Below are positions 1 to 64,000 of a DNA stretch of 64,000 bases, piece after piece. A program made the position numbers and the translations under genes. The stretch is from contig CAXRHT010000001.1 of NCBI GenBank assembly GCA_964230645.1, positions 608,001 through 672,000 of the forward strand, in the 5' to 3' direction. The notes under the pieces are model-generated. The model worked only from the letters and a program-made list of their open reading frames with translations. It was not told where the DNA came from and did not search any database. Source of the stretch: Bdellovibrionales bacterium. Its GTDB lineage: Bacteria > Bdellovibrionota > Bdellovibrionia > Bdellovibrionales > JAGQZY01. Within the stretch, counting starts at the first letter, position 1; each line of letters opens with the position of its first letter.

Positions 1-929
1 ACACCTTGAAGTTTGCCGTTGTTATAGCGCCACTGGGTGATCGCCCGATACTGACCATCACGACTGGCATAAGCGTGAATCCCTGCTTCGACAGCTCTCC
101 AGTCATTACCAGTAGCGACAAGGATTGGATCGATCCCGTTAAGAACTCCTTTATTGTGAGTGGCCGCGCGATAGGGATCACTTTCAGCAAAAATGGAGGC
201 TTCCTCGATTTTCTCCCCCATCTCGGCTTCCACATCGTTGATCTCTACTTCGGCGACCGTAAGCTTACTATCAACAAGGTTTGATAAAATACACATTGTC
301 ACAGTTTCACCGGAGAGTTCCTGGATGGGAGCTTTCAAAAATTCGCACACCTGATTGATCATATTCGCACCCATAGCATCACAAGGATTAAAATGGACAT
401 GGAATACGGCCATTTCAAAACCATCTTCCCTAGAAACCTTTCTTAGCAGGATATCTTCAACCCCACCTCCACGAGCCACCATGGAAGAGGCCACGTTTTG
501 GTTCACATCCTGAATCAATTGCGCTTTGTTCTCCTTTAGAATTGTCTCAAGCTTTTTGAAATCTTTGGTTCGGCCAATTTGAATTTGTCCGATAATATTA
601 CCACCCACAGTTTTTGTGGATATCTTACCTTTTTGACGAATCCAGCGGGCCGTTTTACTGGCGGCCGCTATAATTGAGGTCTCCTCCACAGCCATAGGAA
701 TCACACGATCGGTCCCATCAATATTAAAGTTCGTGGCTACTCCTAAAGGAAGCTGCATATAACCAATTGAATTTTCAATAAATTTGTCGGCAAGACTAGG
801 ATCTTGTACTCCCCCTTTAGAGAGATAATCGATATCTGACTTTGTCAGGGCTCCCATAGCGAGAAGTCGTTCAAATCTTTCGTCGCGATCAAGCTTTGAG
901 AAACCCTTAAATAAACTCTCTATTTCCAT
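1..929 (-). CDS. mvaA: HMG-CoA reductase, class II (3' end runs off the window)
   Basis: Missing from the ORF track. Manual translation from ATG at 929 gives MEIESLFKGFSKL...ENSIGYMQLPLG...PMAVEETSIIAAAS...DAMGAN...HNKG...ATGNDWRA, all class II HMGR motifs. The start overlaps the fni stop. Confidence 0.93.
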   Translation of the reverse strand, partial: MEIESLFKGFSKLDRDERFERLLAMGALTKSDIDYLSKGGVQDPSLADKFIENSIGYMQLPLGVATNFNIDGTDRVIPMAVEETSIIAAASKTARWIRQKGKISTKTVGGNIIGQIQIGRTKDFKKLETILKENKAQLIQDVNQNVASSMVARGGGVEDILLRKVSREDGFEMAVFHVHFNPCDAMGANMINQVCEFLKAPIQELSGETVTMCILSNLVDSKLTVAEVEINDVEAEMGEKIEEASIFAESDPYRAATHNKGVLNGIDPILVATGNDWRAVEAGIHAYASRDGQYRAITQWRYNNGKLQG

Positions 930-1969
930 AGCAGCAATTCCCTTTTTCCAACGAGGTTTTCTATTTTATCGATACCTAAACAAAACATAGCAATTTTTAG
1001 TTCTTTTTCTAACTGATCCATTTTGGCTTCAAGAGACTCTGTTCCTTTAAGAGCCTCTTTCAATATGGGTTGCGCAAAGCCCACCATCTTCGCTCCCTGC
1101 ACGAGAAGTTTCGCTGCATCAAGCCCTGATCTTACCCCTCCAGAGGCCCAAAGATCACAATTCAATGGACTGGATAAACCATTTTCAAGGGAGTCGACAG
1201 TCGATAGACCCCAATTAGCAAAGCTAGCTCCCACTGAATAGTCCGTTGTTCCCTCTTTCATACGAAGAGTTTCCACCCGCCCCCAGTGCGTTCCCCCAAG
1301 GCCACTTACATCAATGGCCTTCAAACCAACATCTTTTAATTTCGCAAAGGATTGTTTAGAAAAACCACAACCCGTTTCTTTTAAAACAACGGGAACGTTT
1401 AATTGTGAGCAAAGTTTTTCAAGGGCTTTGAGGCCGCCTCGAAACTGGGGTGTGCCCTCAGGTTGGATCGCCTCCTGCAGAGGGTTTGTGTGAACAACTA
1501 AAAATTGCGCTCCGAGCGAGTCGACAAGGGCTTGTAAATTCTTGATAGGGCAATCGATGATTTGGGAAAGACCAATATTTCCAAAAAGAATGGCTTTCGG
1601 AAAATTCTCGCGAATGGTCTCACACTCTTTGAAAGCTTCTGGATCAAAAAGTTGTCTTCTTTGGGAACCCACTCCCATCATCCAACCTTTTCTTTCACAA
1701 AGCTCCATCATTGTGTCGTTGAGAGTCTTTGCACCCGTATGACCAAGTGTCATCGAGCTTACAAAAAGGGGGGCATTGAGCGAATGTCCAAAAACCTTTG
1801 TGGACAAGTCCACATCGGAAAAATCTATTTCTGGTATGGGATTGTGCTGCAGCTCCAGTTTTGAGAACTGATCATTTTGAGCCTGAGAATTCTCCTTGAG
1901 AGAAATATCAATATGATCTCTCTTCCTCTGAGTGAATACATCAGAGGAAGAACTGGATGGCTGTTGCAA
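920..1969 (-). CDS. fni: Type 2 (FMN-dependent) isopentenyl-diphosphate isomerase
   Basis: RKxDH, SSMTxG, GSQR, HTNPLQE, KETGCG, GxGGT and SGGVRSG motifs. Confidence 0.95.
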   Translation of the reverse strand: MQQPSSSSSDVFTQRKRDHIDISLKENSQAQNDQFSKLELQHNPIPEIDFSDVDLSTKVFGHSLNAPLFVSSMTLGHTGAKTLNDTMMELCERKGWMMGVGSQRRQLFDPEAFKECETIRENFPKAILFGNIGLSQIIDCPIKNLQALVDSLGAQFLVVHTNPLQEAIQPEGTPQFRGGLKALEKLCSQLNVPVVLKETGCGFSKQSFAKLKDVGLKAIDVSGLGGTHWGRVETLRMKEGTTDYSVGASFANWGLSTVDSLENGLSSPLNCDLWASGGVRSGLDAAKLLVQGAKMVGFAQPILKEALKGTESLEAKMDQLEKELKIAMFCLGIDKIENLVGKRELLLWK

Positions 1970-1980
1970 AGGAGTCTCCC

Positions 1981-2328
1981 TTATTGGGGCATCACCTGTT
2001 TTACTAAGGCCGTAAATGAATCGGGATCTGTCACAGCGATATCAGCAAGAATCTTTCGATCGATTTCCAAATTAGACTGAGTGATGGCACCCATTAACTT
2101 GGAGTAGCTGGTTCCGTTGAGTTTTGCCGCAGCTGAGATTCGAGTGATCCACAACTTTCTGAATTCACGCTTTTTAGCCTTGCGATCTCTGTATGAGTAC
2201 ACAAGACCACGGTCGTTTTTCTCTTTAGCGACAGCATAGAGACGACTACCGGCTCCGCGGTAACCTTCCGCGCGATCCAAAACCTTATTACGACGACGAC
2301 GAGCTTTTACACCTCTTTTTACACGCAT
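1981..2328 (-). CDS. rplT: 50S ribosomal protein L20
   Basis: MRVKRGV...YRDRK.KKR.FR.LWI.RI; follows rpmI. Confidence 0.98.
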   Translation of the reverse strand: MRVKRGVKARRRRNKVLDRAEGYRGAGSRLYAVAKEKNDRGLVYSYRDRKAKKREFRKLWITRISAAAKLNGTSYSKLMGAITQSNLEIDRKILADIAVTDPDSFTALVKQVMPQ

Positions 2329-2342
2329 TTTCTATACTCCCG

Positions 2343-2534
2343 TTACAGATTCAAACACTTTTGAATGTTATCAAGATTGGCTTGGTCGACATATTTTTTA
2401 GGACCAAGTTGACGCTTTCTCTTAGCACTTTTGTTGCTAAGGATGTGGCGTAAACCTTGTTGTTTCCTCTTGATCTTGTCACGGCTTTTTACGCGGAAGC
2501 GTTTTTTAGCACCAGAGTGGGTCTTTTGCTTCAT
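2343..2534 (-). CDS. rpmI: 50S ribosomal protein L35
   Basis: [10 protein letters not shown] motif; synteny with rplT. Confidence 0.97.
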
Positions 2535-2986
2535 GATGGTTCCTTTCCCTGAAGGCGAAATCTCCTTAATTGGAAATCCACTTATAATGAGCCTTTAGTA
2601 GATTGTGCCGAAGGTTTTAGCCCATTATGCCGCGTTTGTCCATACCTTTACTGGGAATTCAAGGGGGTCAGGCCTCTCCGTTAAACACAATAACCCTCCC
2701 CTAAATTACTGATTTTGCTTACCTTTTGATCCGCACCTCATCGAACGCTCTCGACGAGGAGAAAGTCTCAGAAAAAATAGGAGGCTCAGGCAAACGACAC
2801 AAGGATCAAAGCCTGCCCCACTACGATGCTAAGTACTGCTGACAGGTTGATTCTTTGCGCTCTTGAAAGACCCATTTTCCACTAAAATGAGGCGGTGGAA
2901 GAGCCAGCCAGGCAAGCCCTTTTGGTCTGTTCTAAAAACAAATTGTTATTTAAATGAAGTCTTCCTGCCTGGCGAGTATTAGAAAC

Positions 2987-3017
2987 AAAAAAAGCCTCTC
3001 GGAGTGGAGAGGCTTTT
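2987..3017 (-). terminator. Intrinsic terminator after infC
   Basis: aaaagcctctc-ggagtg-gagaggctttt hairpin, followed by a U-run on the minus strand. Confidence 0.8.
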
Positions 3018-3047
3018 GGTAAATCTTAAAGACTAAAAGGAAAAATC

Positions 3048-3662
3048 TTAAGAATTGGAAGCTTGTTTTTCTTCCATCTTCTTTTCTTGTTTTTTCTTTT
3101 GCTCATACTCTTTGATTTTAGCGGAATCAGGCGCCATCACCACAAAAAGTTGGCGACCTTCCATTTTTGGTTCCACTTCTGCTGTGGCTAAATCACTAAG
3201 TTTACCCATCACTTTTCTGAGAACTTCTGCACCCACTTCTTTGTGAGCCATTTCTCGACCATGATAGCGGAGATTCACTTTAACCTTATCGCCAGAGAGT
3301 AAGAATTTTCGAGCATGATTGAGCTTGGTTTCCAGATCGTGGTCATCGGTGCGAGGTCGAATTTGGATCTCTTTAACGGTGATCACGTTTTGCTTTTTCT
3401 TAGCAGCCTGGGCCTTTTTCTTATTTTCATATTTCCACTTACCATAATCCATCATTTTACAGGTGGGTGGTTTTGCGTTGGGTGCAATTTCAATAAGATC
3501 CAGATTTTTTTCACCGGCTAATTTAAGAGCTTCTTGAATGGAATGTACTCCCATCATTTGCCCTTCTTCATCAATAACACGAACCTCACGGGCTGTGATC
3601 CGGTCGTTGACTCGATATTTTTCTTTTGGTGGGGCCTGACGCCCGCCACGTGGTCTGCGAAT
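3048..3662 (-). CDS. infC: Translation initiation factor IF-3 with ATT start codon
   Basis: The frame extends upstream of the listed ORF (..YRVNDRITAREVRVIDEEG..) to ATT at 3662, which lies 5 nt after AAAGGAGG. Confidence 0.93.
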   Translation of the reverse strand: MRRPRGGRQAPPKEKYRVNDRITAREVRVIDEEGQMMGVHSIQEALKLAGEKNLDLIEIAPNAKPPTCKMMDYGKWKYENKKKAQAAKKKQNVITVKEIQIRPRTDDHDLETKLNHARKFLLSGDKVKVNLRYHGREMAHKEVGAEVLRKVMGKLSDLATAEVEPKMEGRQLFVVMAPDSAKIKEYEQKKKQEKKMEEKQASNS

Positions 3663-3677
3663 AAGGTCCTCCTTTGG

Positions 3678-5618
3678 TTAAACCTTGATTAGATTTTCTC
3701 TACTTTTTGTTTCGATTTCTTTGTTAACGGTTTTAATAAAGTCCTCAATACTCATGGCAGGACTTGTTTCTCCTGTTCGCACTCGTACAGAAACTTGATT
3801 GTCTTCTAATTCTTTGTCCCCAATGATCATCATATAGGGCACTTTTTGTAATTGGTTTTCTCGGATTTTGTAGCCAAGCTTTTCATTGCGATCATCAAAG
3901 TGAACACGAACACCTTGCTCTTCCAATTGCTTCTTAATTTTCAAACAGTACTCTTTTTGCCTGTCGGTCACATTAAGAATGCTTACCTGGGTTGGGCAGA
4001 GCCATAAAGGAAATTTACCATCCATATGTTCAATATAAATACCGATAAAACGCTCAAGAGTTCCTAGAATCGCTCGGTGAAGTAAAACCGGTTGATGCTC
4101 TTGGTTGTCTTCTCCCACGTAGGAGAGCTCAAAGTTTTTAGGCATATTAAAATCCACTTGCATGGTTCCAAGCTGCCAAGTCCGTTTCATCACGTCTACA
4201 AAATGAATTTCAATTTTAGGACCATAAAAAGCACCATCACCAGGACTAATTTCATAGGGAATATCAAGTGACTTGAGAGCTGTTTCAAGAGCTTGCTCCG
4301 ATTGATCCCATATGTCGTCACTCCCTAATCGATCTTCTGGGCGAGTGGCCACATAGACTTTGAAATCCGCTAAACCAAGAGTGTCGTAGATCTCTTTAAG
4401 CATTTGCATAAAAGACTGAATCTCACTTTGCATTTGCTCCACAGTACAAAAAATATGAGCATCATCCTGACACATCGAACGCACACGAGTGAGCCCATGC
4501 AAAGCCCCACTGGCTTCGTAGCGATGCAGACGGCCGAAGTCAGCAATTCTCATCGGTAGCTCACGATAGGAGTGTTTTTCAGAAGCATAAAGAAGACAGT
4601 GACCAGGGCAATTCATCGGTTTTACACCCGTAACCCCTTTATCACCAAGCTCACTAAAGTACATATTGTCTTGATAATGATCGTAGTGGCCGGAAGCCTT
4701 ATAAAGTGCCACATCATATATTTGAGGGGTGATCACTTCACTGTATTCGTATTTTTTGTAACAGTCGCGAATGTAGCCCGTCAGTTCATTATAGATAGTT
4801 GTTCCACGAGGGGTGAAAAACGGCATCCCCGGAGCCCAATCATGAAACATGAATAGACCTAGGTCTTTTCCAACCTTCCTGTGGTCTCGTTTTTTAGCTT
4901 CCTCTAGGAAATGAAGATACTCTTTGAGTTCTTTCTTGTCGTTAAAGGCCGTTCCATAAACACGCTGAAGCTGTTTGTTATTTTGGTCTCCGCGCCAATA
5001 GGCTCCAGCCAAACTCATCACCTTCACAGCTTTGACTTGCCCGGTGTGCTGCACATGGGGCCCACGACAGAGATCAAACCACTCCCCTTGGGAGTAGACA
5101 GAAACCTCGTCTTCTCCAAGGTCACGAATAATTTCTGCCTTATAGGTTTCACCCATGTCGTTAAAAATTTTAATCGCTTTTTCGGCGGACCAAACTTCTT
5201 TTGTCACAGGAAGATTTCTTTTAACAATTTCCTTCATTTTCTTTTCAATCTTAGCAAGGTCGTCAGAGGAGAAAGGAGTTTTTGGATCAAAATCATAATA
5301 GAAACCGGAATCAACCACAGGACCTATCGTCACTTTTACATCATCGAAGAGCTCTTGTACGGCTTGCGCCATAATGTGAGCCCCAGAGTGTCTGAGCACT
5401 TCTCTGCCCTCAGGAGATTGCGCAGTCACTATAGAGAGCTGATCGCCATCATTAAGCTTTGTGCGCAAATCCACCACTTCTTTTGAGTCGTTGATTTGCC
5501 CACCAACAGTGGACTTCGCTAAGCCCGAACCGATGCTCTCGGCCACTTCTAGTACAGTTGGCTCGTGATCAAAGGATTTTATGGAGTTATCAGGTAAACG
5601 GATCTTTATCGATGACAT
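3678..5618 (-). CDS. thrS: Threonine--tRNA ligase
   Basis: TGS domain, DLCRGPH, RDHR, KPMNCPGH, GAFYGPK, HRAILG. Confidence 0.98.
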   Translation of the reverse strand: MSSIKIRLPDNSIKSFDHEPTVLEVAESIGSGLAKSTVGGQINDSKEVVDLRTKLNDGDQLSIVTAQSPEGREVLRHSGAHIMAQAVQELFDDVKVTIGPVVDSGFYYDFDPKTPFSSDDLAKIEKKMKEIVKRNLPVTKEVWSAEKAIKIFNDMGETYKAEIIRDLGEDEVSVYSQGEWFDLCRGPHVQHTGQVKAVKVMSLAGAYWRGDQNNKQLQRVYGTAFNDKKELKEYLHFLEEAKKRDHRKVGKDLGLFMFHDWAPGMPFFTPRGTTIYNELTGYIRDCYKKYEYSEVITPQIYDVALYKASGHYDHYQDNMYFSELGDKGVTGVKPMNCPGHCLLYASEKHSYRELPMRIADFGRLHRYEASGALHGLTRVRSMCQDDAHIFCTVEQMQSEIQSFMQMLKEIYDTLGLADFKVYVATRPEDRLGSDDIWDQSEQALETALKSLDIPYEISPGDGAFYGPKIEIHFVDVMKRTWQLGTMQVDFNMPKNFELSYVGEDNQEHQPVLLHRAILGTLERFIGIYIEHMDGKFPLWLCPTQVSILNVTDRQKEYCLKIKKQLEEQGVRVHFDDRNEKLGYKIRENQLQKVPYMMIIGDKELEDNQVSVRVRTGETSPAMSIEDFIKTVNKEIETKSRENLIKV

Positions 5619-5771
5619 CGAGGGATTAACAGGTGGTAAAAAGATCGTAGTTAGATTGATTCATTCCTTTTTTTATCTCTAAAAATGGCTCATTTTGCAA
5701 GTCTTAATAGCTGAGATGCAATATGGAAGGGCATTAGGTCTCAAATTTCAACTATCATCGAGAATTCTGCC

Positions 5772-6341
5772 CTACTGACAAGAAAAGCCGCGATTACTGA
5801 CGTCAGGAGCCCCTAGAAACGAAAAACTAAAGGAAGGTGCCCCCGATGAGGAAGTGGAGGTTCCCGGCATTAGAGAGAGATCACAGTTTTCTAAAGCCCA
5901 GAGGCCATCGACGGTGAATGTCGACTCATCCGGACAAGTGTATCGAATGACGGATCCAAAGGATTCAGCCCGAAAGACCCCGTAGTCTCTGGTGTGAAGG
6001 GTAAAATCTGAGCCCTCTTCCTCAAAGGCCAAACAAAAGGCACCATCGTTAATTTCGAAATTCCAGTCTTCTGTAGCCGTAGGATCAGAGGTGTTCACCG
6101 CCTGATTGAACGTGATCGTACGCCCCCCTTGAGTGCACTGAGAACCATCTCCAGCGAGTGTCCCTTGAGTTCCAACACCCCATAAACAGGTTTCCGCAAA
6201 GGCGACACTTTGCCTCCAACAGCTTTGGCTGTCCTCGAAAAAAGAGCAGGATTGAACACCTGTTAGGGTCTCAGACGAACTCTCTTCGCTCTGGCAAGAA
6301 AGAAGGAATGAAAAAAGAAAAAGGCTTAAAAATAACTTCAT
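5772..6341 (-). CDS. Hypothetical Cys-rich lipoprotein
   Basis: Signal peptide with lipobox LLSC; several Cys residues. Confidence 0.7.
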   Translation of the reverse strand: MKLFLSLFLFSFLLSCQSEESSSETLTGVQSCSFFEDSQSCWRQSVAFAETCLWGVGTQGTLAGDGSQCTQGGRTITFNQAVNTSDPTATEDWNFEINDGAFCLAFEEEGSDFTLHTRDYGVFRAESFGSVIRYTCPDESTFTVDGLWALENCDLSLMPGTSTSSSGAPSFSFSFLGAPDVSNRGFSCQ

Positions 6342-6410
6342 AACTTAAAAGCTTAGTTCCGATCTTTAGAGATAGCAAAAGAGTTATGACCTCACCTGTT
6401 AGGCACTATT

Positions 6411-6437
6411 AAAAAAGGCCCTCTAAGGGCCTTTTTT
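6411..6437. terminator. Symmetric intrinsic terminator after the act operon
   Basis: aaaaaaggccct-cta-agggcctttttt. Confidence 0.85.
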
Positions 6438-6460
6438 AACAATTTAAATAGAGGGTTCTT

Positions 6461-7660
6461 TTAGTAAGTCACATGATGAGAGAGTGACTCATGAATTCTA
6501 GGATCTTTCACAGGCACAAGGTTATGCTTTCCAAGGAACCTTGAAACTAGGAATAAAAACACTCCAAGGAAACCAATAAACACACCCACTTCCATCCAAG
6601 AGAAAACCACATGGTCTTTATAATTAGGGTAAACCACCCAGTAAAGATCCACGTACTGCATGACCAATACTAAAATACATACCATCACTAAGTGCATGGG
6701 CGTTCTTTTAGCCCATCTTGGGAGTAGCGCTACAAAAGGAACAATAAATTTAAATACGAGGAGAGCCAAAGAGACTTCCATCCACCCACCATGGCTACGG
6801 TGAAGGTAAAACACCGTTTCCTCAGGAAGGTTGGCATACCAAATCAACATAAACTGAGAAAAGGCAATATAAGCCCAGAAAACAGTAAAGCCTTTTAGAA
6901 ATTTGGCCACATCATGGACATGCTCTTCTGTCATAAGGCCAGTGACCCAACCCTTAGAGCGACAGTAAAGAATCATGAGAATTGTAAAAGCCAGAGTGGA
7001 CTGAAACAGTCCCGCAAAACAATAAACTCCCCAAATCGTTGAAAACCAATGAGGTTCGAGACTCATTAAAAGGTCCACACTGAAAAGAGAGTAACTTAAA
7101 GCAAAAACCAAAAGGAAAGCCACAGATACGCGCGTGAGCTTATGAGTCCAAGCCTCGTCGCCATCTTCATCTTGCTTGAGAGAGTAGCCAACGATTTTAG
7201 TGGAGAAAAACCACCAAAGCAGTGCAAAGACAACCATACGAACGGCCCAAAAACCCCAATTCAAATAGGCGTATTTACCAGCGATAATAGGATCATTGAG
7301 ATAAACTTCTTTATCTAGCCAAAGATAAAGGTCCGAGCCTGAGGCCAATAAAACAAGCCCTCCCACTAAAACCACGGGAAGAAAAGCTGTCATACTCTCA
7401 GAGATACGACGAATATTAACACTCCATCCGGCTTGCACCGCATGCTGGATCGCAGAGAAAAAGAGTCCTCCGATCGCTAGAGATGAGAAATAAAAATAGC
7501 TAGTGAGGTAAGAGTGCCAAACTCTCTCTTTATTAAGGATGAATCCGGCAACCAATGAGGCTAAGCCTATACCCATCATAACAAAGAAAATCACTTTGGT
7601 GTTTCCTGGCAGTTCAAACTTTTTTGGCTCCACTTTTTCAACGACTGTATGATTACCCAT
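6461..7660 (-). CDS. actF: Alternative complex III membrane subunit F
   Basis: About 10 TM helices; D..MSLEPHWFST and FW.Y..FSQF.LIWYAN.PEE motifs; operon position. Confidence 0.9.
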   Translation of the reverse strand: MGNHTVVEKVEPKKFELPGNTKVIFFVMMGIGLASLVAGFILNKERVWHSYLTSYFYFSSLAIGGLFFSAIQHAVQAGWSVNIRRISESMTAFLPVVLVGGLVLLASGSDLYLWLDKEVYLNDPIIAGKYAYLNWGFWAVRMVVFALLWWFFSTKIVGYSLKQDEDGDEAWTHKLTRVSVAFLLVFALSYSLFSVDLLMSLEPHWFSTIWGVYCFAGLFQSTLAFTILMILYCRSKGWVTGLMTEEHVHDVAKFLKGFTVFWAYIAFSQFMLIWYANLPEETVFYLHRSHGGWMEVSLALLVFKFIVPFVALLPRWAKRTPMHLVMVCILVLVMQYVDLYWVVYPNYKDHVVFSWMEVGVFIGFLGVFLFLVSRFLGKHNLVPVKDPRIHESLSHHVTY

Positions 7661-8274
7661 TATTTTCCTCGCGATTTCTTTTGAAGTTCTCTAACGTACA
7701 GAACCACAGCCCAACGATCTTTTTCCTTTGGAAGTTGATGGATGTAAGTTCCCATCAGACCCTGACCGTCAGTAATAATATGAAAGATTCTTCCATCGGG
7801 ATAATTTTTAATTTTGTCTGTCACAAGAGAGGGAGGTTTAATACCTACGAATTTATCCGCCACTTGGCCATCGCCCTGTCCACCCGGTCCATGGCAAAGA
7901 AGACAAAAGTTTTTGTAATGTCTTTTACCAAGCTGAACCATGTCCTTTTTGCTGGTGTAAGGGTTAGAGAGCTCCTGCCCCGCTTTCACAGGCTGGCCTT
8001 TGTAAAGATAAGGCTTTACATTCTTTGGCCAACTTCCCTCGGGTGGAACAAGCATAGAGCTCTTCTCTCTATTTTGAGGGTGAAAGTCTTGGGCCTTGAG
8101 AGCTGGCTGCTCTAACATATCTTGAATCAGTTCGACATTGGGCTTATTGCCATCGGGCCCACAACCTGTGAGCACGAGTCCCGCAAAAGTTAACATTGTT
8201 AAAAACGCCACCCCTGCAAAACTAAAGATGAACAAAGTCTTTACCCACTCGAGAATACTTACCGCTGTTTTCAT
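7660..8274 (-). CDS. actE: Alternative complex III monoheme cytochrome c lipoprotein
   Basis: Lipobox LTGC and one CLLCH motif. Likely start is ATG 8274, just after the actD stop (ORF track starts at 8313). Confidence 0.88.
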   Translation of the reverse strand: MKTAVSILEWVKTLFIFSFAGVAFLTMLTFAGLVLTGCGPDGNKPNVELIQDMLEQPALKAQDFHPQNREKSSMLVPPEGSWPKNVKPYLYKGQPVKAGQELSNPYTSKKDMVQLGKRHYKNFCLLCHGPGGQGDGQVADKFVGIKPPSLVTDKIKNYPDGRIFHIITDGQGLMGTYIHQLPKEKDRWAVVLYVRELQKKSRGK

Positions 8275-8275
8275 A

Positions 8276-8800
8276 CTAATACTCCGAAACTCTTTTGACT
8301 TCATCTGCACCAAGCTCTTTCATAAAAGCTTCTACTTTTTCTACGGAATAGCCCTCTTCATTATCAGGGACCCAAAGCGCAAATTTATGAGAGGTTAAAT
8401 CTGGGTCAATAATGGGTGGGTTAATCGTAGGAAGACCATTTAAAATAAACATGGTGATCACTGATGAAAGGGCTGCAAATAAAATTGTAATTTCAAAGGT
8501 GATGGGAATAAAAGCCGGAATAGAGAAAAAAGGCTTTCCTCCCACATTGATCGCCCAACTCACAGCACTGGTCCAATATTGTAATAGTAGACCCGCTCCA
8601 CAACCGGTCACTCCTGCAACAAAAGTGACCCATGGAATCCCTGATCTCTTAATCCCCACAGCTTCTTCCATGCCGTGCACGGGAAAAGGAGTGATGGCAT
8701 CAAACTTTTTATAGCCAGCCTTTCTCATTTTCTCTGCGGCAATTAAAATTTTATCATCATCTAAGAAAATACCAGCCACGCCACTTCTTCTTTTTGCCAT
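8276..8800 (-). CDS. actD: Alternative complex III subunit D (DUF3341-like)
   Basis: TPFPVHG and GGKP...PAFIPITFE motifs. Confidence 0.9.
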   Translation of the reverse strand: MAKRRSGVAGIFLDDDKILIAAEKMRKAGYKKFDAITPFPVHGMEEAVGIKRSGIPWVTFVAGVTGCGAGLLLQYWTSAVSWAINVGGKPFFSIPAFIPITFEITILFAALSSVITMFILNGLPTINPPIIDPDLTSHKFALWVPDNEEGYSVEKVEAFMKELGADEVKRVSEY

Positions 8801-10155
8801 TAGTGACCTCCTTTTTTCTTACCAACATAAAGAACCGGCTTGACCTCAGCGATAGAGATCGCAGGGAAGGCCCTTAGATAGAGTAAGAACAGAGTTAGGA
8901 ACATTCCAAAACTTCCAAATAAAATTGCGGCATCATAAAAAGACCAGTCATACATACCCCAGTTGGAAGGCAGGAAGTCTCTATGAAGTGAGGTCACTGT
9001 AATTACGAAACGCTCAAACCACATACCGATGTTTACGAAAATTGATATGACAAACATGATAGGAATACTTCTTCTTGCGGCTCTAAACCAGAAAATCTGT
9101 GGAATGAACACGTTACAAGAGAACATGATCCAGTACGACCACCAGTAAGGTCCGAGCGCTCGGTTGATAAAAGCGTACTGCTCATATTTCACCCCTGAGT
9201 ACCAAGCAATAAAAAGCTCGGAACAATAGGCGTAACCAACGAGCATCCCCGTGCACATGATAATTTTATTCATGGCCTCCATATGATCGATGGTGATGTA
9301 GTCTTTAAACTTGGGAAAACCAATTCGAACAAGAGTGAGCAGTGTTACCACCATTCCGAATCCAGAGAAGATCGCTCCCGCCACAAAATAAGGCGGAAAG
9401 ATTGTTGTGTGCCAGCCAGGAAGAGAGGCCACAGCAAAGTCAAAAGATACGATAGTGTGAACCGAAAGAACGAGTGGAGTCGCAAGACCTGCAAGAAGCA
9501 TATAAACCATTTCGTAATGGCTCCAGTGTCTTGCCGACCCTCTCCAACCAAGAGAAAGTACACCGTAAACGGTCTTTCGCACTTTATTTTTGGCGCGGTC
9601 GCGAACTGTGGCGAAATCAGGAACTAGCCCCACATACCAGAAAACAATGGAAACTGTGGCGTAAGTGGAAACCGCAAAAACGTCCCATAAAAGAGGCGAA
9701 CGGAAGTTCACCCATAGGGGGCCTCTTTGGTTCGGATAAGGAAGAAGCCAGAAATCAAGCCAAGGTCTTCCCGTGTGAATGAGTGGAAAAATCCCGGCTG
9801 TCATTACCGCGAAAACGGTCATAGCCTCTGCACTTCGTGCCACCGAGGTTCTCCACTTCTGTCGGAAAAGAAAAAGGATCGCTGAAATCAAAGTTCCCGC
9901 GTGTCCAATACCAATCCAGAAAACGAAGGTCACAATATCTGTACCCCACCCGACAGGATGGTTGGTTCCCATAAGCCCCATCCCTGTAAAAAGGATGACC
10001 CCTACACTGATCAAATAAAAGATCAAAAGGGATTTGGCTGAGAAGAACATCAGCATCCACTGTTTACCAGGAACGGTTTCAATGGGTTCGCAAATATCGT
10101 CAGTGATATCTTTATACGTTTTATCGCCAAGAATTAAAGGATTACGATCCATCAT
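8800..10155 (-). CDS. actC: Alternative complex III NrfD/PsrC-family quinol-binding subunit
   Basis: [38 protein letters not shown]. Confidence 0.93.
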
Positions 10156-13100
10156 TAGTGACCTTCCTTGTGCTCAGTCGCTTCGTGTTTATCGCCATGG
10201 CCGGAACCACCACCGTGATGCCCGCCTCCAAGATCTCTATGAGTGTTTCTAATTTTTGCCTGGTAACGAACACGAGGAGCCGCGTTAAACTCTTCTAAAA
10301 GAGCGTAACTACGCTTTTCTTCGTAATACTTCGCAACCTTACTATCTTTGTCATTCAAATCACCAAAGGTAATTGCATCAGTCGGACAGACTTCCTGACA
10401 AGCGGGAGTGATGTCACCATCCTTAAGGGGACGGTTTTCATCTTTGGCTGTATTTTTTCCAGCCTTAATTCTTTGAACACAGAAAGTACATTTCTCCATA
10501 ACCCCTCGAGTTCTGACAGTAACGTCAGGATTAAGAGCCATATGAAGAGGTTCTTTTCTGTGGTGACCATCATAATAGAACCAGTTAAAACGACGAACTT
10601 TATAAGGGCAGTTATTGGAACAGTATCTCGTTCCCACACAGCGGTTATAAACCATGTCGTTGAGTCCCTCGTCACTGTGAACAGTGGCTAGAACCGGACA
10701 TACCGTTTCACAAGGAGCGTTTTCGCAATGTTGACAAGTCACTGGTTGGAAAATGGCATCCACGGATTTTTTCTCATCACCGCTATAGTAGCGATCGATA
10801 CGAATCCAATGCATCTCACGTCCACCAAGGACATACTTTTTACCAACGACTGGAATATTGTTCTCTGACTGACAAGAAACCACACAAGCGGCACAACCAG
10901 TGCAAGAGTTTAGGTCGATGGCCATGGCCCATTTATGACCTTCATATTTGTGTTTATTCCAAATACTGAAAACCTTGTGTTTATGAAGACCAACATTGCC
11001 AGTGTCTTTATAATGATCGGCCGTTGTTTCAACAGCCAGTTGTCGGCCGTGCATGGTGTGATGGCCTTGAGTCTGCGCCAATTGATAAGTCTCGCCACCG
11101 ACATTTGAAATTTCAACAGGAAAACCTGAGTACTCAAAAAGCCCTCGGTCCATCTGGATAAAGTCTTGAACATTAAAGCCAACACCTTTTTGTAACTCTC
11201 CCCCTTCACGTCGCCCGTAACCAATGGCCACAGCCACAGCCCCAGGATTTTGACCAGGAGAAATATAAACCGGAAGCTTCATGCTATGGGACGAAGTTTT
11301 TACTTCAACCATGCTACCGTCACGCAGACCTTTTTTGTCCGCAAGAACGGGAGAGATCACTAGGTAGTTGTCCCAACAAATTTTTGAAACGGGATCTGGT
11401 AACTCTTGCAACCAAGAGACGTTGGCCATTGAACCATCGTGCAAACCCACTTTGGTGTAGAGTGCTAATTCTAAGTCTGATCCTTCAAGGGTCACCTTCA
11501 CTTTATTTAAAGCCGAAGGGTTGAAACCAAGAGTTCTTTCAACTCCTCCGTAGGTGTCTCCTTGGAAACCGGTTTGTAGAAGACTGTACCAGGCTTTTTC
11601 ACTCCCCACCTGCTTCATCCAAGAGGCTTTCAAATAGTCATAGAAAGTTTCTTCGCTAGTCACAGGCTTTTCTAAACCTTTTGACCAAGCCATTAAACTG
11701 TCTCCTAGAGAGCGAGTGTTATGAAGAGGGCGAATGGTCGGCTGCTGAACAGTCACAAGACCTGGTTCGAATTCGTTGTCACCCCAATTTTCCATTTGAT
11801 GCCCACTCGGCGCAACAAGGTCGGCTAAGCTTGTCGTTTCATCCATCCAATTGTTGGTAGAAATGACGAGTTTTACATTTCCAAGCGCCTTTTTAAACTC
11901 ATCGCTGTTAGGCAAGTTGTACATGGGGTTGGCGTCATTAATGATCAAAGTCTTAACTTCACCAGCGTTCATCTTCTCAATTAACTGAGTGAGGTCGGTG
12001 TCTCGACCTTGATAAGTCAATAAACCGTGAGACCAGTGAATGGTGGAACCATTATTATTTAAGAGATCATTGAGGTAATTGACCGCGATTTGAAGAGAGA
12101 CAGAGTCTTTCGTTTTAGCCTGAAGACCACCAGCAATAACGATACTTGAACCGCCATTGGACCAAAGGTTCTCAACAACTCTAGCAAAGTCTTCGTGGCT
12201 CATGCCAATTTCTTCATAGGTTGAGGCGTATTTTTTAACAAGAGATCCAAAAGAGCCTGAAACAGAACCGTGACCTTGAACAGCGGTCAACTCATGAATC
12301 ATGGCCAGCACAAGTGGCAACTGTTGAGACGGCTTAATCGGATAATTGTCATCGGAGTTAAGCGAGGTCAAACTCGGTACCGACTGAAAGGATACCAGCT
12401 TTGACATATTCCCTTGAGGATCACGTGCCTTTTGGAAAAGCCTTGAGGATTCCATAGGGTTGAGGTGAGTTCCTAAAAAGTCTGCGTCAATCGAAACGAT
12501 CATTTGAGCTAATTCGTAACGATACTTAGGAACACTGGCTTTTCCAAAGCTTTCCTTGGATGCCTGTAGAATATCTTCCTGGTTAACAGGCGACCAACGA
12601 TGCAAAGTCGCACCCGTGTTTTCCACGAAACGATCGATAATATTGTTGAGACTGGGGGACGGCGTTTCACCGGTTAGAAAGTGAACACCACCCTCTTTGA
12701 GACCTTCCACCGCTTTTTTATCTAAACTTTCCCAGTCTCTAGGAATAGAGAGTTTGTTTCCTCTTTTCTTAGGGTCTTGGGAGTTGATCGTTGGATTTCT
12801 TAGACGATCTGGATCGTAAAGACTAAGTAGTTGAGAGGTTCCACGAACACTCATCCCCGGGCCGTTGGCTGGGTAGTCGCTATTGCCTTTTACAAAAAGA
12901 GGACGCCCTTCACGAGTCTTGACCGTGATACCAAAACCCTCGCGCCCATCAAAGAAGCTTGAAGCGTAAAAGTTATCAAGTCCCGGAATAACCTCTGAGG
13001 GTCTCTTGTTATAAGGAATGATTTTTTGAACCGGCCTTCTGACACAGGCGGCACCGGAAAGAGCAATACTGGCTCCCATTAGTTTCATAAATTGTCTTCG

Positions 13101-13256
13101 GGCCAGTCCGCTTTTATCATCTTCGGCTTGAAGAGGAGAGGACTGGAATTCTTTTTCGGCCTGCTGGAGGAACTCATCGGTTTGGTACTTTTCGTCCAAG
13201 CTTTTCCAGTAATTGCGAGTCGACTTCATTTCTTGCTGCTGTTTATCCATACTCAC
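10155..13256 (-). CDS. actB: Alternative complex III subunit B (molybdopterin-oxidoreductase-like plus Fe-S domains, TAT)
   Basis: YWKSL N-terminal extension, ARRQFMK twin-Arg, C-terminal CTGCAAC / CQHCENAPC / [13 protein letters not shown] / CTFC clusters. Confidence 0.93.
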
Positions 13257-13266
13257 TACCTCTCTC

Positions 13267-13809
13267 TCAATTATGACAGGTTGAACAGTTTAAAGGGCCT
13301 TGAGGATCTTGTTCTCTGTGGCAATTCACACACCAACCCATGGAGAGGCTGCTATGTTGCTCAACCACATCCATCTTTTTAATATCACCATGACAGGTGT
13401 TACAGGCTGGATAGCGATCATCAGGGGTGCTAAAACGATGAACGTGACGTTTGTGATTAAACTTCACGTGGTCTGGTAACATATGAACTTTCACCCAGTT
13501 CACCGTCTCCCCATCGAAGTACTTCTTTCTTAGTTTTTGAATTTCTGGTTTGTCGATCGCAACAACCTGGTGGCAATTCATACAAATATTAAGACTGGGA
13601 ACAGCAGAGTGCTTCGCCACTTCCACTTGTGTGTGACAGTACACACAAGCCATCTTGTATTTTCCCGCGTGAAGTTTGTGAGAAAACTTGATGGGTTGTT
13701 CTGGTTTATACCCTTTGTTGTATCCTATGCTTCCCCACTCACATTGACTGCAGAAAAGCATAATTAATAACAAGGGAAAGAATTTTATCGATCGCTGAAT
13801 CAAGAACAT
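13267..13809 (-). CDS. actA: Alternative complex III pentaheme cytochrome c
   Basis: Five CxxCH motifs (CVYCH, CMNCH, CNTCH, CVNCH, CSTCH) and QPIKFSH. ATG 13809 follows AAGGAGAG. Confidence 0.92.
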   Translation of the reverse strand: MFLIQRSIKFFPLLLIMLFCSQCEWGSIGYNKGYKPEQPIKFSHKLHAGKYKMACVYCHTQVEVAKHSAVPSLNICMNCHQVVAIDKPEIQKLRKKYFDGETVNWVKVHMLPDHVKFNHKRHVHRFSTPDDRYPACNTCHGDIKKMDVVEQHSSLSMGWCVNCHREQDPQGPLNCSTCHN

Positions 13810-14083
13810 CGACTCTCCTTCAACTGCACCGTTCACCGGTGCGACCAACTCAGTAGACCCAAGAGTACGCGAAAATCGTACTGATCAAGGGCGCGATTTA
13901 ATTTTCAAAAGCCTTTCACTTGTAAAAGAAATACCCGTGCTTGTTAAGGATTTTACGAATCTGCATTAAGATTGTGCAGGCTATGCCGCGCACTATCAAT
14001 CTGAGGGCTGTTGTGAAAAAGAGACGATTTTGTCTTTTTTTGCAAAAATCACTCAACACTCTCCAAGCCGAAGGAAGCAAAAT

Positions 14084-14180
14084 AAAAAAAAGCATCGTGT
14101 GGGGCACGATGCTTTCGGGGTATGGGATATGGGGATTTGGGATCTATGAAGGCCTTCGACACTGTCTCCAACCTTCTGAC
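14084..14180 (-). ncRNA. Candidate C-rich small RNA, copy A (~97 nt)
   Basis: Sigma-54-like promoter upstream, 5' hairpin, GAUCCCAAAUCCCCAUAUCCCAUACCCC tract, 11-bp terminator stem with CCCCA loop and U8 tail. Confidence 0.6.
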
Positions 14181-14190
14181 TTTATATATA

Positions 14191-14206
14191 TTCATTTTTA
14201 GTGCCA
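14191..14206 (-). promoter_or_regulatory. Sigma-54-type promoter (variant -12)
   Basis: TGGCACTAAAAATGAA: perfect -24 TGGCAC, with GG-N10-GA instead of GC. Confidence 0.5.
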
Positions 14207-14301
14207 ATTTTGAATGCTCATCTCAAATTAACAGCTCTCCCATTTGGCTCTCACTCGAAAATTTAGCAAGACGCTCTAAAACGGCACCCCCCTGCCAAGA
14301 C

Positions 14302-16014
14302 TTAAAACAATTGAGCCTGACTCCAAAAGTTCTCTAACTTTGCAAAATATGTTTCATCCTGAGACTCTCCAACCAGAGGCGCACCTTCTTGACGAACTTG
14401 CAGAGCCGCCTCTTTGAAACTAAGGCCTTTGATTTTGAGTTCTAAAACCTCTCTCATCCGTTTCTCGTAAACAACGCCTCCACTCACACAGGGCAGAGGG
14501 TTTTCGATATCTGGTATATACGCACTTATTAGTAGAGCTGTTTTTAAATCTTTGCCGCTAACCCCTGGAAAGCTCTCAGCCACGCGAGCCACAACATTGA
14601 GTGCCTTGGGTGTTGCCATGGATGTTCCAGAAAGCGGGCCGTAACTTCCACCTAAAAAGGCCGCCATCACATCCGTTCCTGGAGCGAAAATATCGGCTGA
14701 CTGTTTTCCGTAACTGGAAAAATCGGCTTTTATGGCATATTCAGGATCCGGAGTCTCCTGCCACTCCGCCGCCGCAAGGGCCCCCACCACGACCATATTA
14801 TCGTGCTGCCATCCTGCTGGAAATTTGGGGAACTCGTCCAAATCGCTAACGGAGTTACCAGCGGCAATAAAGAAAAGAGCGTCGGATTGGGATTCAATCA
14901 ACTCTTCTAGAGCAATAAAGGATTCCCGTGGTGGCGCCATCCCTCCGGGAGTTTCAAAGGAAAAACTCATGTTCACAAAGCGGGCTTTATGAGTTTTGAT
15001 AAATTCTCCTATGCGCGCAAGTTGAGCGGGGTTGGTGTAATTTCCAGCAAAACCGGCCAGCGACCATCTTTCAATTCCGTCCATTGCCAAACTGGCCACA
15101 TGGGTTCCATGGGAAATAATGGGGCGGAGTTTATCGTTAAAGAGAAAGGATTCTCTTAAATCGTTTATGGGCTCTCCCCCTTGAACCTGATTCACCCCAT
15201 AAACGTCATCCACAAGACCGTTACCATCGTTATCAAAACCGTCGAATGTCTCTTTGGGGTTTTGATACCAGTGAGAAACTAAATCCGGGTGATCGGTTTC
15301 AAAACCAGAATCAATAACCACGACACCTAGGGGTTTAGGGGCAGGCCATGAATTCTCCTCATACAGCTCATCAAATCTTACTGGTCCCTGGCTGGAATAA
15401 TCACTGATGACTTGTTGATCTCGGTTAAGTCTTCGCACACCCACCACCCGTACATCCAAAACAACCTGCGCGCTGGGATCATTGACAGTGTACTCTTCAT
15501 AAAACTCCACCTCTTCGTTATCGTCATAGAAAATTTTGAAAAGAGGGATGTCGGTCCCTTCTACATACTCCAGGTAAAGAACCAAGCGAGAGTCCGTTTT
15601 ATTTTCATTTTCTTCGTATATCCATTCGGCAAGTTTGAGTGGAAGGACTTGCCCTGGAATATCACGCACATGGGTTTTCTTTTTAATATAGGCTCGAAAG
15701 GGCTCAACAGAATAAGAGGTCTTTATATAGCTACCATCGGAAAGCTCCTCAATATCCCCCTCATAGGTCTGCTCTTGATCGATATTATAAATCTTTACAC
15801 TAACCCTCTGACCATTTTCGTAGAAAACAGATTTAGAAAGCTTTGATGGGTCAGAAAACAATCGGTCGACACGAACCAATTCACCAGACTCGTTACAGTA
15901 GTTGCGATATCTATCCTCTTCATTACCGAGAGGATGATCCGGACAGAGAATTTCCATAGACATAGCCTGAAAACTCATGAGCAAACTCAAGATGAGAAAT
16001 AAACCCCTATTCAT
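14302..16014 (-). CDS. Secreted S8 (subtilisin-like) serine peptidase
   Basis: VIDSG, SHGTHVA, AAGN, GTSMATP catalytic motifs; signal peptide from ATG 16014 (ORF track starts at 16080). Confidence 0.9.
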   Translation of the reverse strand: MNRGLFLILSLLMSFQAMSMEILCPDHPLGNEEDRYRNYCNESGELVRVDRLFSDPSKLSKSVFYENGQRVSVKIYNIDQEQTYEGDIEELSDGSYIKTSYSVEPFRAYIKKKTHVRDIPGQVLPLKLAEWIYEENENKTDSRLVLYLEYVEGTDIPLFKIFYDDNEEVEFYEEYTVNDPSAQVVLDVRVVGVRRLNRDQQVISDYSSQGPVRFDELYEENSWPAPKPLGVVVIDSGFETDHPDLVSHWYQNPKETFDGFDNDGNGLVDDVYGVNQVQGGEPINDLRESFLFNDKLRPIISHGTHVASLAMDGIERWSLAGFAGNYTNPAQLARIGEFIKTHKARFVNMSFSFETPGGMAPPRESFIALEELIESQSDALFFIAAGNSVSDLDEFPKFPAGWQHDNMVVVGALAAAEWQETPDPEYAIKADFSSYGKQSADIFAPGTDVMAAFLGGSYGPLSGTSMATPKALNVVARVAESFPGVSGKDLKTALLISAYIPDIENPLPCVSGGVVYEKRMREVLELKIKGLSFKEAALQVRQEGAPLVGESQDETYFAKLENFWSQAQLF

Positions 16015-16131
16015 TTTTGACCCCTTGTTAAACAGTGGAAAACCTAGCACAAGCCCTAGAGAACATCTCTTAGGAGTCATGAAATGAATTTTTTTCTGTT
16101 TTTTTTACAGGCTGTCAGTTAGGTAATAGGT

Positions 16132-16647
16132 ATGACAGTAGAAAATCCCGGAACTCACCCTCCCATTGGAATCTTGAGTGTGCTGATGGATGAAAAGACT
16201 CAGCAATACCTAAATCAGTGGCGTGAGCAATATTTTCCTGAATCGATTAATTATTTACAGGCCCATATCACTTTGTTTCATAAATTAGATTTGGAAAAAT
16301 TTGAATCGATGGATGAGTTGCCGGCTCAACCCAAAAACAATTTGGAATTAAATTTCGACAAAGTGTATTTTCTCGGCAAAGGTTTTGCTATTGAAGCTCT
16401 CTGCCCTCCCCTTTTAGAATTTCACCATAGATTTCAAAAACTCTATTTTTCAGAGCTCTCAAAGCAGGATCAGCAAAAAAAGAAGTTACACGTCACTCTT
16501 CAAAACAAAGTCTCTCCCGACAAAGCTAAAAAAGACTTCGAAGATTTTAAGGTTAAGTTCCAAGGATTTAGAGGAGAGGCCATAGGCTTAAGCCTTCATC
16601 ACTACCAAGGAGGTCCTTGGCAGAAAGTGAAAGACTTTATGTTCTGA
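16132..16647 (+). CDS. 2H phosphoesterase / 2'-5' RNA ligase family protein
   Basis: Two HxT motifs (AHITL, LHVTL). Confidence 0.8.
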   Translation: MTVENPGTHPPIGILSVLMDEKTQQYLNQWREQYFPESINYLQAHITLFHKLDLEKFESMDELPAQPKNNLELNFDKVYFLGKGFAIEALCPPLLEFHHRFQKLYFSELSKQDQQKKKLHVTLQNKVSPDKAKKDFEDFKVKFQGFRGEAIGLSLHHYQGGPWQKVKDFMF

Positions 16648-16692
16648 TATTCATAAAATTGCATCCGATAGGATCGATATGAAAGAACGAAT

Positions 16693-18315
16693 TTACTTAG
16701 CCTCATTCAACGAAGCTTTTTCTACAAAGTAAGCATAGCCAACATAGAGCACATGCAGGATCACAAACCCAGACACATACTGAATGCCTCCCGCTCCAAA
16801 ACCATAGGAATGGAGTCCCGCACCTAATACGAAGTTTACTCCGTACCAGGCCATGATCACTAAACTAAATGAGATAATGCTTCCGGCGAGCATTCCGAAA
16901 TCTTTCACCCATCCCACAAGGCGCGCATGTAAAATGGCGAGATAACCCATCAAAGCAATAAAGGCCCACGTCTCCTTAGGGTCCCATCCCCAAAAACGTC
17001 CCCATGAGTAGTCAGCCCACACACCGCCGAGAATCGTACCCGCAGTCAATAAAACCACTCCCACCTGAATGAGGTTATAGCAAACCTGAGCGAGCTCTCG
17101 GATTTTAGCCCGGTGTTTTTTCTTGTCCTTAACATGAAGAAAAATTCCATAATCACCAATTCCAAAAGCCAAGAAAAAAGCGGCGTAACTCAAAGTGATA
17201 GTCATTACGTGAATGGTGAGCCACAGATTACTTCTTAGGACAGGTTCTAAGGGTTGAAGAGTGCTATCAAGAATAACAGGAGCAAAATCCGCTACAATCA
17301 TACATAAAGTCGCTACAATGGCACCAACTAAAACAATCCATTTTTTCTTTTTAAGAAAACTAAAAATCGCAGCAAAGAGAAAAACACCCCATCCCACCCA
17401 AACAACAGTTTCATACATATTAGAAACAGGCGGCCTTGAAGTGATAATACACCTTAATGCAAATCCATAAGTGTGAAAGATAAAGGCCAGCGCCATTACA
17501 CCGATTCCAAGCTTTGCTAGTAAACCGGGAAGAGCAATGAAAGAGAAGGCCATCAGGAGGCTTCCTAAAAGATACAGAATCCAAGTCCAAAGAAATGGTT
17601 TTAACTTCTGATAATGAACCTCTGTGGCCATATCACTAGCTGTGGGATAAATATCTCCGCCTTGCTCTCTTGCTTGAGCTGTAAACTTATCAATTTCCTC
17701 TTGGAGTTTCGCTTTAGACCCCTCTCCTGAATCAGGCTTTACGAAGGTTTCACTATAGAGACTTAAAATTTTAAAAAAGCTCTCACTTTTTTCCGAATCT
17801 AGATCTCTGAGTGGAATCCAGAAAGTGGACTCTCCGCCTTTTTCTGGGGGAAAAACTTTAATCCCACCTTGTGTGATACCGTGAAAGGTCATCAACTGAC
17901 TCTGCAAGCGTTGGATGGCTTGATAATAGGCATTGAGCTTTTCTTTGCGCCCTAAACGGACCTGCAAATCACTAAACAAAATATTGAGACGATTATGAGT
18001 GCCAATGGTGTTTGGGGAAAAATACTTTTTGTCTTTAGGAAACTTTAGCGCCTCTTTTAGACCATGGTGGTCTATCTTGATAAAATCTTTATCCATCCAG
18101 GGCTCAGGAACAAGCATCCAAGTGGTGAAGATATCTAGAGCTGGCTTACCTTCAAATTTCGATTTCCCATGAATGAGTTGTAAAGATTCTTGAGCCACTG
18201 TGATGAGTGGCTTCACTCGGCCAGCATCTTGAACCGGCAAACTTTCAAAACTGTGTCCTTGGGCCCAGAGGGAGGGCGAAAAGAACATAGCAAAAATTAA
18301 GAGAATATTTTTCAT
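16693..18315 (-). CDS. ccsA: Cytochrome c biogenesis protein CcsA (system II)
   Basis: WWD motif GGVWADYSWGRFWGWDPKETW; GLHSYG. Confidence 0.92.
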   Translation of the reverse strand: MKNILLIFAMFFSPSLWAQGHSFESLPVQDAGRVKPLITVAQESLQLIHGKSKFEGKPALDIFTTWMLVPEPWMDKDFIKIDHHGLKEALKFPKDKKYFSPNTIGTHNRLNILFSDLQVRLGRKEKLNAYYQAIQRLQSQLMTFHGITQGGIKVFPPEKGGESTFWIPLRDLDSEKSESFFKILSLYSETFVKPDSGEGSKAKLQEEIDKFTAQAREQGGDIYPTASDMATEVHYQKLKPFLWTWILYLLGSLLMAFSFIALPGLLAKLGIGVMALAFIFHTYGFALRCIITSRPPVSNMYETVVWVGWGVFLFAAIFSFLKKKKWIVLVGAIVATLCMIVADFAPVILDSTLQPLEPVLRSNLWLTIHVMTITLSYAAFFLAFGIGDYGIFLHVKDKKKHRAKIRELAQVCYNLIQVGVVLLTAGTILGGVWADYSWGRFWGWDPKETWAFIALMGYLAILHARLVGWVKDFGMLAGSIISFSLVIMAWYGVNFVLGAGLHSYGFGAGGIQYVSGFVILHVLYVGYAYFVEKASLNEAK

Positions 18316-19709
18316 GATACTTTCTTCCTTTTTTTAAAATAAAAAAGATGAATGATCCCAAAGACAATGAGAAGGCTTCCTAAATACTTCCAGGGTCGAC
18401 CTGGGTCTTGATTCACTGAAAGGATCGACATCGTTGGTCGCCCCATTTCATCTTCCTGAAAACTTGACTGGTAAAAAGTGATTCCATTGTAATAAAGGGG
18501 TTCATTCATTGAAATTGTGGTGTCAGAGGTCGTTTGCTTTTCTTTATCGAGAACAGTGACGTCACTCTCGTAGGTGGCTGCACGCATAGTCCCTTGGTAA
18601 CGACCCACTCGAAAATCATCCAAGCGAAGAGCAAAGTTTAGACTAATTTGTCGATTGGCAAATATAAATACATGGAAAGCATCGTCGGAAAAAAGTCGGA
18701 CCGATGAGTTAAGTCCTGTCCAATACTCTTTGCCATTAAACTGAAAGCGAATGGCCTGAATGGCTCCTTCTACAGACGTTTCTATGGGTTCATAGGTCCA
18801 AACGTCTTTTGCGTGAGGCAAGTATTTTAAAATCCTAAAGGTTAAACCCATCCATCCTGTTTCAATGGAGTCTCCTGATGAGGCTTTTCCCTCTTTGGTG
18901 AGTCCACTTTTACTAGCTGTAAAAACCTTGTAAGTGAGCTCTTCGTTTTCTCGATCAGACTCAAGGAGAAGAACATTGCCCCCCTGGTATTTAAAAGCCC
19001 CTTTTTTTGAAAGAACGATTTTAGCAGGCCCCATGTTTTTAACTTCAAAGGGACTCTTTCCTAGCAGTAACCAATCGGACTCACTGACACGCTCGTTGGC
19101 AATTTGAAAACGTAGACCCGCTCCATCCGTCTTTTTTTCGGAAGCTTCCACTTTAAACTGAGGAATGGCGTAAGGGCGAAATTTATCCACCACAATTTTA
19201 TCTTTACCAAGGTTAACGATATAGGGGTCTTCTTCAGTGGGTGGGTTACTGATAAAGTTAACCTCTTCTTCAAAGACAGGGCGGGCCCCTCCCGTTAAAA
19301 GGCCACTGTATGCAATAATGTCAGTGGCACCCACAGTTACCTTATTTTTTGACTCCCCCATATTGAAAGCCATGGACCCATCAATACCTGTATAGCGGGT
19401 CAAAAGAGAACCGCCTATAAGAATGAGAATTCCCACATGCGCACTAATAAAACCAATATGATGTTTTTTCCAAGGATAACGATCAATGATTACGGCGATA
19501 AGATTGATCGCAAGAAGCGCAAAGATCGTATAGGAATACCAGGAATGATAAACGGTTTCTTGAGCTCGCTTTGCATCATTATACATCGATTCAACAATCG
19601 TACCCCATGCGGACATAGTCCCAATAGCCAAAATTACGAAAACGGCTAATCTTAGAGAGGCAAAAGGTTTTACAAACTTTTTAAACTTTGATTTCTTTTT
19701 GGAACTCAC
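18312..19709 (-). CDS. resB: Cytochrome c biogenesis protein ResB/CcsB
   Basis: N-terminal TMs with conserved His; ISMNEPL..G..FYQSSF; overlaps the ccsA start. Confidence 0.85.
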   Translation of the reverse strand: MSSKKKSKFKKFVKPFASLRLAVFVILAIGTMSAWGTIVESMYNDAKRAQETVYHSWYSYTIFALLAINLIAVIIDRYPWKKHHIGFISAHVGILILIGGSLLTRYTGIDGSMAFNMGESKNKVTVGATDIIAYSGLLTGGARPVFEEEVNFISNPPTEEDPYIVNLGKDKIVVDKFRPYAIPQFKVEASEKKTDGAGLRFQIANERVSESDWLLLGKSPFEVKNMGPAKIVLSKKGAFKYQGGNVLLLESDRENEELTYKVFTASKSGLTKEGKASSGDSIETGWMGLTFRILKYLPHAKDVWTYEPIETSVEGAIQAIRFQFNGKEYWTGLNSSVRLFSDDAFHVFIFANRQISLNFALRLDDFRVGRYQGTMRAATYESDVTVLDKEKQTTSDTTISMNEPLYYNGITFYQSSFQEDEMGRPTMSILSVNQDPGRPWKYLGSLLIVFGIIHLFYFKKRKKVS

Positions 19710-20522
19710 TTAACTCAGACTCCCGACCTGCTTTTGAATTTCAAGAATAGCACGGCAAAGTCGGTTCTGCATGCCTTCAAGTTTATCTTTATCTAACTTT
19801 TTTGAGTCTTCATCCATGTAGAGATGACGATTCATTTCTATTTGTATCGTATGTTTATTTTCCTCTGGACACCCATACATTTGGGTGATTCCACCCCCTA
19901 CATAAGGCCAGTTGTACGCCACCTGAAAACCCGCTTTCTGAAGAGAGGTCATAACTAAATCCTTGAACTCTCCCCTCGCGCTTTTACCGTGAAAATCACT
20001 GACAACGATCTCAGCCCGAGTTTCTCCCGGATCAGGATGTAGTTCAGTTCCCTTTGAGGGCATAGAATGAAGATCCAGATGATAAACCACCCCCCATTTT
20101 TCAATGATCTTTTTTTGCAACTCTTTGAGCTGATCGTGAAAGGGTTGATAATACTTTTCGACAAGATCTTGATGCAGCCTCTGGCTCATGGGTTTTTCGA
20201 TCAAAGGCTCGTCAAAAGTGGTCACACTCCAGTGAAGTCCTTTAGGCTCCTTTCCGGCCGGTTGCTCGGCCTCTTCAACAGCTGCTCCATCGTACTGATC
20301 AGGCCAGCGATTAAGATCCACAACATAGCGATGCCATGGAGTGATCAGTGCGGGAAGCTCGGATTCCTTGATGGCTTTTTCATAGAGCTTATCAACATAG
20401 CGATCCACATCTCGCATCAAAGTGGGCTCAGAAAGGCCCGCCAACCAAGTGACCTCAGGAGGTATCATTTCGCCAGAATGGGGGATGGAGAGAAATAAGG
20501 GTGCATCAGGATGTATTTTCAT
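19710..20522 (-). CDS. N-formylglutamate amidohydrolase family
   Basis: SIPHSG, RYVVDLNR, DLHSMP, N.PY.GG.IT, IQIEMNR.LY; likely start 20522. Confidence 0.88.
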   Translation of the reverse strand: MKIHPDAPLFLSIPHSGEMIPPEVTWLAGLSEPTLMRDVDRYVDKLYEKAIKESELPALITPWHRYVVDLNRWPDQYDGAAVEEAEQPAGKEPKGLHWSVTTFDEPLIEKPMSQRLHQDLVEKYYQPFHDQLKELQKKIIEKWGVVYHLDLHSMPSKGTELHPDPGETRAEIVVSDFHGKSARGEFKDLVMTSLQKAGFQVAYNWPYVGGGITQMYGCPEENKHTIQIEMNRHLYMDEDSKKLDKDKLEGMQNRLCRAILEIQKQVGSLS

Positions 20523-20628
20523 ACCCGTTGAATAGATTGAATCACTAATAAAAACAATAGCTTTTGCCAAATTGACCCTGATTTTCGCATGGGATAAATT
20601 GAAGCTTTAGCGAATCAAGGAGTCCTCA

Positions 20629-21186
20629 ATGAAAATTTACACAAAACAGGGTGATAAGGGAGAAACCTCACTGGTTGACGGTTCAAAAGTCAAAAAATCC
20701 ACCCTCCGCATTGAAACCTATGGGACTGTGGACGAGCTCAACTCTCATCTGGGTATCCTCTCCTCACTTTTAGAGGGTGATGAACAATTGAGCATCGCAC
20801 GTTATGACGTCATGCACCTGCAAACCTATCTTTTCCAACTGGGAAGCCAGCTGGCATGTATCGATGAAAAAATGGCAGAAAAACTCCCCCAGTTTGATGA
20901 GTCTCTCGTATCAGAAATCGAAGAAAAAATTGATAAAATGGATGAAAAACTTCCGGAGCTTAAAAACTTTATTTTACCCGGCGGACATCAAGGCGCTAGC
21001 CAGGCCCATGTTTGTCGAACCATCTGTCGTCGCGCCGAGCGTCTTAGTGTCAAACTCGATGAAGAAGAAAAGCTCCGCTTTCCTGCCATTGTCTTCTTAA
21101 ATCGTTTGAGTGACTATTTCTTTGTCCTGGCTCGACATATTAATCACCAAAAGGGCATCCCTTCGCATGAGTGGAAACCCGAATGA
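20629..21186 (+). CDS. Cob(I)alamin adenosyltransferase, PduO type
   Basis: IYTK.GD.GET, YGTVDELNS, FILPGG, RTICRRAER, LNRLSDY. Confidence 0.93.
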   Translation: MKIYTKQGDKGETSLVDGSKVKKSTLRIETYGTVDELNSHLGILSSLLEGDEQLSIARYDVMHLQTYLFQLGSQLACIDEKMAEKLPQFDESLVSEIEEKIDKMDEKLPELKNFILPGGHQGASQAHVCRTICRRAERLSVKLDEEEKLRFPAIVFLNRLSDYFFVLARHINHQKGIPSHEWKPE

Positions 21187-22295
21187 AACTAATGTTGGCC
21201 ACTGAGCAAGACAATGAAGACCTGAAAAGTTTTTTTAACAAACAGGTCTTAGAGGGCGTTTACGATTATCGCCTGGTACGCTCAAACTCTTTTTTTGATC
21301 AGTACAAAATCTCGACTGATGATTATCAGACCTATATTTTAAAGGACCGTAGCGGGGAAATCCAAGCCATGGCCTCTATGCTATTTAAAAAAGGCTATAT
21401 TCACGATCAAGAGCAAACCATTGGTTATGTCACTGATCTTCGTGTTTCAAAATCTCGAGCCGCAACCCTGACATGGACCAAGGAGTTTGTTCCTGCCTTT
21501 GAAGCCGAAAGGGAAAAGAGAAATTGCCAATTTATTTTTTCAGAACTGGAGCAATTCGAGAACATCGCCTACAACACTTTGTTGCGTCGACGCAGCCGTA
21601 CGACCTATATGCCGCGCTATCATCTTTTCCGGAAATTCTATTTGGTCGCTATTTACGGTAAACATTTTTTTGCAGACTATCCGCTTTCAACTATTAAGAT
21701 TGAAAACGGTAGAACCGAAGACATCGAACCTCTTTGCCAGTACTTGCAGAGCAAGTCCGTTCGACGCCCCTTACGCTACAACACCAATGTTGAAGAGCTT
21801 GAAAGAAGACTTAGAATCTGGCCCAACTTTTCCATTCAGAATTTTTTAGTGGCTCGCAATAGGCAGGGTCAAATTATTGGGTGCATGGCTCCTTGGAACA
21901 ATCGCGATGTTCAACAAGTTATTGCCCATAAGTACAAACGTCAAAGTTTTCAAGTTTTCTCCACAAGTCAAACGCTTGGACTTTTGGGGTTAGCAAGACC
22001 TCTTCCTAAGCCAGGCCAGGCGTTTCAGTTTAAATACATCACTCATGGAGCTTACGATAACCCTGATATTTTTTATTCCCTTCTTAATCGGGCTTACTAT
22101 GACTGCCAAAACAAAGAGCTCTTAGTTTATCAAAATTATTTTGGAGATTTCCCCACTCGCCCGCCTCGCTCTTTTATGCACATAAAAATTCCTTATGGTT
22201 TTTACTCGGTTCTTGATCACGAAGCCAAACTGCCTCACTTTTTACACCCCAATCCTTTTATCCCAGCACCAGACTTTCAAGTTTATGCATTCTAA
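21183..22295 (+). CDS. Probable tandem GNAT-fold protein
   Basis: Two GNAT-like repeats (LATEQDNEDL..F / GRTEDIEPL..YL; GYVTDLRV); ATGA overlap with the upstream gene. Confidence 0.55.
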   Translation: MKLMLATEQDNEDLKSFFNKQVLEGVYDYRLVRSNSFFDQYKISTDDYQTYILKDRSGEIQAMASMLFKKGYIHDQEQTIGYVTDLRVSKSRAATLTWTKEFVPAFEAEREKRNCQFIFSELEQFENIAYNTLLRRRSRTTYMPRYHLFRKFYLVAIYGKHFFADYPLSTIKIENGRTEDIEPLCQYLQSKSVRRPLRYNTNVEELERRLRIWPNFSIQNFLVARNRQGQIIGCMAPWNNRDVQQVIAHKYKRQSFQVFSTSQTLGLLGLARPLPKPGQAFQFKYITHGAYDNPDIFYSLLNRAYYDCQNKELLVYQNYFGDFPTRPPRSFMHIKIPYGFYSVLDHEAKLPHFLHPNPFIPAPDFQVYAF

Positions 22296-22579
22296 ATGAA
22301 CAGCTTCAAAACCAACGAAGGTGGCTTTAAACCCTTGATCTCTCAGGCTTTTGCCGTTGCGCGCAATTTTATAGGAACTCTAATAAATTTTAATACTTGT
22401 TTGCAAAGTCTTATATTTCGCTAGCTTGCAGCTTTATTTATAGATCTTTTGTAATTTCTCTACTCTCCCTGAAATCTTTTTCGTATTCAACTTCCTTATT
22501 CTTTGGTTGTGTGTGGGCGGGACTAAACAAACAAAATCAAACTTTTTAAAGTTTGAGGGCACATTAAAAAGGGGCATCC

Positions 22580-23263
22580 ATGCAATCCATCTGTTTGCTT
22601 TTTGCGGGACAAAAAGGCTTAGACGACGTGAACTTTCGACAATCGGTACTAAGGATTCCGGAGGTTTCAAGACGACTCAAAGAAGCTCAGAGGATTTTAG
22701 ATCAGGCGATTGACTCAGACATTTATGTCGACCTCTTTTCTTTCGTCAATTCTCTAGACAACGAATTTGAAAGCCACTCTAATTTAAAATCTCTTGCAGC
22801 CACCTGTGTTCAAGTAGGTCTTTTCGATCGTTTAATTAAATATCGCAGTCGCCCTCAGTTTCTAGTTGGACGAGTCAACGGGCTTTCCGCAATGAAAGTT
22901 TCCGCCGGCATGCAGTCTTTTCAAGATCTCGTTGTGACAAGCCCCTTCTGTCAGGAAAATACGCTTATGGGCCGATTCGCCAATCAGAAGAACTCTAAAC
23001 TTTTTGGGACAGAGCTTGAAGAGTATGGGGTGCTTGCATGGAACCATGATGGTTACTACGAAGAGGTGCAAATGGAGCAAAAAGAAGCGGTCGCCATTCT
23101 TAGTGAACTTTCAAAAACTCATATCCTCACTCAGTGCATTCACGTTGGCCCCACTTACGAATTTTGGCTGAGTGAATTTGAGAAAAAAGATATGAACACT
23201 TTAGCTTCCATGAGCTCTATTGATCTCGACCCAATTCTCAATTCTTTTTGGAAGTCAGCTTAA
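22580..23263 (+). CDS. FabD/acyltransferase-like protein lacking the catalytic Ser
   Basis: LLFAGQ (~FPGQ), PQFLVGRVNG (~GHSLG), AG..SF.D, IHVGP (~EIGP). Confidence 0.5.
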   Translation: MQSICLLFAGQKGLDDVNFRQSVLRIPEVSRRLKEAQRILDQAIDSDIYVDLFSFVNSLDNEFESHSNLKSLAATCVQVGLFDRLIKYRSRPQFLVGRVNGLSAMKVSAGMQSFQDLVVTSPFCQENTLMGRFANQKNSKLFGTELEEYGVLAWNHDGYYEEVQMEQKEAVAILSELSKTHILTQCIHVGPTYEFWLSEFEKKDMNTLASMSSIDLDPILNSFWKSA

Positions 23264-23344
23264 TAGGGCAAGCTCAGTGAGGCACTCAGCCTTTTTAAAG
23301 TGCCTGCCGCCCGGCTGAAATTTATCGATTTATTTTTTTAATAA

Positions 23345-25039
23345 CTACAGATCTTCTTGAGTATTGGAGAGAAGCTCTTCTATTGTTGTAATCCCTTGGA
23401 TGACTTTTTGAATCCCGTGATCACGGAAAGTTTTCATCCCCTGTTCAATGGCTTTTTTCTTAATCAACCCTGAGTCTTGTCTCTGCATGACGAGAGTTCT
23501 TACCTCTTCGGTAACCACCAAGAGTTCTTGGATCAAAGTTCGACCAATATAACCCTTGTTATTACATTTGTTACAACCTACAGCTTTGTGAATTTTTGCA
23601 TCAGCAAGGTCGGCCTGGGTCATTCCAAGATTTTTCATCTCAAGGTCGGAAGGCTCATGGGGGGCCTTGCAATGAGGACAAAGCACACGAACCAGTCGTT
23701 GAGAAATAACTCCTAAAAGTGAGGTCGCAATTAAAAAAGGCTCACACCCCATATCGATCAAACGTGGGAAAGCCCCCGCCGCATCGTTGGTGTGAATTGT
23801 GGAGAGAACCAAGTGACCTGTTAGTGAGGAGTTAATGGCAATTTCTGCTGTTTCAAGGTCACGAATCTCCCCGATCATAATGATGTCTGGATCCTGACGA
23901 AGAATCGCTCGAAGACCTCCCGCAAAAGTGAGACCGATCTTTGAATTCACCTGAATCTGGCCAATACCCTGGATTCGTTGCTCGACAGGATCTTCAACAG
24001 TAATGATATTGGTATCTATGGCGTTGAGCCTCTGTAGAGAAGCGTAAAGGGTTGTCGATTTACCACTTCCCGTCGGTCCGGTGACAAGAAGAATACCGTA
24101 GGTTCTTGTAAGTAAATTAGTTAGGTTGGAGAGATTCTCCTCAGAAAAACCAAGCTGCTCAAGACTTAACACCACATTGGAGCGATCCTGTAAACGCATC
24201 ACTGCTCGCTCCCCGTGCGCTGTGGGAACCGTGCTCAAACGAACATCAATATCTTTACCCCCAATTTTTAAGGGGATACGACCATCTTGGGGAAGTCTTT
24301 TTTCGGCGATGTTGAGATTTCCCATTACCTTAATACGAGAGGTGATCGAATTCTGTAATCGTTTGGGTGGCTTAAATACATCATATAAAACACCATCCAC
24401 ACGAAAACGCACCACCATATCTTTTTCGTAAGGTTCGATATGAATATCTGAGGCCTTTTCTTTGACGGCTCGTGAAAGAAGAGTGTTCACTAATCGAATC
24501 ACAGGAGCATCATCGTCAGCGGCTTCGAGCAAATCTATGATCGGTTCATCAAGATCATAGTCATCCTCTTCAATTTCATCGAGCCCCTCAAGAGCAGCCG
24601 TACCCTTTTCGTACACCCTGTTGATGGCATCAAGAAGCTTAACCTTCGTAGTTAAGACAGGAACAATTTGTTTTTTAAACAAAAGCCTTAAGTCATCAAG
24701 GACTGTGATATTAAGGGGGTTGGTCGTTAACACCAAAACTTGCCTATTGTCTTCTTTGTAGGGAAGAATCTCAAAGTTTTTTGCGTAATTTATGGGAATG
24801 CCTCGAATCATGTCCATTGCGATATCGTTAATAATGATATCTTTTGCAAACTGAATTCCGATTCTTTCAGAGAGCTTCTCCATCACACGATCCGTGGTGG
24901 GATCACTGATCTCTTCCAAACTTTTCCTAACCGTTTTGGAGCCACCAAAATCGGAATCGAGCAATATTTGCAGTTGCTCGTCGGTGAGGCTTGTTGATTT
25001 CTGAATGATATTTTCAATCACTTGATTGGAAGCTGCCAT
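23345..25039 (-). CDS. gspE: Type II secretion ATPase GspE
   Basis: ASDIHIEP, RLPQDGR, GPTGSGKSTT, LRQDPD, TGHLV, Cys-pair Zn motif. Confidence 0.95.
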   Translation of the reverse strand: MAASNQVIENIIQKSTSLTDEQLQILLDSDFGGSKTVRKSLEEISDPTTDRVMEKLSERIGIQFAKDIIINDIAMDMIRGIPINYAKNFEILPYKEDNRQVLVLTTNPLNITVLDDLRLLFKKQIVPVLTTKVKLLDAINRVYEKGTAALEGLDEIEEDDYDLDEPIIDLLEAADDDAPVIRLVNTLLSRAVKEKASDIHIEPYEKDMVVRFRVDGVLYDVFKPPKRLQNSITSRIKVMGNLNIAEKRLPQDGRIPLKIGGKDIDVRLSTVPTAHGERAVMRLQDRSNVVLSLEQLGFSEENLSNLTNLLTRTYGILLVTGPTGSGKSTTLYASLQRLNAIDTNIITVEDPVEQRIQGIGQIQVNSKIGLTFAGGLRAILRQDPDIIMIGEIRDLETAEIAINSSLTGHLVLSTIHTNDAAGAFPRLIDMGCEPFLIATSLLGVISQRLVRVLCPHCKAPHEPSDLEMKNLGMTQADLADAKIHKAVGCNKCNNKGYIGRTLIQELLVVTEEVRTLVMQRQDSGLIKKKAIEQGMKTFRDHGIQKVIQGITTIEELLSNTQEDL

Positions 25040-25048
25040 ATGTCCTTA

Positions 25049-27670
25049 TTAAAATCCTTCAAATTCACTTTCAAACTCATCGGCTGTATTGTCAAAGCTT
25101 GAGTCATCAAAGCTCTCTGTCGGCGCGGGCTCTTCTCCCACTGGGATAGCCTCTTCCAAATCCAATTCGATTTCTTCGGTATTTGGAACAAAAGTTTTTG
25201 AAGAAGCTTCTGCGTCTTGGATCAAACTATTAAAACGCTCGCCGTAAGGATCTCGCCCTCCAGAGTTCTTTTTAATCCAGTCGATCCGCTCAGTCATTTT
25301 CTGCTTAAGAATGTCTTTGTGACCCTGAGAATTTCTAATAATTTTTGGAGTTAAAAACACAACCAAGTTCTTTTTAATTTTTCTCACTGTGCTGTTTTTA
25401 AACAACCACCCAAGAATCGGAATGTCGCCAAGAAGTGGAATCTTCGATTCAGTAATGGAATCTTCGTCTTCCATCAATCCACCAAGGACCGCAGTCTGCC
25501 CTGACTCAAGAACAATATTTGTTTTCAAAGACTTCTTGGTCAAGGCCTGAGCATTATCGGCCAGGTTTTGTGCTTGAATGGCCTTTGTCGAAACTTTTTG
25601 AATTTTCTGCTCTACATTAAGGCGCACGATATCAGAGTCTGGACTGATAAAGGGTTTGATCTTAAGTAAGATCGTGGCGTCTTTAAACTGTGGAGTAAAA
25701 GTAGAAAGTCCAGCATTGGAAGCACTTTGTGTTGCTCCGACAGGCACCTCATCTCCAACCTCAATTTCCGACTCTTCATTGTCCATAGCTAAAATGTTTG
25801 GAGTTGAGAGAATGTTGGCGTTGGTCTTTTCTTTAAGAAAACTAATCAATGCAATAAGACTTGGGATCTCAATGACCTGTCCTCCCGCATTGATCTGAAT
25901 GGTTTCACTAGGATCCCCAAGGTTGAGAATAGCCCCTTTTCCTCCGACAGGATTGACTAGATCAGCCAAAGAGGAAGAACCACCAGAGAATCCAACACGC
26001 GCCACACCTTCTCCATTGGTGGTCTGGTTATTAGGATCTTCGCTTTTGAAGAATCTCATATAGTTCATATTCCAAACATTCGAGTTGTTGGCTTCCATTT
26101 CCATAATGATGGCTTCAACAAAAACTTGATCTTTAGGAATATCAATCTTGGCTAAAAGATTTTTAACCACTTTGTAGTCCTGTCTTCCCGCGGTAACAAT
26201 AAGGGAGTTGGTATTTTCGTCGGCTTTAATGACAACATTTCCACCAAAGATCGGTTTTTGCACCTTAGGCGCTTGAAAAGATTTGTCATCTTTACTTTTA
26301 TTAGACTGCTCGGCCGCTTTTTCTGATTCTTCGGCAATTCCTGAGAGCGTTTCAGCGATTTTAACAGCCTCACCATGTTTCACGTAGTATACATACACCC
26401 CACCAGCATCCGCAGGATCAAGGGGATAATCCAGACGCTTTACAAGTTCTTGGATTCGGTCAATACCCTGAGAATTACCAACCACAATAATGGAGTTGGT
26501 ACGGTCATCAGGAGCCACAATTTTAAGGTTTTCTGTTTTACCTTCATCACCTTTACTAAAGCGAGAACGGCGAAACCGACTCTTACTGTCACTTTCCTCT
26601 TCACCTTCATTTATGATTTTCTGAATAAGCTCAGAAATATCTTTTGCTTTGGCATGTCTAATAGGAATTACTTCAAGACGCTCTTCAAATCCAGGCTTAT
26701 CGAGCTCCTCAATGATGCGAGAAATTCTTTCCACACTGGAACCGTAGCCGGAAATAATCAGTGAATTGGTTTTTTCATAGGACTCAACATCCCCTGCTTT
26801 TTTCGAAACGAATTTTTCTAAACTCTTTTTCAAAGTTTCAGCATTGATATATTTCAGTTGCACAATTCGGGTGATCAACTGATCGGAGGTTGGAAAATAA
26901 GCACCGGCATAAGTTTCAATGGAATCGTTCTTGGCGTTTGTCTCTTTTCTAATTTTTAAGTAGCCATCGCCTGTTGGTACAATGGTGTAGTTGTTCATGG
27001 CAAGGGCTGAGAGAAACATCTTCCAAGCTTGAGCCACTGTCACCGGTGTTGGAGCTACGATGGTGATTTTTCCATTCACCCCTGGTTCCATAATGAAGTT
27101 CTTTTTGGTGAGTTTCCCAATTGCGTTGGCCACGTCCATAATATTGGCATTGGGGTAGTTAAAACTCTCGATGATATCTGGGAAATTTTCATCGGTGATG
27201 TCTTCCGGTTGTGCTTCAGCAAAAGTCATTTTGCCTTTTTTATTGGAATCACTTTTAGCCACTTTTTTAACCTTGATATCACCCACAGGCGTGGTCGGAC
27301 GATTGTTAACAGGTGGCCTTGAATTGCTTCGCCCAAACGAGGGACGATTGTTGTTATTGTTGGTGTTGTTATTGGTATTGTCATTCCCACCACCACGACG
27401 AAAACGGCTACGTCGGAACCTTGAAGTGGGAGGAGGAGGTGGTTCTTCTTCGAATTCTTCTACGGGAATTTCTTCTTCGATATCGACTTCATCGATAATT
27501 TCACCATCGATGGGTTCGTTATCAAAAAACTCTTCTTCGGGGGCTTGGGCGATCGTCCAAAGGGGATCGTTTAACTTTATATCTGATGACTGGTTGTTCT
27601 CCATAGCCTGTGAAAAGGGAGAACTCACGAGTGTGAGAAGTGCTATCATCATGATTCGCAATATCTTCAT
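25049..27670 (-). CDS. gspD: Type II secretion secretin GspD
   Basis: N domains, QVFVEAIIME, KIPLLGDIPILGWLF, NLVVFLTP; signal peptide from ATG 27670. Confidence 0.95.
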   Translation of the reverse strand: MKILRIMMIALLTLVSSPFSQAMENNQSSDIKLNDPLWTIAQAPEEEFFDNEPIDGEIIDEVDIEEEIPVEEFEEEPPPPPTSRFRRSRFRRGGGNDNTNNNTNNNNNRPSFGRSNSRPPVNNRPTTPVGDIKVKKVAKSDSNKKGKMTFAEAQPEDITDENFPDIIESFNYPNANIMDVANAIGKLTKKNFIMEPGVNGKITIVAPTPVTVAQAWKMFLSALAMNNYTIVPTGDGYLKIRKETNAKNDSIETYAGAYFPTSDQLITRIVQLKYINAETLKKSLEKFVSKKAGDVESYEKTNSLIISGYGSSVERISRIIEELDKPGFEERLEVIPIRHAKAKDISELIQKIINEGEEESDSKSRFRRSRFSKGDEGKTENLKIVAPDDRTNSIIVVGNSQGIDRIQELVKRLDYPLDPADAGGVYVYYVKHGEAVKIAETLSGIAEESEKAAEQSNKSKDDKSFQAPKVQKPIFGGNVVIKADENTNSLIVTAGRQDYKVVKNLLAKIDIPKDQVFVEAIIMEMEANNSNVWNMNYMRFFKSEDPNNQTTNGEGVARVGFSGGSSSLADLVNPVGGKGAILNLGDPSETIQINAGGQVIEIPSLIALISFLKEKTNANILSTPNILAMDNEESEIEVGDEVPVGATQSASNAGLSTFTPQFKDATILLKIKPFISPDSDIVRLNVEQKIQKVSTKAIQAQNLADNAQALTKKSLKTNIVLESGQTAVLGGLMEDEDSITESKIPLLGDIPILGWLFKNSTVRKIKKNLVVFLTPKIIRNSQGHKDILKQKMTERIDWIKKNSGGRDPYGERFNSLIQDAEASSKTFVPNTEEIELDLEEAIPVGEEPAPTESFDDSSFDNTADEFESEFEGF

Positions 27671-27915
27671 TATGACCTTCCTATGGTGCAACATATCTAT
27701 TAAAACCCATAAATATTCAGAACTTAAAGCTTTTCCCAAATCCTTGGCCCGGATCGCGCCAAAGGTCGAGAGCGATCTTGGCACCCTTAAAGATCGCAGT
27801 GCATTATTGACTCAAGTGATGAAAATCAAAAGAAGACTCTTAAAGTTCTCCCTTCTTATTTTACTCTGATAAAAAACGGGGAAAAACCCCATCCTCCCCA
27901 GACAGCCGATACTAA

Positions 27916-27933
27916 AAGGTGCCTGGCAACCTT
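27916..27933. repeat. Short REP-like palindrome AAGGTGCCTGGCAACCTT
   Basis: Imperfect palindrome with the same AAGGT(A/G)CC(A/T)GG core as the arms at 38847-38965. Confidence 0.45.
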
Positions 27934-28064
27934 CACAAAAAAATTCCGACTTTGAGAAAATTTGAGTTTCTTGAAAGTTTTACGCTCTTTTTCAATGAAG
28001 AAAAGCTTTCCCAAGGTGAACCGATGATTAGTCTCACCGGTCAGCTTTCAAGGTATCTCTGATT

Positions 28065-29018
28065 CTACTCTAGGCTGTAGTTAAGGGTTGTTGGCGAACC
28101 GCCACGAGTGATCTCTAATTGGATATCGTCTGCACTTTTCAAAGCTTGGTACAATTCCATGGCTTTTTGAGGAGTGTCGACAGCTTCACCGTTGACTCCT
28201 TTAATAATGTCTCCACGCTTTAAGCCAAGCTTTTCATAAATACTTCCCGATTTCAAAGCCACCAATTTAAAACCACTGACCTCACCTCCAGAGCCCGGCT
28301 CCACATAAGGAACAGCTTTGGCGTCTTGTAAGACTCGTGGGAGATTTTCCAAGTACTTATTAATCTCTGCCCTTTTGAAGCTGAAGTTTGTTTGCTCAGG
28401 CTGAGGCTGCTGCACCCCTCCAGTGTTTGGGCTCGCAAGCCCCATCTTAAGGGCATTCTCTTCTTTGATTTCAATGTACTCAAGCTTACGATTTCGAAGG
28501 TTGCGAAAGATGACTTTAAACCTTTGAATTTCTCTGATACGAGCCATGTCTTCAACTTCGTCCTCAATAACAACAGCCTGAATGTCTTTGCCATTCACCT
28601 CAACAGTCGCTACAGACAACTGGGGAGCGCCGTGAATAATGGTTCCAACAAGCTTTAATGGAAGACTTGTTGGGACCGGATCGGTATTTTCCTCTCCAGA
28701 CTCTTCCGTGTTTTTTTCTCCCAGTGAATCGGGAATGAAGTGATCGGAGTTAAAGATGTTTTTGTCTTTTACACTGGTGAAAATAGAAGCTTGCCTGCCC
28801 CGACGCTGAAAACGATTGTTTCCAGGGCGCACGCGGGTGACTCCCCCAACAGGAAGCATCTTCGCTCGAATAAATGTCGTTCCGAAATCCGCAATCAGAA
28901 CACCAATAAAGAAGAGCAAAATATAAATGTAGGCCCCTTCAAAAGGAGGCCGTGGGTTTTTCAACCCTAGCTTATCTCCAAGTTTAGAGAGTTTAGAAAA
29001 GTTAAATCGACCAGCCAT
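28065..29018 (-). CDS. gspC: Type II secretion protein GspC with PDZ domain
   Basis: One TM helix, L.LVGTI HR domain, C-terminal PDZ (LGLKRGDII..VNG). Confidence 0.9.
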   Translation of the reverse strand: MAGRFNFSKLSKLGDKLGLKNPRPPFEGAYIYILLFFIGVLIADFGTTFIRAKMLPVGGVTRVRPGNNRFQRRGRQASIFTSVKDKNIFNSDHFIPDSLGEKNTEESGEENTDPVPTSLPLKLVGTIIHGAPQLSVATVEVNGKDIQAVVIEDEVEDMARIREIQRFKVIFRNLRNRKLEYIEIKEENALKMGLASPNTGGVQQPQPEQTNFSFKRAEINKYLENLPRVLQDAKAVPYVEPGSGGEVSGFKLVALKSGSIYEKLGLKRGDIIKGVNGEAVDTPQKAMELYQALKSADDIQLEITRGGSPTTLNYSLE

Positions 29019-29119
29019 AGATAAAAGTCTATCAAAAACTAAAAACAAATATTAGGAAAAACTCTCTGGACTGTAGGATAGTTTTTACCTTACCGCCAGA
29101 GGGCTCCCTTTTTCAGGAC

Positions 29120-29752
29120 CTAGCCGCGATAAAGATTAATAAGAAAACTCACCATAGGAGTGAAAATCGTGTGGCTTGAGCTAGCATCCCCTGAAACATT
29201 GGTCAGAGCATCAACCCCTTCCCCGTATTGAATATTTTTGTAAACAAAATGGGGACCAATGGAGAAATGCCGGTTGAGACGGAAAAAATAACCCGCTTCA
29301 AGCTGAAAACCTAAGCCTTCCGAGTAGCGACTAATATCAGCAGTATTCTCTAATTCTTGCTTCGAATAGGGAAAGAAGGTTCCCACAAAGGACCACCCTC
29401 TATGAATGTAGCCAAAACTGACTCCCACAGACTCTCGAGTGGTTTTGGGTGCCGATTCATTGATATCTTGAGACTCTCCTGCGTACAAAATTCCAAAGTA
29501 AAAGCCTTTGCGAAAAATGTAGCCAAACTTCACATCGTAGAGAAAAACATCTCTTTTACGGTTATTAACCGAATTACCGGTGACATCATTACTCTCATCC
29601 ATAGAAAGATACATAAGCGAGGGAGAGAAAACGAGACCATAATCTCTCTGATCGCGGTCAAGATCAGTGAAGGTTTGGTAGGACTCATACTCTTCGTACT
29701 GACCCCAGGCGAGCGTTGGAATAAAAAGAAAAAACAATAAGGCGCGAATCAC
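29120..29752 (-). CDS. Outer-membrane beta-barrel domain protein
   Basis: Signal peptide and alternating aromatic/Gly strands. Confidence 0.65.
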   Translation of the reverse strand: MIRALLFFLFIPTLAWGQYEEYESYQTFTDLDRDQRDYGLVFSPSLMYLSMDESNDVTGNSVNNRKRDVFLYDVKFGYIFRKGFYFGILYAGESQDINESAPKTTRESVGVSFGYIHRGWSFVGTFFPYSKQELENTADISRYSEGLGFQLEAGYFFRLNRHFSIGPHFVYKNIQYGEGVDALTNVSGDASSSHTIFTPMVSFLINLYRG

Positions 29753-29860
29753 AACCTATTATTGATAACCCAAGTCCAATAATCAAGACTACACCCGACC
29801 TTAAGATTGGGAGGCCCCCGACCACCTGCCCATGATTCCACCCCACAGGGGGATTGGAAT

Positions 29861-29889
29861 TTGAACTCCCCGAAGTTTAGGATTAAACT
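29861..29889 (+). promoter_or_regulatory. Putative sigma-70 promoter for gspF
   Basis: TTGAAC-N17-TAAACT about 30 nt before the ATG. Confidence 0.4.
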
Positions 29890-29921
29890 TGAGCATTGAG
29901 AATAGGAAAGGGACACATCGA

Positions 29922-31139
29922 ATGCCTATCTATGAATATAAGGGCCTTAGCCGATCAGGAAAGAACATCAAAGGAACTGTTGATGCTGATAATTTACGCT
30001 CGGCCCGTGTAAAATTAAAAAAAGATGGGATTTATGTCGTCGATCTGGCTGACAAAACTAAAAAACAACGTAAGAAAAATAAATCCAAAACAAGCACGAC
30101 CTCTGGCGTAAACATTAACGATATGTCGAATATGACGCGGCAGTTGGCATCTTTAATTAAAGCCAATATCCCCCTCGTTGATGCCCTTGGCGCTTGTTCG
30201 GATCAAATGGAAAACCCGGTGCTCAAAGAGGTTCTGGCCGATTGTAAAAACAACGTGAATGAAGGAAGCACTTTTCATAAGTCGATTCGAAAATACCCTA
30301 AAATATTTGATAAAATTTTTATTTCCATGGTCGAGGCCGGTGAAATGTCGGGAACACTGGATGTGATCCTCCTTCGATTGGCCGAATTCAAAGAGGACCA
30401 GGCCGAGCTTAATTCCAAGGTGAAGTCGGCCATGCTCTACCCGATCATCATGTTCTTGTTCATGATTTTGATTCTCGCGGTGATGTTCATTTTCGTCATT
30501 CCGCAAATGATGAGTATTTTTGACGACGCCGAGATGCAACTGCCCTGGTACACCATGCTCGTTATCAACATTAGTGGGACCTTAGTGAACTATTGGTGGG
30601 TGATTCTCCTAGGCATAGGTGTGGTTGTTTTTGGGTTTATACAATGGACTCAATCAGAATCGGGACGCCCGAAATGGGATTATATGAAGCTACATCTGCC
30701 CGTTTCTGGAAAATTAACTCGAATGATTGCGGTTTCTCGCTTCACCCGAACTCTATCAACCCTACTGGCTGGAGGAGTTCCCATGCTGAATGCTATGGAT
30801 ATTGTTAAGAATGTAGTTAATAATGAAGTTCTGGCTAAAGCCATTCGCGAGGCCCGAGATAATATCAGTGAAGGGGAGTCCATAGCAGGCCCCTTGAAGA
30901 AGTCTCAGCAATTTCCTCCCATCGTGATTCATATGGTTGGAATTGGTGAAAAAACAGGCGATCTTGAAAATATGTTGAATCAGGTGAGTGATACCTACGA
31001 TTTTCAGGTCAAAAACAAGGTGGAAGGACTCACTTCGATCCTGGAACCCATTATGATTATTGTAATGGGTGGCGTCATTGGTACGATTGTGTTCTCACTC
31101 ATGGTGCCAATGTTTGAACTCGCCAATATCGCGGAGTAA
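29922..31139 (+). CDS. gspF: Type II secretion inner-membrane protein GspF
   Basis: TRQLASL, GEMSGTLD, AMLYP, GEKTGDLE, LEP motifs. Confidence 0.95.
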   Translation: MPIYEYKGLSRSGKNIKGTVDADNLRSARVKLKKDGIYVVDLADKTKKQRKKNKSKTSTTSGVNINDMSNMTRQLASLIKANIPLVDALGACSDQMENPVLKEVLADCKNNVNEGSTFHKSIRKYPKIFDKIFISMVEAGEMSGTLDVILLRLAEFKEDQAELNSKVKSAMLYPIIMFLFMILILAVMFIFVIPQMMSIFDDAEMQLPWYTMLVINISGTLVNYWWVILLGIGVVVFGFIQWTQSESGRPKWDYMKLHLPVSGKLTRMIAVSRFTRTLSTLLAGGVPMLNAMDIVKNVVNNEVLAKAIREARDNISEGESIAGPLKKSQQFPPIVIHMVGIGEKTGDLENMLNQVSDTYDFQVKNKVEGLTSILEPIMIIVMGGVIGTIVFSLMVPMFELANIAE

Positions 31140-31172
31140 TATAAAGAATCAAAAATTTTGAGGAGTTTTCTT

Positions 31173-31595
31173 ATGCTTTTAAATAATAGACGCGGTTTCT
31201 CACTTGTCGAGATTATGATTGTTGTTGTGATTATCGGAATTATTGCGGCGACCATGGGTAACCGCTTATTCGGTGGACTGGATAAAGCGAAAGTGAAAAA
31301 TGCAAAAATCATGATGCAGAAATTCGCGGACGCTTTGGAAATGTACAATGTGGACTGCAACACTTATCCCACATCAGAACAAGGACTCGATGCCCTCATG
31401 CAAGAGCCTCAGGGTGAGCCTAGCTGTGACAACTGGGGTCCCGTTTCCTATTTGAAAAAGGTACCTAAAGATCCTTGGGGCCGAGAGTATATATACGATT
31501 CCGATGGAGTGGAGTTTAACATCATTTCCCTTGGAAAAGACAAACGTGAAGGTGGTTCAGAGTTTGGCGAGGACATTAGTTACAAAGATCTGTAA
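31173..31595 (+). CDS. gspG: Major pseudopilin GspG
   Basis: G|FSLVE prepilin site, YPTSEQGLDAL, DPWG..Y.Y. Confidence 0.95.
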   Translation: MLLNNRRGFSLVEIMIVVVIIGIIAATMGNRLFGGLDKAKVKNAKIMMQKFADALEMYNVDCNTYPTSEQGLDALMQEPQGEPSCDNWGPVSYLKKVPKDPWGREYIYDSDGVEFNIISLGKDKREGGSEFGEDISYKDL

Positions 31596-31614
31596 TTTTT
31601 TATTCGATCAGTAC

Positions 31615-31650
31615 AAAGAAGGGTCTCCATGGTGTGAGATCCTTTTTTTT
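31615..31650 (+). terminator. Intrinsic terminator between gspG and gspH
   Basis: aagggtctc-catggtgt-gagatcctt followed by a T-run. Confidence 0.7.
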
Positions 31651-31741
31651 AAAACAAAACAGCAAGTCCCCACCCACTCTTTGCATTTTCGCCTGAGCCC
31701 GCTCAACCTTCGAGCTTTTATACTGATTTCAAAGGACGAAA

Positions 31742-32407
31742 ATGAATAATCTTTTCCAGACATTTAGAAAATCTAACAAAAACGAAGCTGGCTTCTCCTT
31801 AATGGAGCTTATGATCGTTCTGATTATCGTGGGAATGTTTATTACATTCAGTGCAAGAAAGCTGGTCAATAGAAGCACCCAAATGAAAGCGGCCGTTCGC
31901 GATTTTTCAGCGATTACTAAAAAACTACGCAACCGTGCAAGGCTTGATAATAAAACCTATCGGCTGGTTTTTGACCTACCCGTGGACAAATCAAAAGCTC
32001 AAAGCTACTGGGTAGAATCAACGAGCAAACCCGCCCTTCTCCTCTCAAGCGAAGAACGGGAGGAATTAGAAGAAGACCTTGAAACTGTAGAAGATGAAGA
32101 AGGTAACGAGCAGAAACCAGACCCACAAGGTTTTGTCACAGACAATGGAGTCATTAAAAAAGCTCCGGCTACCCTGCCCGATGGACTTTTTTTCCAGTCT
32201 ATCGAAATCGATGGTGACCCTATAGAAAAAGTCGAAACAGGCCGCGTTTATATCTACTTTTTCCCCCAAGGCTATGTTCAGAAAAGTGCGATTCACCTGA
32301 CAAACCGTGATACCCTGAACTGGACTCTTGTTATTTCAGGACTCACAGGACGGGTCGATATTTTTAACAAGGAAAGAGAACTCAAGGAATTCAAGGTGGA
32401 AGACTGA
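31742..32407 (+). CDS. gspH: Minor pseudopilin GspH
   Basis: G|FSLME; IYFFPQG; operon position. Confidence 0.8.
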   Translation: MNNLFQTFRKSNKNEAGFSLMELMIVLIIVGMFITFSARKLVNRSTQMKAAVRDFSAITKKLRNRARLDNKTYRLVFDLPVDKSKAQSYWVESTSKPALLLSSEEREELEEDLETVEDEEGNEQKPDPQGFVTDNGVIKKAPATLPDGLFFQSIEIDGDPIEKVETGRVYIYFFPQGYVQKSAIHLTNRDTLNWTLVISGLTGRVDIFNKERELKEFKVED

Positions 32408-32934
32408 TGAGATTGAAACTGGGTGAAAAAGGATTCTCACTTTTTGAAGTACTGATTGCCATGTCGATCATGTCGTCGGCCGCCATCCTTATGTATATGT
32501 CTTGGCACGGTAACCAGGTTCGAGTGCAAAAAATGGCCATAAACAATAAAGCGGCTCTTCTATTAGACCAAATCATGTCACGCCTTGAAATCGAATACTC
32601 TGAGAGAATCACGCAGCTTCCTGAAAATGATGGTGGAGAATTCGAAGGCAATCCCCGTTACAGCTGGAAAATGGAATCTCGCGATTTTGAAATGCCGGAT
32701 TTAAGGTCGGTCTTGATTTCAGGAGATCAAGGGAATGAAGCCATGCTTCTCGTGGTGGATAAACTCACTGAATATCTGAATCAAAGTGTTAAAGAAATGA
32801 AAGTCACAGTCTTTTACAAGCGCGGTAAACAAACAACCTCCTATACGGCCACCACTTTTCTTGTCGATTACAATCAAAGCATTCCTATTGGAGGAGGCAT
32901 CCCTGGGGGAGCCGGGGGAGGTTTTGGGCAATGA
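32407..32934 (+). CDS. gspI: Minor pseudopilin GspI
   Basis: G|FSLFEVLIA; operon position. Confidence 0.8.
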   Translation: MRLKLGEKGFSLFEVLIAMSIMSSAAILMYMSWHGNQVRVQKMAINNKAALLLDQIMSRLEIEYSERITQLPENDGGEFEGNPRYSWKMESRDFEMPDLRSVLISGDQGNEAMLLVVDKLTEYLNQSVKEMKVTVFYKRGKQTTSYTATTFLVDYNQSIPIGGGIPGGAGGGFGQ

Positions 32935-34016
32935 CCGGACTTCCTCGTTTGCTTTCGGGGGCCTGTCCAAGAGCCCTCAGCAATAAAATTCGCGAAGCTT
33001 TTCAAAGAGGCACGCACTCGGGTGCACTTCGTCTCCCGGATTGCACCACTTCGTGGCGCAACCCGAGATACGCAGCGCTCGCTGCTCGAGCCTCTTTGAA
33101 AAGCTTCGCGAATTTTATTGCTGAGATCTCCTGGCCAGTTTTTCAAGAGAAATACCGTAAGGGCTTTACCCTTATTGAAGTTATGATTTCTATGTTTATT
33201 ATGGCTATGTTGACCATTTTGGTTTCAACTTCCATTCGTACGGCTGTGCAAAACAAGAAGAAAATTGAGGATCGAGTTAAAACCGAGACTATTCTTTATG
33301 ATACTCTTCGAGTCTTGAAGCTTGATATTGAGCGGGCCTTTCATTACCAAGATGTTTTTTGGGAAATTGAGAATTTGGCCATACAACAACTTGAAAATGA
33401 GCAGCAGAATCCCGGAGGACAAGGTCAAGGGCAAGTACAGGGTGGTTTTCAGAGAACGCAGCAGCCGGCTTTTGGAGCCAATCCTAATGTGCAGCAACGC
33501 CAGCCTCCGGTTCAACTCACACAGTTTTTAGGGGAGAAAAACAGTCTGCATTTTACTTCTCTTAATAACTTTCGCACCAAGTACAATGCGCCTGAGAGTG
33601 ATCAAATGGAGGTGGGCTTTTACTTAGAGTCTTGTGAAAGACGAGACGGTAAAGGAAACACGCAATGTTTATGGAGACGGTCTTCTCCGCAAATTGATGA
33701 TGAAGTGGATAAAGGTGGTACAAAAGTTGTTGTGGCCGAGCACGTCCAAAAGTTTCAGCTTCGTTACCGTGATAAAAGAGAAGATGGCGAATGGGTGGAT
33801 CAGTGGCGCTCGGACAACAAGGGACGCTCTGATCATCGCAATAAATTTCCCCACTTTGTGGAAGTCGAAATTGAAATTGAAGATGAGGACGATAAAAGGT
33901 CCAGAAAAGTAAGCCAAACTATGGTGGTCTCTTTAGCTTTCCCCAATAATCAAACTCACATTCAACAGCAGCAGCAACAACAACAACTTCAACAGAACTC
34001 GGGGGCCTTTCAATGA
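32931..34016 (+). CDS. gspJ: Minor pseudopilin GspJ with an abnormally long (78 aa) leader
   Basis: ATGA overlap with gspI; G|FTLIEVM only at codons 78/79; W...W...P C-terminal motif. Confidence 0.82.
   Translation: MTGLPRLLSGACPRALSNKIREAFQRGTHSGALRLPDCTTSWRNPRYAALAARASLKSFANFIAEISWPVFQEKYRKGFTLIEVMISMFIMAMLTILVSTSIRTAVQNKKKIEDRVKTETILYDTLRVLKLDIERAFHYQDVFWEIENLAIQQLENEQQNPGGQGQGQVQGGFQRTQQPAFGANPNVQQRQPPVQLTQFLGEKNSLHFTSLNNFRTKYNAPESDQMEVGFYLESCERRDGKGNTQCLWRRSSPQIDDEVDKGGTKVVVAEHVQKFQLRYRDKREDGEWVDQWRSDNKGRSDHRNKFPHFVEVEIEIEDEDDKRSRKVSQTMVVSLAFPNNQTHIQQQQQQQQLQQNSGAFQ
32976..33125. repeat. 150-bp palindromic (MITE/RPE-like) element inside the 5' end of gspJ
   Basis: Perfect 36-bp inverted arms (32976-33011 and 33090-33125) enclosing three small hairpins. 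Confidence 0.9.
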
Positions 34017-35326
34017 AGCTTATTGCCCTTTTAAGAAAAAAAACGGGTTCAGCCATTATGCTCGCTATTTTCACTGTGACCTTTGTTATTTTTTTGGCCA
34101 CAGAAATCTCTAAGCAAACGATTATGGAGTACCTCACCTCCTCAACTGAGGTCAAAAAAGTGCAAGCTCATTATATGGCTGAAGCTTGTTTGCGGCTTAA
34201 TCTTTTGAGAATCAAAGGCTATCAACAAGCCACAAGAGCTCTTGGAGACGCCATCCCCGATATGACGATGCTTGATATGATCTGGCAGTTTCCTCTGTCG
34301 TGGCCACCACAAGTACCCCAAGAGCTCAGTAATTTTGACAGCTCCACCATTAAGAAAACTGTGGGTGGATCGATTTTAAAAGGACAATTTGTTTCTTCCA
34401 TTACTTCTGAAGGTGGAAAGATTGATATCAATGACTTGGGCTCTTTGTCAGAAGCGCTTCGTGAGAAAACTAAGATTCAACTTCTCCAAAGATTCCAAGC
34501 GCGCATTCTCAATGGCGAGGATATCTTCTCGGAAAGATACGCCAATTTTAACTTTCAAGAGCTCATTAACAATATTGCCGACTGGGTCGATGGTGACCAA
34601 GAAAGTCTCAACGGAGGCAGTGAACAGGCCTATTATACTGACTATCGCAATGAGTTTATTCCTCCCAACCGACCTTTTAAAACCATGGAAGAGATTCATA
34701 TGGTTGCGGGCATGACCGATGAAATTTATGAGGAGCTCACAAAACACATCACTCTTTATGGGGTTAAAGGGATTAATGTGAACCAAGCCGAACGGGATGT
34801 TCTTCTTAGTCTTTTTAATAACTATTCTCCTGAAGTGGCTGATGAACTGGTGACAGAGATTTTGAAACGTCGTAGTGATCCGGACCTCGGAGGCCCCTTT
34901 CGTGATGAAAAGGAATTCGTTGGCTTTTTGGGTGGATACATTGATCCGCAATCATTCAACAATGAAGAAAATAAAGTGCCCTTGTTTTTTGGCGCCGAAC
35001 TCAATTTCCGTATCAATTGTATCGGAGTGATGGGCAATATGACCCGAGAGATTGATGCCGTTGTTTACGATGCCACCACCGTCAAAACTCGCTTGCAAGA
35101 AGCCCTTATGAAAGAACAAGAGGACGTGAACCAAAATCCTCAATGCCAAAATGAAACGGGCGAAGCTCTTTACGAATGTCTTTGTGAGAACGAAGAGAGT
35201 GAGGCCAAAAGGCAGCAGTGTATTACCAATAAAAAGAAAGCCGCCCAACAGAAAGAACAACAAACGAACCAACCCACTCCCCTACCCCCTGGCCCGCCTC
35301 GTATGATCATAAAAAGAGTGCGCTGA
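34013..35326 (+). CDS. gspK: Minor pseudopilin GspK
   Basis: G|SAIML, EGGKIDIN, IADWVD.D, PPNRPF, ININ-like motif. Confidence 0.88.
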   Translation: MKLIALLRKKTGSAIMLAIFTVTFVIFLATEISKQTIMEYLTSSTEVKKVQAHYMAEACLRLNLLRIKGYQQATRALGDAIPDMTMLDMIWQFPLSWPPQVPQELSNFDSSTIKKTVGGSILKGQFVSSITSEGGKIDINDLGSLSEALREKTKIQLLQRFQARILNGEDIFSERYANFNFQELINNIADWVDGDQESLNGGSEQAYYTDYRNEFIPPNRPFKTMEEIHMVAGMTDEIYEELTKHITLYGVKGINVNQAERDVLLSLFNNYSPEVADELVTEILKRRSDPDLGGPFRDEKEFVGFLGGYIDPQSFNNEENKVPLFFGAELNFRINCIGVMGNMTREIDAVVYDATTVKTRLQEALMKEQEDVNQNPQCQNETGEALYECLCENEESEAKRQQCITNKKKAAQQKEQQTNQPTPLPPGPPRMIIKRVR

Positions 35327-35514
35327 TTTAGACCTTAGTCGGTGCTCGCTTCCTTGTTTGGCATAGACTGCCCTCTCTCACCTACGAGTGATTGATTTCT
35401 TCAGTATAGAAAGGCTTATATGGACAGCAAACTATTGATATCATAGAATGATTAAGCGGCAGAGCTTCAGTTTAAAAGCTAAAATTAGCTTTTGGTTTTT
35501 AAAAAAGGATTTTT

Positions 35515-37152
35515 ATGAGAAGTGTTGGAATTGATATTGGAAGAAACAGTATTAAGGTTGTGGAAGTTCTTGCCAGCAATCGCACCTACGAAATCACAAA
35601 AGCTAAAGAATACAAAATTCTCAATATGGAAAGCAGTGATCAAGAAATAGATATCCTGCAAACACTTCACACTATTTCCAAAGAATTTGATACTGAGTCT
35701 GCCAAAACAATTTGCTCGATCCGCCAACAGTATATTAGCTCTCGAAAGGTCTTTTTCCCTTTCAAAGAGCGCATGAAAATCCATAAAAGTTTAGCTTTCG
35801 AACTTGAAGACGACATCCCTCTGACGATTGATAAAGCCATCTACGATTCTAAAATTATTAAATTTCACGAAAAGTCAGCAGAAGTCGTTGCTATGGCCTG
35901 TGTGCGCGAGGAAATCGAAAAGACTTTAGATATCATGGAGAGAGGTCATATTGATCCTGATGTGATCACACCTGAGTTTTGTGCGATCGCTAATCTTTAT
36001 GAAAAATGGTACAAAGCGCCTGACGCTGTTACTGAGGAAACCAACGAATCCACAGAGCCTGATAAACTTGTCGTTCACATTGGGCATTCAAAGACTTTTG
36101 CAGGAGTTGTGAGTCGAGGCTATCTTGTTTGGGGGCGTAGTATTATGTGGGGGGCTGAAAAAGTGGCCGCCGCTATTTCCAATAGCTTTCAAGTCCCCTT
36201 TACCACCGCCCACGACATGATGCCAGACAAGGCCTTTGTACTTCTCAGCACAACTGACGCCAGTAAAGAGCATATCAAAATGTCGGAAGCCGTAACTAAA
36301 GCATTCGAACCATTGATTCAATCGTTAAGGCTTACGATCATGTTGGCAAATACTGACTACGGCACCAACGTTTCTGAAGTGGAGCTGATTGGCTCACCTA
36401 GTAAGATCAAAAATATTGCGCCCTATTTTACCCAAGAACTTGAGAAGTCTACCAACATCTCAAATCCCGCCCATCACTTTAGTGATCGTCACATTAAAAA
36501 TCATGAGCGCTTGGGGGACGCCTTTTTAATGGCCCTTGGTTTATGTATTGAAGGTTTAAGACGTCCCTTCAATCCTCCAGTCAACTTTCGACAAATGGAG
36601 TACGCTAAGAAGAACCTATCCTTTGAAAAATTTTGGGAAAAATGGGGGTATACGGCAAAGCTCATGGCCGCTGGTTATTTCTGCTATGTGGTCTACGCCG
36701 TCGCGATTGATACCGTCAGCACCCAGCTTGAACAGGCCTCTTATGATGTCATGATGAATCAAGCCAGTAAAATAGCGAAACTTAAGGGACGAAGTGCGAC
36801 GCCTGGTAAAATAAAGGCTTTTATTCGAGATAAAAATAAAGAGGCGGATTTGGTAAAAGTCTATGACCAACTTGATGAGATCAACTCGCCCATGAAATTC
36901 ATTAATGAAATTAGCCAAATTTTACCTCCAAATAAAAACAATGAGTCTTTTGATGTTAGGCGCATGATGATCAAAGATCGCCAAATCACTCTTCAAGGGG
37001 TGGCAAAATCCGATGAGATAATAAAATCCATCGACAAGGCTCTAAAGGGTGTCGCTCTCAATGGCAAGGTCTCAAAAGCGCCCGCTACGATTCCTGATGA
37101 GGCTGGCAAGAAAAAGTTTGGCTTTAAGTTTAATGTGAAGAGAAAGAATTGA
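35515..37152 (+). CDS. gspL: GspL / PilM-like actin-fold assembly protein
   Basis: VGIDIG..SIKVVE N-terminus, then a TM helix and periplasmic domain; operon position. Confidence 0.78.
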   Translation: MRSVGIDIGRNSIKVVEVLASNRTYEITKAKEYKILNMESSDQEIDILQTLHTISKEFDTESAKTICSIRQQYISSRKVFFPFKERMKIHKSLAFELEDDIPLTIDKAIYDSKIIKFHEKSAEVVAMACVREEIEKTLDIMERGHIDPDVITPEFCAIANLYEKWYKAPDAVTEETNESTEPDKLVVHIGHSKTFAGVVSRGYLVWGRSIMWGAEKVAAAISNSFQVPFTTAHDMMPDKAFVLLSTTDASKEHIKMSEAVTKAFEPLIQSLRLTIMLANTDYGTNVSEVELIGSPSKIKNIAPYFTQELEKSTNISNPAHHFSDRHIKNHERLGDAFLMALGLCIEGLRRPFNPPVNFRQMEYAKKNLSFEKFWEKWGYTAKLMAAGYFCYVVYAVAIDTVSTQLEQASYDVMMNQASKIAKLKGRSATPGKIKAFIRDKNKEADLVKVYDQLDEINSPMKFINEISQILPPNKNNESFDVRRMMIKDRQITLQGVAKSDEIIKSIDKALKGVALNGKVSKAPATIPDEAGKKKFGFKFNVKRKN

Positions 37153-37153
37153 T

Positions 37154-37831
37154 ATGGATATTGAATCACTCAAAGAACAGTTTATTGAGCAATTTAAGAG
37201 TTATAAAAATCAAATTGAGGACTCTGAGTCCTATATTAAGCTCAAAGAGGGTTATGATAAACTCACACCCAATATTCAAGCTTTACTAAAGGCTTTCGGA
37301 GTTTTCTTAGTGCTCTACTTTTTTTACAGCATCCCGGCCTCTTACACTTCTTCGGCTGAGGAAAAGATGTCTCTGTTTGAAGAAAATCGAGAAATCACTA
37401 GAGACCTTATCCGAGCTGGAAGAATTGCTAAGACAACACAACTTCCACCGCCCGCGCCGAGCCCTCAGCAACTCACCTCCAACATTGAGAGAAACCTAAA
37501 GTCCCAACAGGTGCTTCCGGAACAAAAGCTTGGCATTACACCGATGCAAAATGTGGCTTCAAAATCTATTGTTCCAAAAAGTATCGAGCAATCGGGAATC
37601 AAAGCCAGTCTCAAAAAACTTAATTTAAGACAGGTTATAAAACTGGGCGAAGACATGAATGAAATCAATAGCTCACAACTCATGAATATGGTGATTCAAG
37701 CCGACAGTAAAGATCCTCATTACTATAATGTCGATTACGAAATCGCTTCATTCTCAGTTCCAAGGGACACGAAACCTGTTGGCAAGGATAAGAAAAGTCG
37801 TTCAAGATTTGGCAAAAAAAAGAAAAAGTAA
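37154..37831 (+). CDS. gspM: Probable GspM
   Basis: Single TM helix; lies between gspL and gspN. Confidence 0.6.
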   Translation: MDIESLKEQFIEQFKSYKNQIEDSESYIKLKEGYDKLTPNIQALLKAFGVFLVLYFFYSIPASYTSSAEEKMSLFEENREITRDLIRAGRIAKTTQLPPPAPSPQQLTSNIERNLKSQQVLPEQKLGITPMQNVASKSIVPKSIEQSGIKASLKKLNLRQVIKLGEDMNEINSSQLMNMVIQADSKDPHYYNVDYEIASFSVPRDTKPVGKDKKSRSRFGKKKKK

Positions 37832-37842
37832 GTTAGGATAAA

Positions 37843-38847
37843 ATGAACTCAAAACAAGTTTTACAATCCCTATTGAATGTTTTTAAGTACCACAAAAAAA
37901 AGATTTTCTTCTTTTTTGGCTCTGTTGTTTTCGGAATCATTGTTTTGTTTCCCTACGATGATTTGAGCGACTTCATTACTCAACAGGTGACCCAAGAAAC
38001 TCAAAGCAATGTCTATTTGCAATTTGACGGGCTTTCTTTTGGTCTCATGCCTCAGTTGGGTATTAAAATGGAAAACGTTTTAATCGAGACCGTTTACGCC
38101 CCGACTATGTCGGTCAAGACTCTTGGCTTTGCTCCCAAAATTTCCTCTCTACTCGGTTCGGCAGCAGGAAAGCTCGTTGCCTATGGTCTCTTTGACGGCG
38201 AAGCCTCTGTTGATTTTGGCCCAAGTAATGAACTCGACATTGAAGGCGAAGAGATGGGACTTGAGGTTGAGCTAGAAAATGTCGATCTCAAGGAACTGAC
38301 CAAATTTATCAATGAATCCAAGAAACTTCCTGTCACCATGAATGGAACCACGCAATTGGATTCTAGTTTTTATGTGGACCCAAGCTTTAAAGAACAGCCA
38401 AAGGGCACAGTCATTTTAGCTGTGAAAAACTTAGACATTCCATCCTCTACTCTCCCTATCAATATGAATGGGGTTCAAATGAGCCTTTCTCTTCCCGCTT
38501 TAAAACTCTCGGAGCTAAAGCTTGAAGGCAACCTCGATGATGGAAAGTTCTTTATTCGCGAGGGAAAAATTGGCGAAACTAAAAATGACCTTTACGGAAC
38601 TATTACTGGTGATGTCTTCTTCCAAATGGCCCCTGGGGGCCGCTTCCTTCCCGGTGGTTACGACTTAAAAGTGAACCTGAACATCAGTGAGAATTTGCAA
38701 AGACAGCTCAAACTTTTTCTGAGTGTTCTCGATATGCATGAAGGCATTGGTGATAAATACAAATTTAAAAGTCTTCGAGGCGTGCGCTATTCCATGCGCA
38801 TCTCTGCCCGCAACTTCAGCTCAGCCCCCCAAGTCAAATCCTACTAA
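37843..38847 (+). CDS. gspN: Type II secretion protein GspN
   Basis: TM helix then FPY, followed by a beta-rich domain; last gene of the operon. Confidence 0.72.
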   Translation: MNSKQVLQSLLNVFKYHKKKIFFFFGSVVFGIIVLFPYDDLSDFITQQVTQETQSNVYLQFDGLSFGLMPQLGIKMENVLIETVYAPTMSVKTLGFAPKISSLLGSAAGKLVAYGLFDGEASVDFGPSNELDIEGEEMGLEVELENVDLKELTKFINESKKLPVTMNGTTQLDSSFYVDPSFKEQPKGTVILAVKNLDIPSSTLPINMNGVQMSLSLPALKLSELKLEGNLDDGKFFIREGKIGETKNDLYGTITGDVFFQMAPGGRFLPGGYDLKVNLNISENLQRQLKLFLSVLDMHEGIGDKYKFKSLRGVRYSMRISARNFSSAPQVKSY

Positions 38848-38965
38848 AAGGTACCAGGTTCTTTTTTCGGAAGCACAGTGACAATCTGTAGCTACTATCT
38901 ACTTAAAAGAGACCCGATACTTTAAAATTGGCGCTGCGCTTCCGAAAATAGAACCTGGTACCTTT
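38847..38965. repeat. 119-bp inverted-repeat (REP/MITE-like) element
   Basis: 39-bp arms (38847-38885 and 38927-38965) with 35/39 complementarity. Confidence 0.8.
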
Positions 38966-39104
38966 CATGGTGCGGTCCGGCAAATCCGGGATTCCTTTGC
39001 GACCTCTGGATAAAATCGGGTAATTTTCAAAGTTCTTCGGCTAGATCTATGGCCAGGGGGATGCATTTCGCGTACAACAGAAACTCGAGAAGGGAGCTTG
39101 ATTT

Positions 39105-39536
39105 ATGTCAGGAGTTAACAAAGCAATTATTGTCGGACGCTTGGGTGCCGATCCAGAAGTGAAAACAGTTTCATCTGGGCAAACCGTTTGTCGTTTGAGT
39201 GTCGCCACAAGCGAAAACTGGACGGATCGTGATGGTCAAAAGCAAGAGCGCACCGAATGGCACCGAGTGGTTGTCTGGGGCCGAATGGCTGAGGTTTGCG
39301 GTCAGCACCTTGCCAAAGGACGCCAAGTCTATCTTGAAGGCCGTTTACAGACGCGTTCTTGGGAAGATCAACAAGGTGTTAAAAAGTACACAACGGAAAT
39401 CGTAGCAACGACCGTTCAGTTTCTTGGTTCCAATGATAGCCGTGGTCAATCCCAGAGTAGTAGCGGCGGAGGATCAGATTACCAAGATTTTGGTCCAGAA
39501 CCCTCTTTTGATAGTAATGAGGAAATTCCGTTCTAA
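39105..39536 (+). CDS. ssb: Single-stranded DNA-binding protein
   Basis: VNK.II.GRLG.DPE, TEWHRV, EIPF C-terminus. Confidence 0.98.
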
Positions 39537-39548
39537 ACCCTCTTTTAC

Positions 39549-39575
39549 GCCACCAATGTCCTTTTGGTGGCTTAA
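39549..39575 (+). terminator. Hairpin / possible terminator after ssb
   Basis: gccaccaa...ttggtggc stem with a weak U-tail. Confidence 0.45.
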
Positions 39576-39673
39576 GTTCTTGTAATAGCTAATCAATCGT
39601 CCACTTAGGACTTGGCCCATACTCGCAATTTCCTTATCATGAGAGAAGTATCAAAAAGGATGCTCATCAAGGA

Positions 39674-40558
39674 GTGAAAATGCAGCCTCGAATTAGCTTT
39701 ATCAAATTTCTTTCACTTATAGCGGTCGCTCTTTTCGCCTTTCCCCAACAGTCTGAAGCCGGGAGAGTTGTGAAAACTAAGGGAAGAAAAGTCTTTATCA
39801 AATTGGATGCTGCCGAAGCCGGTGACATGGCCGAAGGCGACTATCTTTATATGACTTCAAAGTCCGGAAAAAAATACGGGATCGTAATAATCAGGAAAAA
39901 GAAGGGCCGCTTAGTTATCGCGAAACTGGGAAAAGGAAATGCCAAAAAAGGCATGTACACTCAACTGCGTAAATCTAATAAAAGTCGAAGCAAAAGCCGT
40001 CCGATGGAAACTGCTAGTGACGTAGCTCTCACCGAAAGTGTTGAAAAACGTTCAGACACAATGATCGGACTTCTTGGAAGTTTTGGAACGGCCACTCAAA
40101 ACGTCACCGGTGTGGCAGATATGTCTGGGTCTACGACAGGTTTTAAAGGTATTTTTGATTATGAACTTTTTAGCGACTTCGGAGTTCGTGCAAGATTAGG
40201 TCTTGATATGTTGTCGGTGGAAGGTTCAAGTGATAACGGAGATTTCGCAACCTCTATTTCCTACCTCACCATTGATTTATTATTACGATACTACCTCTAC
40301 CGAGACGACAGTTTCGGGTTTTTCTTAAATGGAGGAATGGGAATCTATTCACCAATGTCGACAGATTTGGGAACCAACCAAGCCTTACAAGAGGACTCGA
40401 TTTCTACAACAAGTCTTCTTATTTTTGGGGGTGGTGTCGCTATTCCTTTTGGAGGTTGGCAGATCTTTCTCGGGGGTGATTACCTCTATTTCCCTCCTTC
40501 AGAAGATGTGGATACTAGTGTGATCTCCGGTAAACTTGGCTTAATTTTTGAAATTTAA
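39674..40558 (+). CDS. Secreted protein with C-terminal outer-membrane beta-barrel
   Basis: Signal peptide, Lys-rich N-terminal domain, OmpA/OmpW-like strands. Confidence 0.65.
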   Translation: MKMQPRISFIKFLSLIAVALFAFPQQSEAGRVVKTKGRKVFIKLDAAEAGDMAEGDYLYMTSKSGKKYGIVIIRKKKGRLVIAKLGKGNAKKGMYTQLRKSNKSRSKSRPMETASDVALTESVEKRSDTMIGLLGSFGTATQNVTGVADMSGSTTGFKGIFDYELFSDFGVRARLGLDMLSVEGSSDNGDFATSISYLTIDLLLRYYLYRDDSFGFFLNGGMGIYSPMSTDLGTNQALQEDSISTTSLLIFGGGVAIPFGGWQIFLGGDYLYFPPSEDVDTSVISGKLGLIFEI

Positions 40559-40568
40559 GGAGAAACTT

Positions 40569-41132
40569 GTGGCAAAGAGTTCAACAAAAGGTTTTTCGCT
40601 AATGGAGCTCATGGTCGCTGTAGCGATCATTGCCATCTTATCTCTGATGGCTGTCCCCGCCTATCAAGGGTTCCAAGCCCGAGCGAGACAAAAAGAAGGT
40701 TTCCATTTGGCAAATACCTTTTACACTGCGGCCCAAGCGACCCATACCGAGTTTGGTTTTTATCCAGGAGACTTCGTACAAACAGGTTTCCAACCCCAAG
40801 GAAGATTGGGCTACCGGCTTCGCACACAGAACGGAACTCTTATTCCATCTTTGCCGAATGATGATGGCTGCCTGAATACAGACCAGCCTTGCGACTGCGG
40901 GGGAGATTGCCCTAATTATAGAGAGTGGGAGGAAATTCCAGGAAACGTCGGCACCGAGACCCTCGGAGCAGTTGGATGTGATTGGGGAGCCTCCTGCGGC
41001 CCTCCTTTTGTCACTGACGATACTTTTCAAATTCTCGTTTGTGGATACGTAAACACTCGTTCTGCGTTGAGAGATCAATACGGCATGAATGAAAACAAAC
41101 AACTCACCATGTGTTTAGATGGATTGAAGTAA
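40569..41132 (+). CDS. Type IV pilin-like protein
   Basis: GTG after AAGGAG; KG|FSLMELMVAVAIIAIL...AVP.Y...RARQ.E; 8 Cys residues. Confidence 0.88.
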   Translation: MAKSSTKGFSLMELMVAVAIIAILSLMAVPAYQGFQARARQKEGFHLANTFYTAAQATHTEFGFYPGDFVQTGFQPQGRLGYRLRTQNGTLIPSLPNDDGCLNTDQPCDCGGDCPNYREWEEIPGNVGTETLGAVGCDWGASCGPPFVTDDTFQILVCGYVNTRSALRDQYGMNENKQLTMCLDGLK

Positions 41133-41192
41133 AAAAAAACGACCTGGTTTTGGGGAGCCAGGTCGAAAAAGGGGGATATGGGATCGTACCCC
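41131..41192 (-). ncRNA. Candidate C-rich small RNA, copy B (~60 nt)
   Basis: Sigma-54 promoter upstream, GAUCCCAUAUCCCCC motif, 8-bp terminator stem with CUCCCCAAAA loop and U9 tail. Confidence 0.55.
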
Positions 41193-41199
41193 TATATGA

Positions 41200-41216
41200 A
41201 GCAATCCCTATGCCCA
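41200..41216 (-). promoter_or_regulatory. Sigma-54-type promoter
   Basis: GGGCATAGGGATTGCT = GG-N10-GC with TTGCT at -12. Confidence 0.6.
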
Positions 41217-41333
41217 AAAAAATCTTAGCCCCCTGAACCAAGTATCTAATAATATTAGTGACTTATCCAACCTCACGCGACTCTACTTGTGACAATTTTG
41301 GGCCCAGTAACAATTTTCCGCGCCCCAATTTTG

Positions 41334-42410
41334 TCACTGCGACCTTGGTAAAGGCCGTTTTCCCATCGCGATAAGATGGTGTTGATGGGCCTTTACAGCA
41401 GAAAATAGACTTGGAAATTCATGGTAATGGAAGTTGTGACTCTGACAGGCTCTTTTTAATATTGGACGAATCTGAGGGTAATGAGTGTGACTGTAATTGG
41501 GAAAGATATGGTGCTCAATTTGATGATTAAGACCTCCCAGGTACCAGGACAGGAATCTATTTTTGGTAGCGAAGTTCGCTGTTGTGGCTAATTGAAACTC
41601 CGCCCAATCACTAGAGGTCCCCTTTTTTGAGAATTGTTGAACGTTGCTGACATGGGCCAATTGAAACACCACTACCATAATAAATCCCATCAATCCGAAG
41701 CTCACAAGGTAGCCAGTCAATACTAGAAGTGGATCACCGATGGTCCAAAGAGGAAGGAGCAAGAACAAAGAAACGTGCCAGAGTTTAACGAACAAGGTTT
41801 CCCAAATTACTTTTTTTAGAACCTTTGGTTTTAGGCTATAAGTGTTGCCTTTGATGTCGCGAAAATCACCCCACCACACCCAGCTTAAAATAAATAGCGG
41901 ATAGAGAAACCAAGCATAGATATGTTGAAAGCGGTGATTGGAGTGGAAGTTCTGCTGTTCGCAAAGCCTCAACAAACCGTTGGTATTTATATCATGATCT
42001 TTTCCAGGCACGTTAGTGAAACTGTGGTGGGCCACGCAGTGCTGATGAACCCACAAGGTTGGGCTACCACCTAAAAAAGAAATAACGTTTAAGAAAAGAT
42101 TGTTGATTGAACTATTGTCACTTGTCGCTTTATGACTGGCATCATGCATGACGGACATTTGAATGGAAACCATAATCAGAGCCCAAGGCAAGGCCAACAA
42201 AATGTTTGCCCACAAACTCTCTCCTCCGAAAGTTAAATAAACACCATAACTACCCAGCCATAAAACAAAGAGGATTAGGGCTTTAGCCACAAGTCTTTTG
42301 ACATCTTTTTGGGGACGTTTCGAAGTTTTAAGAAGGTCATTCACTTCTCCTTTCATAAACTTATGAAAGCTTTTTTTATTTTTTGACACTATTGCTGATT
42401 GAGAACTCAT
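41334..42410 (-). CDS. Membrane fatty-acid (acyl-CoA) desaturase
   Basis: His boxes HDASH, HCVAHH, QIEHH; GGLN. Confidence 0.92.
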   Translation of the reverse strand: MSSQSAIVSKNKKSFHKFMKGEVNDLLKTSKRPQKDVKRLVAKALILFVLWLGSYGVYLTFGGESLWANILLALPWALIMVSIQMSVMHDASHKATSDNSSINNLFLNVISFLGGSPTLWVHQHCVAHHSFTNVPGKDHDINTNGLLRLCEQQNFHSNHRFQHIYAWFLYPLFILSWVWWGDFRDIKGNTYSLKPKVLKKVIWETLFVKLWHVSLFLLLPLWTIGDPLLVLTGYLVSFGLMGFIMVVVFQLAHVSNVQQFSKKGTSSDWAEFQLATTANFATKNRFLSWYLGGLNHQIEHHIFPNYSHTHYPQIRPILKRACQSHNFHYHEFPSLFSAVKAHQHHLIAMGKRPLPRSQ

Positions 42411-42514
42411 TTGACCACCTTCAAGACAACTCAGTTACATGCTTATTCATATACGAAGAGTCAGACTCATCTTAACAGGAAGCGGGACGGTTTAGAGTAA
42501 AATAAAACAAAACT

Positions 42515-42530
42515 TAGACCATTTGGTCTT
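42515..42530. promoter_or_regulatory. Palindromic operator-like site upstream of the desaturase
   Basis: TAGACC-ATTT-GGTCTT. Confidence 0.4.
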
Positions 42531-42916
42531 TTTAGTACTAAACGGAGATTATATTTTCTCATCTGCTTCACACGCGTTCTAGCAGAAGTAATTAAATAGG
42601 AGAGAAGCTTAAGCTGTGTTACACTGAGGCTGGTTTTCTTGTTTTATGAGACTGGAATAGTATTCAACTGTCAATAGATTCTCTCTTTATTAAACAACAA
42701 AAATAATCAGCAGCCTTTAGGGTAAGTGCTATTCATTTCTTTTTACAGTTATGACTTAGCCATTGTGATTTTTTAATTGTTTCCAAAGACTCAAGGACCA
42801 AGAGATCGAAGGATTTTTAAATTATGTCATCGGGATCAAATCCGAAATGACATTTAAAAATCAATGAGAATATCTAGAAAAAATTTGATATTCCCTTTCA
42901 ACAAAAGGAGTACCTA

Positions 42917-43231
42917 TTGAAAAATCGAATTCGATTTAACAACCTTGTCGTATCCGCTGAAGAATTACCTGCCATTAAGAGAATTGTGCGACATCTATCA
43001 GAATGTGCCCCCTCTGATGCTTTTATCTCTGTAGACTTTCACAAAGCCAATCTTGGTTTTCAAGGAAGACTACAATTAAACTCTCCTAGTGAGAACTTTT
43101 CAGAGGAAGCTAATGGAGAATTATTGCTTTCTCTTATGCATAGCTTAGAAGATTTAACCATGCGTAGAATTGTTGAATGGCGTGAGAAAAGATTCTCCGT
43201 CATAGAGGAAGAAGAAAAGCTGACCTCTTAA
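42917..43231 (+). CDS. Small hypothetical protein, possibly HPF/RaiA-like fold
   Basis: TTG start after AAGGAG; apparent beta-alpha-beta-beta-beta-alpha pattern. Confidence 0.5.
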   Translation: MKNRIRFNNLVVSAEELPAIKRIVRHLSECAPSDAFISVDFHKANLGFQGRLQLNSPSENFSEEANGELLLSLMHSLEDLTMRRIVEWREKRFSVIEEEEKLTS

Positions 43232-43428
43232 ATGCTGCCACCAATATCGGGCCTTATCCAATCCTTCAATTGAATCGTTTAGGATTGGATTCGGATCCCT
43301 GGTCTTAGAGAGGTTTACGCCCCCGCAATCTTTAGGACCTCTTAATTAGACTAGTGTCCCCTCTGCGTAAGTCTGGAAGTAGCGCCCCTCTCTCAAAGCC
43401 TATTCTGATTTATAGTAAAATGATTCTG

Positions 43429-44187
43429 ATGAAACTCGTAATATTTTTTGTCTTTAACCTTGTTATATTAAGCCCGTGTTATGCTTTCAAAGTGAGTATC
43501 GATCCTGGTCATGGAGGAGGTGATGACTCAGGGGCTATCTACGCTGGCATCAAGGAGTCTCATCTTGTTCTAAAAATATCTAAAAAACTATACACCCGTT
43601 TGAGGAAGGATCCTTTTTTCGATGTGCAACTCCTAAGACAAAGCGATGAGTCCTTGGCTCTGGAAGATAGAGTTAAAAATACAAAAAAGTTTTCTCCCGA
43701 TTTATTTTTATCGATCCACGCCAATGCCAATCCAAACAAAAGAGCCAGAGGGACTGAGTTCTATATTCAAAACCAGCTTCCTGTTGATGAAGAGGCTTTG
43801 TTTTTGGCTCACAATGAATTTTCTGGAGATCCACTCGAAGGACCAAAAAAGGCAGGAGACATTGAGAGTATCGTCTACGATCTTGAAAAATCTCACCGTA
43901 TTACTAAAAGTTATCAGATAAGCACGTACCTAAGGGAACACTGGAGCAGCAAAAAAAGAAAAATGATCCGCCAAGGACCCTTTTTTGTCCTTAGTCACAA
44001 TGACGTCCCCTCCATCCTTTTAGAAGTGGGCTATTTAAGTCACTCTAAAGAGAGACAAAAGCTTTTAAATCCTGCCTATCAAGATCGCATGGTCAAAAAA
44101 ATCCATAAAGCACTAAAGGACTATGCGACAAACATGGACAAACTTCCGCCCGGCATTCTAAAACCTCAGAATGCAAAGACACGATAA
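43429..44187 (+). CDS. N-acetylmuramoyl-L-alanine amidase (Amidase_3)
   Basis: IDPGHGG, E, SIHANA, LLEVGYLS; signal peptide; start uncertain (43420 or 43429). Confidence 0.92.
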   Translation: MKLVIFFVFNLVILSPCYAFKVSIDPGHGGGDDSGAIYAGIKESHLVLKISKKLYTRLRKDPFFDVQLLRQSDESLALEDRVKNTKKFSPDLFLSIHANANPNKRARGTEFYIQNQLPVDEEALFLAHNEFSGDPLEGPKKAGDIESIVYDLEKSHRITKSYQISTYLREHWSSKKRKMIRQGPFFVLSHNDVPSILLEVGYLSHSKERQKLLNPAYQDRMVKKIHKALKDYATNMDKLPPGILKPQNAKTR

Positions 44188-44890
44188 TAGAAAAAACGAT
44201 CAGTTAAGAGAAGTGATCATCACTCCCCGCTTTAATCGCTATGCCGAGGGAAGTGCTTTGATTGAATTTGGACATACCAAAGTGGCCTGCACGGCCAGTG
44301 TGGAGACCTCCATTCCCAAATGGCTTCAAGGCCAAGAGCAGGGTTGGGTGACCGCTGAATATGGCATGCTCCCTCGCAGTACTCATGACCGCATGAGGCG
44401 AGATAAAACCAGTCAGTCGGGGCGCTCGCAAGAGATCTCAAGACTCATCGCCCGGTCCCTTCGAAGCTGCGTTGATTTAAAAAAACTCAAAGATATTCAG
44501 ATTTCTGTGGATTGCGATGTTCTCCAAGCCGATGGAGGCACTCGCACAGCCGCTATCACAGGTGGTTTTGTAGCCCTAGCTTTGGCTGTCGAATACCTGA
44601 TGGAGAAGAAACTGGTTTTAGAAAATCCTATTCTTAATCAAGTTTCAGCTATCAGTGTGGGTATTCTTGAAAACCAACCCTTACTCGATCTCTGTTACAT
44701 CGAAGACAGCCAAGCCGAAACGGATTGCAACTTTGTTATAAACAACAAAGGCGGATTGGTGGAGATCCAAGGAACAGCTGAAGAAAACCAATTTACCAGA
44801 GATCAATTCAACCAAATGTTAGATTACGCTCTTGTTGGTTGTGAAAACCTTCATCAAATACAAGAGCAGTGTTTGTCTCAAAAAATATAG
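44171..44890 (+). CDS. rph: Ribonuclease PH
   Basis: GWVTAEYGMLPRST, DCDVLQADGGTRTA. Confidence 0.97.
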   Translation: MQRHDNRKNDQLREVIITPRFNRYAEGSALIEFGHTKVACTASVETSIPKWLQGQEQGWVTAEYGMLPRSTHDRMRRDKTSQSGRSQEISRLIARSLRSCVDLKKLKDIQISVDCDVLQADGGTRTAAITGGFVALALAVEYLMEKKLVLENPILNQVSAISVGILENQPLLDLCYIEDSQAETDCNFVINNKGGLVEIQGTAEENQFTRDQFNQMLDYALVGCENLHQIQEQCLSQKI

Positions 44891-44902
44891 AGGAGCTTTT
44901 TA

Positions 44903-45496
44903 ATGGAATTATGGTTAGCCACGGGCAACCCCGGAAAGGTCAATGAAATTGAAAAGCTTCTTGGAGATCTCGATCTTGAAGTTCACACCCAAAAGGAGTT
45001 GAGCTTTTTTTCTCAACCTCCAGAAGATGGGGATAGCTTTGAAGCCAATGCCAGAATCAAAGCTAAAGCACTGCACGCCATGAAGTCTGATTCTTGGGTT
45101 CTTGCCGACGACTCGGGCCTTGTGGTCGAGGGCCTTGGCGGTCTCCCTGGAATTCACTCCGCTCGATACGCCGGCCCCAAAGCTCAGCCCTCTGAAAACA
45201 ACGCCAAGCTTTTAAAAATGATGCAACTTCGAAGTGCAGCTAACCGCAAGGCGCATTTCCATTGCACACTTGTCGCCATTTCTCCGCAAGGAGAAGAGAA
45301 GGTTTTCACTGGTGACCTGCAAGGTGAGATTGCCAAATCAGCCCGGGGAGCAGGTGGCTTTGGCTACGATCCTGTCTTTGTTCCTGAGGGAGAGGAGAAA
45401 ACTCTGGGAGAGCTTCCGGCAAGCCACAAAAACCAAATTTCTCACCGCTCAAAAGCACTGAAGGCTTTTGTTGAATTTCTCAAGACGAGCCTATAA
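44903..45496 (+). CDS. rdgB: dITP/XTP pyrophosphatase
   Basis: ATGNPGK, ADDSGL, GFGYDP, SHR. Confidence 0.96.
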   Translation: MELWLATGNPGKVNEIEKLLGDLDLEVHTQKELSFFSQPPEDGDSFEANARIKAKALHAMKSDSWVLADDSGLVVEGLGGLPGIHSARYAGPKAQPSENNAKLLKMMQLRSAANRKAHFHCTLVAISPQGEEKVFTGDLQGEIAKSARGAGGFGYDPVFVPEGEEKTLGELPASHKNQISHRSKALKAFVEFLKTSL

Positions 45497-45564
45497 AAGA
45501 ATTACAAAAGAAAAAAGGACACAGTTGTTTACAACCCCTACCAACAGTGATAACAAGGTGAGTC

Positions 45565-46512
45565 ATGGCCCAAATAAAAATATTTTCAGGAACTTCCAAT
45601 CTCAACTTTGCCAAGAGTGTGGCGAAATCCGCTGGGGTCAAACTCGGTAGCTGTGAAATTACCAGATTTGCGGATGGAGAGGTTCAAGCCGAGATCCACG
45701 AAAGTGTTCGTGGCGACTCTGTTTTTGTCATCCAGAGCTGCTGTCCGCCTGTTAATGAAAATTACATGGAGCTTTTTATCATGCTGGATGCTTTGAAAAG
45801 AGCCTCAGCAAAAGAAGTCACGGCCGTTCTCCCCTACTATGGCTACGCTAGGCAAGACCGCAAAGTGGCTCCTAGAGCTCCTATTTCTGCAAAATGTATG
45901 GCCGATCTTCTGACGGCCGCCGGAGCTTCAAGAGTTGTTTGTGTGGATTTACATGCCGCTCAGATCCAGGGATTTTTTAACTGTCCTGTGGATCACCTTT
46001 TCGCCACCCCAACTTTGGCTCAACAATGGCGCGAGCGTTACGGCACAGGCCCTGAATTCGTGGTTGTGAGCCCTGATGCGGGAGGGGTAGAAAGAGCCCG
46101 CGCTTTTGCTAAGAAAATTGATTGTTCTATGGCCATTATTGATAAAAGACGATCCGGCCCCAATGAAGCCCGTGCTCTCCACCTTATCGGTGATGTGAAG
46201 GAAAAAACGGCGATCATTGTAGACGATATGTGTGATACTGCAGGAACTTTAACACAAGCTGTTGACAGTCTCCTTGATAATGGGGCAAAAAGGGTGTTCG
46301 CCGTAGCCACTCATGCGCTGTTTTCTGGTCCCGCTGTGGGCCGATTAAAGGAATCAGGTGTGGAAAAAGTCCTTGTGACAGACACCATCCCATTGAGTGA
46401 AGAAGCTGCGGCTTGTGGAAAAATGGAAGTCATTAGTATGGCTCCCGTTGTGGCTGAAGCCCTTCTTAGAATTTACGGAAATGCTTCAGTTTCATCACTT
46501 TTTGATGATTAA
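45565..46512 (+). CDS. prs: Ribose-phosphate pyrophosphokinase
   Basis: FADGE, YARQDR, DLHA.QIQGFF, SPDAGG, VDDM.DTAGT. Confidence 0.97.
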   Translation: MAQIKIFSGTSNLNFAKSVAKSAGVKLGSCEITRFADGEVQAEIHESVRGDSVFVIQSCCPPVNENYMELFIMLDALKRASAKEVTAVLPYYGYARQDRKVAPRAPISAKCMADLLTAAGASRVVCVDLHAAQIQGFFNCPVDHLFATPTLAQQWRERYGTGPEFVVVSPDAGGVERARAFAKKIDCSMAIIDKRRSGPNEARALHLIGDVKEKTAIIVDDMCDTAGTLTQAVDSLLDNGAKRVFAVATHALFSGPAVGRLKESGVEKVLVTDTIPLSEEAAACGKMEVISMAPVVAEALLRIYGNASVSSLFDD

Positions 46513-46536
46513 AAAGGAATAAATAAGAGGTAGACG

Positions 46537-47238
46537 ATGGCTGGTAAACATACAGTATTTGAAGTTGAAGAAAGACAACCTGGAAAAGGTTTATCTGGAA
46601 AGTTTCGTAAAGAAAGAAAGATTCCTGCCGTTGTTTACGGTCCAAAAATGGAAAACCACAATTGCTTGATTGATGAAGTGTTTGTTCTTAAGCACAGCGG
46701 CTCCCGCCATGAGAGTTCGATCTTTCAAACAAAAAGTGATTCCAAGCCACTTAACTCTCTTAAAGTGATGCTTAAAAAGATCGATGTTCATCCTGTTTCT
46801 AAAAACCCAATCCACGTTGATCTTTACGCTCTTGATATGACATCAAAAATTAAAGTGAATGTGACAATCGAATTTGAAGGTGAGCCCGCTGTAGTGACTG
46901 ATGGAGAAGCCATCCTATCTGTGATCATGCGTGATATCGAAATTGAGTGTAACCCATCGGATATCCCAGATTCTGTTAAAGTTGACGTTTCCGGTCTTGA
47001 GCTCAATGATTCCGTTCACGTTTCTGATATGACTTTCCCTGAAGGGATCGTACCTGTTACAGCTCCTGAAAGAACGGTTTGTAACGTCACGATTCCCAAA
47101 GAAGAGCCGGCTGAACCTGCTGAAGGTGAAGAAATGGAAGCCGCTGCTACTGAAGGTGAAGAAGGAGCCGAGGGCGCTGACGGAGCGGCTGAAGGTGAAG
47201 CCGCAGAGGGCGAGAAAAAAGAAGGGGAAGAGTCCTAA
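46537..47238 (+). CDS. rplY: 50S ribosomal protein L25 / Ctc
   Basis: IPAVVYG, HVD; acidic tail; prs-rplY-pth synteny. Confidence 0.95.
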   Translation: MAGKHTVFEVEERQPGKGLSGKFRKERKIPAVVYGPKMENHNCLIDEVFVLKHSGSRHESSIFQTKSDSKPLNSLKVMLKKIDVHPVSKNPIHVDLYALDMTSKIKVNVTIEFEGEPAVVTDGEAILSVIMRDIEIECNPSDIPDSVKVDVSGLELNDSVHVSDMTFPEGIVPVTAPERTVCNVTIPKEEPAEPAEGEEMEAAATEGEEGAEGADGAAEGEAAEGEKKEGEES

Positions 47239-47313
47239 GGACTTAACCCCAGAACTTTTTAGTTCTTCCTTTTTCAATTTGCATTCATTTTACGCCATAG
47301 AGGACTCTAAAAA

Positions 47314-47880
47314 ATGTGGTTAATCGCTGGCCTAGGAAATCCTGGAAAAAAATATCTTTTAACCAGGCACAACGTAGGATTCATGGCGATTGACTACTAC
47401 CTCAATAACATTGGCAATCCTCCCGAAAAAAAAGAACACAAATCACTGACCTACTCCTTCAGTATCGAGAGCGAAAAAGTCATTATGGCTAAACCACAAA
47501 CTTATATGAATGACTCAGGTGAGGCCATTCAAGCACTCTGCCATTATTACAAAGTGAAACCACAAAATGTATTAATTCTCCATGATGAAATCGAGCAACC
47601 TTTCGGACAAATGAAAATGCAATTTGCCCGTGGCCATGGTGGACAAAATGGTATTCGCGACATTCATCAAAAGTTGGGAAGCAACGAATACTATCGCCTA
47701 CGTATCGGTGTGGGACGCCCTGAGGGAAAGAAAGATGTCTCCGCCCATGTGCTTAGCCCCTTTTCGAAACAAGAGCAAAAAGATCTCCCCGATGTTCTCG
47801 AAAAAGTGAGCGATGGAATGGAAACACTCCTTTGTGAAGGCTTCCAAAAAGCAGCCACTCTCGTCAATCGTAAAGCTTGA
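47314..47880 (+). CDS. pth: Peptidyl-tRNA hydrolase
   Basis: GLGNPG, TRHNVGF, KPQTYMN, RLRIGVGRP. Confidence 0.97.
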   Translation: MWLIAGLGNPGKKYLLTRHNVGFMAIDYYLNNIGNPPEKKEHKSLTYSFSIESEKVIMAKPQTYMNDSGEAIQALCHYYKVKPQNVLILHDEIEQPFGQMKMQFARGHGGQNGIRDIHQKLGSNEYYRLRIGVGRPEGKKDVSAHVLSPFSKQEQKDLPDVLEKVSDGMETLLCEGFQKAATLVNRKA

Positions 47881-47973
47881 TTGAGCCCCCCCAAAAAAAG
47901 CACGACCGTTTCTCTTATTTCCGATTATTAATGTCTCAAATAAATATATTGAGTCTTTTCTTTTGAGAATGTC

Positions 47974-48000
47974 TTAGGTTCACAGCCAATCTGCCGATAA
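47974..48000 (+). promoter_or_regulatory. Putative sigma-28 (FliA) promoter
   Basis: TTAG-N15-GCCGATAA (perfect -10) 40 nt before the ATG at 48041. Confidence 0.55.
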
Positions 48001-48040
48001 AGATCATGGAGTGTTTGTTAACTTGAAAGGTTAACTAGGG

Positions 48041-49912
48041 ATGAATTGTTTCAGAATTTTTATTTTAATAGCAGTGACGTTGGTTTTAGGAGCTTGTTCG
48101 AAAAAAGACAGCTCTCATTCAAAGGTATCTATCCAGTTTGACGAGTCAATCTTTGCCAGCAAAGCTCATCAACTTTCATTGAAGCCTGACGGGAAAACTG
48201 TAAGGAAATCGGGACCTGATTGGGGTGTGCAGAACCCGACCCAAATCACTCAAATTGGCTGTTATGCTGTTTTTGTGGGTGGTCCTGAAGACAGTCTAAA
48301 ACAATCTTTTTGTGAGTTGGGCTCCGGTCAACGTTTTGCTTTTGGCCCGCGCGCCGGTTTTTTCAACATTCGCTCAAAGGGTTCCATTCAAGTCCCCGCA
48401 GGAGAAAATCGTCAAATTTATCTTTTCGGAATGGCCTCTGCCGATGGAACTTGTGAATCCGACTTCGCCGTCAACGCTGACATTGAGGCGAAAAATTACT
48501 CAGCCCCCTTTCTTCTGGGTAAAGCAAGAGCCAACTTGGCTAAATCTGAAGAAGTGGTAGAGATTAGACTGCAAGGAGATTTCTCGGAATCTAACCGAAT
48601 TACTACCTGTAATTTTATGGAAGATAAGAAGCTTGATATCATAGGTTACGATTCCGATCGAAAGTATTGGTTAGCCAGCAATGAAGTTCCTCGTACTATA
48701 CGAATTGAGCACGAAGGCCAAGAGGTTCGCTGTTCAAGGGATGGGGGCTCCACCTTTGAAAATTGCGACACTCCTAGTACCTTGATTTGGAGACAAGAAG
48801 ACTACAATCAACAGCATGTTGTCCAAACACGAATGCAAGATGGCAAATCCTATTTTAAAACCTTTACTCCTTCGGAAGTTTATCCAGATATCGAGTGGAT
48901 TACAGCTGGCTGTGACCATACAATATCAGCTGACGACTCGATCAACGATGTACAATCTTATTTTAGTTCTTCTAGCGCCACTCTCTGTATTGATCCCAAG
49001 GTCACAATTTCAGGGATATTGAACGCTGCGATTAACTTGGGCGGTGATCTTGTCGTCATCTCACCCCAGGCTGACGACCACTCTCGAGCTAGGATAGATG
49101 TCACGCCAATGTCAACAAGCTCCCTGTTTTACTTTGATCCCAACTTTGCAAATGCGTATTTTAAAATGATTGGTGTCGATGTGGAATATAGTTCCTCTGG
49201 TGAAGTTCTTTTTTACCTTTACAATGCCAGTGGAGCTCACGACTACTACGTTTACTTTGATGATTCTATTTTAACTAACAGAACCGGGGCTGAAGTACTA
49301 AGGGCCCGGAGCTCGGGAGGAACTAACATAACACACCTCAAAACTTTCCACTCTCGCTTTGTTTCGGATGATAGCTCTGACCCCGCCATCGATATTGAGC
49401 AGCAGCAATTTGATTTCACTTTAATAGACTCTTTTATTGAATCGGACTCCGAAGCGCTCACATCAAGAGCTGGATGGTTTACAATGGACGGCAGTGAAGT
49501 TTTTGGCTCAGGAGATAATGGTAATGATCCAACAATGAGTTTTTATGGCGGAGGGTCTGCAGAAATCAGAAATTCAAGAATCCAAGGCGCAAACAGTTCA
49601 GCCCTTCAAATGGATTGTCTCGGCTCAGGGAACTTTCTAAATTTTAACCTTTTCAATACTGAGATCATTAGGGAAGACGACGGGACAAATGGCAATGGAG
49701 CTGCGATTACAATAAACGAGCCCGGGTGCTCTATTTCGGTGAACTCGAATGAAGATTTCGCTGACAACCTAAGCCTGGCGCATAATAATCGAATTTGTGC
49801 AATCGATGGCTCAACAGCAACCTACAACTCTATTTTCGATACAGCTCCTAGTGGAGCGGGCACTTTCGATCCAGACCAGCTGAGTATTGGGATCTGTGAT
49901 TTTAGTGATTAA
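48041..49912 (+). CDS. Large hypothetical lipoprotein, C-terminal half beta-helix-like
   Basis: Lipobox LGAC; short beta-repeat-like Ser/Asn/Asp-rich C-terminus. Confidence 0.65.
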   Translation: MNCFRIFILIAVTLVLGACSKKDSSHSKVSIQFDESIFASKAHQLSLKPDGKTVRKSGPDWGVQNPTQITQIGCYAVFVGGPEDSLKQSFCELGSGQRFAFGPRAGFFNIRSKGSIQVPAGENRQIYLFGMASADGTCESDFAVNADIEAKNYSAPFLLGKARANLAKSEEVVEIRLQGDFSESNRITTCNFMEDKKLDIIGYDSDRKYWLASNEVPRTIRIEHEGQEVRCSRDGGSTFENCDTPSTLIWRQEDYNQQHVVQTRMQDGKSYFKTFTPSEVYPDIEWITAGCDHTISADDSINDVQSYFSSSSATLCIDPKVTISGILNAAINLGGDLVVISPQADDHSRARIDVTPMSTSSLFYFDPNFANAYFKMIGVDVEYSSSGEVLFYLYNASGAHDYYVYFDDSILTNRTGAEVLRARSSGGTNITHLKTFHSRFVSDDSSDPAIDIEQQQFDFTLIDSFIESDSEALTSRAGWFTMDGSEVFGSGDNGNDPTMSFYGGGSAEIRNSRIQGANSSALQMDCLGSGNFLNFNLFNTEIIREDDGTNGNGAAITINEPGCSISVNSNEDFADNLSLAHNNRICAIDGSTATYNSIFDTAPSGAGTFDPDQLSIGICDFSD

Positions 49913-50083
49913 ACTCCTCTTTTCTAAGTATGACTGGCTCTTGCAAGGCCAGTCCTTATCATTTCAACCAAAAAAAGCTTTTGTACGGCTCAATTTCGAG
50001 CCAGACAGGAGTTTCTCTTATCCAAAAAATATCGTATAGTCGGACTCTCAATTTTGACAAGACATGGCTCTAGGAGAATGATC

Positions 50084-51184
50084 ATGGCGTTGCAGTGTGG
50101 AATCGTTGGACTTCCTAACGTTGGAAAAAGTACCCTTTTTAATGCCCTTACGGCCGCCAAAGCCGAAGCAGCAAACTACCCTTTTTGTACGATTGACCCG
50201 AATGTCGGCGTGGTCACCGTGCCTGATCCCAGGCTCAAAAAAATTGTGGAACTCGTAAAGCCCCAAAAAGAAATCCCCACAGCGATGGAGTTTGTCGATA
50301 TTGCAGGGCTCGTGGCTGGAGCCAGTAAAGGTGAAGGGCTCGGAAACCAGTTTTTAGCTAACATTCGAGAAACCGATGCGATCATTCAAGTGGTTCGCTG
50401 TTTTGACGACTCCGATGTGGTGCATGTTTCTGGCTCTGTCGATCCTTTAAGAGACATTGATGTGATCAATACGGAGTTAATGCTGGCCGACCTTGAATCC
50501 ATTGAAAAAAGAAAACAGAAACTCGATAAGCAAGCACGTGCCACTAAAGATAAAAAGCTTCTCGGAGAGCTCGAAATTATTGAAAAAATCCATAAGGCCC
50601 TCTCCGATGGAAAAGCGGCTAGAACTGTGGAAGTTCCTAAAGAAGACAAAAAGTTTGTTAAAGAACTTCAGCTGCTTACTACGAAACCGACTCTTTATGT
50701 TTGCAACGTCAGTGAAGACGACTTTCTCAATGGCGGTAACGACTGGAGCAAACAGGTTGAAGAGTTCGCAAAGTCTGAAGGCAATAATTCTCTCCTCATT
50801 TGTAGTGCCATGGAAGCTGAGATCGCCCTTCTTGATAAAGAAGAACAGAGTGAATTTTTAGAGTCCATGGGAGTGAGTGAGCCAGGACTTCACCGTCTTA
50901 TCCAAGAGGCCTACAATCTTTTAGAACTTCAAACCTACTTCACTGCCGGTGAAAAAGAAGTCAGAGCCTGGACAATCAAAAAAGGCATGACGGCCCCGCA
51001 GGCGGCCGGTGTGATTCACTCGGATTTTGAAAAAGGCTTTATTCGCGCTGAGACCTATAACTGTGAGGATTTATTTAATCTCAAATCAGAACAGGCCGTG
51101 AAAGAGTCTGGTAAATATCGCCTGGAAGGTAAAGAGTATGTCGTCAAAGATGGTGATGTTCTTTTCTTTCGCTTTAACGTTTAA
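50084..51184 (+). CDS. ychF: Redox-regulated ATPase YchF
   Basis: [42 protein letters not shown]. Confidence 0.98.
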
Positions 51185-51322
51185 TAGACTCTCCTAACCC
51201 TCCATCTTATTATGGTCCTCTTTATAAAGGTGGGCCTAAAAAATGGGGCCTCTTTCTCGTCTCAATTCGAGAAATTTGCAATCATTGCTATGGTTCTTAC
51301 CCGTTCTTACCGATAATGAGGT

Positions 51323-51766
51323 ATGAGATTTTTTAAAGGTTTTTTCAAATTCGTTATTAATTCCCTATTCTTCTCCGCTGTTTTTTCTCTATCAGTGCAA
51401 GTCTTTGCTGAAGAGCTCTCCAAAGTGGACTCAGAAGCCCTACAAAAAACTGTGGACTTGATGAACAATCGCTCCCAGCGAAATGAAATGATTGAAAATA
51501 ATCCAGGAGCTAAAAAAGCCGATGATATGACAAGAAAACTTTTTGGAGATGGAGCCGAGCTTGATGCTGCTTACAAAGCGGCTGCACAAATTTTTCGAAA
51601 ACTGGCTGCGGAAAATAACGGTGATATCCAGAAGATGATGGAGCAGATCAATAATGGACAGAAAAATCCTGAAGCTTTTTACAAAAATTTAGGGCCCCAA
51701 GAAAGGCAGTTGATCAAGAACCTTTCCAAGGGGGTTGAAGATCGCACTAAAAACTCCAATCCCTAA
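51323..51766 (+). CDS. Hypothetical secreted helical protein
   Basis: Signal peptide ending VFA; GAGG RBS. Confidence 0.65.
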   Translation: MRFFKGFFKFVINSLFFSAVFSLSVQVFAEELSKVDSEALQKTVDLMNNRSQRNEMIENNPGAKKADDMTRKLFGDGAELDAAYKAAAQIFRKLAAENNGDIQKMMEQINNGQKNPEAFYKNLGPQERQLIKNLSKGVEDRTKNSNP

Positions 51767-51787
51767 TTTTTAAATGCAAATATAAAT

Positions 51788-51819
51788 AAAAAAAGGACTC
51801 TCATCTGGAGTCCTTTTTT
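51788..51819. terminator. Bidirectional intrinsic terminator
   Basis: A7-ggactc-tcatctg-gagtcc-T6 between convergent genes. Confidence 0.85.
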
Positions 51820-51841
51820 AGTTTCTAAAAGCTCGACTATT

Positions 51842-54007
51842 TTATAGATCGTAGTCTTCAAAGAGCTGCTCGATAAGAGACTTCTCTGTACTGTTGAGCT
51901 CCCTTGGATCCTCGTTATAAAGATTTCTGATCCACCACGGAGCCTCTAAGCGATAGTAGTTGCCATTGTATTCACTGGAGCTTCTTTCTGACTTGGCCTC
52001 ACCTCTTTGAGCAAGGTCTCCTGTGGTCCCCATCCACCAGCGGCTTGAGTAAGGCAGATCTTTACGAGGTATCACAAACATCGCTTCAAGATCTTCTGGA
52101 TTGAGTTTCACACCCATCACACTCGCCACACCGATCCAATTGGAAACATGGTCAAACTCTTTTGTCGGTTGATCCATTTCAATGACTTCTAAAATGTTGC
52201 CCCCTTCGGTTGACTTAAGCTCACTCGCCAAAGCTTGGGAAACCGGCCCCATAGCAAGAAGGGTTTTATCTCCCTTAAGTTGCTTTAATACAGCCTTAAG
52301 AGTTTTAACAGCACTCCTACCCTGGCTGTCTTCTGTTTTGGCCAAGGCTATTTTTTGCTCAGTTTCAATCCCTATAGTATCGACAGGTAGGGGTCTAAGA
52401 ATCAGGTAGGAATCGGCAGTCTCTAAGCCCACCTTCTGCAACCAGGTTTGTAAAGTTTGACCAGCCTCGCCTGTTAAAGCCCGAGTGGAAAACATATCTG
52501 TGTGACTCATTTGATCAGCAAGTATCACCACTTCAGGGTTCTCAAGATTTCCACGGTAGCTCGCGCCAAATCCAAAAGATTCATGATTAACGTAAGCTTC
52601 TGTATCGATCTCTTGAAAGTTAGGCCAACTCATAAGAGCCTCCGCCATCTTGGGATTGGTCGGTCCGGGATCAAATTGCTGCACATGCTCGAGATCCCCT
52701 TCTTCTTCGCCAAACTCCGAGTATCGAGGAGGCTCGTAGGGAACTTCGTTTTCTTTCATTCCGTACACTCGGCCCTCAGCCATATCTAAAAGTTGGGCTC
52801 GAGTCGCCTCTGGCGCGAAATAATCATTAAAGTCCATCACTCTTAAAGCATTGCTCGTCTTTGACTCTTCGTAATCGCCTTGCTCACTAAAAATTAAAAT
52901 CTGATCTTGGCCGTTTCGATTCGATGTTGTTCCTGCATGTCCCATTCTCCAATTGGTGGCAAAAGCAAAGTCGCGAAAGGGAACGGGAGCATAGCCGTAC
53001 TCGAAATAGCCAGTATTTAGCCTCTCCATTCTAGGACCACCGTAACATTGTGCAAACTTCTCTTCCTGAGGATCGGCTTTGAGCCAACCTGGATTATTTT
53101 CTATGTATTGAGCCACCGTTTTAGCCGCTCTCCCGAAAGAGGAGCGAACCATTTGAGCGCCCCCATCAAATTTTGCAGAGCCAGGATGAACAACTCCAAA
53201 CACAAGAATAGTTTCGTCTCCATCGAGCACACCTTGATCAGCAAAGTGTTTTACAAGTTTATCGGTTTTGCAATCTTCAAGAGCGTCTTTGTCACAAGCC
53301 ATATCTCCACTTCGAGAGTTGATCCAAGTGGCCAGTGAGTCTTTAGCTCCCCCACCCACGGCCATTATCAAAGCCAGAGATTCTGGGTTCTGCTTAACCA
53401 CATTATCAAAAAGTTGATGGCGGTACTGCACGATTGGACTATTGTAACCTTGCTCCATGGCAACGTAGTTGTCGTACTGTTCATCACTTCTCTCTGTCAC
53501 ACGTTGACCAAAGATTGTGTAAACAAAAGTGTTAAGAAACAAATAGCTCTCATAGATTCCCATGTGATTGAGAAACTTTTGCACATTAGTTCCTGTTGAG
53601 CCAGTGAACGCACGATTGGTAACATTTTCGTCTTGCGCTCCCTCTTGTCCAACCACAAATACTTTAACTTCGTTTTTTCCAAGTCGACCGCGATACCACA
53701 TCGGTCCCATCTGCCAACGAAACTTTTCATCCTCTCCGCCCATGATTTCTTTACCCACTTCACGGTAATTGGGAACTTGTCCAAAAAGTTTCAACCAAGA
53801 TTCACTTTCTTCCTGATAGGGGCCCGGATCAAATTCCGCAGGACTTCCTCTTCTCTCATCGTAAGCGAAACCATCAACCCAAGCGGCAGATAGAGTGCTT
53901 CCTCGGTAATAATAATCGTGACAAGATCTTTCCCCAAAATCGGCTTGCGAGATAGAGCTCACCAGCATAATCAAACCAATTAGGCAGATATTTAGAAACT
54001 GAATCAT
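51842..54007 (-). CDS. Secreted protein with two uracil-DNA glycosylase-like domains
   Basis: Signal peptide; VVGQE...FTGSTG...YLFLN...HPG in domain 1; degenerate second copy. Confidence 0.72.
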   Translation of the reverse strand: MIQFLNICLIGLIMLVSSISQADFGERSCHDYYYRGSTLSAAWVDGFAYDERRGSPAEFDPGPYQEESESWLKLFGQVPNYREVGKEIMGGEDEKFRWQMGPMWYRGRLGKNEVKVFVVGQEGAQDENVTNRAFTGSTGTNVQKFLNHMGIYESYLFLNTFVYTIFGQRVTERSDEQYDNYVAMEQGYNSPIVQYRHQLFDNVVKQNPESLALIMAVGGGAKDSLATWINSRSGDMACDKDALEDCKTDKLVKHFADQGVLDGDETILVFGVVHPGSAKFDGGAQMVRSSFGRAAKTVAQYIENNPGWLKADPQEEKFAQCYGGPRMERLNTGYFEYGYAPVPFRDFAFATNWRMGHAGTTSNRNGQDQILIFSEQGDYEESKTSNALRVMDFNDYFAPEATRAQLLDMAEGRVYGMKENEVPYEPPRYSEFGEEEGDLEHVQQFDPGPTNPKMAEALMSWPNFQEIDTEAYVNHESFGFGASYRGNLENPEVVILADQMSHTDMFSTRALTGEAGQTLQTWLQKVGLETADSYLILRPLPVDTIGIETEQKIALAKTEDSQGRSAVKTLKAVLKQLKGDKTLLAMGPVSQALASELKSTEGGNILEVIEMDQPTKEFDHVSNWIGVASVMGVKLNPEDLEAMFVIPRKDLPYSSRWWMGTTGDLAQRGEAKSERSSSEYNGNYYRLEAPWWIRNLYNEDPRELNSTEKSLIEQLFEDYDL

Positions 54008-54068
54008 TTTATATTCTCCCGGGCTTGTTTTAAATTCGCCCTTATGTACTGCTGTCCGGTAGCTTGCC

Positions 54069-54169
54069 CAATGTCCTCCTGCGCAGCAAAGGATTCAATG
54101 TCCTCCTGAGCGTAGCGAAGGATCTTAGGTCTTTCGCTTCGCTCAAGACGACACGGCTCAAGACGACAT
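54069..54169. repeat. Nested REP-like palindromic repeat
   Basis: Two direct copies of CAATGTCCTCCTG(A)GCG..GC.AAGGAT, followed by two inverted copies ending GCTCAAGACGACA. Confidence 0.75.
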
Positions 54170-54409
54170 CTTTAAAGATCCACCGTATGGCAGTTGGCCT
54201 AAATTAGATAAGTTGAGGAATTACAGCAAGTTATCTACTCGTTTCTGAAAAGTTTATAAGAACTTAGTGAGTGGATTGTTCGCTAGTGCTTAAGTTTACC
54301 TGTGTTCAAGGGTTTAGAGAGCTTTCAACCTTAGGATTTGGTTTTAATTGTTAAGAATAACAAAAAAAGAATGGAACGTTCTTTTTTTTAGCAGAGAACT
54401 CACAGGCTA

Positions 54410-55288
54410 CTAAAGTTTCATTTTTGGATCGAAGGCATCTCTTAAACCATCACCCAGGAGCTGGAATGCCATGAGTGTAAAAAAGAGGGCTGCTCCTGGG
54501 AAGAGAATAAGATGAGGGTAGCTCTCCAGTAAATCGGCTCCATCTGAGGCTAAAACACCCCACGAGGAGTAAGGAGGTTGTAAGCCAAGACCAATAAAAC
54601 TCAGAAAACTTTCAAAGAGAATATTACCTGGAATTCTAAAGGTGAGCATAACGATAATGGGACCCAGAATGTTTGGAAACACATGACGCCACAACAGTTG
54701 AACATGACCAAATCCAAGAGCTTTTCCAGCCTCGATATAAGCCATTTGTCTGACTTGCAGAACCTGCCCTCGCACAAGACGGGCCAAACTCACCCAACCC
54801 ACAATACTAAGGGCAATTAAAGTTCCGGTAAGAGCTTTCAATTCTGGGTGAGAGAATAGATCAAGACTATCAAAAATAACCTTGATTAAAATCATAATAA
54901 CTAACGAAGGAATGGAATAAGCAATATCCACAGCCCTCATCATAAAACTATCAACCCAGCCACCAAACCAGCCGGAAAGTGCACCGTAGATCGCGCCAAA
55001 TATCAGAGAAATTACCGCTGTTATAATTCCAACGGCCATAGACATTCTCGCTCCATAAATAATGCGACTAAACAGGTCGCGGCCTAATTTATCCGTCCCT
55101 AACCAAAACTGTGAATTGGGAGATTCTAGTAGATGATCGATATGTTGTTCGTCGAAAGGATAGGGAGTGATCCATTTGGCGACCAAGGCTACAAAACAAA
55201 GAAAAACAATAAAGATCAGACAAACAAAGGCCACTTTATTTTTCTTTAAATTATAAAATCCTTCCACCAACCAATTGTCTGACTTCAT
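54410..55288 (-). CDS. oppC: Oligopeptide ABC transporter permease
   Basis: LGTD.LGRD, ES.LSFIGLG..PP..SWG, GDGLRDAFDP. Confidence 0.92.
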   Translation of the reverse strand: MKSDNWLVEGFYNLKKNKVAFVCLIFIVFLCFVALVAKWITPYPFDEQHIDHLLESPNSQFWLGTDKLGRDLFSRIIYGARMSMAVGIITAVISLIFGAIYGALSGWFGGWVDSFMMRAVDIAYSIPSLVIMILIKVIFDSLDLFSHPELKALTGTLIALSIVGWVSLARLVRGQVLQVRQMAYIEAGKALGFGHVQLLWRHVFPNILGPIIVMLTFRIPGNILFESFLSFIGLGLQPPYSSWGVLASDGADLLESYPHLILFPGAALFFTLMAFQLLGDGLRDAFDPKMKL

Positions 55289-56412
55289 GACACCTCAATC
55301 CTTGGGTCGACCACTTTATAGAGAATATCGACCACCATATTGGCGAAAATCAGCATTAATGAAAAAAGGAGTGTGAGAGCCATAATCAAAGGATAGTCTC
55401 GATTGAACACACTCTGTACGAAATATTTAGCGATACCTGGAATAGCAAAAATAATTTCTACGATGAAAGAGCCTGAGAGAATTCCCGCCACCAAAGGACC
55501 GGCGTAGGTCAACACTGGTACCAGAGAGTTTCTTAGGACATGATGATAAAGAACCACCTTTTCACTCAATCCTTTCGAGCGAGCCGTGCGAACAAAATCC
55601 GAATGGATCACATCAAGAACACTGGTTCTTGTGAGTCGAGCAATAAAGGCCGCCGGCCGCACTCCCAGAGTCACCACCGGCAAAATATAATGCCTCGGTG
55701 AGTGCCAGAGAGCGGCTGGCAGTAGAATATCGTTTTCAAAAAGCCATTGGTAAAGACTTGGGAAAAGGACATTAATAGGCCAACCAAAACTAAAGATATA
55801 AATTAGAATAGGTGCGACCAAAAAACTAGGAAGGGAAATTCCACTAATGGCCACAATCATGGCGCCACTGTCCCATTTGGTACCATGATTGGCCGCCGCC
55901 AGAAGGCCTAAGGGAACCCCAATCACAAAAGAAAGGATTAAGGCGTAAAATCCTAACTTAAAGGATACTGGAAAAGCATCTTTAATTATACTTACAACCT
56001 CTCTCCCCTCATATTTATAAGAATACCCGAGGTGTCCAGTGGCAATGCCAATCATATGATCGGCGTATTGCTCAATAAGAGGCTTATCAAGACCATACTT
56101 TTTCTCAATATTAGCTTTCACATGCTGAGGTAGAGCTTTTTCTTCATCAAAGGGGCCACCCGGTAGCAAACGCAAAAGAAGGAAAGTCATACTTGCAATG
56201 ACAAAGATGACAAACAAAGAGGAGAAAAGCCTTTTGATAAAGAACAAAGTCAGATCTTGCATAAAAATGCCGTAGAAAAGAGAAACGGCAAAAAGAAACC
56301 AAAAAGGGTAAAGTAAAAAATTGGGAACGTACATCATGCTAAGATCACAGAGCACTAAGCTTATTCCAAGAAGACTGGTAAACCAGAATAAAATGGGCCC
56401 GACAAGCTTCAT
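55285..56412 (-). CDS. oppB: Oligopeptide ABC transporter permease
   Basis: PGGPF, GLDKP, TARSKGL, IVE.IF.IPG, RDYP, DPRI. Confidence 0.92.
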   Translation of the reverse strand: MKLVGPILFWFTSLLGISLVLCDLSMMYVPNFLLYPFWFLFAVSLFYGIFMQDLTLFFIKRLFSSLFVIFVIASMTFLLLRLLPGGPFDEEKALPQHVKANIEKKYGLDKPLIEQYADHMIGIATGHLGYSYKYEGREVVSIIKDAFPVSFKLGFYALILSFVIGVPLGLLAAANHGTKWDSGAMIVAISGISLPSFLVAPILIYIFSFGWPINVLFPSLYQWLFENDILLPAALWHSPRHYILPVVTLGVRPAAFIARLTRTSVLDVIHSDFVRTARSKGLSEKVVLYHHVLRNSLVPVLTYAGPLVAGILSGSFIVEIIFAIPGIAKYFVQSVFNRDYPLIMALTLLFSLMLIFANMVVDILYKVVDPRIEVS

Positions 56413-58019
56413 TTCTGAGCCTCCAAATCAAACAGAAAAAAATGATAAAGATCTAAAACGTTATTACTGAAATTCTTTATTCTCTGACTCACAAGCAGTT
56501 GGTTAACGTCAGTCATAAGAGGGATAACAGGAACTTCGTCTTCTACCAAAAGCTTTTGCGCTTTTCGATAGATCTCTAATCGTTTCTGCGCCTCGACTTC
56601 TTTAACCCCTTGTTCAACTAGCTTATCGTATTGCTTGTTTTCCCAGCCTGTACGGTTGTTCTCAGAGAAACTTGTCATGATCGCCATAAAATTATGGGGA
56701 TCCGCGTAGTCGGCCACCCAACCCAAGCGAAAAATAGAATAAGCCGAAGCACTTCTTAGACCGTTTAAAAAAGTTTTCCATTCCTCATTTTTTATTTCGA
56801 CTTTCACATCCAAATTTCTTTTCAATTGGGCCTGAATGTTTTCAGCCACACGTTTGTGTTTTTCCTCGGTGTTGAAACCAAGAACCAGTGTTGGAAAAGT
56901 GCTTCTATTTTTAAATCCAGCCTGATCTAAAAGTTCTCGGGCTTTTTGAGGATCAAAAGAAAGACCAATATCATCCTCGTGCCCGAACATCCCCTGAGGC
57001 ACCCAACTTGTCAGTGGCTTCTGCCCTCCTCCAAGAATTTTTACCACTTCTTTGCGATTAATTGCGTAGGAAAGGGCTCTTCGAACCAACTTATTACCAA
57101 GAGGCTTTTTACCAACTTTAATTCCATAGTAATAAAGTCGTAGACCGGGATGAGTTCGAAATTCCTCCCATTTACGAAGTCTGGGGATCTCTGAGCTGGG
57201 AAGATCGCGAATAAAATCTATTTTCCCCTGTTGAAACATTCTCAATGCGGTCGAGGGTTTTCCAATCATATAATAAACGATGAACTCAATGGAGGGCTTT
57301 TTACCCCAGTAATTTTCGTTTCTTCTTAGTACTATGCGGCTGTCATGGTGCCAATACACCAATTTGTAAGGTCCAAGAGTCACAATATTTTGAGGCTCGG
57401 TCCAAAGTGGGCCATGCTTTTTAATAACGTCTCGTCTTACAGGAAAGGTGGTGTGATGAGTGAGAAGCATCGGAAAAAAGGCCATGGGCTGTTTTAGGGT
57501 AAACTCCACTTGATAAGGGCCAAGGGCTTTGACTCCCACTTGGCTGAAGTCATTGAGTTTGCCTGAGTTGAAGGCACGCGCATTTTTAATGGGAAAAATA
57601 TTGTCGACGGCGATGGCGGCCGACTCTGGAGTCAGAATGTACTCAAAAGAATCAAGAACATGCTTAGAAGTAAATTCCACTCCGTCAGTCCAACGAACAT
57701 TTTCTCTTAACTGAAATACCCACTTCTGCCCCCCGTCTTTTTCCTGCCAACTTGTTGCAAGAGCGGGTTTTAATTCCAGTCCCGGTTTTGAAAGATCAAA
57801 ACGGACGAGTCCTTCCATTATGTTTTCTTGAATCCAGCTGGAGTCCGTATCAGAGGAAAGTAGCCAATCGAGTTTTGGAGGCTCAGAGGTGATAACCGTG
57901 GCTAGGGTTTTGTCATCTTGTAGTTTTACCCTTTCTCCACTGGGTAAAACAATGGAGGGAGTCCCTCCCCAGGTGCAGCCTGCTAGTATAAAAACCAATA
58001 CAATTATCCTAAAACTCAC
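56409..58019 (-). CDS. oppA: Oligopeptide-binding lipoprotein
   Basis: Lipobox LAGC, EGLV, WTDG, GPY, VRRALSYAINR, W.ADY.DP. Confidence 0.92.
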   Translation of the reverse strand: MSFRIIVLVFILAGCTWGGTPSIVLPSGERVKLQDDKTLATVITSEPPKLDWLLSSDTDSSWIQENIMEGLVRFDLSKPGLELKPALATSWQEKDGGQKWVFQLRENVRWTDGVEFTSKHVLDSFEYILTPESAAIAVDNIFPIKNARAFNSGKLNDFSQVGVKALGPYQVEFTLKQPMAFFPMLLTHHTTFPVRRDVIKKHGPLWTEPQNIVTLGPYKLVYWHHDSRIVLRRNENYWGKKPSIEFIVYYMIGKPSTALRMFQQGKIDFIRDLPSSEIPRLRKWEEFRTHPGLRLYYYGIKVGKKPLGNKLVRRALSYAINRKEVVKILGGGQKPLTSWVPQGMFGHEDDIGLSFDPQKARELLDQAGFKNRSTFPTLVLGFNTEEKHKRVAENIQAQLKRNLDVKVEIKNEEWKTFLNGLRSASAYSIFRLGWVADYADPHNFMAIMTSFSENNRTGWENKQYDKLVEQGVKEVEAQKRLEIYRKAQKLLVEDEVPVIPLMTDVNQLLVSQRIKNFSNNVLDLYHFFLFDLEAQK

Positions 58020-58220
58020 ACTCTCAAGAGTGCTTCAAGCTCTCTTGTTAGGCAAGGATTTATTAAAATCTCTCCTTATTTTAGGTATTTACCTTTAAGG
58101 CAGGAGCACACTTTAGATGATTAATAAATATTATGAGAGTCTAATATAATGAATAATTTTCATTAATGTTAGGAAATCTGTATAACAACTCTATAACAAC
58201 TTCTTCCAAAGGGGGAGAGA

Positions 58221-58511
58221 ATGAAAGCACTTATTTTTACATTGATTATCGGACTTAGCTCACTGGCCCAAGCTCGTGAGGGCATTAATCCTGAGTTTAT
58301 GACGGCCCAGCAACAAATTCAGCTCCTCCAGGTACTTAATCAGTTGGAACCCGAAGTTCTTTCAAGCATGCTTTCTGATGAAGGCCTGGACTGGTACATT
58401 GCTCAATACAACCGCATGGCTGATGAGGGTGAAATCATCGTTGAGGAAGCTCATAGTCGTATCGACTTAGGAAGCAACCCCTACGACGATCCTAACGCTC
58501 CAAGCTTCTAA
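58221..58511 (+). CDS. Small secreted hypothetical protein
   Basis: Signal peptide ending AQA; GGGGGAG RBS; own terminator. Confidence 0.7.
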   Translation: MKALIFTLIIGLSSLAQAREGINPEFMTAQQQIQLLQVLNQLEPEVLSSMLSDEGLDWYIAQYNRMADEGEIIVEEAHSRIDLGSNPYDDPNAPSF

Positions 58512-58538
58512 GCCTGAGATCAAAAAAATTTAATTTCT

Positions 58539-58570
58539 AAAAAAGCCTTTCATTAAGAAAGGCTTTTTTT
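58539..58570 (+). terminator. Intrinsic terminator
   Basis: aaaaaagcctttc-attaa-gaaaggctttttt. Confidence 0.85.
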
Positions 58571-58614
58571 ATTTGCTTCTTCACAAGCCTTCATTCCTCC
58601 GCTACCCTTTTTAT

Positions 58615-59619
58615 ATGAACGACATCTACGCACGCACCAATAATATTTGCTTGGTTTTTTTAACAATCGTCACAGGGACTGTGGCTCTGGTCTATATGAG
58701 ACCTATGCTGATCCCCTTAATCTTCGCCATTTTTGTCTATGCTATTCTCACTCCCCTTGTGCGCTGGATTCGAGTTAAGACAAGGCTACCTAAATCTTTA
58801 GCTGTACTTATCTCAATGGGGCTCTTCACTTTGGGTTTAACCATGATTGTATTTATCATCATTCAATCTGTTGAAAACTTTGTGGAAGGTGTGCCGAAGT
58901 ATAAAGAAAGTTTGAATACCGCAATTTACTTTGTTCAAACTCAGTTGGACCGCTTTGATGTGGATATCAATCTACAAAAAATCCAAGAACTCGTTAGAGG
59001 CTTACCCCTTTTTAATTATGCGCAAAGGTTGACCACACAACTCTTCTCCTTTTTAGGAAATCTTTTTCTCGTGTTTATTTTCACGGTTTTTATGATGACC
59101 GGAGAATCCCGAAGCACTCAGAAAGGTCCCTTTTTAAAAGAAGTGCTTCACAAAGTCTCCTCTTATGTGGTCTCCAAATTTTTTCTGTCATTGGCAACCG
59201 GTCTACTCGTAGGGATTGTTCTTTTAATTTTTCAAGTTGAGCTTGCTTTTATCTTTGCCTTACTCACTATTCTTCTCAACTTTATACCGAACATTGGATC
59301 CATTGTGGCCGTTCTTCTCCCCTTACCCATAGTATTTTTACAATACCAGTTTGGTTGGGTCTTCTGGGTGGTCTTAGCACTCTCAGGCCTAATTCAGTTT
59401 ACTGTTGGAAATGTGATTGAGCCCAAAATGATGGGTGATTCCATGGATCTTCACCCCATCACAGTTTTAATTTGTTTAATTTTTTGGGGAATGGTTTGGG
59501 GGATTGCCGGTATGTTTTTAGCTGTTCCCATTACAGCCGTTTTAAAAATTATCTTTACAAAGATTGAGGCCACACAAACCTTGGCTGAAATTTTAGCGGG
59601 CCGTTTACCTGAACGATAA
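58615..59619 (+). CDS. AI-2E family transporter
   Basis: LNFIPNIG, GNVIEPKMMG, WG..WG..GMFLAVP. Confidence 0.9.
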   Translation: MNDIYARTNNICLVFLTIVTGTVALVYMRPMLIPLIFAIFVYAILTPLVRWIRVKTRLPKSLAVLISMGLFTLGLTMIVFIIIQSVENFVEGVPKYKESLNTAIYFVQTQLDRFDVDINLQKIQELVRGLPLFNYAQRLTTQLFSFLGNLFLVFIFTVFMMTGESRSTQKGPFLKEVLHKVSSYVVSKFFLSLATGLLVGIVLLIFQVELAFIFALLTILLNFIPNIGSIVAVLLPLPIVFLQYQFGWVFWVVLALSGLIQFTVGNVIEPKMMGDSMDLHPITVLICLIFWGMVWGIAGMFLAVPITAVLKIIFTKIEATQTLAEILAGRLPER

Positions 59620-59643
59620 AAAAACCGCAGTGGTCACTGCGGT
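59618..59643 (-). terminator. Intrinsic terminator between convergent genes
   Basis: accgcagtg-gt-cactgcggt with an A-run on the left. Confidence 0.65.
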
Positions 59644-59668
59644 CCTTTCAAAAATTCAACGAATAGCC

Positions 59669-60367
59669 TTAGGCTTCACACTCACTAGGAAAGTCGACAA
59701 AGCCATTGCGATAGTAATGCTGTTTAGATTCTCCTTTTGGAATCATCACCCACATTGCTCCAGAGTAGGCATCGTAGCTTTTAAAAAGTTCAAACTCCCG
59801 GACCATTCCCTCAACCTCAACGGAAACAATAATTACATGGGACTCGATGGTGACTTGAAAACTCCCTTCTACTTTATGCCACTGCCAATAAGGCTCAGAG
59901 TCTAGCAACTCAAGCCATTGGTATTCGACCTTGTTTCCCTCTTTAAAACGGTAAAAGGTTGTATTTCCATAAACACCAGGAGCGGGTCCCCACATTACTA
60001 CACGATTAAGAGCGTGCTCAAAGCTTGAAGGATCTCTTGGATCGAGCATATTCATAACGTCTTTAAGGAAAAGCGTATCCGCCAGAGTTTTCGTAACACT
60101 TGAGGGCAGAGTAAAAAGTCTTCCAACTTCATTGTTCCATTCTCTGTTGCTATCAAATGCGTAGCGAGCCTGTTGAACGAGTTTGGCGATCTCAGGGGTG
60201 TAAACTTCCACCACTCCTCCACAGGGGCCATCGGTTTGATGAATATCAGAAAGGTCTTCAGCCAACTGCAAGTAGGACTGTTCAATCTCAAGGACTTTGC
60301 TGTTTTTCTCGGACGCTTGAGCCTGGGTCATTACAAGTGAAGCTATTAAAATTATTAAAGTTTTCAT
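59669..60367 (-). CDS. Hypothetical secreted protein
   Basis: Signal peptide ending AQA; AGGAG RBS. Confidence 0.7.
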   Translation of the reverse strand: MKTLIILIASLVMTQAQASEKNSKVLEIEQSYLQLAEDLSDIHQTDGPCGGVVEVYTPEIAKLVQQARYAFDSNREWNNEVGRLFTLPSSVTKTLADTLFLKDVMNMLDPRDPSSFEHALNRVVMWGPAPGVYGNTTFYRFKEGNKVEYQWLELLDSEPYWQWHKVEGSFQVTIESHVIIVSVEVEGMVREFELFKSYDAYSGAMWVMIPKGESKQHYYRNGFVDFPSECEA

Positions 60368-60544
60368 GATTTCTCCTTTGTTAAGTTCAGGATTAATTTA
60401 CCTCTATTTTCCGATAAAAATAGATTTTTGAACTTAATTTCGGAGGTGTAAATTAATTATTTAGTTAATTAAACACTCTAAATTACTGAAATTAAAAAAA
60501 CGACACCCCCGCGCCCATGATATAAAGGAGGGCCAAACAATGTA

Positions 60545-61399
60545 TTAATTTAAAGAGTGCACATAGCGGGTGAGCACATCAAGACTGAAGATCTCCACGA
60601 ACTCTTCACCAAATGTGAAAGGAGCGCGAAAGCGAATATCAGTGCCTCGAGTGTATTCAAAGGGAGCCGATAGGATTTGGTTAGGATTATTGGGATCACT
60701 AAAAATAATTTTTTGTTTTTCTAAGTCAAAACCCAGTAGCACCATGGCGTGATAGTTTTCTCTTGAGAGACTTCCCCCCTCCACTGGATGCACCACCATA
60801 ATGCCGATGGAATCACCCCGAAGGTATCTCTGAATTCGATAAGGATAAAACTCAGAAGTGTAGCGGGCCACACTCAGACTTATTTCCTCAAAGGGATTAT
60901 TGAAAAAAAAGATATTTTTTAATTCTTGCCAACGCTGAGACACGATATCGGTGAGAATTGGAACATTGGCTCCAAGCCTTGCATCACGCCCTGTTGCAGC
61001 CTCATACCAATCGACCAACTGTTCTGTGGCATAGGGGGCACCGTGATAAATTTCCAAAAAATTTTCCTCTGTGGCCATCATGGCACCAAGGACATTGGTA
61101 ATAGAAGCTGAGGCGCACAGCCCGCCGTTGGGCACAAGGAGTCCCAGGTGACCGAGCCCCTCCTCGGATTGTTGCAGGAGCTTATCTCTGACAGCGTACT
61201 CCACAAAAACCCTTGAAGTGGTGTTTTCCGGAAAATCGTCCAAAGACAGCCCAAGTGGAAGAGCGGCCACGGAGGCCCGTTGTGGCATCGATGCTTCTGG
61301 AAAAGTTCTAAACACTTCACGACAAAGATTGGCTGAGCTCACACTTGAAATCAGCCATAATGCAAGAAGAAGGCCTAGAGGTCGGAAATTTGATAACAT
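60545..61399 (-). CDS. Secreted protein, probable papain-fold (C39-like) cysteine peptidase
   Basis: Signal peptide; GGLCASAS, YHAMVLLGFD, IIFSDPN. Confidence 0.55.
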   Translation of the reverse strand: MLSNFRPLGLLLALWLISSVSSANLCREVFRTFPEASMPQRASVAALPLGLSLDDFPENTTSRVFVEYAVRDKLLQQSEEGLGHLGLLVPNGGLCASASITNVLGAMMATEENFLEIYHGAPYATEQLVDWYEAATGRDARLGANVPILTDIVSQRWQELKNIFFFNNPFEEISLSVARYTSEFYPYRIQRYLRGDSIGIMVVHPVEGGSLSRENYHAMVLLGFDLEKQKIIFSDPNNPNQILSAPFEYTRGTDIRFRAPFTFGEEFVEIFSLDVLTRYVHSLN

Positions 61400-61411
61400 A
61401 GTTATTTTTTG

Positions 61412-61427
61412 TGCAATATAAGTGCCC
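61412..61427 (-). promoter_or_regulatory. Sigma-54-type promoter
   Basis: GGGCACTTATATTGCA = GG-N10-GC, near consensus. Confidence 0.6.
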
Positions 61428-61475
61428 GCTCCTTCTCACCTTGCCAATTTTCTTATTCAGAGAGAGAATCTCTCC

Positions 61476-62399
61476 ATGTCAGCCATCTTAGAAATCAAAA
61501 ATGTATCCAAGGTCTACCAGGGTGGGTTTCAAGCTCTTAAGGACATCAATTTGGAAATCAAAAAAGGGGAGATTTTTGCCCTTCTTGGCCCTAATGGCGC
61601 TGGGAAAACCACCCTGATCAACTCTATCTGTGGTTTGGTCAATCCTACAACAGGCACAATTAAAGTGGATGGATTCGATCATCAAAAAGATTTTAGGAAA
61701 GCCAGAAATTTAATCGGTCTTGTGCCACAGGAGCTCACTACCGATGCCTTTGAAAAAGTGCACGATACTGTCAGTTTTAGCCGTGGACTATTTGGCTATA
61801 AAAAAAATAAAGCCTATATCGATGAAATTCTGGATAAGCTTTCTCTAGGGGACAAGAAAAACAACAAATTATTTACTCTTTCTGGTGGTATGAAAAGGCG
61901 AGTGATGATTGCCAAAGCTCTAAGCCACGAACCTCAAATTCTCTTTCTTGATGAGCCCACCGCAGGTGTCGATGTGCAACTCAGAGAATCCATGTGGGAA
62001 CAAGTGAGTGAACTCAAAAATATGGGGGTCACTATTATATTAACCACTCATTATATTGAAGAGGCCGAGACAATGGCCGACCGGATCGGCATCATCAACA
62101 AAGGATCCCTTGTGCAAGTTGATGAAAAATCCTCTTTGATCGAAAAACTGGGGAAAAGAAAACTAGTGCTTACTCTTGAGACTGACCTCTCGTCAGAAAA
62201 TAAAAAAGACTTCGAAAATCAATTTGATGTTCACTGGGGAGACAAACAAATGATTTACGAATACAGCAGTCACTCTAAAAAACCCCAGATACCTAATCTT
62301 TTCAAAATGCTGGTCAAAAAAGACATCCCCTTTAAAGAAGTAGAAACTCAACAGAGCAGTCTACAAGATATTTTCGTGGATATTGTGAGGGAAAAATGA
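61476..62399 (+). CDS. ABC-2 transporter ATP-binding protein (YadG-like)
   Basis: [29 protein letters not shown]. Confidence 0.93.
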
Positions 62400-63157
62400 A
62401 TTACCGAGGTGCTTTAGCAATTTACAAGTTTGAAATGGCACGAATGTGGAGAACCCTTGGACAAAGTATCGCCTCCCCTGTTATTTCCACTTGCCTTTAC
62501 TTTGTGGTTTTTGGTTCAGCCCTTGGCTCAAGGATTAACGAAGTTGAGGGTATTGAATATGGATCTTTTATCGTTCCAGGGCTTGTTATGCTGACTGTGC
62601 TCACTCAGTGTATCTCCAACGCCTCGTTTGGAATTTATTTTCCAAAGTTTACCGGCACAATTTATGAAATCCTCTCAGCCCCCATTTCGGTGTTTGAAAT
62701 CGTTTTTGGTTACGTGGGAGCCGCGGCTTCAAAGTCCATTATCATTGCCACTGTGATCATGATCACCGCGACTTTTTTTGTAAAGCTTCAAATACTTCAT
62801 CCCTTGTGGATGCTCTTTTTTCTTTTTCTGACAGCTTTTACTTTTAGTCTTTTTGGATTCTTAATAGGAATATGGGCGGACGGATTTGAAAAGTTACAAA
62901 TATTTCCTTTGCTTGTTATTACACCGCTCACATTTTTGGGAGGCGCTTTTTATTCTATCCATATGCTCCCTCCCTTTTGGTACCAAGTTTCTCTCTTTAA
63001 CCCCATGGTTTATTTAATCAGTGGATTTCGCTGGTCTTTCTACGGACAGAGTGATGTCTCGGTTGGAATAAGCTTAGGTGTTATTGGAGTGGTTCTAAGT
63101 ATAACGGTCAGCCTGGTTTATTGGGTTTTCAAAACTGGTTACAAGCTTAAATCATAA
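62396..63157 (+). CDS. ABC-2 transporter permease (YadH-like)
   Basis: FIVPGL.M, PLTFLGG.FYS, NP..YLISGFR. Confidence 0.92.
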
Positions 63158-63997
63158 GAAATTGACAATTTCTTCTAGAAACACCTTGTATGATTCCTCC
63201 CCGAGTGTGGTTGGGTCAAAACACAAGTGATTGTAACGCCTAAAAGGTGCTTTTCTGTTATCAAGACTTTTAAACTTCCATTTTGTCTTTTTTAAAACCC
63301 AACGCTTAAGCTTCCAAAAACTTACCAATTCATCTCTGGGGTGAACTAAAACCAAAGCTTCAGAGTTCTTTGCAAGACTTTTATCTTTGAATTTATTTTG
63401 GGAGTAAATAGTAAAGAAGCTTGTGTAAATTTCTGCTGGCACCCCCATTTCATGATAGCGATACCTGGCTTCAAACTCTGGATTTCGGAGTGAAATAGAC
63501 GCCAAACGGTTGATGTGCGGTAAAAAGGGTTTAATAAGGGAGGTGTAACCGTGAAGTTTTAAGGCTGGGGCAATCAGTACCATTTTTTCAAAGGGGCATT
63601 CTTCAAAGTGATGCACTCCGATCAAGCCACCAAAGGAATAGCCCACAAAGAATATTTCGTCTCCGTACTTTTTTTTCAAATAATCATAGGCTTTCTTGTG
63701 AGCTTCAAGGTAGGATTCCGCACTCAGACTCCTATAATTTTCGTTACCGAAGTGTCCCGGTAAATGGAACAAGAAACAGCGAAAGCCCTCATCGTTGAGA
63801 TCTTTGAGCAAATACTTTAGAGCTTCTGGTTTTTGATTAAGACCATGAGCACATAATAGCACTTTCGAATTCTCAGTATGACTAGGAAGCTCCTCAAGAA
63901 AGGAGGGTTTGTTTAACTTGCTCTTTAAGGTCTCCAGACTCACTCCATTGGGGCCAATTGATATTTCCAACAAATAGACGAAGTATTTCTTCATCAC
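63152..63997 (-). CDS. Alpha/beta hydrolase (start may lie at or beyond the window edge)
   Basis: HG, LPGH, GYSFGG nucleophile elbow, Asp (RDE) and His (YNH). Confidence 0.85.
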
Positions 63998-64000
63998 GAC

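Follow-up and report, generated by a model that had tools for sequence, protein, structure and literature searches.

A putative family of C-rich small RNAs with sigma-54-type promoters in the Bdellovibrionales

The window, by which we mean the whole stretch of 64,000 nucleotides that was analysed, carries on its minus strand two C-rich elements, copy A and copy B, each preceded by a promoter of the sigma-54 type (Table 1). Copy A lies between the gene for an S8 peptidase and that for a multi-haem cytochrome c, both outside the element; we take the cytochrome gene to head an alternative-complex-III-like operon. This downstream gene is present in 57 of the 61 genomes searched, most of them having no long RNA at the locus. 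Upstream of the operon, at 13915-13960 on the minus strand, an AT-rich block is conserved throughout the genus with or without the RNA and, as judged by eye, is likely to be the operon's own promoter. An earlier note on this DNA had described a promoter, a hairpin, a tract of four C-runs and a terminator on the minus strand, and all four are found where it had placed them. It had put the end of the S8 gene about 190 bp away, a figure that fits the terminator (about 190 nt) and not the promoter, from which the stop at 14302 is separated by 96 nt. A small protein was considered and rejected: the open frame over copy A begins inside the promoter, and the tract of the orthologue in genome G004 has a 1-nt gap.

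Table 1. Positions in the window of the two elements, their modules and the genes next to copy A
Feature	Positions	Strand	Remarks
Sigma-54-type promoter, copy A	14191..14206	minus	GG at -25/-24, GA replacing GC at -13/-12; predicted function
Copy A, predicted 97-nt long-form RNA	14084..14180	minus	+1 (14180) placed by promoter geometry
5' hairpin, copy A	14148..14176	minus	arms 14176-14170 and 14154-14148
Single-stranded tract with four C-runs, copy A	14117..14144	minus	likely pairing seeds
Intrinsic terminator, copy A	14084..14115	minus	11-12-bp stem (11 bp at 14115-14089), 5-nt C-rich loop 14104-14100, U8 14091-14084
Weak TCTCA-N3-TGAGA-type palindrome, copy A	14221..14233	minus	candidate activator site; seen by eye, then located
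S8 peptidase gene, upstream neighbour	14302..16080	minus	Pfam PF00082
Multi-haem cytochrome c gene, downstream neighbour	13267..13848	minus	Pfam cytochrome c7/c3
Canonical sigma-54 promoter, copy B	41200..41215	minus	TTGC -12 box
Copy B, predicted 59-nt short-form RNA	41131..41189	minus	unpaired C-runs, C-rich-loop terminator stem, U9 tail
Inverted TGACA/TGTCA-type motif upstream of copy B	41290..41336	minus	candidate activator site

In the predicted fold of the copy A RNA, which has an energy of -28.1 kcal/mol and a z-score of -4.56 (one of 200 shuffled sequences was equally stable), 31 nt of unpaired sequence separate the 5' hairpin from the terminator, and each C-run of the tract has a predicted unpaired probability of 0.97-1.0. 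The orthologues and paralogues of copy A reach z-scores of -4.4 to -6.1, and in the predicted folds every long copy has the same three modules: 5' hairpin, unpaired C-run tract and terminator with a C-rich loop. The loop of the 5' hairpin, usually C-rich in the other long copies, is not so in copy A. Across the eight aligned long copies the GG-N10-G spacing of the promoter is retained without exception, and two-sided changes occur at 7 of the 11 pairs of the terminator stem; the one GGA of copy A is not conserved. Motifs of the TCTCA-N3-TGAGA type were also seen by eye upstream of other long copies, the weak palindrome of copy A being only 15 nt from the promoter.

The 14-mer GAUCCCAWAUCCCC has five exact matches in the 3.78-Mb genome, all in this sRNA family; two are those of copies A and B, and the other three lie in copies on contig C2. 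Both matches in the window are exact; when up to two mismatches are allowed, two are seen against 1.04 expected, a count that taken alone is not above chance. The further genomic copies that the earlier note had looked for do exist, the source genome (G000) holding three long forms besides copy A. Inspection of 30 loci upstream of the cytochrome gene also bore out the conservation it had looked for, in the form of syntenic orthologues with covariation in the genus: of the 12 other genomes of the genus, five (G002, G003, G004, G005 and G008) have the long form where copy A stands in G000. A covariance model built from eight long copies and searched against 61 genomes matched eight of them at E<=0.01, six being the genus genomes that had supplied the seeds, and its sole new strong match was a second copy in G004. 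It found no match in seven of the twelve other genus genomes, which leaves the long form in 6 of 13 overall. At copy A's locus in G004 the upstream gene is a different one and points away, and the second G004 copy faces a convergent gene; these changes of neighbour imply that the element is neither the 3' UTR of the S8 gene nor bound to one downstream gene. Long three-module forms with canonical promoters also occur in other families of the order, where a broader long-form model matches 34 of 150 genomes, some of the matches being short forms. Loose pattern scans missed known members or gave many chance matches, one of them supplying seeds. A weak match in G054 (R1) was discarded because it overlaps a gene end and has no proper promoter.

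Two of the three C2 copies, both with interrupted U-tails, sit in a 300-nt direct repeat (L001:5910-6240 and 8238-8570, 94% identical), one in each unit. The repeat flanks a 576-aa protein without a Pfam match and is followed by a palindrome that we assume to be REP-like; a Y1 transposase gene (L001:13145-13795) adjoins a tRNA-like sequence.

Copy B had been described as a second element of the same architecture. It does share the 14-mer, but it has no 5' hairpin and only two C-runs in its tract, and is better described as a short sister form, conserved at its own locus in G004 and G009. A loose pattern run over 201 genomes provided the seeds for a model of this form, 14 of which, all from other families, were aligned; their stem was paired in 86.5% of cells, against 47% at most when the alignment was slid. 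The resulting covariance model matches 133 of the 150 genomes of the order at E<=0.01 (115 at E<1e-6), mostly with one strong copy each, and gives weak or no matches in genus g4. Outside the order it finds weak matches in 22 of 126 genomes (E 3e-7 to 1e-3), and several of the seven inspected have a sigma-54 box, C-runs and a C-loop hairpin. It found nothing at 80 pattern-match loci of unrelated taxa, among the matches listed, and viral contigs gave 0 exact matches to the pattern.

The best matches provided 95 loci, with 101 model matches, for a closer survey. GG is present in 100 of the 101 and TTGC in 100-101, a result that is partly circular since the model includes the promoter; the stem is paired in 97% of cells and has two-sided changes at 8 of 9 pairs, in an alignment fitted to the structure. 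The RNA would be about 54 nt long (95 distinct sequences; some 55-60 nt for the copy B type). TGACA/TGTCA half-sites stand upstream of 55 of 99 short forms; in downstream windows they occur in 25 of 97, and shuffling gives a mean of 25. An amidase gene follows on the same strand in 45 of the 95 and precedes on the opposite strand in 14. Of the genes that come next, 68 share the strand of the element and 21 are convergent. In B. bacteriovorus strain HD100, the 3' stem and U-tail that typify the short form are present in the published promoter sequence of Bd2697, a gene whose own start has been mapped some 30 nt beyond that U-tail (PMC3627812 Table S2). This separate start, together with the changing neighbours and orientations, indicates that the short form is a stand-alone gene. 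Judged by its sequence and surroundings, the copy A element is likewise a stand-alone gene, independent of its neighbours.

The promoter makes it likely that copy A is transcribed by sigma-54 RNA polymerase. RpoN is encoded in G000, which also has 12 strong matches to enhancer-binding proteins, none of them adjoining an sRNA copy. The aligned long forms of the genus have A or T, never C, at -12, and these variants recur in G000 intergenic DNA at the sigma-54 spacing: GG-N10-GA occurs 8 times there against 0-4 at other spacings, and the GT variant 6 times against 0-1, the canonical GC giving 17 against 1-2. In HD100 a mapped start with 1634 reads (Bd2462) lies just behind a GG-N10-GA site (PMC3627812 Table S2). 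A sigma-70 reading of copy A was rejected, as the overlapping 9-of-12 match does not keep its spacing in the alignment (by eye). At loci L016-L018 and L020 a second hexamer, TGGCAC or TGGCCC, lies some 60-80 nt upstream of the long-form promoter and is followed by TTGAT with the spacing increased by one base; it might represent a tandem promoter or else an IHF-like site.

No match to Rfam 15 reached the gathering threshold in the window, and a search with the copy A region and nine homologous loci returned chance-level matches only (E 0.16-9.8). We found no description of this sRNA family in the literature searched, most subscription papers lying outside its scope. The earlier note's view of a dispersed sRNA family that is not a described one therefore holds, backed by the extra copies, the covarying orthologues, the order-wide short form and the lack of an Rfam match. 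Our best reading is that of an uncatalogued family which would work like LhrC, sX13, 6C and Pxr and belongs to none of them. RsaE, with its unpaired C-rich seeds that pair with mRNA and need no chaperone, is a further precedent.

These comparisons draw on the accessible parts of the papers cited: (i) The LhrC RNAs of Listeria monocytogenes (LhrC1-5, Rli22 and Rli33-1) share with the long form a layout of two stem-loops and a linker. Their UCCC motifs, in loop A, in the single-stranded stretch and in the terminator loop, pair with SD regions (PMC8079631, accessible part). An exposed C-rich motif in each module, the mark of LhrC, is found in the long form generally, although the 5' loop of copy A has none. 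LhrC is described there as controlled by LisRK and sigma-B in a Gram-positive host, whereas here the promoter is of the sigma-54 type (PMC8079631); the family described here has, in addition, longer C-runs, a core form with one hairpin and no Rfam match. (ii) Pxr of Myxococcus xanthus (RF01812) has a predicted sigma-54 promoter with an upstream enhancer site, and a C-run in its published probe (PMC5684412, PMC5568312, PMC11928866). As far as the available portions of these sources go, a C-to-A change in the loop abolishes function, the paralogues each have their own promoter, the predatory host has no Hfq, and the contacts lie near SD sequences (the same papers and bioRxiv 10.1101/2025.09.11.675593). 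A sigma-54-type promoter (here by sequence), a C-run, paralogues and a predatory host in which Hfq is lacking (Myxococcus) or was not found (G000) are thus common to both. Pxr, however, is described in those portions as having three stem-loops and long-to-short processing, in contrast to two (long form) or one (short form) here, and as adjoining the activator gene pxrR, whereas the neighbours here are S8 peptidase and cytochrome, desaturase and pilin-like, or amidase (with an rph cluster) genes. The RF01812 model gave nothing at E<=1 in any of the five genomes tested. (iii) sX13 of Xanthomonas, about 115 nt long with 4C and 5C loops, is reported to repress mRNAs with G-rich start motifs independently of Hfq, and the share of genes with G-rich motifs at the RBS in its host, about 5%, is similar in G000 (PMC3771888, in part). 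By the same account it differs in having three closed hairpins and no long C-rich linker, and in being a single copy beside polA restricted to the Xanthomonadaceae. (iv) The 6C RNA of Actinobacteria (PMC6486639), RNAIII (PMC3771888) and the cuckoo RNAs are described, in the parts consulted, as pairing unpaired C-rich seeds with mRNA without a chaperone, as we propose here; these RNAs, like RsaE, belong to other phyla and have other promoters, and the family here has no Rfam match. (v) The CsrB/RsmZ sponges present repeated GGA in their loops, while the loops of the short forms hold 3% G (n=95). (vi) Eight attack-phase sRNAs of HD100, the only Bdellovibrio sRNAs that we found in the literature searched, are said in the accessible text to have no homologues outside B. 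bacteriovorus, and none of the eight as listed there lies at the short-form 3' end beside Bd2697, at about 2.62 Mb (PMC3627812).

What would such RNAs do? We consider it probable that copy A is a stand-alone sigma-54 gene whose 97-nt RNA represses many mRNAs independently of Hfq. Sigma-54 RNA polymerase would transcribe the RNA, its exposed C-runs would base-pair with G-rich ribosome-binding sites, and this pairing would repress translation of many mRNAs with no need for Hfq. Because of the anatomy of the RNAs and the analogies above, pairing with G-rich start regions would be the likeliest mechanism. In the 95 distinct short forms, C-runs of four or more are predicted to be 98% unpaired, 42 of the 43 single-base interruptions within C-runs are U, CCUCC occurs in the loops of 35, and UU follows the 5' run in 53; these three sequence features resemble the consensus anti-SD sequence, the 16S rRNA 3' end having no exact match in the G000 assembly. 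Genes for Hfq and ProQ were not found in G000, a 99.6% complete genome.

The G-rich ribosome-binding sites that had been pointed out before 58221 (GGGGGAG), 22580 and 16014 (both AAGGGG) are all present, and GGGGG precedes 178 of 3280 predicted starts in G000, 18-fold above internal ATGs (rough gene calls). By a simple rule, signal-peptide-like starts are found in 109 of these 178 G5+ genes, compared with 477 of 1488 genes with a classical SD and 109 of 284 with GGAGG. In 400-kb samples of two relatives the link with exported proteins, strong in G000, had the same direction and was not significant (G080, 3/7 vs 54/175; G097, 7/17 vs 33/128), and GGAGG genes were as enriched for exported proteins as G5+ genes; it was not significant in G310, from another order, either (1/4 vs 34/155). 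The median net ratio of G-run SD use, computed on 66 of the 150 genomes, is 0.25 in the order (24 genomes), 0.40 in family f17 (20 genomes) and 0.11 in f21 (22 genomes); across the phylum it was not seen to track the RNA, G-run SDs being as common in f17, which gave no match to the short-form model. In a scan for target duplexes, the preference for start regions relative to coding windows was equally strong with shuffled and with real seeds, so no specific target stands out, and a search of five genus genomes did not recover the gene predicted as the best target in any of them. It is tempting, if distinctly speculative, to imagine a sigma-54-switched poly-C RNA circuit that gates the life cycle of the Bdellovibrionales as Pxr does in Myxococcus, in which the order-wide core and its lineage-specific long siblings, each under its own activator, would silence as a group those mRNAs whose G-run RBSs mark exported, prey-directed proteins. 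If the pairing model is true, the family would represent a conserved post-transcriptional regulator and an output of RpoN that operates independently of Hfq and ProQ, and this in a predator about whose phase switch little is understood. Members are found in the greater part of the order, and the short form can be seen in HD100, a tractable strain.

Of the two mechanisms suggested in the earlier note, anatomy and analogy lead us to prefer pairing with G-rich ribosome-binding sites to the titration of a protein. According to the titration model, which we regard as unlikely, the RNA is real and acts as a decoy, its unpaired C-runs titrating a C-binding protein such as Rho or the KH-domain proteins KhpA/B. 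Rho binds C-rich rut sites, Rho and KhpA are encoded in G000, and runs made only of C and U would also suit a pyrimidine-binding protein. CsrB-type RNAs likewise carry their repeated motifs in loops and linkers, and the short core often offers no seed beyond a plain C-run. However, the variants with CCUCC or CCUCCUU, and the UU that follows the runs, copy an anti-SD pattern, and a core of 55 nt is short for a Rho loading site. CsrA, also encoded in G000, binds GGA (PMC13443453, accessible part), and no GGA is conserved in these RNAs. Compensatory changes in sX13 failed to restore regulation (PMC3771888, in part), which would suit a decoy, but the five characterised C-loop RNAs compared here are all reported or predicted, in the portions of their sources available, to act on mRNAs.

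Less probable still, in our opinion, is that the short form is the working regulator and the long copies are lineage-limited duplicates, weakly expressed or drifting. The patchy distribution of the long form in the genus would fit, as would its absence from the locus in G007, whose cytochrome is nonetheless closer to that of G000 than those of four carriers are, the two C2 copies with interrupted U-tails in the 300-nt repeat, the non-canonical -12 base and the C-run lost from the 5' loop of copy A. Nevertheless, position, promoter spacing, hairpins and unpaired C-runs are kept across divergent sequence with compensatory changes, three-module long forms recur in other families of the order, and the Bd2462 start of HD100 lies just behind a site with the same GA variant (PMC3627812).

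As for the relationship of the two forms, the long-form model scores copy B second in the window (26 bits) and the short-form model scores the 3' half of copy A second (19.5 bits); genome-wide, cross-matches between long and short are weak or missing, and the 14-mer shared by copies A and B characterises the short form in this genus. The simplest reading is that long siblings grew repeatedly from the short core. The long form would have descended from the short form by duplication and gain of C-rich modules, and the added modules would give more binding sites, a higher dose and a separately regulated promoter. Such a series of short core and long siblings may illustrate the way in which a C-rich regulator acquires further modules and copies.

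A role of the element in cis or at the DNA level (leader or attenuator of the respiratory operon, S8 3' UTR, or G-quadruplex/i-motif site) is very improbable. Copy A does lie on the same strand as both its neighbours, most short forms are followed by a same-strand gene, and the opposite strand of copy A has a motif of four G-runs, this family accounting for 4 of the 24 that the genome contains. But neighbours and orientation vary, genomes that lack the element still have, as judged by eye, a conserved sequence upstream of the respiratory operon that belongs to the operon itself, a separate start is mapped for Bd2697 (PMC3627812 Table S2), and the C-runs lie in RNA loops on the promoter strand, with U interruptions that would break G-runs.

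Several other sequences came to light in the surveys. In G000, L052:1500-1590 (C1:458490-458580) and C1:459062-459150 form a near-identical pair of predicted RNAs flanking a small gene, with two C-rich loops and a terminator and without a sigma-54 box; a DNA search of five genus genomes gave one 21-nt terminator-like match only. L053:1560-1640 (C2:672340-672420 of G000) has a hairpin, three C-runs and a C-loop terminator directly after a gene end, again without a sigma-54 box, and is a possible 3'-UTR-derived sibling. A pattern of 79-80 nt that recurs many times in a few alphaproteobacterial assemblies (L133, L135, L137, L143, L144, L153, L154, L157 and others) is unrelated to the sRNA family by model and possibly a mobile-element end. 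The multi-copy sequences at L119-L123 (G154 and G014), with a sigma-54-like box at the start and without a terminator, are probably repeats of another kind. Finally, the short form itself occurs in tandem: as pairs in G001 and G048, and in G065 (L358:1018-2364) as four copies spaced about 420 nt apart, with a diverged fifth at 4679-4770.

Follow-up and report, generated by a model that had tools for sequence, protein, structure and literature searches.

REPINs are extragenic, multi-copy hairpins of 100-250 nt with a patchy distribution, and belong to REPIN/RAYT systems, whose transposase TnpAREP is a class 2 Y1 enzyme (PMC3337134, PMC3733652, PMC6006769, PMC3333891). Their spacers were described as all different and yet still paired (PMC3337134), and they insert without target duplication. 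Cleavage of single-stranded DNA by TnpAREP was reported to take place some way off the site it recognises (PMC3333891). The CGTC-type REP is characterized by a CGTC tag, a stem of 8-9 bp, a loop of 4-5 nt and a CCA tail; the same source describes REP dimers nested in longer, partly variable palindromes around a conserved inner module (Halothiobacillus CGTC-1, Anabaena GTAG-15), which are the nearest published precedent found for the element reported here (PMC3733652). TwoAYGGAY (RF01731) was described as having a conserved head above a long basal stem, with variable copy number, occasional inverted doublets and an association with REP-type repeats (bioRxiv 10.64898/2026.09.22.753630). Rickettsia palindromic elements are palindromes of about 150 bp that are often found in frame (PMC10969869). 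Why REP and REPIN repeats stay conserved, and how diverging arms can keep their pairing, is an open question.

The window analysed here, a stretch of 64,000 nt from a Bdellovibrionales genome (G000), carries a type II secretion operon. The initial annotation had placed a palindrome within the frame of its gspJ gene, and the perfect 36-bp arms, spanning 150 bp, are confirmed together with an imperfect extension to 32963-33138 (52 nt at 90%). The palindrome folds with a z-score of -11.4 as RNA and -10.3 as DNA, and 0/200 shuffles were equally stable. The gspJ frame is open throughout, with a leader of 78 aa before G|FTLIE as annotated, and its product carries N_methyl and T2SSJ domains. An assembly artefact was rejected: in contigs from runs X1 and X2 both flanks are identical to the assembly as far as the repeat (0 differences), X1 possibly deriving from the same sample as the assembled genome. 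A 173-nt contig from a separate study shows 5 differences over 33003-33175, a span that takes in the tip, the right arm and the cleavage site. Related strains, thin in coverage, did not reveal an empty-site joint. The coordinates of the features are given in Table 1.

The palindrome is one of 28 copies of a Bdellovibrionales hairpin family with a conserved tip and site-specific arms, and the family is best read as one that would spread as folded single-stranded DNA in the manner of REPINs, by an enzyme of the RAYT type (HUH/Y1); the probability of this reading is put at roughly 0.5. The minus strand would fold into a rod recognised by a protein, the unit would be cut and inserted as single-stranded DNA, and template switching or hairpin repair would keep the drifting arms matched. 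The gspJ copy would have landed directly past the gspI stop, a typical position for the family, and its persistence would be owed to a frame that was never closed and to prepilin peptidase, which would take off the added residues.

Table 1. Features of the gspJ locus (positions in the window) and copies of the other tip families (positions with the prefix C1, C2 or C3, genome G000)
Feature	Position	Strand	Remark
gspI-type pseudopilin gene	32407..32934	+	TGA overlaps gspJ ATG (ATGA)
gspJ-type pseudopilin ORF, 361 aa	32931..34016	+	predicted 78-aa leader, 32931-33164
Unpaired G-tract	32956..32962	+	left-end mark of the family; GGG in 23/27 copies
Left arm, copy-specific	32963..33011	+	perfectly paired part 32976-33011
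Conserved tip, rod-like imperfect hairpin	33012..33089	-	better fold on minus strand
Invariant motifs within tip	33030-33034, 33067-33073
Apical triloop	33050..33052	-	minus-strand GAA (G-N-A type)
Right arm, inverted copy of left arm	33090..33138	+	perfect part 33090-33125; in-frame TTG 33096 inside
Basic residues and G|FTLIE prepilin-peptidase site	33153..33179	+	intact despite insertion
Second family	C1:265096, 356954, 838450, 987307; C2:404160, 424927, 596907, 1349173, 1658526, 1820780; C3:772311
Third tip family	C1:766617, 823543; C2:222919, 400370, 494277; C3:381047
Fourth tip family	C1:255788; C2:839425; C2:1208894; C3:675814

The inner 88 nt occur in 28 copies in this genome, and 27 of them lie between genes, the gspJ copy being the sole one within a recognisable gene; the upstream-most start codons of a few neighbouring genes, which are predicted starts, fall inside an arm. 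Tips are 83% alike in pairwise comparison, arms 34% and shuffles 25%. The arms measure about 40-57 bp and are near-perfect, with 62 mismatches in 1340 pairs (copy C3:486934 was excluded from the arm statistics for its internal insertion). The highest arm identity between any two copies is 55%, and the comparison of arms disclosed no recent duplicates in this genome. The G-tract marks the left end, GGG standing at the mirror place in 1/27 copies against a background of 8.9%. Of the three inner hairpins drawn in the initial annotation, the two at the sides (GCAC-TCGG-GTGC and GCAGC..GCTGC) find no support, as covariation is absent over the 28 aligned copies and their pairing was matched by 183/500 shuffles; a rod-like alternative fold of the tip does covary (0/500 shuffles). 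A target duplication was sought and is absent (3.48 vs 3.66 for shuffled pairs). Searched as guides, the arms matched nothing in this genome above chance beyond their own locus.

A covariance model detected the family in 17/150 other Bdellovibrionales genomes and in 8/25 other genomes of the host's taxonomic family; in a sample of the phylum 3/150 genomes were positive, all within Bdellovibrionales. There are about 49 loci in genome G097 and 28 matches in G041, and the closest gspJ relative is without any copy of the repeat. This patchy presence suggests mobility. A pattern scan of GTDB gave 24 matches, 3 of them with arms and all in Bdellovibrionales, and a scan of metagenomes gave at least 120 stretches, at least 6 with arms. 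Viral contigs yielded 0 matches with one pattern and 12 with another, none of them armed; the plasmids and phages searched were unmatched. A search of the accessible literature found no published description of this repeat family. In G097 a stretch of 0.7 Mb (C1:1.16-1.89 Mb) holds one of the roughly 49 copies, and is possibly the terminus region.

Among the neighbouring genes scanned (55 here, 127/160 elsewhere), those with names are housekeeping or other ordinary genes, with the exception of one mutator transposase, and many have no Pfam match. The same gene neighbourhoods are met in different genera (L014/L110, L052/L097, L056/L126 and L090/L093/L134, at groEL, rpsA, rsmD-aminotransferase and dapB), and these may be hotspots or old copies. 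Two elements lie no more than about 100 bp apart in inverted orientation at L379 (G016) and at L394 (G015). At L097, L110, L121 and L354 the left arm starts at the T-run of an apparent intrinsic terminator, which suggests either that arms grow into the adjacent DNA or that targets are rich in T.

The family resembles REPINs in its extragenic, multi-copy and patchy occurrence, in arms that differ in all copies and still form a hairpin, in the lack of target duplication and, for some copies, in ending in transposase-linked repeats as REPIN/RAYT systems do. Unlike in REPINs, the conserved part is the tip and not the two ends, most copies are without a terminal REP, and no cognate transposase lies beside the tip; the copy-rich G041, a draft assembly, has no enzyme match. 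Inverted conserved end REPs are absent here and were found in a minority of the G097 elements and in G024/G025. The repeat of the outer ends also flanks a RAYT-type gene in G097 and, for G024/G025, in G139; this holds neither for the tip nor in this genome. By analogy the family would act like a REPIN; it does not belong among them, because its conserved part is the tip. A classical MITE was rejected, as conserved terminal inverted repeats and a target duplication are lacking. Integron attC sites have RYYYAAC/GTTRRRY boxes at the stem base and stand in tandem arrays; this assignment was likewise rejected, such boxes being absent from the alignments and the copies lying dispersed between housekeeping genes in either orientation. 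A CGTC-type REP was also rejected, since the CGTC takes part in the pairing of a longer rod, the loop has 3 nt and a CCA tail is lacking. With the nested REP dimers the family shares the conserved inner module in a longer, partly variable palindrome, and the CGTC at the foot of the tip stem (PMC3733652). It is unlike them in having for its tip one asymmetric rod of 78 nt instead of a REP dimer, on arms of 40-75 bp that are nearly unrelated between sites. TwoAYGGAY has in common with it the conserved head with its long basal stem, the variable copy number, the occasional inverted doublets and the association with REP-type repeats; unlike TwoAYGGAY, the family has a single apical hairpin, whose loop is of the GNA type.

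Y1 transposase genes of G097 are flanked by two repeat types that recur as the outer ends of tip-bearing elements in the same genome (8 and 6 of 48 by eye; 10 confirmed by BLAST), with matches of up to 27/27; the ends in G024/G025 match the repeat beside the Y1 gene of G139 at 20/20. The Y1 proteins resemble TnpAREP (PDB 4ER8, E 5e-10), score below the NCBIfam cut-off and carry the Y---NP motif described for class 2 (PMC6006769). From these matches between element ends and transposase repeats we infer a RAYT-like mobilising enzyme. No tip adjoins any Y1 locus scanned. This genome has two Y1 loci, and the arms of its elements resemble the repeats of neither. G041 (28 element matches) and G142, both draft assemblies, gave no Y1 gene with Pfam or with a custom profile. 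RVT_1 had no match in this genome or in G041, no tip lies next to the 7/13 RT loci scanned, and a search for a GIY-YIG partner returned UvrC only. Tyrosine recombinases gave three matches. A short tyrosine-recombinase frame (209 aa) at G000 C2:155447-155833 adjoins a REP doublet at its end. In G000 a repeat flanking a RAYT-like gene forms a doublet at 38854-38958 of the window and at G000 C2:1598695-1599476 (L018), with 14 matches in the genome. CGTC-type REPs have well over 150 matches genome-wide in G000, for example at 54100-54152 of the window, and a terminal repeat like that of G097 has 24 matches in G000 with no adjacent transposase.

At gspJ, 29 orthologue loci were compared, of which 24 were readable; in the other five the cleavage motif could not be placed, and they were left out. 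In these 24 the distance from the gspI stop to the cleavage Gly is 4-59 nt, against 227 here; no inverted repeat longer than 11 bp lies in that interval, and neither a palindrome nor a leader of comparable length is present. Both the 28 genomic copies and these palindrome-free sites bear out the view that the repeat was inserted. The leaders of 10 congeners are 4-10 aa long; therefore both arms came with the element as new DNA, and copying from an ancestral target is ruled out. The insert is no shorter than 183 nt (32956-33138), and the congener leaders put its probable length at 204-222 nt. The overlap of gspI stop and gspJ start is conserved in 9/10 congeners and TTG 33096 lies inside the 36-bp stem, so the ATG is likely the real start, ancestral and coupled. 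If it is used, a pseudopilin leader of 78 residues is tolerated.

Prepilin peptidase removes the leader of pseudopilins. The initial annotation had proposed an element like those of Rickettsia, for which coding sequence would be the target and a cleaved leader a safe site, and the gspJ copy, a 150-bp palindrome lying in frame in a leader, does resemble the published elements in size and in being in frame (PMC10969869). The census of copies largely refutes this explanation, which is now extremely improbable: 1/28 copies here lies in a gene, which gives no support to leaders, or to genes in general, as target sites of the family, and elsewhere 1/81 lies under a long predicted opposite-strand frame. 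A conserved encoded peptide is absent, because the arms differ at every copy; the assignment to Rickettsia palindromic elements was rejected on these grounds. Many frames of the element are open (41/162, with at least one in 20/27 copies), and one in-frame survivor therefore needs no targeting. The gspJ copy is likely such a chance survivor whose leader is cleaved off the protein. What had looked like leader targeting would be ordinary chance survival, and the leader a side effect. An influence of the large hairpin on translation or mRNA processing, also suggested in the initial annotation, is putative.

The element is polarised. The minus strand gave the better fold in 106/108 copies as DNA and in 89/108 as RNA; since it is favoured as RNA too, folding energy alone cannot separate DNA from RNA. 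Plus-strand arm mismatches carry C more often than G (51 vs 7 here and 20 vs 4 in other genomes; the bias in G097, 17 vs 12, is not significant). The apical loop of the minus strand was scored in 24/27 copies of this genome and reads GAA in 12, GCA in 8, GTA in 1, GGA in 1 and AAA in 2, so that 22/24 are G-N-A loops; GNA triloops were described as stable in DNA (PMC3201870, PMC13037366). Minus-strand fold, mismatch bias, GNA loops, left G-tract and absent target duplication together favour a polarised single-strand DNA element. Alternatively, the tip could be a structured RNA on a long basal stem which, like TwoAYGGAY, occurs in many copies and regulates in cis or binds protein; the stem would then serve for processing of the RNase III type. 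TwoAYGGAY was likewise reported to occur in many copies, to have a basal stem and to spread in a mobile-like way (bioRxiv 10.64898/2026.09.22.753630), and 21/35 tip pairs of the present family covary. The plus strand has two conserved G-U pairs, and the majority of copies lie shortly past gene ends; both observations keep this explanation in consideration. The 106 copies classed by gene orientation comprise 34 and 18 in tandem pairs, 34 between convergent and 20 between divergent genes; in the tandem pairs the plus strand is preferred as sense (34 vs 18, p=0.036), and the 20/106 between divergent genes speak against RNA, as does the fact that the better-folding strand is more often antisense. 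Either strand of the element can be the sense strand of the neighbouring genes. The tip matched no Rfam family. TwoAYGGAY itself was rejected, since its two AYGGAY-loop hairpins on a common stem and the conserved AYGGAY loop are absent and its model reaches 40.2 bits (cut-off 43) on the arms only. The loops are of the GNA type of DNA, and an RNA is regarded as unlikely.

At loci shared between genomes the tips are nearly invariant, with 87/88 and 91/91 identical in G024/G025 and 77/78 in G006/G010, while fourfold sites at these loci differ at 141/413, 134/308 and 110/210 (34-52%; binomial p <1e-14; two antisense shadow ORFs were left out of the counts). This contrast points to selection on the tip in place, and selfish copying alone is an insufficient explanation of it. 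The two G024/G025 loci retain different tip variants, which makes homogenisation among copies unlikely. At a shared locus the same 12-13 substitutions are present in both arms, and arm drift at shared loci is no faster than that of silent sites; template switching was reported to homogenise arms and to invert spacers (PMC8604942). The tip is inverted at 2/2 loci common to G024/G025, which was not counted as evidence because perfect arms of 56-74 bp can be mis-oriented in short-read assemblies; the fixed polarity of the G-tract here argues against frequent flipping. The family thus separates two questions raised by REPs and REPINs, the conservation of the repeat and the pairing of arms that diverge, and makes selection in place directly measurable, as the tip is constant at fixed loci and both arms drift together. 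Selection on the tip suggests a putative use by the host or by a domesticated enzyme. The near-invariant tips, the variants kept apart in one species pair and the neighbourhoods recurring across genera would also suit domesticated chromosomal sites, where a cruciform extruded by the arms would present the tip to some protein of the host, any mobility being past or incidental. Against this, the element was not found in 17/25 other genomes of the taxonomic family or in 10/12 congeners searched, tips are mostly genome-specific in type even at shared sites, and the partner protein is putative; domesticated sites of this kind are quite unlikely. An undescribed insertion that builds or scrambles a paired arm of about 50 bp at each event, so that each copy starts out with new arms and one carrier can bear different tips, is more doubtful still. 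It would account for a second family of 11 copies in this genome, with an unrelated 66-nt tip on copy-specific arms of about 50 bp, similar in length, and a left G-tract in 8/11 copies vs 1/11. It would also fit the near-saturated arms, no two copies sharing them while G-tract and tip persist, and their highest variation beside the tip. Yet 30% of arm pairs between loci lie above the 95th percentile of shuffles, so that the arms are weakly homologous, shared arms do not outpace silent sites, both gspJ arms are new DNA and not copied from the ancestral target, and no candidate enzyme was found. As the families share arm length and polarity, an undescribed class of DNA elements, with interchangeable selected single-strand tips on self-matching arms of about 50 bp, a shared, polarised insertion machinery other than a cognate RAYT and functional sites kept by the host, is conceivable, though rather unlikely. 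REPIN-like spread of folded single-stranded DNA by a RAYT-type enzyme is preferred to each of these.

Two further tip families in G000 stand on arms of about 35 bp (Table 1, third and fourth). Homology of the flanks to those of the REP-linked families C and D was rejected (p 0.17-0.92), and common flanks across all families of this layout failed when tested. In the third tip family a CGTC-type REP lies about 25 nt to the left in 6/6 copies, at a fixed distance; its hairpin reads AYGGAY on the other strand, and this family may be TwoAYGGAY-like. A hairpin of about 45 nt is inserted inside the tips of two families (G000 C3:486934 (L056), C1:142906, C1:733509 and C3:591788), and appears to be a nested mini-element.

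Follow-up and report, generated by a model that had tools for sequence, protein, structure and literature searches.

A genuine stand-alone small RNA gene, referred to below as copy B, is very probably encoded on the minus strand of the window (the whole 64,000-nucleotide stretch of Bdellovibrionales DNA analysed here), to judge from its sequence and its recurrence across the order. At its head lies a sigma-54 (-24/-12) promoter box (41200..41215), with GG at 41214-41213 and TTGC at 41204-41201 in the spacing GG-N10-GC. The predicted RNA of about 59 nt (41131..41189) has near its 5' end a single-stranded C-rich arm (41171..41187), composed of an order-wide C-run and a genus-specific 5' extension, and passes through five U residues (41170-41166) into an 8-bp terminator hairpin (41140..41165), whose stem (41165-41158 / 41147-41140) carries a C-rich loop of 10 nt (41148-41157) and is followed by a U9 tail (41131..41139) that is kept across the matches described below. 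The promoter, arm, stem, loop and U9 letters quoted in an earlier note on this DNA were all found at this place on the minus strand, and the U9 tail meets the stop codon of a pilin gene as that note had described, overlapping the last two bases of the TAA (41130-41132). Just upstream of the -24 box, a weak hairpin with a T-run (41224..41242, minus strand, -6.8 kcal/mol) forms a terminator-like site that is not conserved and is possibly the terminator of the desaturase gene.

The position of the transcription start was deduced from alignment. In eight aligned copies from the same genus, the gap between the C of the -12 element and the conserved body is always 11 nt, and the +1 was therefore placed at 41189, 12 nt after that C. 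A purine stands at this offset in 59 of 68 loci, but purines are found likewise at the adjacent offsets, so that the +1 is accurate to about 2 nt. Of the range 41189-41192 proposed earlier, 41189 is thus the best position, and the GGG then taken as the 5' end of the RNA falls inside the promoter. The predicted fold of the 59-nt RNA leaves the 5' 24 nt unpaired and contains one hairpin (-13.1 kcal/mol, z -3.7); the predicted unpaired fraction of the C-runs is 0.93 with a start at 41189, 0.72 with 41191 and 0.53 with 41193. On the plus strand the hairpin is not followed by a U-tail, and a bidirectional terminator was rejected on this ground. Promoter and terminator both belong to the element and are kept independently of the flanking genes, as in a trans-encoded sRNA that stands alone. 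The element also looks non-coding, since only 10 of 72 matches have an ATG in their 5' portion and the length of the predicted RNA (50–67 nt, median 56, in 68 loci) does not change in threes.

The host genome (3.78 Mb, 43% GC, 99.6% complete) was compared with increasingly distant relatives. A 13-mer pattern search of 40 relatives detected orthologues in 8 of 12 genomes of the same genus; in all, the pattern matched in 19 of 41 genomes, the matches outside the genus being attributed to chance. A covariance model found the element in all 12 same-genus genomes and in 3 of 13 genomes of the family's other genera, the latter count excluding two chance matches; two model matches in genome G016 were discarded as other terminators. 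Across the eight same-genus orthologues the two promoter boxes (GG and TTGCT) and the C-rich arm are 100% identical, as against 38% identity for the 7-nt promoter spacer and 32% for the upstream DNA. The arm is likewise invariant in nine aligned same-genus copies, except for the length of its C-run.

With a broadened covariance model, 120 of 151 genomes of the order Bdellovibrionales gave a match at E<=0.02, mostly as one copy, and 102 of 151 did so at E<1e-4, 15 of the 151 having supplied the training set of the model. In a sample of the phylum, 20 of 23 genomes from the order matched, in contrast to 1 of 127 from outside it, and this sole exception is weak (E 2.3e-4) and was called by model score alone. 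The element is present in B. bacteriovorus. All 68 loci inspected, drawn from all 13 families, display the promoter, the C-run, the stem, a pyrimidine-rich loop and the U-tail. The order-wide core consists of TGGCAC-N5-TTGCT, a gap of about 11 nt with a few further bases, then a C-run of 4–9 and a short linker, followed by the stem GCGRCCWGG/CCWGGYCGC with a loop that usually contains 4–10 C. A C-run of at least 4 occurs in 72 of 72 model matches, and the loop contains such a run in 64 of 72. The CCCC loop that the earlier note took to be kept is therefore usual, but it is not invariant, being absent in genome G011.

GG and TTGC are present in 72 of 72 matches of a model that itself contains the promoter, and a promoter-free test based on the stem only was for this reason carried out. 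The stem pattern, applied to a public genome collection, hit at least 120 stretches, with 20 titled Bdellovibrionales and 100 others among the matches listed. The 20 Bdellovibrionales records listed, one of which is B. bacteriovorus Bd5 (L188), have the sigma-54 box at the expected distance in 18 cases and both the C-run and the C-loop in all 20. In Bd5 the element occupies about 2,576,609-2,576,690 on the minus strand of NZ_CP168968.1 (L188 297-378). By contrast, the 100 others listed have no sigma-54 box, 6 C-runs and 4 C-loops. In records L132 and L175 the C-run, stem and C-loop are kept and the sigma-54 box is not at its usual place, which could reflect replacement of the promoter or a longer RNA.

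In genus g4, which belongs to the same family f1 as the host, none of six genomes (G015, G019, G022, G023, G024, G041) matched model R1, one weak match was obtained with model R2, and the surroundings of amiC, checked in three of these genomes, did not contain the element; g4 is possibly a case of natural loss. The element was also not found near amiC in five genomes of the order without a clear match, so that real losses or strong divergence are likely there. At the other extreme, the whole promoter-plus-RNA unit occurs in tandem, as four copies with 420-nt spacing at G065:C1:1674522-1675863 (L070) and as two copies 532 nt apart at G001:C26:62200-62823 (L043).

The pattern of variation argues for selection on single-stranded RNA motifs, as the earlier note had proposed, since the promoter boxes and the arm do not vary within the genus while the stem changes in compensating pairs. 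In an alignment of 68 distinct rows that had been fitted to the structure, 99.3% of the stem cells are paired and double-sided changes are seen at 7 of 8 pairs, a result reached in 0 of 500 shuffles; an unfitted alignment of eight rows contains one compensatory pair. As for the C-runs, 133 of 137 are predicted to be unpaired. Unpaired C-rich motifs are thus conserved both in the linker and in the loop, the arrangement that characterizes sRNAs of the LhrC, RsaE and RepG kind. The sequence GAUCCCAWAUCCCC, previously put forward as a kept motif, is not the order-wide one, which is a pair of C-runs, and GAUCCCAUAU is specific to the genus.

Whether motif and promoter come together more often than by chance was evaluated within the host genome. 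The exact 14-mer GATCCCAWATCCCC, common to copies A and B (copy A being a longer sibling described below), occurs five times against 0.056 expected under a 4th-order Markov model, and in this form the motif exceeds its background; with 2 mismatches allowed, by contrast, the count in the window is 2, which is not above shuffles (mean 1.04). The motif alone is therefore weak, and it is co-occurrence that counts. The genome contains 299 terminator-like hairpins, 18 of which have a sigma-54-like box upstream and 6 of which have both a C-run and a C-loop. Box, C-run and C-loop are found together at 5 of the 299, against 0.36 if they were independent, with the proviso that the descriptor was written after the copies had been seen, and is hence partly circular, and that three of the five are recent duplicates. 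These five terminators are exactly the five 14-mer sites. The co-occurrence is thus not at background frequency; a background frequency is what the earlier note had named as refuting its proposal.

The two genes that adjoin the element in the window are local insertions; the following counts of neighbours rest on heuristic ORF calls. The fatty acid desaturase gene (41334..42410, minus strand, PF00487) adjoins the element in 1 of 68 loci and the type IV pilin-like gene (40548..41132, plus strand, N-methylation motif) in 2, so that the convergence on the pilin, to which meaning had been ascribed, is incidental. The conserved home locus is formed by the genes for an amiC-type amidase and RNase PH (rph), at 43354..44890 on the plus strand in the window (PF01520, PF01138). 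With flanks of about 1.5 kb on each side, 44 of 68 loci include amiC. The gene follows the element on its own strand in 36 of them and precedes it divergently in 8, which indicates that the unit has been inverted without changing neighbours. Another family of neighbours, weakly matching SH3, is present in 31 loci, the element lying between it and amiC in either orientation. Between the desaturase and amiC genes the window also holds a 104-aa ORF (42917-43231, plus strand) without Pfam or NCBIfam match, which by eye I take to resemble ribosome hibernation factor-like proteins.

These neighbours bear on three explanations in which the element serves an adjacent gene. According to the simplest, the hairpin is nothing but the terminator of the desaturase gene and the remainder is chance: both are on the same strand, the hairpin lies about 170 nt past the desaturase stop, and it is the strongest one there. 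However, the desaturase adjoins a single locus of the 68, the first long ORF upstream is read from the opposite strand at 45 loci (from the same strand at 17, with none at 6), and among the matches listed the promoter accompanies the stem only in Bdellovibrionales. The neighbour and promoter co-occurrence counts refute termination of the desaturase as the sole function, and the explanation deserves next to no credence; in the host genome the element may stop desaturase read-through.

Slightly less implausible, yet very unlikely, is a cis-antisense regulator of the mRNA of a convergent pilin or outer-membrane protein gene. In G000, G003, G004, G005, G007 and G011 a convergent stop codon is touched or overlapped by the tail, and with no U-tail behind the hairpin on the plus strand, the convergent mRNA may read through. 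This explanation nevertheless leaves the order-wide C-runs unaccounted for, and its supposed targets are infrequent, the pilin being found in 2 and a convergent outer-membrane protein gene in 7 of the 68 loci.

The third possibility is that the element forms the 5' leader, or an attenuator, of the gene that follows it, mostly amiC-rph, with the hairpin as a regulated terminator. It finds some support in 48 of 68 loci, where the first ORF downstream shares the element's strand, with amiC in 36 of them. Against it, the downstream gene is convergent in 12 of 68 loci, the window locus included, the orientation relative to amiC is flipped in 8, and fold prediction reveals no anti-terminator partner in the 5' arm. 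In strain HD100, moreover, the -50..+1 promoter string of Bd2697, as given in Table S2 of PMC3627812, begins with the 3' stem arm of the element and T9, and Bd2697 therefore has a start of its own after the terminator; it is described there as an attack-phase gene (RPKM 1022 versus 11). Its start lies at 2,619,972, and by the same string the 3' end of the element falls near 2,620,002-2,620,005. A leader function is accordingly improbable, and a stand-alone RNA remains the preferred reading.

Control of this RNA by sigma-54 is indicated by the -24/-12 box at a fixed distance and by the presence in the host genome of rpoN and of sigma-54 activators (enhancer-binding proteins), 12 of 17 matches being full-length. 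A putative activator-binding site of the TGACA-N5-TGTCA type lies upstream of the promoter (41289..41305, no strand assigned), with additional half-sites at ~41307-41317 and ~41327-41337. With up to 2 mismatches, 28 of 67 loci, most of them from the host's family, have such a palindrome in the 200 nt upstream, compared with 5.6 in shuffles; spacings of 3, 4, 6 and 7 instead of 5 gave 4, 7, 8 and 13 loci. When the 76 intergenic sigma-54-like boxes of the genome were ranked with a matrix built from other genomes, the site itself being left out, 41289-41305 came second. The scores fall into two groups, 23 boxes reaching at least 8.4 and the next one 5.7.

The roughly 23 sigma-54-like promoters with a site of this type were also considered together. 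Many of the downstream proteins look exported; 14 of the 20 scanned, out of 22, have no Pfam match, and the others are Hint-domain, flagellar rod, FtsK, PhoX, Kdo transferase and aspartyl protease-like proteins. The set is a candidate predation regulon. With a heuristic caller, signal-peptide-like starts are enriched among all genes with a sigma-54 box (26 of 43 versus 729 of 2252); among genes of the putative enhancer regulon neither such starts (6 of 13) nor G5 sites (1 of 13) are significantly enriched. My guess for the activator recognizing TGACA-N5-TGTCA is PilR. Neither TGGCAC nor TGGCAT appears in any of the 140 attack-phase promoter strings taken from PMC3627812, and sigma-54 promoters are therefore perhaps quiet in the attack phase.

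The order-wide family appears to be new, the kind of RNA being already known. Rfam 15, whose families include LhrC, RsaE, RepG, Pxr and Qrr, gave no match in the window and none at the gathering threshold in six related loci, the best sub-threshold scores being 24.6 of 60 for ncr1241 and 16.7 of 110 for LhrC. The literature covered contains no description of the element that could be found; some supplementary sRNA lists lie outside this scope, and these, including TCOL's 23 B. bacteriovorus sRNAs, could hold it. The sRNAs described from the same group of organisms are APsRNA1-7 and merRNA (PMC3627812) and the 261-nt hit-locus sRNA (PMC3818213). Unlike the element, they measure 98–655 nt and, as reported there, none is near rph (2.62 Mb); none of the 8 sRNAs of PMC3627812 is placed at the position of the element, immediately before the start site of Bd2697.

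Among characterized sRNAs, LhrC1-5 of Listeria monocytogenes (RF00616, PMC4132741) come closest in design. They too exist as sibling copies, and their redundant C-rich sites lie partly in the terminator loop and partly in a single-stranded stretch; LhrC has no Hfq requirement, and Hfq was not found in the host genome. The A-type siblings of copy B even repeat the three-site layout of LhrC (5' loop, linker and terminator loop). Homology is nonetheless absent (16.7 bits versus a cut-off of 110): the element is half as long, has homopolymeric C-runs instead of UCCC, and has a sigma-54 box instead of LisRK control, in a Gram-negative predator. The UCCC-motif sRNAs RsaE/RoxS of Firmicutes (PMC2790875) resemble it by an unpaired C-rich motif, Hfq independence and a block of initiation, and differ by lack of homology, promoter class and lineage. 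Both LhrC and RsaE use redundant C-rich sites, located in loops and linkers, for pairing with Shine-Dalgarno regions (PMC4132741, PMC2790875).

The terminator loop of RepG, from Helicobacter pylori, offers a parallel for homopolymeric pairing: it is C/U-rich and binds a homopolymeric G-repeat within the leader of an mRNA (PMC8295292). The element differs from RepG in having no Rfam match to it and a second C-run 5' of the stem, and also in scale, since RepG is described as acting on one phase-variable leader whereas here G-runs are found at the ribosome-binding sites of more than 100 genes. Pxr of the Myxococcales (PMC5684412) is the parallel in expression: it has a sigma-54 promoter with an upstream enhancer, is lineage-restricted, possesses a conserved 8-bp terminal stem and occurs in a host without hfq. 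Unlike the element, Pxr folds into three stem-loops and is processed (PMC10217877); no Rfam match links the two, and no C-rich motif was found in the text on Pxr in PMC5684412.

On these grounds I regard it as moderately probable that the element yields a 50–67-nt RNA that represses translation independently of Hfq, through pairing of its two exposed C-runs with G-rich ribosome-binding sites. A sigma-54 activator binding TGACA-N5-TGTCA would turn on the RNA along with some 22 other promoters, a good number of which precede genes for exported proteins. The RNA would be used without processing, either C-run making first contact with GGGG(G) or GGAGG sites, and many mRNAs would be targeted with modest specificity; in the host genus, the added GAUCCCAUAU would extend the duplex over the start codon. 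More tentatively, the RNA might be active in phases other than the free-swimming attack phase and help to readjust the secretome once prey has been contacted.

Several properties of the host genome are consistent with such pairing. Hfq, ProQ and RRM proteins were not found in an assembly that is 99.6% complete. A G5 site that continues into AUG-GGA is exactly complementary to the genus-specific arm. G5 runs concentrate at positions -15..-6 of start codons (217, versus 0–25 per two bins elsewhere), in a count whose start picker partly favours GGGG; an annotation-free pattern of G5 before a start gave 94 matches, versus 18 when reversed. Signal-peptide-like starts, identified with a heuristic caller, are found in 84 of 135 ATG genes with a G5 site (62%) and in 249 of 612 with strong canonical sites (41%), an association with OR 2.4 and p 6e-6.

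The search for individual targets was less favourable. With the genus 5' extension, 257 start regions had predicted duplexes below -16 kcal/mol, compared with 160–314 in 12 shuffles, that is, no excess; the best duplex reached -28.3 kcal/mol versus -24.1 to -28.1 in shuffles, and the best predicted target has no homologue in the 12 same-genus genomes. On either side of G5 sites, the bases do not match the RNA. Nor does the share of G5 relative to GGAGG sites distinguish 32 genomes with the element (median 0.39) from 18 in-order genomes without a clear match (0.46) or 26 of other orders (0.34; p 0.09 and 0.18). The 3' end of 16S rRNA was not found in the assembly. With three target tests negative, the mRNA targets are candidates only.

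The exposed C-runs together with these negative tests set the weight of pairing with G-rich start regions as given above, and for the same reason leave a minor share of the probability to a stand-alone sRNA acting, like CsrB or CrcZ, as a decoy for a C-binding protein (a KhpA-type KH-domain protein, Rho or PNPase). The three negative target-fit tests favour a decoy, KhpA is present in the host genome, and C-runs of variable length with free flanks fit a protein-binding RNA equally well. The unpaired motifs are repeated in loop and linker and multiplied in the A-type siblings, and the gene itself is amplified in tandem in G065 (four copies) and G001 (two). CrcZ, too, is under sigma-54 control. 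However, the ancestral form has only two motifs, which is little for a sponge, and the invariant genus extension is an exact complement of G5 plus start codon. CsrA, which binds GGA (PMC13443453), is present, but GGA occurs in only 16 of the 68 predicted RNAs; their loops are C-rich without GGA, and a CsrA sponge of the CsrB/Rsm kind was rejected.

The RNA could instead be a sponge that pairs with G-rich or GGA loops in a leader RNA or in a second non-coding RNA. Loop-loop contacts would be favoured by C-runs within a terminator loop, as discussed for LhrC in PMC4132741, and no conserved mRNA target was found among the predictions; no such partner RNA was identified either, and the G-runs of the genome are concentrated at start codons, which makes this sponge unlikely. 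Returning to pairing with ribosome-binding sites, a much bolder extension, which I consider doubtful, is that poly-G ribosome-binding sites are an address label on the mRNAs of exported proteins, read by an order-wide core riboregulator pared down to a C-run and a C-loop terminator; the result would be a sigma-54-controlled secretome switch between hunting and growth, to which lineage-specific siblings with other enhancers would add signals.

Post-transcriptional control in Bdellovibrio is almost unexplored, and the nine B. bacteriovorus sRNAs listed in the papers covered are described as having no homologues outside the species (PMC3627812) or no known pathway (PMC3818213). The element is retained, conserved sigma-54 box included, by roughly two thirds to four fifths of the order's genomes, and its role is probably that of a core regulator in the predatory way of life. 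An RNA of about 56 nt would presumably be lost in ordinary RNA-seq, and the proposal can be tested directly because the element sits at a known place in the genetically tractable B. bacteriovorus. If correct, it would carry the Hfq-independent mechanism of C-rich sRNAs into another phylum and account for the preference of poly-G ribosome-binding sites for exported proteins in the host genome.

Copy B has a longer sibling in the window, copy A (14084..14206, minus strand; about 97 nt from a predicted +1 at 14180), which lies upstream of a cytochrome c3 (alternative complex III-like) operon and consists of a 5' hairpin, repeated C-rich motifs and a C-loop terminator. The two copies had been thought to share a promoter type; GG-N10-GC applies to copy B, but the box of copy A is GG-N10-GA. 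In six copies of the A-type, which is about 100 nt long, 6 of the 8 pairs of the terminator stem are compensatory. An A-type model matched 5 of 61 order genomes, namely the host, G003, G004, G008 and, weakly, the tandem B-like copies of G065; the orthologues in G003, G004 and G008 are each upstream of the same cytochrome operon. By eye, A-type copies have another upstream palindrome, TCTCA-N3-TGA, and the A-type is likely wired to a different activator than copy B. Given how few genomes hold the A-type, copy B is the ancestral member, present almost throughout the order, and copy A is a sibling at the level of the genus.

Elsewhere in the host genome, three near-identical A-type copies are found within 3.6 kb (G000:C2:1831028-1834633; L001 6029-6161, 8357-8489 and 9503-9634). 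Two of them are followed by the same short repeats, and the gene at L001 13145-13795 is, by family likeness, presumably a RAYT-like transposase; the copies on this contig therefore look like recent duplicates. Two related C-rich elements with C-loop terminators and without a sigma-54 box lie about 600 nt apart at G000:C1:458503 and 459120 (L246) and are possibly a third sibling type. Finally, G000:C1:499187-499257 (L050, L245; model E 7e-4) combines a C5 run, a U-run and a terminator stem like that of copy B, in an element without sigma-54 box or C-loop.
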